From the human T2T-CHM13v2.0 reference genome, Homo sapiens, in the NCBI RefSeq assembly GCF_009914755.1, contig NC_060946.1: 64,000 nucleotides of DNA; one strand, 5' to 3'. How positions within the stretch are numbered: the stretch's first letter is position 1; each line of letters opens with the position of its first letter. This document shows, in pieces, positions 1-64,000 of the stretch. The notes beneath the pieces are model-generated. The model was not told the origin of the DNA and searched no databases. It saw only the letters and a program-made list of their open reading frames with translations. A program made the translations under genes and the position numbers.

Positions 1-1344
1 AGTTTCTTTCTCCCCGTGGGTTCGTTGTCTCGCTGGCTTCAGGAGTGATGCTGCAGATCTTCGTGGTGAGTGTTACAGCTCATAAAGGCAGTATGGACCC
101 AAAGAGTGCGCAGCAGCATGATTTATTGCAAAGAGCAAAAGAACAAAGCTATCACACTAAGGAAGGAGGCCAGAGCGAGTTGCCTCTGCCGGCTCGGGCA
201 GCCTGCTTTTATTCTCTTATCTGGCCCCACCCACATCCTGCTGATTGGTAGAGCTGAGTGGTCTGTTTTGACAGGGCGCTGATTGGTGCGTTTACAATCC
301 CTGAGCTAGACACAAAGGTTCTCCACGTCCCCACCAGATTAGGTAGATAGGGAGTGTGGACACAAAGGTTCTCCAAGGCCCCACCAGAGTAGCTAGATAC
401 AGTGTCGATTGGTGCATTCACAAACCCTGAGCTAGACACAGGGTGCTGATTGGTGTGTTTACAAACCTTGAGCTAGATACAGAGTGCTGATTGGTGTATT
501 TACAATCCCCGAGCTAGACATAAAGGTTCTCCAAGGCCCCACCAGAGTAGCTAGATACAGAGTGTCAATTAGTGCATTCACAAACCCTGAGCTAGAAACA
601 GGGTGCTGATTGGTGTGTTTACAAACCTTGAGCTAGATACAGAGTGCCAATTGGTGTATTTACAATCCCTGAGCTAGACATAAAGGTTCTCCACGTCCCC
701 ACCAGACTCAGGAGCTCAGCTTGGCTTCACCCAGTGGATCCCGCACAGGGGCTGCAGGTGGAGCTGCCTGCCAGTCCCGCACTCCTCAGCCCTTGGGTGG
801 TCGATGGGACTGGGCGCCATCGAGCAGGGGGCGGCGCTCGTCGGGGAGGCTTGGGCCGCACAGGAGCCCACGGAGGGGGTGGGAGGCTCAGGCATGGCGG
901 GCTGCAGGTCCCGAGCCCTGCCCCGCGGGAAGGCAGCTAAGGCCCGGCGAGAAATCGAGCGCAGCGCTGGTGGGCCGGCACTGCTGAGGGACCCAGTACA
1001 CCCTCCGCAGCCGCTGGCCCGGGGGCTAAGCCCTTCATTGCCCGGGGCCGGCAGGGCCGGCCGGCTGCTCCGAGTGCGGGGCCCGCCAAGCCCACGCCCA
1101 CCCGGAACTCCAGCTGGCCCGCAAGCGGCGCGCGCAGCCCCGGTTCCCGCTCGCGCCTCTCCCTCCACACCTCCTTGCAAGCTAAGGGAGCCGGCTCCGG
1201 CCTTGGCCAGCCCAGAAAGGGGCTCCTACAGTGCAGTGGTGGGCTGAAGGGCTCCTCAAGTGCTGCCAAAATGGGAGCCCAGGCAGAGGAGGCACGGAGA
1301 GCGAGCGAGGGCTGTGAAGACTGCCAGCACGCTGTCACCTCTCA
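1..1344 (-). mobile_element. LTR12C (ERV9 LTR), runs off the left edge of the window
   Basis: Minus strand starts TGAGAGGTGACAGCGTGCTGGCAG at 1344. GC-rich U3, tandem CCAAT/GATA enhancer repeats at about 241-700, AATAAAAG TATA-like box at about 206-213, poly(A) signal at about 122-127. Confidence 0.95.
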
Positions 1345-1923
1345 ATGTGGCTGATAAGGTAGACTTGGGTGGGGTAGGGGCAGCCCAACAACCCGTTCAA
1401 AGAGCTTGAGGCACGTTCCTCTTCTGCTCTCACCGCTTTTCCTTCTCCCTGGTGCTGCAGAGCATCCCACAGTTTGTGTGCACTGCCTCCCCACACTCCC
1501 TCCTCATCTCACTCTGCCTGGCTCATGTCTCCACCATCCCCTCTTGTGGCTCCTCAGGAGGCTGCCCCTGACCTCCATCTTCCCCAGGGCAGTAGGGAAT
1601 CACCCCATGTCGCCTCCCCTGGCCTCTTGCATGTCTTGACACAGAGCAGCACCCTCTCTCAAAGCGCTTCTTCTCCAGGCCTTCCAGGCCCACAGCCGAC
1701 CCATAAGCTCCTCTCTCAATGGCTACAGCCTCCGCCTCCTGTACTGCCTCCTCCTCCTGTTCTCTAATTGTCCTGGGTCTTTCCACCACTTCTGTCTCCA
1801 CATTGTGGTCCTAGGCTCCTCCACCCCAGGGCTTTAAGAACCACACACATGCTAATGACTCTCACCTTTGACCTTCTGCTGATCTTCCAGCTGAGCTTCA
1901 GACTCATATGCACTCCTAGGCTA

Positions 1924-2181
<258 letters not shown>

Positions 2182-2203
2182 CTAGTCTCCTCCGTCATAC
2201 TAA

Positions 2204-2603
<400 letters not shown>

Positions 2604-4703
2604 CAGTCTGCTCCATTTTTTTTACATTCAAAATGCATTTCCCACTGCTAACTACCTCCACTTCCTCCCCCCAGATCTAGGCCACCCTCCTCTCTTCCAT
2701 GTACCAAAACCCCTACCTATTCTTCCTATCGCCGTTCTTGGCCCCCTCTAGCCCATCCTGTACAAAGCAGCCCAAGAATGGCCTTTCTAAAGTAGATGCC
2801 ACATCACAGGACTCTTCCCCTTAAAAAACCCAACAGAATCCAAACCCTTTCTGGTGGCCTGCAGTGACAGAGCTGACCCTGCCGGCGTTTGCCGCTCTTT
2901 TCCCTCCTCTCCGTTGGTCGCCGTGGCACTGTCCTATGGGCCTTCTTTTTGTCCCCTGAACACACCAAGCTCTTTTCTGACTCTGAGCCCTTCCACTCAA
3001 TGGTCCATGCTACCTAGCAGCCCCCTCACCTTTCAGGCTGCAACTTTGACACCTGCTCAGACAGGCCTGCCCTAACCTTGTGGGCTAAAGGAGCCCCACA
3101 TCACTCTCTAGCTGCAGTTTCATTTTGTTTTGTTTTTGAGACAGGGTCTCACTCTATCACCCAGGCTAGAGTGCAGTGGTGTGATCATAGCTCACTGCAA
3201 GCTCCGCCTCCTTCCATGATAGCCTCAAACTCCAGGCCTCAATGGATCCTCCCTCCTCGGCCTCTCAAAGGTCTGGGATTACAGGCATGAGCCACTATGC
3301 CCGGCCTCTATCTGCATTTTGTGTTCAGTGTACACTTATCAGTACATAAATTATCTTGGCTAGTCGTCATTTCTGTTGTCTATCTCCAACCACCCCCGAA
3401 GCCTTTCATCTCTAGCTCCCAGAGCTGGGGACTTGTCTTGTTTACTGCCGTATTCCCAATGCCTAGAGCTCATGTGGCATGCAGCAGGCACTGGCTATGG
3501 GTGGAGGTCTCCAGCTCTGCTCCAGCTCCTGTCCCACACGGTGAGTAGCCTTCAGAAAAGGAAGTCCTTGAAAAGTGGAGGCTGGGGCTTTGTTCGGCCT
3601 TTCCCTGCCCCTAGGCTTGCGTTCAGCCCGTGGCTGTGTGTCCCTTCCTGGCTTTGCCCCTGATTTGCTCAGTGTGGGTGAGCCATAGCCAGTCTGGTGC
3701 TGAGGAAGGGGGTGGATGGGAAGGGCGGGGCCCATATGTCAGTGAGACACAGGCCACAGTTCAGATGGATGGTATCAAGTCTTCATGACTTCAGCTGCAC
3801 TTAGTTAAACATGGACCAGCCCATTGGAACCTTGTGGGCAGTAGTCTGATTTCTGCTGTCATTTCTGCTCTCTTCCAAGCTTCAATTAAGGGAGCAACAA
3901 AAGATCTCTATCATGAGCCATGTGTGGTGATCTCATCTGCTGAGACAAATATTTTTTTTTCTGGTTATATTTATAGAACACTCTCTTGTTTCCTTGAACA
4001 ACCCTAGCTGGCATTATCTTGTTTACTTTCTCTTCATCTAGATTTGCATTTGCAGGGGGGCAGCTTTTATCTGTTGCTCTTAGCTGTGTGGGATTTCAAA
4101 TTCCTCTGTTTTTCTTCTTTTAGCTTTCATCTGTGAGCTCTTTTAAAATCAAGCAGTTTGTAACTTATAGTTACCAAGGCAGTAATTAATATTATAAGAA
4201 AATAGACAACACCGGCTCCAGCTAAGCACTCTGTGATAATTTTTCTTAGCAGTGTCTTGTGGCCTTGCAGAGGAAAATGGAACTTGGTATTCCTTTCCCC
4301 TTTGTGCCAGTCATGTGCTTCCTGATGCCAGGCCTCCCTCCAGCCCTCCCATCACAGGGAAACTAGTACAGACCACCCCCACAGACCTGTGGACTGACAC
4401 CTGACTACCTTTGGGGGCATCTGACCTTGCCTGCGGTCCCACGGTGACTCACAGTGAAACTAAGATGCACAGCTCGGGTAGGAACCTGCTGGCCCAGCAA
4501 GAGAATCTCTTCTTCGGGGACCCATTAAGCTAGGCTCTGTCAGGTGAGGAGAATGGGGACCCTGCAGGCAAGGAGAGACCGTGGGTGGGCTGAAATCTGT
4601 TCCTGCAGTCGGGGAAAGGCTGTGGGCTCAAGGAGGCATAAAGAGGCGACACCCAAGCAAAGGCAGCACTGTGCCGACTGTGTCTTTGGTGCCCCTCAAC
4701 TTC

Positions 4704-5105
<402 letters not shown>

Positions 5106-7139
5106 TAGTCTAGATGCTCTTTCTGTACTTCCCCCTGGGCAGAAGCAGCAGCCCTGAGCCCCCACAGTGCTCGCCTTGTTCTGGGGACACACAGTGTAGT
5201 TGCATATGCCTGAGACACACTCAAATGAGCATCACGAGCAAGGCTCAAGGCCCATGACGTCATCCTCTCACTGTTCTTGGCTTTAACTAGAAACTTACTG
5301 GTGACTCATGTCCAGTTTTGGCTTTAAAGGTAAAAGAGACTGGGAACAATTGGATACAGTCCATATAAGAACAAATAAAATGAATACTTGGAAAATAGGT
5401 CCTATGCGAATACAATTAGGACTACTTAAATTAGACTACAGCAGGCAGATGGAAGAGGTTATTTATATGAGGAATAGTGATAAACTCTTCTCTTTTATGC
5501 CTTTTTGGATGTAGATGGGATAGAAATGATATTCCTGCTTTATTTATTTCTCTCTACTGAAAACCAAATAAAAGAAATTGGGCTTGATTTGCAACTGCAG
5601 AGATGTAGGGTGGATATAAGGCATTATTTCCATATGTTGTTAGACACTGATCTTTCGGGGTACTTGTTTTTGTTTCTTTTTCTAAAAAATGTGAAAAAGC
5701 AAGGCACATCAATGATAGCTTTGCTGCAGTGGAGCTAGTTAATATTTTCTAAGTACCTGAGAACTAGGACCTTGGTAGAACCCCACAGAAGCCAGAAAAT
5801 ATATATTCCCTGTTTTCTGAAAGGTTCTGATATTAGGATTAGCTATTCTGATTGTTTTTATTCCTAAAAGTTAAATGCAGTGGGGTAGAGGGTAGAGCAA
5901 GTGGAAGGAAGATGTTGAGCATGTGTCCTGGCTCTGACATTCACTAACTCTCTGACCTTGGGTGAACATAGGGGCCTCATTTACAATGTGGTAATGATGA
6001 TAGCTTTCCTTCTTAACTCACAGGTCATTAAGTGTGTTAAACAGCATCACAAATATGACAGCGGGCCATAAACTGTTGAGTGCTATACAAAGACAGAAAC
6101 TATTCTTAATTTGGATAAACCATCCTTGATCAAATGTGTTTCCAGCTAAAAATTCTTGATGGAACTTGATTCCCAGGTTTGAATTTCAAAACCTGTGTAG
6201 TCCACGCATTCGAACAACCTCCTGTCCACCCACCCACTTGCCTCTCAGAGAATGTCTACTCTGTGGTAGGCACTGTAACAGGCATGGCGATGCCACGATG
6301 AATCTCACACAGTGCCTGGCTATGTGGGAAGGCAGATGACAGTCTGGTCAGGGTGGAGAGAGAAGGAAACAGGTCATTACAGTGCAGAGCGGTGAGCCCT
6401 CTGATCTGGCCAGGCATAGGTGCTGCAGGACCTCACCTGGGGGCCCCAGATCCAGCCTGGTGAGGACAGAAGGAAACTTCTTAGAAGTGCTCGCCAACCC
6501 AGGCTTGAGTGATAGAAGTTAGCCAAATGAAGAAGGAATGGGTTGGGGAGGACCCTAGCACCCAGAAGCAAAGTGAAAGCTCAGTACACTGCAAGACCTG
6601 CTGGTAAAGTTAAAGGTTACACGTTGCCCATGCAGGAGGACAGGGGAGAAGGGAGGCATGTCAACCAGAAGCCACCCCACGCCCAGCTTGTCTGCCTTGT
6701 TAGGGAGTTTGGACTTTATCTTGAGGTCAATAGAGAGCCTCTGAGAGGTTTTAAATAGGGAGTGTTAAGATCGGATTGAAATGTCAGAGATGTCACTCCT
6801 AATGCGATGTTGAGGATGAACTGGAGTGGGCAGGACGCTGGTCAGGAAGACCAGCAAGACTGTTGCAGCAATTTTGGGAGGAATGGAGGTGGCCTGACTA
6901 GGAGACGGTAGATTGGTCAAGAGTTTCAATGATGCAAGCAGATAGGACCATTGTTACAGAAGGAAGAAAAGGAGTGAGAAAGTTGGAAAGATAGGATGTT
7001 GAGATCAGAGAGTGGAAGATAAAATAGTTTCTGATGATGGCTGGGACCAGGGTGTAGCCTTCAGAATGGAGCTGAAAAATGAGTGGAGATGAAGGTCATG
7101 TGACATGAGGTCAAGGATGTGGGAGGTTTCTCCTAGGGC

Positions 7140-7905
<766 letters not shown>

Positions 7906-9127
7906 TATACTCCTTTCTCTTTTAGACTTTTGATTATGGCCCACAACAAGAAAAGTAGTTTACACCATGACCTATTACACATGAAGGTATTATGTCATGG
8001 AAATAACCTATTATTGGCATATGTTTTATATTATACATATAATTAAAATAAATATTTTACCCCCAAACCACCTTTCTTACATGTGAAGTACTCTAATTAA
8101 TTTTCTTTCTACTCTGTTTCTTTAAAAAAAGGTTGCTGGCCACAGTCCTCGAAATCAATTTCGTGACACATTAATGGGTTGTGATTCTGAGTTTGTAAAT
8201 AGTTGGTCTGTTTGGACATTGAAGTTACCCACGATGATGGCAAGACTTGGAATGAAGTGGTGCCAAAGTCTTCAATGAATATGGAGGGGCAGAGGCACAG
8301 CTCCATGCATTTGTCCTCGTGAATGGCCTGTGATTTCAGCACAATCTATTAGGTAAAGGTCCAAACTATCAGTTTACTTCTGGTGTAAACAGGATAATTC
8401 ACAGATTTGCTGTTTTTCCCCAATGGTCTCCAGCTGGCATGGGTCTTTAATTTATTCACTGCCAGTGACCATTCCCCTCCCTTTTTCCATCCTAGGGAAG
8501 AACTAAGTAAACTGCCCTTCTTCACGTGCCCCAGCTCCGTAGTCTGATCTGGAAAAGGGGCAGGGGCACGGGAACCTCAGCAGCAGGTGACTGTGGCCTC
8601 CAGACTCTGCCATGCTTCCAAAAGCTCCAGCCATCTCATGGTTGCAAGAATCTCCCAGAGGGAGAGGCCATGTCCAAGGCGACGGTGGGTGGGGTTCAGC
8701 CTCCCAGGCTAAGGCTGGGAACGTGCCTTGCCCAGAGGAGAGGGCAGGGTGGGAGGCACTGAGGGCAAGGGTCAGGGCTCCCACAGAGCCAGTGTGTGTG
8801 GGAGGAGAACGGGGGTAACTTGTTGTCCTGCCAGTCTAAGAAAGTCAAAGGGTTTCTCGTTGTCTCCCTGAGTCATTACACCCCCAGCTATTTTTGTTAA
8901 ACATTAACACAAAGTGTCAGGAGAGCTTCACCATTTTTAATGAGCTAATCTCTGTGGCATCCCCATAGAATGAGGTCAGAACAATCACCATCTCAGTAGC
9001 AGGGAAAAAATAGGCAGAGGTGGGAAGGGAAATCGAAGGGAAATTCACATTTCATCAAGCAATTACTGACACCCATTCTGCACTGCACTGATATTGCAAT
9101 ATATGATGCAAACAAGACAGTCTCTGC

Positions 9128-9862
<735 letters not shown>

Positions 9863-11400
9863 AACTTGTTTAGAAAAGTGGGACTGAGGTTAATATCAGG
9901 AGTCTAGAGTTCAAGAGTGGACAGCCAGGCAGGACTGATCTTGTCAAGATTTTGATGTGGTTGGATGATATGATCAACAGATCACAGAGAACCCTAGGGC
10001 ATTGCAATGCTTAGGCTGGGCCATTTGAGCGCCAGCACCTCGCTATAAAACACACTGAGCTGGAGAGTCAATGATACAAGAGCTTAAGGATTTTATAAAA
10101 CATGACTACATACAGCACTTCATATTAGTCAATGTTCTTTCACAGTAATGATTGCATTTTATCCTTATAACCCAGCAAGGTCAGTATAGTGGGCATTTCC
10201 TTATGCTAATACCTCTGTTCTTCACCACCCCACACCCTTTTCCTTGATAAAGATTCTGGGGATTGGAGAGGAAGTAACTTGTTCTGCACTAACTGGAAAA
10301 AGAACCTAGACATTCTGACCCAGCCTAGGGCTCTCTCCACTACTTCAGACGCCTCTTTAGCTCGACTCTCCCCTCCAACCCTGCTTTTTCTGCACAGCCC
10401 AGTGAGTTCTTGCTTGCTGAAAGAACCTGGCCCAGCCAGGAAAAAGGACACCGGGAGCTTCACATATGTTGGTCTTCAGAGGCAGCGCTCGTGTGCCACC
10501 AACATAAATCTGATAGGCACTGAGATCTCGGTCTTCCCTTTTATTCTGGGGAGGGAAGAGTGGAGCTTAGGCTAGACCATCCCTGCCACCGGCCAACTCA
10601 CTGAATCGGTTCCTCTGGGAGGAGCACTGGGAGTTGGGGTGATGTGGTATAGCCGAATTGATGTCCCATTTCTGGGTTAGGATCTGGCCCTGCCATTTAC
10701 TAGCTTGTAGTGTCAGGCAAATTTCTTAACTTTTCTGAGCTTCAGTCTAATGGCAATAGCCAGGATTATTGTTAAGATTAAGCCTGCACCATAAGCTTCA
10801 TTCCTTGAATAGCTAGTGTTACAAATGGTGAGCTGTTAGCCCCAGGGAGTTCGGAAGTCTCTGCGGTTTTATCCGGGGGTCCTGGTATTGCCCGCTCTGA
10901 GGATGGGTCAGGCTCTGTGGAGATTCCCCACTTAACCTACCGCATCCTGAACACTGGAGGCTGTTGTTCTGGGATCCAAAGCTGCTCCACTGTTGCCCCA
11001 GGGCATCCTGACCTAGTGAATTGCCTCCTTTAGAAGCACTACTTTCCCATCCTCCCAGACTAGCTAATTTACTGCTGATGAAAATAGCTTTAACGGAACT
11101 TGGGTCCCAGGAAGGCCACCGCTGGCCTAGAGCATAGAATTCCAGGGCAGAAAGGGCTTCCAGGGGTCTCACACTCACTCCCAACTCTGATTCCAAGGAG
11201 ACAATCCCCACAGTGGAAATCTGTTAAAACACTGAGTAAATCAAGATGGTTCCTGCTAATATCTGACTAACGTTTTCTTCCAGCTGTACGTTCCCAACCT
11301 GCCTGAACGAGGCCTCTAGGACGGCAGCGTCCAATCACATCTCCCCTCTGCTTTCCTAACTGAATGTTGATATTCTCAGCCTATTTTGCTTGTACAAGTC

Positions 11401-11412
11401 CCGTCTGTCTGT

Positions 11413-11446
<34 letters not shown>

Positions 11447-11824
11447 TCCTTCCTTCCTTCTTCCTTCCTTCCTTCCTTCCTTCTTCCTTCCTTCCTTCCT
11501 TCTTTCCTTCCCTCCCTCCCTCCCTCCCTCTCTCTTTCTTTTTTTCTTTCGACAGAGTCTCGCTCTGTTGCCCAGGCTGGAGTGCAGTGGCGCAATCTCG
11601 GCTCATTGCAAGCTCCGCCTCCTGGGTTCACGCCATTCTCCTGCCTCAGCCTCCTGAGTAGCCTACAGGCGCCCGCCACCACGCCCAGCTAATTTTTTGT
11701 ATTTTTAGTAGAGACGGGGTTTCACCATGTTAGCCAGGATGGTCTCAATCTCCTGACCTAACGATCCGCCTGCCTCGGCCTCCCACAGTGCTGGGATTAC
11801 AGGTGTGAGCCACCGCACCCAGCC
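11401..11824 (-). repeat. (CTGC)n/(CTTC)n/(CCCT)n compound microsatellite grown from the tail of an AluY-like element (about 11540-11824)
   Basis: Direct reading of the sequence. Confidence 0.9.
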
Positions 11825-14428
11825 AAGTCCCGTTTTTCAAACTCAATTTGCTTCTTGCCTCCAGACCCTCTCTGAGGTTTTGTGTTTCCTCTCCCATTCA
11901 GGTGGGGGCTGGGGTGGGAGGCGGGCAGAGGCTGATCCAGCAGTTGGAAAGGGTGCAGCCCAGGTTCTCCTAACTCAGGAAGAGAAGGGGGGAAAGGAAG
12001 GCCTTATCCAAGGATATAGCACGTTCTCTTTGGTAAACCAGAGAGACACTTTTGTTTTCTTAGCCACAGAGTGCCCAAGGGGAGCCTCAGGGTACAGGGT
12101 GGCAGAGGTGGGAATAAGGACTGGGTGGGGGAGGCCAAGGGAGGGCCTAGAGTGCGGGTGCAGGAGTCAACACTCCAGGACGCAGATGTGCTTGATAAGA
12201 CAGGTGACTGGCCTGGAAGGTTGAGATCACAGCCTTACTTCTTTATTTTACCTCGCTAGTGGAGACCTGGTTACTCACGAGGCCAAGGGATCCTGATCAT
12301 TCATTCAAGAAATATTCACTGCCTAGCTAGGTAAGGAGTTAGAAATAAAATGCGCAGCAAAGCCCTGCAGGAGTTAATAGTTTGGTGTGGGATTTGCTTC
12401 CGTAAGCAGACGGTGAGCAGGCTGCAATGCAGGTAAGTACAGGGTGCCACAGGAAGATAGACAAGTAGCTCGTCACCCACCTGACAGAGGCAAGGAGAGA
12501 TTTAGGAAAATCTTCCCAGAAGGGGTGATAATTGAGCTAAACTCTGGAGGGTTAAAAGGGGTCAGCCTGTCCAGGAAGCAGAGAGGGGCTTCCAAGAAGA
12601 AGGAGTCATTTGCTTAAAGTCCCAGGTTGAGAGAGGGCAGAGTGGGCCAGGACAGTGGCAGGGTGGGCTTTATGACTGCAGCTGTGGGTATGAGGAGGAG
12701 ACTAAGAGTGAGAAATGAGGCCAGGAAGGCAGGCAGGGGCTGGGTCCTGAGGGACATGGGCAAGCTGCTTCCAGGAGATGGATGAAATGAGCGTGTGCTC
12801 CTTGAAGGAGTCTTCCTGGCTGTGCCCACCAACGGGCAGGCAGTGGCGGCCCCCGTCGGTCAAAGCTGTGTCATCGCTCAGAGGCTTGCTAAGCTGCAAG
12901 TCATGCAGGTGCAGGCAGAGGCGGGGGCAGGAGGGCAGAGGTTCTTAGCCAGCATGATGGGGCACAGCTATGTAATTCTCGGGTGGTTTGGGGATAGGAG
13001 GATTCTTTCCACACACTCTGACGCTGTCACTCCAAAGTCAGGCATTTCTTCACTTGACAATGGGCACCTGTAGGATGGATGGGGCATGGCAGCCATATCT
13101 GCAGCTGTATGCCAGTTGCATTTGGTGCAGAGAGCAGAGGGCAACACTGCTCTAAATTCAATGGCTCTGGAAAGGAGGTGGGGTGAGAGGCAGGAGAGGT
13201 GATGACATTGGCATGTGGGTCCTGGCTCCTAAATACCGTGGCTCGCTTTACAATCTGCCGGGTCTTGCATGTCCAAGGAAGTACGCAACCTCGATGTGAT
13301 GGTCTAAGAGAATATTTTATTGCTACTTGCTATTATTGAGAATTGAAAATGGATCTGACTGGGCAGAGAACACACCAATCCCATCACATCATCCCTGCCA
13401 CCCATACAGCAGTCTGCTGCTCCCTCTTCATACAAAGTCCTTTATCTGTTTGGCTGCTGGGGTTTGAGAGAAGCAGCAGCATGGCAGGGATTGTCATTTG
13501 CTTTGAATTTATTCAGCTCTGATCTATTGGGGTGGTACCATGGTCTCCCCAAATTCAGACAGAAAGGGAGTAGTGAGGATAAGACCCCTTGGTGGGGAGC
13601 TTAATGTGGACTAGCGGCTCATCCTGCATGTCCAGGAACTGGATGGCTCCAAGCCAACTGTCTTCCTCAGGGGCAGGGTCTTCTTTAGATCCCCAACACT
13701 GCAGTCTCGGCACCTTGCTACTGCCCTGATTTCCACAGACTGGCAGGACGTGATGCATGCCACATTGCACCAGAGTGATCACAGCTGTGGACAATTCTAC
13801 TAAAACTACTTGCAACTCAGCCACCTGCACAATCATTTTCTCCCTTTTTGCTACCCTTCTTCTCAATCTTTCACTTCCCTCTCACATTTTGCTAGGCAAA
13901 AGAATGACCTAAATTAAGTGCTCCTTCCCTTACCTACTCCTTTAACCCCTCTTTTCCGTTCTCCCTTTCAGCTCTCTCTCACCCGGTTCTTCTCATCCCC
14001 CTTCCTCTTCCTGTTCTGCAGCCAGCTGTGCTGGGTCGAGGGGTCAAGGGAGTGACTAAAGTGCCGTGTGTCCTTGTTGGTGGGTTTGACACTTTATCCT
14101 CCAAATGCTAAACGGTGCCTCTGCCATCGCACAGTGCCACCAGGTGCCTTGCCCTGTGGTTTACGTTATGCACTGGGGGCACCTTTCACATACAATACAA
14201 AGTCCACGGGGCCACTGGAGTTGTGCAGCTCAGCCACCTTGGTTTCAATGTGGCACTCAGAAGCCTCCAAAGCAACAAATCTCTTAGGGGAAAATGGTGG
14301 CCTCTTGGTGGAGACCAGGTTCTCAGATGGACGTCTAAGTCTGTGAAAAATGCCTCTATGTACCCAAGTCTCCCTGTTACTGTTAACCTGAGGCTCAGAG
14401 CCTTCTGACTCAAAAATCTTCCTACTTA

Positions 14429-14683
14429 GGCTGGGTGCAGTGGCTTACACCTGTATCCCCAGAACTTAGGGAGGCCAAGGCAGGTGGATCACTTGAGCCC
14501 AGGAGTTTGAGACCAGCCTGGCCACCATGGTGAAACTGCTTCAGAGGCTGAGGCACAAGAATCGCTTGAACCTGGGAGGTGGAGGTTGTAGTGAGCCTAG
14601 GTGGTGCCACTGCACTCCAGCCTGGGTAATAGAGTGAGACCTTGTCTCAAAAAACAAACAAACAAACAAACAAACAAACAAAC
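14429..14683 (+). mobile_element. Alu with internal deletion and (CAAA)n tail
   Basis: Alu consensus lacking the middle A-rich linker region. Confidence 0.85.
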
Positions 14684-17600
14684 ACCTTCCTGATCCCCCC
14701 TCTCCAGCCTCGCCATCCACTGCTTCCCATGTGACCATGTCTCTGGACAGATGGATGGTCTGGACAGGCCATGTGCTGGCCTGGCTCCACACCCAGCTTC
14801 TGAAGGTCTTCTTGATGGCAGCACCTTCTCTCTAGATCGGAATCCATCCTCCTGTCCATCCCTGCTCAGCAACACCCTTGCACCATTCTCCAGACTCTTT
14901 TAGAGTCTGCTCCCCTCATTGGGGACAGTTCACTGGTTTCCACTACAGTTAGAAAGAAATCCCTCCTCCTGATCCTTATGAGGCCCTGTGTGCTTTGACC
15001 CCAGCCTGGCTCTCCCACCTCCTGCTCCTGCCCTTGTCCACTCTCCTCCCACCACATTGGCCTTCTGCTCGCATGCTCACCACCCTCACACCCCTCTCAA
15101 GGCCCCGCACTTGCTGCTGTGACTTCTGCTTGAAGAACTCTTCCCCCAGATATCAGGGGCTGCCAGGAAGTGAGATCTGTAAGGGCAGAAGCCTTTTCTT
15201 TTGGCAGAGTCACAATTGCATTCCAAGTGGCTTAGAACAGTGCCCGCCTGGCACATGGTGGGCGACGGGTAAATAAACACTGAATGAAAGGTGTAAGCAC
15301 ACGCTGCCCTATGTTGTCTGTCTCTTTCTTCCTTGCTCCATCTTTCCTTTTCCATCCTCCCCCGAGGGGAAGCCTCCTGAGGGCAGAGATCTGCTCTGTG
15401 TCAGACATCCCCCTCAGCATCCAGCCTAGTGCCTCCAGCAAAGGTGCTTCTGTCAACATTTGTTGACAGAATGGAGACCAAGCTAGTGGGAACAGTTCTT
15501 TCACGCCTTTCCCACCAGGCGGGCTCAGCAGCCTCCCAGGCAGACAAAGAGTAACCCTTGTCCTCCCAGGCCGCTGGTCCTTTGGTTCGGCAAGCCTGCC
15601 AGCAGCACAGCCTCGGGGACGTCTGCTCCTTTTGCAGCAGAGCAGATCTTCACCTGGGTTTCCTTCCCACCATCACTTTCTGAGCTGCTCAGCGTCAGAA
15701 AAAGGGTATCTGGCCTCCTGGAACTACAACTGTCCCATCATCACACACCTAATCCTAGGAGAAAGCAGTGTTCTGCTGAAGTAACTGCTGGATTTAAAAA
15801 GTGAGATCTTCTAGAAAGATGTATTAAAAGATCATGACTTTGGCTGCTGTATTTCAAAGACCAGGCAGGCATTTAGGTGACAGAGTTAAATATTCCAAAC
15901 TTACCTCATCCTCTCTCTCTCTGTCTCTCAAGGGTAAACATTCCATTCCTCTTCCAAAACCCAGTGCTTCTCCATATTTGGGAATCTGGAATGGGTACTA
16001 GGGGCACAGCCCTGTCTCCTCTCGGTGTCTGCTGGGAGCTGTAGTCACCAGAGAATGTCGGCTGCTTTTCTCTGGCCAGCAAGCAGGCTCTCCTTTCTCA
16101 GGAGGACATCTGAAAGCAGGAAAGCTGTACACAGTGAGATGCGAGGGTGCTATTAGGAGGCTTGCCTTCTATTTTCAGCTCTCCATGAGCTAGTTTTGAG
16201 CAAGGCCTCACTCTTTTCATGGCTCAGTCTCCCAAACTGTAAAATGGGCATAATTCTCTCTCTCTTTTCCTGGCTGCCTGATTGTTTGTTGGGTGGAGTA
16301 ATTAGGCAGCACCCATTCAGTGCTTTGAGTTCATTCTAGAAAAGAGTGCTTTATAAATAACACTTGTTATCTCTAAAGGGGAAAATATTAATGGCCTAGA
16401 TACCTCCATAAACTGACACTTTGCCTATAAGTCAAAAAAGATGCCGTGGAATTCCTTGTATGTGCCTTCCACTCACCCTGGGTTTAAATGGTTTCCCTGC
16501 ATCTCCTTCTATTTTGTATCATCTCTAGTTTCATATCCTCAAGAATAAACAGTCTCCCTCCTTCCTCTCTGAAAAAAATAAAAAAAGAGTAAGACAGACC
16601 AACTCTGCCCTATGCCAAACACACAAGAACATTGTGAAGAAGAAACCACCTAGATCAGACTGGAGCTCCGAGAACTTTATCTCCTTCTTCCCAACTAGTG
16701 CATGAGAACTCAGTCTCCACGCAAGAGGCTGACCTTTGTTCCCATAGAAAAAGGCACACAGATTTCATTGCAGCAGGAAGGATTTTTGAAAGATCTTAAT
16801 AAGGACTCCCCTTTCTGGAGACTTGAGAGAAGAGTTTTGACACCCAGCACCTTCTCTTTGAGGAGAGAGTCTGGTACAGTGCAGTGGAAACAGCAGCAGA
16901 GGTGGAATCAAACTGGTTAGGATCCCAGCTCTGAGACTCAGGCAAACATGTAACCTCTCCGGCCTTAGTTTCTTCAGCTATAAAATTGAGACAATAATAT
17001 AATCTAGAGGTTTTTTTATAAAGTACTGCACAAAGATCAGTCGTTATAAGAGGCAGTATGATGCAGTGGTTAATAACAAGGAATTTTCAAGTCAGAGATA
17101 CCTGGATTAGAATTCCACCTGGATTAGCTGTGGAAATGTGATCAAACTACTCAGCCTCTCTAAGCCATAGTTCTATGATGTTTAACATGGGGATAATGAG
17201 CATTAAATGAAGCAATGCATCAATGCATGTAATGGACCTAGCATGGAGCCTGGCACACACTAATTTCTCGATAAATATCGTTATGACTATTATCATTGTC
17301 ACTGCAATCATTTTTACGTATCTTATGCTTGATCATCTCACTTCATGATAATCAAATCAAATAATGTGAAAGTGCTTTTTAAGTTGTAAAGTACCACACA
17401 AATGTGAAGGATGAGGAGAATGAAGCATACAAAGGAGGGAGCTGGGCACCCCAGAGTTCTCCTTGCAGCTTCAGGACTATATGGGATCAAGGACGTATAC
17501 TTGCTTTTTAGCTACAGAGAACTGTAAACAGCTAAGTCATTATTAGTAACAGCGGGATTGTTTGATTTCTTGTTTTAGGTAGTAATTCCAATATCCAATT

Positions 17601-18670
17601 GAAGAATAGAAAGGACTCCCCTGACGCACCATGGGTAAGTCAGGGTGCAGAGTGGCATAACTCTGTGTAGCTATGCATGCTCATTGTGTGTGCTTGTGGA
17701 GGGATATGCAGCACAGTGCTAAAAGTTCTTATTAGGAGTGGTAGGATTTCAGATGATTCTCATTCTCTTTGTACTTTTGTGTCTTTGAATTATTTTTACT
17801 TTAGGTATGTCTCATTTAAGCAAAAACAAAAGACAAAAGACAGTGGATACTGAACAACCAGATTCCCGTTTGTAAAACCTTGGATCCATAGTTTCCTCTA
17901 ATCCCACAGAAGGTTTTCTCAGGTATGGAAAATGGAGTTTCTGAAAACCAGGAGCAGCTGGCGAAAATCATAATGACAAATGCCTGTGACAGGAAGTCAG
18001 AGGGGAAGGAGTCCCTTCAAGATGGCCCTGGGAAGGGAAGAAGAGAGATGCCTTTTCATCTCTGTTTATTTCATAGGCTATAATAACATGGTGGTTTCAA
18101 TCATAGGCTGTGTACACATGAGTTTCCTTGTTTGCTATGGTAACATGTCATTCCTGTTTTTCCATCTCTGTTTTTCTGATCCCTTAGACTCTGGCTGTCA
18201 GAGAGGAGAACTATGAACTCACCTACTCATTCATGCTGCCCAGGTAATCACCTCTGTCATGAGCGATTAGGGGAAGGGTGTGTGGAGTCTACCTGTAATA
18301 TATTTCCACTGTCCCGCTACATTTCAGAACCAGATGCACAAAGAACAAACAAGTTTCCCAGCAGGACTCAAAATAGAAGGGATGGTGACTGCATGCCTTA
18401 CCATTCGGGATCCTCTTCTTCCCGGAGAACTCCGCGCAGGCAGGTCTGTACCTGCTTAGAGGAAGCCTGTCTGTTGAGCAGCCCATCCTCAGTGAGGGAC
18501 GATAAGAGACTGGGGCTGGGGGGATGGGCAGAATCTTTGCTGTTGCCACAAACTGGGAGTGTCCGCAGAAAACTGAATGTGTCTGGACTTCGCCATCAAA
18601 ACCCATGTTAGTGTGGCGCAGGAACAAGGTAGGCTGCCACATCCGGCCTGGCACACTGTAAAACTGCACA

Positions 18671-18685
18671 CCTCCAGGGGGCGCC
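18671..18685 (+). promoter_or_regulatory. Candidate CTCF site CCTCCAGGGGGCGCC
   Basis: One mismatch to the CCASYAGRKGGCRC core, in non-repeat sequence. Confidence 0.6.
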
Positions 18686-18717
18686 ACCCCCACCCACATG
18701 ATGTGCGATATGATTAA

Positions 18718-22865
<4,148 letters not shown>

Positions 22866-25399
22866 ACCTGAAGGAACCAGGATTCTAGCCATGCCTCTCA
22901 TCTCCAGTCCAGTGTGCTTTCTGCTACAAAAACAACAACTCATCCCCTGCTACAGCAGGCTGAGCAAATCTGCCTCCTCAGGCAAGGAGCCACACTGAGC
23001 CCTCTGCCAAATGGAAGGAACAACCCCAAGTTCCAGAGCCTAGGTAGGGCTAGGGAAGGGGTTGTAACGAGGATACTGGCATCTCAGGTGCTCTGCCAGT
23101 TTTCCCAAAATAAAACTATTCAAACAATACAAATATTAATATGGGCCTGGCCTTATACATCTGAAAGGACTGTCCTTATTTCCACTGTGTTTTTTGTCTC
23201 AAAGATGAGGAAATGACAGAAGAGATGATTTCAAAGGCTGTCCCATGAGCTCCAACTTAGAGACAGAAGTTTGGCTAAGTAAAGACAATACGCATTTATG
23301 TTCCCCCAGAGGGAATGAATTCGCTTCTGTTTAGGATTTCTGTGTCTTCGCTTGAGAAAGTCTAAGTACTTGTAGACATAGAGGAGATGATGTGTCCCAC
23401 TGGATGTGTGTTGAGGAATCCATTTGTGGGCATAATAGTGCTAAACAGTGGTTACATACGGACTGATATGAAGCCCGGGAATAGTTGAAAATTGGGTGAA
23501 TCAGAAATGGAATACAATCATATTTTTATATGGTTTCTAGCTCTCCTCTCTCCTGCCTTAAATATCTTGACCTCATTCTGGCTGTCTCACTACTAAATAG
23601 GCAAATTTACTTTTAGCAAGGCTGCTTCTGTTAAGACTGTGCCTCCATCTCCTGGACAAATTTGGAATAGCAAGAAATTTGTTAGGAAAGGGACTTTTCC
23701 AGGCAGCAGCCGCTTAGAGCTGGCCGCTTCTGAGCATGTTCGTCTTCCCAGGCCTGGCTCACATTTTCAGTGCTTAATGCGCATGGCGCTTTATGCGCAA
23801 TATTACTTAATTCTTCCCTCAGCCATTGGGAGCTAAGGACAAACTGTTATCCCAATTTTACAGGTGAGGAAATCAGAGCTTATTTAAATAAATTGCCGAG
23901 GTCACACAACTAGTAAGCGACAAAATCTCAGTCAAACCGAGGCTCTTTTGGTTCAAAGATGTGTATTGAGCTCTACTCTGCTCTGCAGGGACAGAACTAA
24001 GTATGTTTGCTATTCAGGGGATACACAGTCATTCCATGAGCAAGTTACACAATGTAAAATAAGGACATTGTGAAAAACAAAACCATACCGTACATAATGC
24101 ACTTTATAGTAAAGTACTGGGAACAGAGTATTTGGTAAATTGTAACTATAATAATAATTTTAAACAGATCCACAAATCACACTTATTATTATATTCTGTT
24201 TCACCCGGGCTTTGCCAAGCTTCCCACATTTGTACTAGATCCTCTTGGCTTTAGTTTCTCCCCAGTTCTCTACCCTTTGAATTCACTCCAAAGCTTCCCT
24301 AGAATCTTTGCTCTCCTAGAAATTAGATTAAACAGGCACCTGCTCACATCATACATCCCCTGCCCTTGTCACCAGACATGCACACATCCATCTTCTGGGA
24401 TTTCCGTTCTCTTGCAGAAAAGTCTGCATGGGAAGCTGAGGCAGAACCAAGTCCACCAGACTCCGAGGAAAGAGAAGTCTGGACCCTGTAACCAGATAAA
24501 AGTGAAACCAGGACTTCATTTATTCCACAAATACTTTTTGACTACCTATAGATGACAGGCACTGTTCAAGGCATTGAGGTTCCCACAGTGAACAAAAGAG
24601 ACAAAAACGTCTGCCTTTGTGAGTTTATATCATAGTGGAAGGAAATAGACAATAAAAATAAGTAAAATATAGACATTGGTATGTAGATGGTGATAAATGA
24701 TAAGGAGAAATATAAAGACAGATCGGAAGTGACAACAGTGGGGAAGTGGAATTGGTATCTGCATTTAACGTTGTTTTTTAACAGCAAATTCAGGATGGGG
24801 CAGAGAGCAGTGAGAAAAATGAGGCCCTTATGCTCAGCGCCCCCAACCCCGCCTCGGTGGGGTCACTATTCATTTTGGAACATTGCCCTTGGGACCAACA
24901 TATTCTCAGTGGTCCTTGTGAAGGTTTCCACCCTAAGTCCCTCATCCTCACCAGGCAATATTCATTACCCTACAGCAAACTCCGGAGGCAACGCGGAGAA
25001 AGTGTGAATCAATTCAAGACTAAGGTTGCCAAAATGTTTGATCAGCTCTGCGTCAGCCTTGACATTACATTACATTACAGATCCCCTGATCGCCACCGTC
25101 GCAGAAGCTCTGAATTAAAAGCGTGCATGTAGCTGCACATCCATTGCTGGCACTTCTTCCGTTAGCCTCCGCTGGAACTGGTTAGTGAGGACCCCTCCAT
25201 TTCACAAGACAGCTTCGGTTTTGCTTCGTTTTGACTTCCGCACCCCGAAGCTGTAGCACCAGTTTGTTTTCTCACGGCACAGGGGCGGCTTCCGGGGCGC
25301 GGCGTGCTGGGGGTTGTAGTCCGCGCTCTGCCTCCTACTTCCATTACAGAAGGCGATGGGCCGAGAGCTGAGGAACTACAACTCCTAGAGTACTCCGCG

Positions 25400-25470
25400 C
25401 CGCCGGGACGCCGCGCGGCTGCGGGGCTGGGCGAGCGCAAAGATGTCCGCGCCCGCTGCCGGGAGGCGAG
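25400..25470 (+). other. PEX26: PEX26 non-coding exon 1 (start approximate). Donor GAG|GTGAGT at 25471; exon 2 acceptor CCCAG| at 25718
   Basis: Consensus splice sites upstream of the ATG. Confidence 0.75.
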
Positions 25471-25697
25471 GTGAGTCTTTGATCGTAACCAGGAGCCCGG
25501 AGCTGAGGCAGTTCCTGCACGTGTCGCGGGGCCGGAGAAGCTAGGGCCAGGTATTCCAGGGATGCAAGAATCCTGCAAATCTGACGTGTAAACTGCTTCC
25601 CCAGCCTCCAGGCGAGCCCAGCTTTTGCCTCAGATAGGCCCCTTCCTTTTCCTTCTCGGGGAATCGACCTCGGGAAGGGGTGTGGGCAAAGAGATGA

Positions 25698-26276
<579 letters not shown>

Positions 26277-27168
26277 TGATGGGAAGGCTGAATGTGTATT
26301 AAGTGCTAAGTTCTGTCAGTAAGCAGGTGGTAAAAGTCCTCTCCCAGGTACCTCCGCCCTCCCCGCCCCGCCCAAGGTTGTTTATTCCTGACCTTGGCTG
26401 ATGATGGGGAATGGGGGTCATGGCAGGAGCAGCGTTCTGGTCCAATTAGAGGACTGGATTAAAGAATTAATTCAGGGCCGGGAGCTGGGGCTTACGCCTG
26501 TAATCCCAGCACTTTGGGAGGCCGAGGCAGGAGGATTGCTTGAGCCCAGGAGTTCGAGACCAGCCTGGGTAACATAATGAGCCCTCTTCTCTACCAAAAA
26601 GAAGAAAAAGAAAAGAATCCGGAGAAAAAAACCTTGGGCTTGCATTGCTCTTTCTAATGCCACCAGCCTCGTCTGGCAGGTGAGGGAGTCATTTCTTTGC
26701 ATTGTAAAGTTGGGTTAGGCCACGCTAGGGAGGTGGTAGGTAGAATAGCTAAAGTTGACCACAAAGAAGGATGATCTGGAGAGCCCTGGCTGTGTTTTAG
26801 GGGACTGGGTGGGAGCTCATTTCAGTGAATGCAGAAGGCTTTGCTTCTGGGTGTCTGGAGGAACCTTACTAGGTGGTGCCTTTTAGCCAGCTGTGGAGTC
26901 TATACCTCCACTCAGCCAGAAACCTTGCTCCAAGCCCATTTGTTCACAGAGCAAACTCTTAGTTCCAGCTCTCTTTTCAGCCACACACCGGTGCTGTGTG
27001 TTATTTCCCCCTCAGGATTACCCTTCCTCTTCATTTAAATCTGATTTCACCTGGATACAAAGATGAACGTTGAGCAACAGCTGACTTGCCTCTTGAAAGA
27101 GGGTTACAGGAACTTTTAGTTCCTGGGGGAAAGGGCAGCCCATGAGACCAATTGTGAAGCCCATCTAA

Positions 27169-27438
<270 letters not shown>

Positions 27439-27725
27439 TAAGTCTTCTTTGCTGACTCATCAGATCGGTTCAGAAACGAGAGGATTTTCATCTCCTCTCC
27501 TAAATACCTACTCTTTTCCCCTTCCCTACTATTGCCCTCCAGATTGGATTCTTTCCCTTCACTTTTTTTTCCCCAGACTTCCATACATAGCAATAAAGAA
27601 TAAGGGGGAGGAATTTAGGAGTAGAATAGATATAAAGAAGGGAGGAAACAGGGAATAGGAGCGACGTGGGATGACAGAGTGGACAGAGCTGAAAGAGCAG
27701 CTTGCTACGTCCTAGGAATTCCTAA

Positions 27726-28052
<327 letters not shown>

Positions 28053-28574
28053 AAAAAATAACAAAGTTTTTAAAATTGACACTTGTACATATTTATGGGG
28101 TAAATTAGACATTTCAATATATGCTGTGTATATGTTGTATAATGATCAAATCAGGGTAGTTAGCATATCCATCACCTCATGCATTTATCATTTGTTTGTG
28201 ACAGGAACATTCAAAAGCCTCTCTTCCGGCTATTTTATATATACAATACCTTACTGTTAACCATAACCACCCTACCGTGCAATAGAACACCACAACTTAT
28301 TCCTCCTATCCCACCGTAACTTTGTACCCATTGACGAACCTCTTCCCGTCTTCCTTTTCTTCCTTCCTTTCCCAGTCTCTGGTAACCACCGTTCTACCGT
28401 CTGCTTCTATGATATCAACTTTTTTTTTTTTTTAAAGATTCACATGAGTGAAATCATGTAGTATTTATCTTTCTGTGCCTGGCTTATTTCACTTAACATG
28501 ATGTCCCCCAGGTCCACCTGTGTTGTCATGAATGACAAGATTTCATTCTTTTTTATGGCTATATAGTATTCCAT

Positions 28575-28658
28575 TATATATATATATATGCGTGTGTGTA
28601 TATATATACACATATATAAACACATATATACACATAATATACATATATGTACACATAT

Positions 28659-28692
<34 letters not shown>

Positions 28693-28753
28693 GCGTGTGT
28701 GTATATATATACACATATATAAACACATATATACACATAATATACATATATGT

Positions 28754-28794
<41 letters not shown>
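28575..28794. repeat. Complex (TA)/(CA) microsatellite with a 103-bp internal duplication
   Basis: The TGCGTGTGTG...CACAC block occurs at 28589 and 28692. Confidence 0.9.
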
Positions 28795-28795
<1 letters not shown>

Positions 28796-28910
28796 TATCC
28801 ATTCATCTGTTGTTGGACACTTAGGTTGATTCCATATCTTGGCTGTTGTGAATAGTGCTGCATTAAACAGGGGAGATAATGGATTGCTAGATCATGTGGT
28901 AGTTCTATTT

Positions 28911-29270
28911 TTATTTTTTTCACCTGGCCATTCTTAAGTTTATTTTGATGACACCCGGTGACAGTTCCCTGTACCTAGAAGAAGGTGTTGGGACTCTTGA
29001 TGTTGGAGTGTGGCTTGTGCTGAAGACACAGGACCTGGTAGGGCAGCAGGAACTTGATCTTGGAATTGTGGAACTGCTTGACTGTCGGCCGGTGGCAGTA
29101 CCAGAAGCGGGACTTGGCACAACTTGCTTAGGTGCAGAGATTTGCTGGCAGTAGAGGGGCAGCATGTGGCATTTGGGGGTGGGCAGGCAGCAAATACTCT
29201 CTCAGTGTGCCCCAGGCCTTCATGGCATTCTCTCAGCACTTGCCACCACTTACAAAAAGGAAGTGCCGTC
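28911..29270 (-). pseudogene. RPL18A processed pseudogene with a large internal deletion, inserted in the L1
   Basis: 5'TOP CTTCCTTTTTG; ATG at 29223 (MKAWGTLREY..CLPTPKCH..KSRFWY); joined to [16 protein letters not shown]...PNTFF* (stop 28975-28977); AATAAA at 28939-28944; poly-A; approximate TSD TTC(C)TATTTT. Confidence 0.93.
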
Positions 29271-30877
29271 TTTCCTATTTTGAATTTTTTAAAGGAACCT
29301 GCATTCTGTTTTCCATAATGGCTGTACTAATTTACAGTCCCACCAACAGTGTGTAAGTGCTGCCTTTCTCCACATCCTCACCCGCACCAACACTCGTTTT
29401 CTTTTGTCTTTTTGATAAGAGCTGTTCTAACTGGAGCGAGGTAGTGTCTCATTGTGGTTTTGATTGGCATTTCCCTGATGATTAGTAGTGTTGAGCATTT
29501 TTTCATATACCTGTTGGCCATGGTACGTCGTCTTCTGAGAAATGTCTGTTGAGGTCTTTTTCCCTTTTGAATCAGGTTTTTTTTTTTTTTCTTCTGCTGT
29601 TAAGTTCCTGATATATTCTGGATATTAACGCTTTGTCAGATGGATAGTTTGCAAATATTTTCTCCCATTCTGTAGGTTGTTTCTTCACTCTTAATTGCTT
29701 CCTTTGCTGTGCAGAAGTTTTTAGTTTGATGTCATTTCATTTGTCCATTTTTGCTTTTGTTACCAGTGCTTTTAAGGTCTTACTGAAAAAAACACTCGCT
29801 CAGCCCAGTGTTGTGAGGCATTTCTCCTATGCTTTCTTCTAGTAGTTTCATGGTTTTGGATTTTACATTTAAGTCTTGAATCCATTTTGAGTTAATTTTT
29901 GTATGTGGGGAAAGGTAGGGGTCTGGTCTCCTGCATATGGATATCCGATTTTCCCAGCACCATTTATTAAAGAGACTGTCTTTTCCCCTGTGTGTGTTCT
30001 TGGCACCTTTGTTGAAAATCAGTTGGCTGTAGGTGCATGAATTTATTTCTGGGCTCTCTGTTCTGTTCTATTTTGTCTGTTTTTATGCCATAACGTGCTG
30101 TTATGGTTACTGTTATAGCTTTGTGTAGTATGGTTTGAAGTCAGGTAATATGATACCTCCAGCTTTGTTCTTTTTGCTCACAACTGCTTTAGCCATTTGG
30201 GGTCTTTTGTGGTTCCATACGAATTTCAGGATTGTTTTTTCTGTTTCTGAAGAATGCCATTGGTGTTTTGATAGGGATTGCATTAAATCTGTAAATTGCT
30301 TTGGGTATTTTAATAATATTCTTCCAATTTGTGAATGAACACGGGATATCTTTCCATTTTTTGTGTGTCCCCTTCAACTTCTTTCATCAATGTTTTATAG
30401 TTTTCAGTGTAGAGATCTTTTGCCAGCTTGGTTTAATTTATTCCTAGGTATCTTATTTTTTTGGTAGCTATTGTAAATCGAATTGTTTTCTTGATCTCTT
30501 TTCCAATGGTTCACTGTCACGTATAGAAACGCTGTTTTTTGTACATTGATTTTTGTATCCCACAACTTTACTGAATCCGTTTATTAGTTCTGTCTGCAAA
30601 CAGGGATAACTTGACTTCCTCCTTTCCAATTTGGATACCTTTTATTTCTTTCTGTTGCCCGATTGCTCTGGCTATGACCTCCAGTACTATGTTGAATAAA
30701 AACGGTCAAAGTAGGCATCTTTGTCTTGCTCCTGATCTTAGAGGAAAGGCTTTCAGCTTTTCCCATTGATTATGCTGTTAGTGATGGGTGTGTCGTGGGG
30801 AATTCCCATGAGCATCATCATTTCATCGGAAAGGGCTCGAGGACACAGTGAGGAGGGGCTGGATAGGAGAAGCATAG

Positions 30878-31318
<441 letters not shown>

Positions 31319-31741
31319 TGAAACTCCTGCGAGCTTAGAAGCAGTTCTTTGTATGAATAACTCTTGAGTCACAGAATAGGAGGCCTGTTGATTTGCTTCA
31401 CAAAGTGAAGGCCAGACCCTCTGAAGTTGGCAGTGGAAGGAGAATCTCCACATGGGAAGGTGTTGCTGGGTCTTGGGACCTTGACTTGTCTTTTGAAAGT
31501 CATTTTCCCATTGGAGTCCTCTGATGAGGTCTCTTGCTTCCACCATACTGGTCTGGGTGGGATGTCCTTCCTCCTTTAAATGCTGGCCCCAATACAGACA
31601 CAGCTGAGATCTGCTGGGATAGCCAAAGGAATATCAGAAACTAATTTGCAGACCCTTTCCCTGGTCGCTGAATCTTTTCCGCCCTTTTCCTTGAGTGATG
31701 ATCTAGTCTAGTTGTGAATACTTCAAGGACAGAAAGTCACC

Positions 31742-34910
<3,169 letters not shown>

Positions 34911-35397
34911 TGAGAGTTGTCCGTCTAACCCGTCTGCTGAATGCTGAGCAGGGATCCCCTGTGGACGACTCTGTTTGCTTTACAAAGAAGTCACGAGTTA
35001 GCTCTCGGAATGCTCAGTATCATCAGCGTTCATCCCTGGCCACCTCCTGACTGATACAGATTTAGAAACTCTTTATGATTCTTTATGGTTCCCATAAGCC
35101 CTTTAGTCTCGTAAACCCTGGTCTCCTAGTGGGGATGGCATGAGGACATTTGAGCCTGCTCTTTCCAAGGCTGCTTCAGAAGGGCCTGGCCCAGTGGCCC
35201 TGACCCTCAGCAGCAGGCCCGACTCATTGGAGTGATGATGGTGGGGGAGGAGAACCTGCACCTGCAGGCTGAGGATCGCATGAGCCCCAGAGATTGAGGC
35301 TGCAGTGAGCTGAACACAGACTGCACTGTACTCTAGCCTAGGTGACAGAGCGAGACCCTGTCTCTAAAAAAAACAAAACAAAACCAACTATGTGTAA

Positions 35398-35589
<192 letters not shown>

Positions 35590-36011
35590 GGGTCCCTGCG
35601 CACCACAGCCTCTCTGCTCCTCACGTCCGTGGCCACAGAAGCAGAGCGACAGAGCGACACATCCACAGGCGCCCCTGGGGAAATGGGACCAGCCTAATCT
35701 CGCGGAGTGCACTGTGTCTTGCTGCCTGGGTGCCCTCTCCTTTGCACCCTACTTCAGCTGGTCGCGGTAGATGATGTGGAAACAAAGCAGGACCAGCAGG
35801 CACAGCACCTCCAGAACAGTGCCCCGGATGACCAGAGGCCCCTTGAAAAGGAGGGGTTTGGGGACAGGGACTGTGTCCATGAAACATTCCATCTTCTTGG
35901 TGAAGGCAAGGGGTTGGTTCTTCAGGTCAGGATGTTAATGGAGCTGGAAGTTCAGAAAAAGCCTGGTGAAGTGACCCTTGGCCTTTCACTTCTTGAGAAA
36001 CATACTTCTTT

Positions 36012-39234
<3,223 letters not shown>

Positions 39235-40165
39235 TCATTCCGTTGCGTGATGGGGTCACAGAGCACAGACCTGGTGCCCTTTTCCTTTTTAATATGTGGA
39301 AACCCCTCCATGCTTTCCAAAGCCTACAAGTACAGCAGCCCCAAGTTTAGGGTGAGCAGCAGTGGTCAGAGCTCTTTACTATTACTTTTGGGCAAACGCA
39401 AGCCAGGCTGGCAACCACCACTGCCGCCGAGGGGAGATACAAGCAGGCCAGTTCACACTCTGGACGTTTAGTTTCTTTCTACATCTAGAAGGTGGCCTCT
39501 GCTATCCACTTAAAGCAGCCCAAGGAACTGTCAGAAAGCGAAAGTGATGACATGAACCGCGAGTAGGGCACCTCCCTGTGCCGTCGTCTGCTTTCCTTCC
39601 TCCCTCCCAGCCTCCCTGTGCCGTCCTCTGCTTTCCTCCCTCCCAGCACGGAAAAGCCGTGGGGCCGATGGACTTTGGCCTCACATCCACAGATGGGGCC
39701 TGTGGGAATTCTACTGATTTACTCTCTGGCCTAGTCAAGCAACCCACCCACGGCCTGGCCAAGGTCGGCCTCACCGCCCTGGCCTAGCACCTTTGGAAAC
39801 TGAATACATGGAGTGTTAACCAGAAAAATGTCTGGCCCTTTTGCCTCGCTGCCTCTGGAAACCTCAGTGTTTCGGGCTGGTAGGAAGCTACAGGACAGAC
39901 AGTGGGCACGGTGCCTAGCAGCCTGTCGCGCCCCCGCCCGCCTCTGCATTCCTCCAGCGGTGGTGTACGGATCCAGACATTGTTTGCCACCTCTAGGCCT
40001 CTTGATAAAACAGCAAGTATTTTTCTTGTCTTAAAGCAATGCATGTATATTTTAGAAAATATTAATTGCATAGAAGGAAATACAGGACTCGTGATCCCAC
40101 CACTCAGAAATAATTACTATTAATACGGTTGATTTTCTTTCAGCTTTTTTCCCCCTAATTAATTA

Positions 40166-40318
<153 letters not shown>

Positions 40319-40337
40319 CTAGTGGGACCCCATTTCT

Positions 40338-41264
<927 letters not shown>

Positions 41265-41701
41265 GACCCCATTTCTATTAAAAATAAATGTAAACACCCA
41301 ACCCTCTTGGCAGCCCATGCACTTGAGAACCTGTAGAAAATGGCAGTGTGCAACCAGCATGGCTGCGAGCTCAGCGTCTTCACTAGAGAGAGTGGAGGTG
41401 GTTAGGAAAGGGCAGGCGGGAAGGGGCCATGTTGGCCGGACAACTGCAGGTGAAGATGGGATTGTGAAGTACAGTCCAAGGCCCACTCACCAAGGGCTGG
41501 ATCCAAATATGTGGGGTTGGGATTCTGTGACCTACTTCCAATTTTAATATTGACCTGAGCTCATATTTAGCTCTACATGTTTCCCAGCTCGTATTTTCCA
41601 ACAGCCCCTTTAAAACTTTTAGCATCCTCTTGTCACTTTTGTACTATCCAAGGTGGGACGGACAGGTGTCAGATAATAGCAGAGACTTGGTGAAGAAATG
41701 A

Positions 41702-46206
<4,505 letters not shown>

Positions 46207-47133
46207 TTATTGTGTAAAATGAGTAAAAGTCTATAAGAAAAACTTTGAAAAGTATTAAGTAATACACATGTGTATGTGTGCGTGTGTATACATATATATA
46301 TATAATATATATACACATATGCAATGGAGTAATGAAAATACTATATAATAAATATAAAATGGATTAAAACTATATAAAATAGATGCATGAAATGGCTACA
46401 TAGATATGGATGTTTGCATATAGGCACATTTAGCTGGATTAAGTTAGATTTAAATGGTCCAATAGAGAACTGTGCATACAATTACATAGGCAACCACAAA
46501 TCAACCCTTTCTCTGGGCTATCTAAAATAATCAGGTACTAGACCAAAAAATGACATGCTGTCTGCCTTACCTTTTAGTGATGATTTGTAGGAAGAGGAAG
46601 GTAGGGGCTGGTGAGTGGAAAAGTAGTAGAGTTTGTGAGGGAATGTTCTGTATGTCTGAAGACAAAGTCTGGAGATTGGTGGGCCAGAAGGTGTGAATCT
46701 ACTCTGAAGGACAGGCAAGAGTCCAGCCCAGGGAAAAAGGTGCAGATGGGTAGGATTTGGGTGGGTACTTGAATTAAAAAAATGAATTTGTGAGGCAATA
46801 TTGCTGGAGTCAAAACCAAAAAATCAAATTGACCAGGGCAAAAAATAGCCTGGGGCCTAGCATGGCTCTGCTGCCACGTAGGATGACTGGACCTCTTTCC
46901 AGGTTCGTGTTAACAGTCCATACTACTTATGGTATACGTGAAATGCTTTCTATTCATTCAAGCAACCTTACTAAAAACACCCCATGAAAATAAAAGTCTA
47001 TATCTTCCCTTCAATATACATTCATATGTGCTTATTTTAAGCATATATCTACCAATTTGAGTTTGGCATTCTTTTTCATTTAATATTATTACCTATTCAG
47101 CTTCCAACATTATCACTTCCTTACTACACACAT

Positions 47134-47540
47134 TTGTTTCCTAGGACTGCTGTTAACAAATTGCCACAAATGTATGGCTTAAAACAACAGAAATTTATTA
47201 TCTCACAGCTCTGAAGGCCAGAAGTCAGCCAAAGCCTCTGCCTCTGAAGGCTGTAGGCAAGATTCCTTCCTTGTTTCTTCCAGCTTCTGCTGGCTCTAAG
47301 TGTTCCCTGGCCTGCGACAGCATCACTCCAATCCCTGCCTCAGTCTTCGCTTGACCTTCTTCGTACCTCTGTATCTTCTCTGCCAAGGATGCATGTCACT
47401 GAATTTAAGAGCCACCCTAATCCAGGATGATCTCATCTTGAGGTCCTCAATTACATCAAGATCCTTATTCCAAATAATGTCACATTCTGAGATTTTAGGC
47501 AAACATATCTTTGGGGGGCCAAAATTCAATCCCCTAATCC
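47134..47540 (-). mobile_element. MLT1-type MaLR LTR
   Basis: ggcttaaaacaacagaaatttatt..ctcacag..ccctaatccaggatgatctcatcttgag motifs. Confidence 0.8.
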
Positions 47541-47582
47541 ATGTTAGTAACCATGCAGTGTTCCTTCTTATTTCTATGTTGA

Positions 47583-47913
<331 letters not shown>

Positions 47914-48959
47914 TAAAAAATAATAATAATAATAATAAAAAATAAAAGATGATACTTGCAAAATACCTCAAGTGTACCTCATTTACCTCAAATATACCTC
48001 ATGGTCCGAAAGTATTTAGTCAGCAACGTACCATTATAGAAAAACACATAGCTTGTGGCTCCAACTTTAAAACCAGAATAACCAAGTGAAAAGTCAGTAC
48101 AGATTCTCACTTCTACTTAAAAAATCAAAGGTACACATTGGGAATTGAACAGCTATGTTTTTTCTTCTTTCTAGAGATGTGACATACATATTTTCTGGTC
48201 AGTAATATTCTACCAATGGTATTAATTCAAAGCAGGTAGATGACCAGCGATGCTGTTTACTACATCCTACGCATGCTGAGATAGATGAGTGGGACACCAT
48301 CTCGGTAGGAAAGAGTTTGACAGGAAGAAGAAACTGCAGAGTCCCTGCCTGTCCCAGAGAACCTAACAAACTGATCTATATGGAAAGGATTTTCAGCAAA
48401 CATGCACAAACACAGTTAATATGCTGGAAGAAGAGGATAGCTTTTAGTCTATTTCCAGCACACGGCCTACACTCACTGGTACCCCATACAACAGGAATGA
48501 ATGCCGACTTAGCATTTTTGCCTTCACAGCGCTGGCAACTAAAAGGCTCACAGATACTCTGATCTTTAAGCAGATAATCATGGAATTCTCAACATCATAT
48601 CCACTAGGTTAGGCTGAGGGTTCATCTATAAAAGTATTTTTCCAAAAATAATGCTTAAAAGAGACTTCTAGAAACAGTGGGACTGTATCAGGATCAACAG
48701 AAGACTTCTTGACCCAAAGATTCAAATATAGAACTAGGAATTGATTTTCACATGTAGTTTTTAGGTAAAGGACATCTCTTTCAGTTGATTCCTACAGCCA
48801 AGACTAGCTTTGATCCTGGGAGATTCAGAAACCTCAAGATGGGTAGCTGGCTTGAGTAACATCCTAGATAATAGTCCCAGTCAAAAACCCCATTGAGGTT
48901 GAAGGACTGGAAACTGACCTGTGTGAAAAAGAGCTATCAGTGCAGGAAAAGACTCATGC

Positions 48960-49609
48960 TGATTTTGACCTTCCTCTGGCCCTTTTCCCTCAACTGCTTG
49001 GTGGGGAGTAGCGAGGAGAAGGAGCATGTGGCACCCTCATTGGAGGCTGGAGCACTGCTGCAGAAAGTGATCTCTTACTCATACTTCAAGACACAGCCTA
49101 AGTATGACCACCTGTATGGACCCTTCCCTAATGCCCAGGATCAAGAAAAGAATGTGGCCACCTTCCAAGGCTCAGAGTAGCTGTGCAATGACCTGTGTCA
49201 AAACCCGATCCAGAGCAGCAGTGATGAAATCACCCTCTCCTTTAAGACCTGGCATTACAATGGCCTCATCCTGCATGTGGGCAAGTCAGCTCTCTGATGG
49301 ATGGTGCAATTTCCTTGGTCATTAACCTGAGGTCTGGGGCCTTTAAAGCTATTGAGGAGCCAGTGAATGGAGAATTCGACAACGCCTGGCATGATTGAGG
49401 GTGACACATCACGGCAGATGATGGCTGAGGAGACATTGCCCAGAAGTCTCATCTTAGGTGGTTGAGTAGGAAGTTTGTGAAGCAGGTGGTGGGTGAGATG
49501 GAGTGGGTAGAGATTCAGGTATGGAGATGTCAGTGTCTAACTTTCTTCTAGTCTTTGCAATTTCACAAGGAAAATCACTAAAATGTGCGTCTCTTCATTT
49601 AAAAGAAAA
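48960..49609 (+). pseudogene. Retroposed neurexin (NRXN3-like) LNS2 exon fragment nested in the ARL2BP pseudogene
   Basis: 49139-49417 reads [83 protein letters not shown]-tail at 49601-49613; TSD AAAAG(AC/T)TCATGC. Confidence 0.9.
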
Positions 49610-50330
49610 AAAAGTTCATGCCAAAGCTGCTGGGACAAAGAGGACTCATGATAGTGGGTTATTCCACACTGTTGACACACTGAATGTATGCTGGCAGAAG
49701 GGCCTCAGGTGGAATGCTGGGCATGGGTTTGCCCCACAGCAGTCTGATTCAAAAGCACCTGAGAGATGGGAGGAGTACTAGGGTTACTAAACACAAGAAG
49801 GTGTTTCAGGAGAAACACATCAAGCCATTTGTTTTTGACCCTTAATACTTAACATGAATGATGAGTTGCAGAACAGTCAGTCTTTCCAAGATGTATTGTT
49901 CTATCCTCAATAGCTGCAGCCTCTCCAAGCCAGTGGGCTGGTGACATCCAGGATGATCCTCTTCCTTGCCTGGAGGTGGGATCTAGTGCCACAGCTTGTT
50001 CGGGGAAGCTGGCATAGAAGATGATTTGCTCAACAAAGTCACCGCTAAACTATCGCTTAGGTCTAGTCCCCGGCCTATGGCACCAAGTACTCCTGGTAGT
50101 ACTTGTACACAGAATTTCTCTATAATAACCAGAACATGTCATCCATGGTAATGTCTGCTACATATCCAACCACAGCATCAAATTCTGTCTGATGAAGGGC
50201 ACCAGCCCCTTCATCTTTATCATGCCTAATATTGTGAAGGCCATGTGCTAAATCCAGCAATCCGCTCCAGTAGGTGTCCTTCAGGATACTTTTCTGTCAA
50301 GTAAATACATTTATTAAAAATAGGCATGTA

Positions 50331-50985
<655 letters not shown>

Positions 50986-51715
50986 AAGCAGGCATGTAGG
51001 TGAGTTGATTTTCTTCCATGTCTTCAAACTCCTGGTAATACTTGTCCACAAAATTTCTCTATAATAACCGGAACATGTCATCCATGATAATGTGTACTAT
51101 ATATCCAACCACAACATCAAATTCTGTATCAGAGGCAGAAGAGAAGGACAGCATGAAGCTCGATTCCTCCAACTGTCCTTTGGCTGGTGGCCCTCCACCC
51201 TGCCCACAGCCCGGCCAGCTCAGCCCCGTCTCTGTCCCATACAGAGCCACAGCCACAGTGAGAGCCTGGCAGCCTGCCCGGAGGAGGCTTCTTGGCCCAG
51301 CCCGGTCAACACCCACATGCACCACCACCAACTTTTTGCTATTGTGAATAACATAGCTGTAAACAGATTGCATATGAAAGTGCTGTGAAATCACCAAGGG
51401 CTGAGTAGAACAGTTAAGACGATAGTAGTTGTTTTCTTTCTGGGTTTTTCTCTTGGGCTGGTTTTTGAAAGTGGATCTACAACATTGATAGAGATCAGTT
51501 TTTCTGCTCTTCCAACATACTGCCAGGACGTGGTCCAGAAAGATTGGGTACTTTGCAATACTCATAGCAATATGTGAAGTGATTGGAAAAAATGAGACTA
51601 TTCAACCAGTTGTTTCAGTGTTGGTTAGGAGGGAAATGCCCAGAAAGGGGAACAGTTAATCATCTACACAATACCAAGAGCAGGAGGGGATGACCGACGG
51701 CTTCATCTTTCCTAG

Positions 51716-51853
<138 letters not shown>

Positions 51854-53282
51854 TGAGTAGCTGGGATTACAGGCATGCACCACCACGCCTGGCTAATTTT
51901 TGTATTTTTAGTAGAGACGGGGTTTCTCCATGTTGGTCTGGCTGGTCTCGAACTCCCAACCTCAGGTGGTCCACCTGCCTCAGCCTTCCAAAGCGTTGGG
52001 ATTACAGGCATGAGCCATCGCACCCGGCTCTTTAGGTGTTCTTTTAGGAGCTGGTAGCGGAGGAAGGTGGTTACCCATCTGTGACAGAGCCTTGGATGTC
52101 ACGAGGCCACAGGCTGGCCTTTCCTCCTGTTTACAGGAGGTGAGTTTTCCTGAGTTCCCAGCCTCAGTGTTCTCTGCACAGTCTGTCACTGACTCCCGCT
52201 CCCAGTGCTCACTGCCTCTTGTTCTCACTGCCTCCTGTTCTCACTGCCTCCTGTTTCTGCTGAGTTCTTTGCATCTGCCTGATGTTGGTTTAAAGCTCCA
52301 CCCCTCCCAGGGGAATTTGTCCCATGATTCACCTCCTCTTTGGTGATCTCTTGATTGCGGCTGCTGCAGCCATGTAAACCTTAAAGGCGAGCCAATTTGT
52401 TTGTGATCCAGTGGCCAAAATGGTTCACCCTCAACTTCCCTTAATCCCCTGCAGCATCTGAGACACATGGGTGAATGTATGTAAGGTACTTGGGGCTAAC
52501 CAAAGTTAAATACATATGACAAGTACCTGAATCTAGATAATCTAATGGTAAGATATCGTTTGCTCTCTGGACTTCATGGGCTCACCCCAGCAATGGGGTG
52601 CCTGGAAATGAAGAGATCTTTCTTGTGTCTCATCCTCTGGGCTCCCAGCCTCCCTCAACATCATGACCTCCATCTGTAACACCCACCATCCTGGAGCAGC
52701 ATCCTGGATATTGGAACTCTGAAGTCTAACCTAAGAGAACAAGGACAAGCCTCTCTATGAAAGGTTTGCCCTTCCAGATCCAGTTGAGCTCTGCTCTGGA
52801 GCCAGACTCTCTGAAGCATAGCCCAGCTCTAGCTCTTACCAGTTATGTGATCAGGAATGAGAGTTAATGTTTCTATGTTTCTGATTCTTCATTTGTAAAA
52901 TGAGGATAATAAAAATTTAACTTCAGAGGTTTGTTGTGAGGAATAAAAGCCATTAGCACAGTGTTTGGCATATAGAAAGTGCTCAGTGTTGGGGAATATT
53001 GAACAGATAATGAATATCGCCAAGAGCCTGGGTGATTGATAGAAATTATCTTACCTCCTGCTCTAATGAATGTGGCTCAACTATTTAGGCCATAACTGTA
53101 ATTATATTTGGTTATATGGCCCCACAGCATTAAAATTCATACAAGAAGAACTTCACTCACACATAGTAACTGGAATGCAGTAGATGTGGATAATTTCTTT
53201 AAAAAGCCTAAATCATATGGGTGGTTGTTTTTTCATAAACAGCCTAGGCTTAACTTCAGTTTCTCATCTACAAAAAGGGGAC

Positions 53283-55319
53283 TGTACTAGGGTTCTCCAG
53301 AGAAACAGAACCAATAGGTGGTATCTTGAGAGTTATAAGGAATTGGCTCATGCAATTATAGGGGCTGGGAAACCCAGGACCTGCAGTGGTTATGCTGGAG
53401 ACCCAGAAGAGCTGAAGATGTGGTTCCAGTCTGTCTGAAGCCTGAGACCCAGGAGAGCTGAAGACATAGTTCCAGTCTGAGTCTGAAGCCTGGGACCCAT
53501 GAGAGCTGAAGACGTGGTCCCAGTCTGAGTCTGAAGCCTGAGACCCAGGAGAGCTGAAGACGTGGTTCCAGTCTGAGTCTGAAGCCTGAGATCCAGGAGA
53601 GCTAAGGACATGGTTCTAGTCTGAGTCTGAAGCCTGAGACCCAGGAGAGCTGATGGTGTGGTTCCAGTCTGAGTCTGAAGCCTGAGACCCAGGAGAGCTG
53701 AATACGTAGTTCCAGTCTGAGTCTGAAGCCTGAGTTCCAGGAGAGCTGAGGACATGGTTCCAGTCTGAATCTGAAGCCCGAGACCCAGGAGAGCTGATGG
53801 TGTGGTTCCAGTCTGAGTCTGAAGCCTGAGACCCACGAGAGCTGAAGACGTGGTTCCAGTCTGAGTCTGAAGCCTGAGACCCACGAGAGCTGAAGACGTG
53901 GTTCCAGTCTGAGTCTGAAGCCTGAGACCCACGAGAGCTGAAGACGTGGTTCCAGTCTGAGTCTGAAGCCTGAGACCCACGAGAGCTGAAGATGTGGTTT
54001 CAGTCTGTCTGAAGCCTGAGACCCAGCAGAGCTGAAGACGTAGTTCCAGTCTGAGTCTGAAGCCTGAGACCCAGGAGAGCTGAAGACGTGGTTCCAGTCT
54101 GAGTCTGAAGCCTGAGATCCAGGAGAGCTAAGGACATGGTTCTAGTCTGAGTCTGAAGCCTGAGACCCAGGAGAGCTGATGGTGTGGTTCCAGTCTGAGT
54201 CTGAAGCCTGAGACCCAGGAGAGCTGAATACGTAGTTCCAGTCTGAGTCTGAAGCCTGAGTTCCAGGAGAGCTGAGGACATGGTTCCAGTCTGAATCTGA
54301 AGCCCGAGACCCAGGAGAGCTGATGGTGTGGTTCCAGTCTGAGTCTGAAGCCTGAGACCCACGAGAGCTGAAGACGTGGTTCCAGTCTGAGTCTGAAGCC
54401 TGAGACCCACGAGAGCTGAAGACGTGGTTCCAGTCTGAGTCTGAAGCCTGAGACCCACGAGAGCTGAAGACGTGGTTCCAGTCTGAGTCTGAAGCCTGAG
54501 ACCCAGGAGAGCTGAAGATGTGGTTTCAGTCTGTCTGAAGCCTGAGACCCAGCAGAGCTGAAGACGTAGTTCCAGTCTGAGTCTGAAGCCTGAGACCCAG
54601 GAGAGCTGAAGATGTGGTTTCAGTCTGTCTGAAGCCTGAGACCCAGGAGAGCTGATGGTGTGGTTCCAGTCTGAGTCTGAAGTCTGAGACCCAGGAGAGC
54701 TGAAGATGTGGTTTCAGTCTGTCTGAAGCCTGAGACCCAGGAGAGCTGATGGTGTGGTTCCAGTCTGAGTCTGAAGTCTGAGACCCAGGAGAGCTGAAGA
54801 TGTGGTTCCAGTCTGAGTCTGAAGCCTGAGACCCAGCAGAGCTGAAGACATGGTTCCAGTCTGAGTCTGAAGCCTGAGACCCAGGAGAGCTGAAGATGTG
54901 GTTTCAGTCTGTCTGAAGCTTGAGACCCAGGGGAGCTGAAGGTGTAGTTCCAGTCTGAGTCTGAAGCCTGAGACCCAGGAGAAGTGAAGACGTGGTTTCA
55001 GTCTGAGTCAAGGCCTGAGAACCAGGAGAGCTGCTGGTGAAAGTTCTAGTGCAAGGGCAGAAGACCAATGTCCTACCTAGCTCAACAGTCAGGCAGGCAG
55101 AAGTTCCCTGTTTCTCAGCCTTTTTGTTCTATTCTGTTCTTCAGTTGGTTGGATGAGGCCCCTGCACATTAAGGAGGGCCATCTGCTTTTCATGGTCTAC
55201 TGATTCATGTGTTTATCTCCCAGAAACACCCTCACAAACACACCCAGAATAATGTTCGACCAATGAATGTTGGGTACTTTGTGGCCAAGTCAAGTTGACA
55301 CATAAAATTAAACATCACA
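53283..55319 (-). mobile_element. MLT2 (ERVL) LTR expanded by an internal VNTR
   Basis: agggttctccagagaaacagaaccaatagg ... gtcaagttgacacataaaattaaacatcaca termini. Confidence 0.85.
53398..55035. repeat. 48-bp VNTR, about 34 units (some 46 bp)
   Basis: Unit GAGCTGAAGACGTGGTTCCAGTCTGAGTCTGAAGCCTGAGACCCAGGA. Confidence 0.97.
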
Positions 55320-55427
55320 GGGACTTAAAAACATGTCCTTTCCCCTTTCCAAACTTATACCCAGGGAGGAAAGCATACAGCAGGGTGAGATGGGGGATCC
55401 AGGATGCCACAAATCAAATAATTTTAA

Positions 55428-57235
<1,808 letters not shown>

Positions 57236-58149
57236 CTATGGAAGAAGTAATAGAATATGCTATGGGAGAGTTTGGAAGAGAAATACACATAGAGTTATAC
57301 TAATAACCAAAATCCTTTATTGACCATTTATCATGTGCTTGGCACAATTAGCTTAATCCTGAGTCTTAATTGTCAGGATCTTACATTATAAGATAGACAA
57401 AAATTCAACGCATGCTTTACTAAGTACCGTTTGTATCAGTGGGTAAAGCACTGTGTTTGGTACTCTCTCAAATGCAAAGATGATTACGACACATGTACTA
57501 TCGTTTATGAATGGGTGGCCAACAGAACAGATTGCCGCATAGGTAAGCAGAAATCTGCTCTCATTCTCTATTGGCCACAAGCAGGCATGTCTTAGGAGCA
57601 GAAGGGTAGGAAGATCTCTAACTGTGCTTGGAAACTTGGGGAGTTACCACGTCTGGCTAAAGTGGTATTGTCTTAAGGAAAACCTATGAATTTGCCTGCG
57701 TTGGCTTGGTGCTGAGGAAAGTGGAAGAGAGAGGCTGGGGTACACCTTTCAACATGAATGGAACTGACCACTGGAGGGAAAGAACAAGAAACAGCAGTGA
57801 GAACAAGGAACAAAGACCATCCAGCCCATCACCCACCTGGGGGGAAGTGAGGGGAGATGGGCAGGGTGACAACGTGGCCAACATCTAAAGTGTGAAGAGG
57901 GGCTTTTACCAAGTGCCCACCCCTTCCCGAGCAGGGGGCAACCAACAGCATCTGGCGGGTCTTACTACTGGGCAGAGGCAGGGGAACCCTGGTATGAGTT
58001 CTGGATTACATAGGAGATGTGACTTGGACACGTTTGGGGCTTAAAAGTAGGAAGGGATCAAGGGGGGAGATTTGAAAATCCCGGTGGAGGTGCGAGGTAT
58101 CCGGGGAGAGGGTAAAAACGGGAACAGTCTTCAGCACCTGCCTGTACCA

Positions 58150-59500
58150 GGAGCTCTGTGTATGCCATCTCATTTCCGTCTCCAGCAACCAGGCGGGCCT
58201 TGGCGGCAGGAGGCACAGGCTTTGGGAGCAGAGGCCCTGCAGCTTGCCAAGCACACACGGCCCTAGGGCGCCCAGCTGAGACGGCACCTTGGCACCCGGG
58301 CCCGCTGCAGCCCGCTCCGGTCAGCTGCACCCCAGTCAGGAGCCTTTCCAGCGGGTCGGAGGAGAACGGAAGTTTGGGGAGACCCGCGCGATTCGCCTGG
58401 CTGCATTTTACATTTCTTTCTCCGGCAGCTGGGGTCACGAAGGCTGCTCTCGCCGGCGGTGTTGGAACGTGGACACGTGCGCTTTGGTAATAGGGCAGCC
58501 TCCCCCGCGGGCGCAGTCCCCGCTGCGAGCGCCCCCGGCTGCTGAGGCGGGACCGAGGACCCGGAGATTTGAGCCGCGGGTGGGCGGGGAGGGGCCTTTG
58601 TGACCTGCCCGCCCCTCCCCGGCACTGTGATGCCGGGGGGCAGCTGCGGGCCCGGCGCGCCTGTCCCCGGCGTCCCCCCCTCCCGGTGTGTCACAACGGC
58701 GGAGGCGGCTGTATCTGGAGCAGTCGGGGCGGGCAGGCCCAGCTGAGAGGTGCGCGGGCGAGGACAGCGGCAGCGATGGTGAGGCTTCCCGGGGCCAGGC
58801 GGGCTGCGGGCGCGCGGCAGGCGTAGGACCGAGAGCCGAGTCTACGCGGAGGCGCACGGACCCGTCTTCCTGGAGCCGCAGGGCTCAAGGCCTTCTGGGG
58901 GTGGCAGTTCAGGGTCGAGGAGTCCGCACCCTCGGGCGGGAACACCCGGTGCCCTTTATCGTATGGGGGAAATAGAGACCAGGGGCCAGTTGTTCCTTAA
59001 AGGGACCTAAGGGAGCTTTGCGTGCAGACGAGGGGGAGGGAGGCCCTGGGGAGCCCGACGGAGAAGGGGGCGAGATTCTGGGGTCCCCAGATGGGCAGCC
59101 TGTGGACAGAGTGGAGAGAAGGGCGAGTCCGGGGATTCTGGATGGGTGGTCTGGGCCGGGGCGACTGGGGGGCCAGATGCAGTCACGTCTCCGAACCCAG
59201 CCTAATGTGACAGGGCCCGGAATGTGACAGAGGACCTAGGGCGCCACGGTCCCCCCACGCGTGGAGGTCTTTCTCGCAAGCCTGGCCAGCGGCTTGGGTT
59301 TGCTGCACGCACAGCCCCAGCGCGGCGGGGTCCTCCGGGCGCACTCAGCAGCTCCCAAGTCTTTCCAGCGGTCAGAGTCGAAGGACTTTGGGAGTAAGAA
59401 GTCTCTGCTTCCAAAGGCCAGGGGACCTTCGACCTGTTTCCTACCCTGGCTTAGGGGGATCGCGGCTGCTCCCTTCCCTGCCCCCGCCCCTGGATCTTAC
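58150..59500. promoter_or_regulatory. TUBA8: CpG island/promoter of TUBA8, with GC boxes and a G4 motif at 58578-58594
   Basis: CpG-rich; GGGCGG boxes. Confidence 0.85.
58776..58778 (+). CDS. TUBA8: TUBA8 exon 1 coding part: ATG only, then intron 1 (GTGAGG) running past the window end
   Basis: GCAGCG-ATG|GTGAGG in a CpG island. Vertebrate alpha-tubulin genes have intron 1 directly after the start codon, and TUBA8 is the known downstream neighbour of PEX26. No tubulin protein sequence is visible in the window. Confidence 0.85.
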
Positions 59501-61699
59501 TGAGGGGCGGCTGCAAACACTCAGTTCCTCTTTCTAGGGTCCCCCTCTCCGCCCCCAGTGCCCCTGGTGGTTAACATTTGCCCCCAGTCCACTTTCCCAA
59601 AGCCCAGAATCCCAGGAATCCCTCCTGGACCCCTGATCTTTCAGCAGTAGGGAGATGGGCTGGAAAGATTGGGGGCAGAGTGAGGGCAGAATAAGCCTAT
59701 GTCATGGCCAAGGTCGGGTTCCCTGGGCAGGCTTGCTCCAGGTGTCAGTGATCCAGAAAGCAGGCGAGAACCCCCTCCGCCCCGCCCTGTTACGTTTGGC
59801 CCGTGCCCAGGGCCTCCTGGCTCCCCCGGAGCTCTAGCCTTCCAGCTTCAGTTTTGTCAGCACCCTCCCTCCTCCTAGCGGGCTCCCAGACACCCCTGGG
59901 AACTGAAAGAACTTGGGAATATTAGGGAGGGTGGCCACAGGAACCTATTTCTGCCTGAGGACCCTGGTATGAGGCCACACAAAGGGCCCGGAGCTGCCAG
60001 TTCAGAATTTTGACTCCTGGCTCTGCAGCTAGCTGTGTGACTTCAGGAAGGTCACTTAACCTCTCTGGATGTGTTTGTTTTACCTGCGAAATGAAGAGGG
60101 TTATAATTCAAATTTCCAAGACTCCACTTAGATTTCATTATTTTTAAACTTTTTATGGTAGGGAATTTCAAACATATGCAAACGGAGAGCAAATGGTATA
60201 ATTAGCGATTATATACATCATCTAAGTTCAATAATTACCAACTTCTGACCTGTCTCACTTCATTTATTCCCTCCCTCCATAATTTTGAAGCAAATGCTAG
60301 GCTGCATACTCTAGAATTGATATTTAATATTTATAATATCTAGCAGGTAGCTAGTGTTTTAGGATTTTCCAAGTGCTTCCCTTGCATGCTTTAATTTGGA
60401 TCTGAATGCCATTGTGGTACAGAGTGGAGCCCAGAGGATGTTTACAGGGGCGTGTCGAGGATCTTAACCCAGCCCTGTGCACAAGCTTGAATGTGTGATC
60501 CACAGACGTGTTTCTGACAATGCCTGGTAAATCAACAATTCAAACAGCAAAACTTTATTTTGAACGTGCTTAAGAATTTGGGTGTTTAGCTGAAAACCTA
60601 TGGTTAAATATTTTGAAATGCGACCACCTTTCATTTATTTTGAAACACTCAATTTTGTCTAGTAGGTTCTATCTAGAACATTTAACTTGTGTGCGTTGCA
60701 CTGTCTTGATGGCTAATATTTTTTGTTGAACATTTTACACTCACAGAAACTTTTAAAATATCATTTGGCTCATTTGTAAAAGGCTAAAATGACACATCTA
60801 TAAACCTAGACCCCTAGAATCTCACCCTTACAAAAATGACTGTATTTCTTCTAAGGATTAAGTTTCAGGCTGCTGTCCTGTCCCCTTCACTTCCCTCCCT
60901 GGTGGGGGTTTGGGGGAGGTGACCTTGGTGTTAAGGAGAATTCGATTTGGAATTTCTGTAGGCTCTGGGCAAGAAAAGTGTAACTAATCCTTAAGTGTAT
61001 TTTTAAATGCATTTCTCTAGCTGCTAGGCAGATGAGCATTTTTCCTCTGTGAACTTACCCCCAACCCCTTCTCCCCAGCTACCCACTGCACGGTACCACC
61101 AATACCCTTTAGCATTTCTGTCCTGGAGCCTAAAGTGACACAGCTGGTAAGAAGCTGCGTAGGGGCTGGAGTTTACATCTGCTGGGCACCAGAGCCTCTG
61201 TCCTGAGCCACCTGCCCGTGCTGGGACCGGCAGGCTACTCCCACAGCAGACCATTCCCATCCATTCCCAGTGTTCTAGCACGCAGCTCTCTGGGAACTCA
61301 GACTATGACACCTTTTTTGGGAAGTGGTATGGAGAATCCTGGCCAGGTGCCCTAAGCCAAGCCCATGCCAATGATACCAGGGCACAGAGAAGTTTTCTGT
61401 GGTTTATGGGGAGGTGGGAACATCTGCAACACGGCTTCTTTAACTCCATTCCGTTAGGACTGGAGAGCACGAAGGAGCCCGTCTCCCTGCAAAAATGGGC
61501 AGTTAGAGGGTTCTGGGGGCCAAATGGACACCCTTCTGCCTGCAGCCTTCTGCAGTCTCCCCATGTAGACAGGCATGGCCAAGCTCTGTGGAGTTGATAG
61601 GTGTATTCTGACCTCAGAGCACTGTGTGGGCTCCCAGGGGCTGCAGGTCACTGCTGCCTCCTCCTCCCCTCCCATCACAAAAGGCAGGTTTCCCGAGAA

Positions 61700-63020
61700 G
61701 CACTGGGCGCATGCCTCCGAGTGAGGGGCCTTGGCTCACAGGGCAGCGGCTGGGGCAGAGCTGCTGGATTGGTGAGTCCATTGGGAGCCCCCAGCCTTGG
61801 GTCAGGCCCATACAGAGCTTGGGGTGGGGGTTAATGCCACTGTTGAATGTGCTTTCTCCTAGTGACCTTCAAAGGGAGATGAAAGTTAAAAATAATTTTG
61901 GTGGGGGAAATAGCTGGTGGATAGCGGGCCAGTGATGGGGGTGGGCAGGAGGATGTGGCACTGTCGGGGGGAGGAAGCAGACCAAATGCTCCTTTTCCCT
62001 CAAGCCGCAAGGGACGGACAGCACTATCTGTGGCCTTTGTGGTTGGCATTTCCCCTGCAGTGTCTTCCTGTTAGGAGTTCTCTCAGATAATAAGCTGCAG
62101 AAGAGAGCAGGAGATGGAGCAGGCACTGTGTGCATCGGATTGAAACTCCTAAGTGTCTCTTGCACCTGCCCCAGTGCCAGCCACAGCCCAGGCCTTCAAC
62201 GCCCTCCGGCCTCTTATGCTGGAAGTCTCCTTAGCAGATGGCCTCATGGCCAGAGCTGGCCTCCTGTGAGCTCTGTTGCTGCCCTAACTGCAGTGCCTAT
62301 CATCTGAGCCCCTCTCGCGAGCCACCTTCACTCGCTAAAGTGAATTTAGGCCGACTTTGTTTTTGCTGTGTCTGGCTTGCTATCTATTCTTTGTTATGAG
62401 TGATCTCAAATATGCCCTATGATCGAAGAGTTCTGAGCAGAGAGAATTCAGCAGCCCTTCAGGAGCCACATCTGTCCTTACTTTAATTACCCCTCTGTGA
62501 CACTGTGGGCCTGCTTTTCACTTGCCATCCCTGACCTAGGTCCTAAGATATATGTGATCTATTTTATCCCAGCCTGACAACTAGAGATAATTCGGTGTAA
62601 TCACATGCTTCCTGACAGCAACTGGGGCATGAGAGCACAGGTGGTCAGGGAGTGTGGGTGGTGCCAGGCTTTCACAGGGCACACACTGTGGTCCACGTCG
62701 GCCCCTCTCCCAGATGATATGCCACTTTTACTGTCTTGTGATACTTGGAAATAGTATCACAAGACAGCCTTTTTAAGGCTTCAAAGTCTCCTTTTGCCAA
62801 GGATGGTGATTAGCTTATCTTAGTCCTCTGAGAACAAAGCAAAAGGAAATGACTACTATTAAAATAGAATATAAGAATGATGTAAAAAAAAAAGGGCTTC
62901 TTGCAGCAAAATTATAAAAGGGCTGCAAAGTTCTAGAATTTCTTTTATTGATGCTCTGCAAAACACAGGCACTGGGCTCATGCCTCCCAGCGAGGGGCCT
63001 TGGCTCACAGGGCAGTGGCT
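61700..63020 (+). repeat. 52-bp dispersed direct repeat (61700-61751 and 62969-63020, 48/52 identical)
   Basis: Direct comparison of the two copies. Confidence 0.9.
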
Positions 63021-64000
63021 CCCCAGGCGGAGTGTTCACAGGTGGCCCAGATGTCTCATTGGCCCTGCCCTTCCTCAGCCTGCGCTCCGGACAGACTGGG
63101 CAGTGTGCGGGAACCACCCTGCGTTTTACTGCCTCTTGTTCACACTGCTCCTGCATCCACCTGAACTGCCCCAGATCATCTTGGCCGGCTGCCTTCTTCA
63201 GGGTCCCTGCGAATATTCCTCCTTTAGGAAACCAAGCTAGAAGATGTCTCCTTCTCCTTGGAACTCCCTCTGCACTTGACCCGTACACTTCTTAGGCCCT
63301 GGCCGCTGTCCTTGTTGGATGGACTGCAGCCCCTCAGGGAAGGTTTTCATTCCAGTCCTCCCTGTGTTAATTGAGCACCTGCTACATTCAAGCACCGGGC
63401 TCGGTACTGGGGATTCCTTGAGTGAAACAAAGGTTCCTTGCCCTCACAGAGCTTACGTTCTCTACTAGAAAGGTGCGAAAATGAACAGGCAGCTATAATA
63501 CGGTGTGATGATTACAATGACAGGAATGAAGGGGATGGGGGAGCACATGGCAGGGCCCTATGCTGGCTTGGGGTTTTGCAGACTTTCCTTAGGAAGTGAC
63601 AATTAACTGGATACCTGAAGGATGAATGAGAGTTAGCCCAGTAACCTCACAATGCTGTCTCGAATGCAACCACACAAAAAGATTTGCTGTAGAAATGAGT
63701 AGGTGCCTTTTGTAGCTATCCCAGCGTGAGGTCTGTGTGAGAAGTGGCATGCTTTTCATGAGGAAGGGACCTCCTTGGTCCCTCCACCTCCCTCCTCTTC
63801 ACCCCCCAGAAGAAGTTGGGTGGGACAGGCTTCTGCAGCAAACAAGGGACCCCCTCCCCTCACAGGGACCAAGGAGGACAGAACTTGTCTGAGCTCTACA
63901 AGCCCAGATTGAAAATAGAACTGAGAGAGACAGGAGCAGTGTGAGTGACAGGCATGTGCTCTGATTGGCTAGACAGAGGAATCTGAAATATGAGTTTGGA

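What the first reader, a model, noticed from the sequence alone, without database searches (positions are those of the whole stretch)
48947..49621. Neurexin-3-like single-exon retrocopy nested inside another processed pseudogene
A 650-bp plus-strand insert is bounded by AAAAGACTCATGC (48947-48959) and AAAAGTTCATGC (49610-49621). It has an A-tail and a variant poly(A) signal ACTAAA (49577-49582) 18 nt before the tail. Its core (49139-49417) matches the alpha-neurexin LNS2 segment EENVATF...VTRNLRQ with NRXN3-type residues (NVATF, KTW, GLILH, AI.EP). It carries a stop, an approximately 16-nt frameshifting deletion and a codon deletion. Homology stops where I recall the exon borders; the about 180 nt upstream and about 185 nt downstream do not encode neurexin. 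Inference: a fossil of a short, prematurely polyadenylated germline NRXN3 transcript, either with cryptic exons or intron-exon-intron. It is sense to PEX26 and preceded by an acceptor-like CCCTAATGCCCAG.
Basis: partly seen in the sequence, partly recalled or inferred. Interest (0 to 1): 0.7.

Follow-up and report, generated by a model that had tools for sequence, protein, structure and literature searches.

The report
Nested fossil of odd NRXN3 transcript
A 650-base dead copy of an unusual neurexin-3 RNA sits inside an older dead copy of the ARL2BP gene, within the PEX26 3'UTR; it is an ordinary kind of genomic fossil that records a hidden exon of NRXN3.

Summary
Window 48960-49610 is an L1-type retro-insertion with a 12-nt target-site duplication. 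The ARL2BP parent gene on chr16 and 3 other ARL2BP pseudogenes all read straight through the empty site.

- **NRXN3 part:** 49140-49600 matches chr14 at 81% identity. It covers the LNS2 exon plus about 180 nt of the contiguous downstream intron. NRXN1 and NRXN2 match only the exon, at 68% and 67%.
- **Hidden exon:** 49067-49139 is a 70-nt NRXN3-intronic element 7.7 kb upstream (chr14:72845886-72845955). It has AG and GT exactly at the borders of homology, so the source RNA was spliced upstream and unspliced downstream.
- **chr7 detour:** a closer match on chr7 is itself a retrocopy of an antisense RNA from the same NRXN3 intron, not the source.
- **Open points:** the first 107 nt (48960-49066) have no detectable source. 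It is also unsettled whether the A-tail is a true poly(A) added after the intronic ATTAAA or a copied intronic A-run.

This is a new member of a known kind and of modest interest.

The parts
47985..48959 (-). Host: 3'UTR part of the ARL2BP processed pseudogene, left of the insert. It lies beyond the annotated ARL2BPP10 span of 49983..51178.
   Evidence: 76% identity to chr16:63048629-63049596, and similar matches to pseudogenes on chr9, chr17, chr5, chr13, chr15, chr18 and chr12.
48948..48959 (+). Target-site duplication, copy 1 (AAAGACTCATGC).
   Evidence: A single copy, AAAGATTCATGC, is present in 4 of 4 empty sites aligned.
48960..49066 (+). The 5' 107 nt of the insert, source unknown. Presumed to be an upstream exon or exons, or a template-switch partner.
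   Evidence: No match beyond self. No match in 110 kb of chr14 or 40 kb of chr7. No Rfam match there and no protein match.
49067..49139 (+). Copy of a cryptic NRXN3 exon (chr14:72845886-72845955), which lies 7,738 nt upstream of the LNS2 exon.
   Evidence: 56 of 70 ungapped columns are identical to chr14. In chr14, homology starts right after ..ttgtag and ends before GTCAG.
49140..49417 (+). Copy of the NRXN3 exon that encodes the first 100 residues of LNS2 (chr14:72853694-72853995). It is disabled.
   Evidence: 241 of 277 aligned bases identical (87%), with an in-frame TAG and deletions of 16, 3, 1 and 4 nt. The chr14 exon matches neurexin-1alpha residues 229-328, E 2.4e-88, and Pfam Laminin_G_2.
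49418..49600 (+). Copy of the start of the NRXN3 intron that follows the exon. The donor GT reads AT. ACTAAA at 49577-49582 corresponds to ATTAAA in the parent.
   Evidence: 144 of 179 aligned bases identical (80.4%), contiguous with the exon on chr14.
49601..49610 (+). A-rich tail (AAAAGAAAAA).
   Evidence: Read directly. Its origin is ambiguous between poly(A) and a templated A-run.
49611..49621 (+). Target-site duplication, copy 2 (AAAG-TTCATGC, one base lost).
49611..50076 (-). Host: the ARL2BP pseudogene 3'UTR, right of the insert.
   Evidence: 74% identity to chr16:63048160-63048640.

Best explanation
Window 48960-49610 is an old, dead, L1-mediated retrocopy of a partly processed sense transcript of NRXN3.

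**Source RNA, 5' to 3'.**
- At least 107 nt of unplaced sequence.
- A 70-73-nt cryptic exon from the NRXN3 intron, 7.7 kb upstream of the LNS2 exon.
- The exon that encodes the first 100 residues of LNS2.
- About 180 nt of the next intron, unspliced.

**Most likely 3' end (my estimate, about 55-60%).** The RNA ended by cleavage and polyadenylation about 20-30 nt after an intronic ATTAAA.

**Insertion.** L1 endonuclease and reverse transcriptase nicked the T-rich bottom strand of an already resident ARL2BP processed pseudogene. They primed on the A-tail and copied the RNA, leaving a 12-nt duplication. The whole nest now lies in the last exon (long 3'UTR) of PEX26, in the same sense as PEX26.

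**Shown:** nesting, the duplication, NRXN3 origin, removal of the 7.7-kb intron, retention of the downstream intron, and the disabling mutations.

**Inferred:** the L1 machinery, germline expression, the poly(A) site, and the age. The copy itself has no function that I can see.

The confidence given is for the core claim (a nested retrocopy of a partly spliced NRXN3 RNA), not for the poly(A) detail.
For: 1. **Empty site.** 4 of 4 compared ARL2BP sequences (chr16 parent; chr17, chr5, chr13 pseudogenes) are uninterrupted with one copy of AAAGATTCATGC. The flank matches overlap by 12-13 bp on chr16, chr17 and chr5.
2. **NRXN3 origin.** The chr14 match spans 453 nt of the insert at 81% identity. 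The chr2 and chr11 paralogues match at 68% and 67%, over the exon only.
3. **Exon borders.** On chr14 the exon is bounded by ..cctatag| and |GTAATGG, and the insert continues into the intron without a break.
4. **Splicing.** The 73 nt before the exon copy match chr14:72845886-72845955 at 56 of 70 ungapped columns. AG lies directly before the match and GT directly after. The control search of 50 kb with this piece gave E 2e-12.
5. **Poly(A) signal.** The parent has ATTAAA at chr14:72854160-72854165, where the insert has ACTAAA, 18 nt before the A-run.
6. **Target site.** The duplication starts with AAAG, which fits an L1-type nick in a T-rich bottom strand (the consensus is recalled).
7. **Decay.** One stop and four deletions in the exon; K2P distance 0.146 for the exon and 0.232 for the intron.
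Against: - The first 107 nt have no detectable source in NRXN3 (110 kb upstream examined) or anywhere else in the genome. A single-gene origin for the whole insert is therefore not shown.
- The tail may be templated. The parent intron reads ATTTAAG followed by 11 A about 50 nt past ATTAAA, much like the insert's end. The best alignment switches between the two readings with the gap cost.
- The 73-nt piece is closer to a chr7 locus (65 of 73) than to chr14 (56 of 70). I explain this by later changes on chr14, but the counts of lineage-specific changes are uneven: 11 on chr14, 5 on chr7, 2 on the insert.
- No transcript data were available to show that the cryptic exon or the intronic poly(A) site is used today.
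- Today's chr14 cryptic exon has stops in all three frames.
Confidence: 0.87

Rival explanations
1. Same retrocopy, but the source was not a prematurely polyadenylated transcript. It was a nascent, partly spliced NRXN3 pre-mRNA, and reverse transcription was primed on an internal A-run of the intron (chr14:72854215-72854225). On this reading the 'tail' is templated and the insert has lost about 26-31 nt by deletion.
For: With cheap long gaps, the optimal alignment puts the insert's ATTTAAAAGAAAAAAAA on the parent's ATTTAAGAAAAAAAAAAA. Deletions are frequent in this copy: four in the exon and three indel events in the intron part.
Against: With a higher gap cost the insert ends 18-27 nt after ATTAAA, a normal cleavage distance, and needs no long deletion. 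The matching stretch is low-complexity A/T sequence. From recall, L1 retrotransposition in trans normally uses a 3'-terminal poly(A).
Confidence: 0.35
2. The insert is a chimeric retrocopy. The first 107 nt come from an unrelated RNA, joined to the NRXN3 cDNA when the reverse transcriptase switched template, rather than from an upstream NRXN3 exon.
For: No source for 48960-49066 was found in 110 kb upstream of the LNS2 exon. Template switching as a source of chimeric retrocopies is described in passages of PMC5470649, there for LTR elements. The L1 cases are recalled.
Against: The junction at 49066/49067 falls exactly at the AG acceptor of the cryptic exon. Splicing predicts this; a random switch does not. 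No small RNA family matches (1 hit, E 0.95, elsewhere in the insert). No other genomic source was found either.
Confidence: 0.2
3. The 73-nt block comes from chr7, not from NRXN3. The source would then be a trans-spliced or otherwise chimeric chr7-NRXN3 RNA.
For: The chr7 match is the only whole-genome hit for the 5' part and is closer (65 of 73) than chr14 (56 of 70). chr7 also has AG and GT at the borders.
Against: The chr7 element is itself a retro-insertion of about 560 nt. It has a 10-nt duplication (TGGGAAGATT) and a 14-15-T run, and it is 76% identical to chr14:72845252-72846143. On chr14 the sequence continues beyond the chr7 break. Outside a common repeat core, chr7 is the only genomic relative of the chr14 segment (2 chr7 pieces; the other 12 hits all fall in query 445-589). 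A cis-spliced NRXN3 RNA needs no extra assumption.
Confidence: 0.03
4. DNA-level (segmental) duplication of a piece of the NRXN3 locus, with no RNA intermediate.
For: Intron sequence is present downstream of the exon.
Against: 7,738 nt are missing precisely between a GT and an AG. There is also an A-run at the 3' end and a 12-nt duplication of an A-rich target.
Confidence: 0.02

Closest known systems
L1-mediated processed pseudogene (retrocopy)
   Same: Intron removed. A-rich 3' end. 12-nt target-site duplication beginning with A's. Lies on a different chromosome from the parent. Carries disabling mutations. Nested in another retrocopy.
   Different: It covers only one coding exon of a gene that, from recall, has more than 20 exons. 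It keeps about 180 nt of intron, and it starts with non-canonical exon sequence.
Semi-processed (intron-retaining) retrocopies, and retrocopies read as fossils of alternative transcripts (Shemesh et al. 2006, PNAS; recalled, not seen here; the phrase appears in papers listed)
   Same: The copy records a transcript form that is absent from the reference gene model given here: a cryptic exon plus an end inside an intron.
   Different: Present-day use of the cryptic exon and of the intronic poly(A) site was not tested.
Chimeric retrocopies made by template switching of reverse transcriptase (passages of PMC5470649; the L1/U6 cases are recalled)
   Same: A 5' block of unrelated sequence joined to a retrocopied mRNA fragment.
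   Different: The junction here coincides with a splice acceptor, and no small-RNA partner is found.
Internal-promoter neurexin isoforms (beta- and gamma-neurexins; recalled)
   Same: A private 5' exon spliced into a downstream neurexin exon. The reading frame is open from the 5' block into LNS2.
   Different: No start codon of its own lies inside the insert. The modern cryptic exon has stops in all frames. The transcript ends after half an LNS domain.

Membership tests
L1-mediated processed pseudogene | Target-site duplication flanking the insert, with the empty site known. | tested here: met
   A 12-nt duplication. 4 of 4 empty sites aligned are contiguous with one copy. The flank matches overlap by 12-13 bp.
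L1-mediated processed pseudogene | Loss of an intron at canonical splice sites, relative to the parent locus. | tested here: met
   A 7,738-nt interval between GT (chr14:72845956) and AG (chr14:72853693) is absent from the insert.
L1-mediated processed pseudogene | Untemplated poly(A) tail at the 3' end. | tested here: inconclusive
   An A-run lies at 49601-49610, but the parent intron has an 11-A run about 50 nt beyond the aligned end. The alignment depends on the gap cost.
L1-mediated processed pseudogene | Insertion at an L1 endonuclease-like site (T-rich bottom strand). | tested here: met
   The pre-insertion site reads GCAC|AAAGATT, so the bottom strand ends ..ATCTTT at the nick. This is a partial match to the consensus, which is recalled.
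NRXN3-derived (versus NRXN1 or NRXN2) | Closest to the chr14 paralogue, and non-coding flank shared only with it. | tested here: met
   81% identity over 453 nt including intron on chr14, against 68% (chr2) and 67% (chr11) over the exon only. Gene names follow from the known chromosome assignments.
Neurexin LNS2 (laminin G) coding sequence | Protein-level match to the LNS2 domain. | tested here: met
   The parent exon matches neurexin-1alpha residues 229-328, E 2.4e-88, and Pfam Laminin_G_2, E 3.4e-17. The window piece hits 7 of 7 neurexin-1 chains. The window pieces alone gave no Pfam hit (0 families for 3 of 3 window pieces).
Intronic-polyadenylation isoform | Poly(A) signal hexamer 10-30 nt upstream of the 3' end, in the parent intron. 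| tested here: met
   ATTAAA at chr14:72854160-72854165. The insert has ACTAAA 18 nt before its A-run.
Intronic-polyadenylation isoform | Observed use of the site in transcripts. | not testable with these tools
   No transcript or 3'-end data are held. One paper holds both 'NRXN3' and 'intronic polyadenylation' (listing only, not read).

The most novel reading that the evidence does not exclude
The insert may preserve an extinct or unannotated internal-promoter isoform of NRXN3 that was once coding. This would be a private leader exon with a hydrophobic, signal-peptide-like stretch, read in frame through the 73-nt exon into LNS2. It would be a 'start-at-LNS2' neurexin, analogous to beta- and gamma-neurexins.

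The retrocopied RNA would be its intronically terminated by-product. The frame from 48960 into the neurexin frame is open, and only 3.8% of 5000 dinucleotide shuffles keep it open. The chr7 snapshot of the 73-nt exon is open in the same frame, whereas the modern chr14 exon is closed.
Probability: 0.05. Interest if true: 0.55.

Novelty: new member of a known kind. Interest (0 to 1): 0.27.

Why it matters
It matters little for biology at large. Nested retrocopies and partly processed retrocopies are common in the human genome.

Its value is local.
- It is absent from the RefSeq table given for this window.
- It shows that the annotated span of ARL2BPP10 is too short.
- It is direct sequence evidence that, tens of millions of years ago, NRXN3 produced a germline RNA that used a cryptic exon 7.7 kb upstream of the LNS2 exon and ended, or was still unspliced, in the next intron.
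- Together with the chr7 retrocopy of an antisense RNA from the same spot, it marks this part of the NRXN3 intron as transcribed on both strands in the ancestral germline.
- It gives exact coordinates that can be looked up in long-read and 3'-end data.

Tried and rejected
**Source of the first 107 nt. None of these found a source.**
- Whole-genome DNA searches (self only, plus the chr7 hit for the neighbouring block).
- A 40-nt pattern with up to 3 mismatches (self only).
- A six-frame protein search (4 non-self hits, all E above 3).
- The protein database, longer proteins only (5 candidates, none scored).
- Local blastn over chr14:72744000-72853999 and chr7:105367000-105406999 (best E 0.3-0.7).
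- Rfam (one chance-level hit elsewhere in the insert).

The whole-genome search missed the chr14 cryptic exon (about 80% identity over 70 nt), so these blanks are weak evidence.

**chr7 as the source of the 5' exon.** I pursued this idea first, reading the two chr7 blocks as two exons. It was rejected.
- The two blocks are one element, split by a roughly 1.4-kb LTR-like insertion with a 4-bp duplication.
- The element is a retrocopy derived from chr14.

**Papers.**
- 'NRXN3' with 'retrocopy': 0 papers.
- 'neurexin' with 'processed pseudogene': 12 papers, 10 listed; none is about a neurexin pseudogene, judging by title or abstract start.
- 'NRXN3' with 'cryptic exon': 15 papers, 8 listed; from the listing, several are TDP-43 or neurodegeneration papers and the rest are on unrelated topics.
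- I saw listings only, except for passages of PMC5470649.

Full report
**What is there.** The window is human chr22 (T2T-CHM13), and the assembly could be searched. AAAAGACTCATGC lies at 48947-48959 and AAAAGTTCATGC at 49610-49621. An A-run precedes the second repeat, and ACTAAA lies at 49577-49582.

**The host and the empty site.**
- The left flank (47985-48959) matches chr16:63048629-63049596 at 76% identity.
- The right flank (49611-50076) matches chr16:63048160-63048640 at 74%. Both matches are on the opposite strand.
- The two chr16 intervals overlap by 12 bp. Two other copies behave the same way: chr17:556286xx by 12 bp and chr5:1632970xx by 13 bp.
- I take chr16 to be the ARL2BP parent gene. 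An exon piece that lies about 250 nt away in the pseudogenes lies 6 kb away on chr16.
- In a direct alignment, 4 of 4 empty-site sequences (chr16, chr17, chr5, chr13) read ..GTGCAC AAAGATTCATGC AGAGCC.. with one copy of the 12-mer.

So the 651 bases 48960-49610 were inserted into the 3'UTR of a resident ARL2BP processed pseudogene. That pseudogene extends about 2 kb further than its annotated span (49983..51178).

**The NRXN3 part.**
- A whole-genome search with the insert found chr14:72853695-72854176 at 81% identity over insert positions 182-634. It also found chr2 (68%) and chr11 (67%) over the exon only, plus a 39-base hit on chr7.
- By the known chromosome assignments, chr14, chr2 and chr11 are NRXN3, NRXN1 and NRXN2.
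- On chr14 the exon is bounded by ..cctatag| and |GTAATGG.
- Its translation matches neurexin-1alpha residues 229-328 (E 2.4e-88) and Pfam Laminin_G_2.
- The stop-free window piece 49181-49294 hits only neurexin-1 chains (7 of 7).
They differ from the neurexin-1 chain.
- The exon copy (49140-49417) is 241/277 identical. It carries TAG for TAT at 49178-49180 and deletions of 16, 3, 1 and 4 nt.
- The next 183 nt (49418-49600) are 144/179 identical to the intron that directly follows the exon. Downstream, therefore, the source RNA was unspliced.

**The 73 nt before the exon.**
- Homology to chr14 stops at the acceptor of the LNS2 exon.
- At first, the only genomic hit for the 5' part was chr7, in two blocks 1.4 kb apart. 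These looked like two exons of a chr7 gene.
- They are not. The blocks are one 73-nt element, split by an LTR-like insertion that begins TG, ends CA and has a 4-bp duplication.
- Searching with the chr7 element and its flank led back to chr14:72845252-72845911, inside NRXN3 and 7.7 kb upstream of the LNS2 exon.
- chr7 and chr14 share about 560 nt at 76% identity.
- The chr7 copy is bounded by TGGGAAGATT on both sides. A run of 14-15 T follows the first copy, and AATAAA lies 24 nt before the tail on the opposite strand. On chr14 the sequence, which I recognise from memory as MIR-like, continues past the chr7 break.
- Outside that common repeat core, chr7 is the only relative of the chr14 segment in the genome.

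Hence chr7 holds a retrocopy of an RNA antisense to NRXN3, and chr14 is the source of both copies.

In chr14 the element (72845886-72845955) is preceded by ..ttgtag and followed by GTCAG. The window's homology begins and ends exactly there. The count over the 70 ungapped columns is as follows.

| Pattern | Columns |
|---|---|
| All three sequences identical | 51 |
| Insert = chr7, chr14 differs | 11 |
| Insert = chr14, chr7 differs | 5 |
| chr7 = chr14, insert differs | 2 |
| All three differ | 1 |

There is also one 3-nt gap in chr14. I read the excess of changes on chr14 as later change on the chr14 lineage. The numbers are small and uneven. The conclusion is that a 7,738-nt intron was spliced out.

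**The first 107 nt.** No source was found. I tried whole-genome DNA, pattern and six-frame protein searches. I also ran local blastn over 110 kb of chr14 and 40 kb of chr7, with a positive control at E 2e-12, and searched Rfam and a protein database. The whole-genome search is blind at about 80% identity over 70 nt, so absence is weak evidence. Because the junction at 49066/49067 sits on the acceptor of the cryptic exon, I favour an upstream exon over a template switch.

**The reading frame.** The frame from 48960 into the neurexin frame is open. Only 3.8% of shuffles keep it open. The modern chr14 exon has stops in all three frames.

**The 3' end.** The parent intron has ATTAAA where the insert has ACTAAA, 18 nt before the A-run. 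That fits intronic cleavage and polyadenylation. However, the parent also reads ATTTAAG followed by 11 A about 50 nt further on. With cheap long gaps, the insert's end aligns to that run instead. I put true poly(A) at about 55-60%.

**Mechanism and age.** The duplication begins with AAAG, so the bottom strand at the nick ends in ..CTTT. This is the usual signature of L1 target-primed reverse transcription, whose consensus I recall rather than tested. K2P distance is 0.146 for the exon and 0.232 for the intron, which implies about 12-15% change on the insert's lineage. At commonly quoted neutral rates (recalled) that is some 50-70 million years. The host pseudogene is more diverged (74-76%), as nesting requires. 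These dates are inference.

**What is known.** This is a partly processed retrocopy, a known kind of genomic fossil. I found no paper describing it (listings only), and I read only passages of one review. The RefSeq table given for the window does not list it. I could not consult transcript databases, other mammalian genomes or a repeat library.

Noticed in passing
L032/L033 = chr7:105385420-105387381 (T2T), minus strand: A roughly 560-nt L1-type retrocopy of an RNA antisense to NRXN3, covering chr14:72845252-72846143. It has a 10-nt duplication (TGGGAAGATT), a 14-15-T run, and AATAAA 24 nt before the tail. It was later split by a roughly 1.4-kb LTR-like element (TG..CA ends, 4-bp duplication CTAT). 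It shows that this piece of the NRXN3 intron was once transcribed antisense and polyadenylated.
   Followed up: partly
chr4:82587541-82587610 (T2T; not fetched): A 70-nt match at 83% identity to the tail end of the chr7 copy. It may be a second, heavily truncated retrocopy of the same antisense RNA.
   Followed up: no
window 47985-49982: ARL2BPP10 is annotated only at 49983..51178, but homology to the ARL2BP 3'UTR on chr16 runs on to 47985. No T-run (the pseudogene's own tail) is visible left of 47985. An Alu with the duplication CAGCTCTTTCTA sits at about 47600-47900.
   Followed up: partly
window 50089-50188 and 51028-51127: Two direct copies of an ARL2BP coding-exon piece, 91% identical, lie inside the pseudogene. 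An Alu and about 300 nt of other sequence lie between them. This is either a local duplication or two overlapping pseudogene pieces.
   Followed up: no
L041 = chr14:72845321-72845649: A stretch of about 330 nt in the NRXN3 intron, containing two tandem units of about 160 nt, is absent from the chr7 copy. It was probably added on chr14 after the antisense RNA was copied.
   Followed up: no
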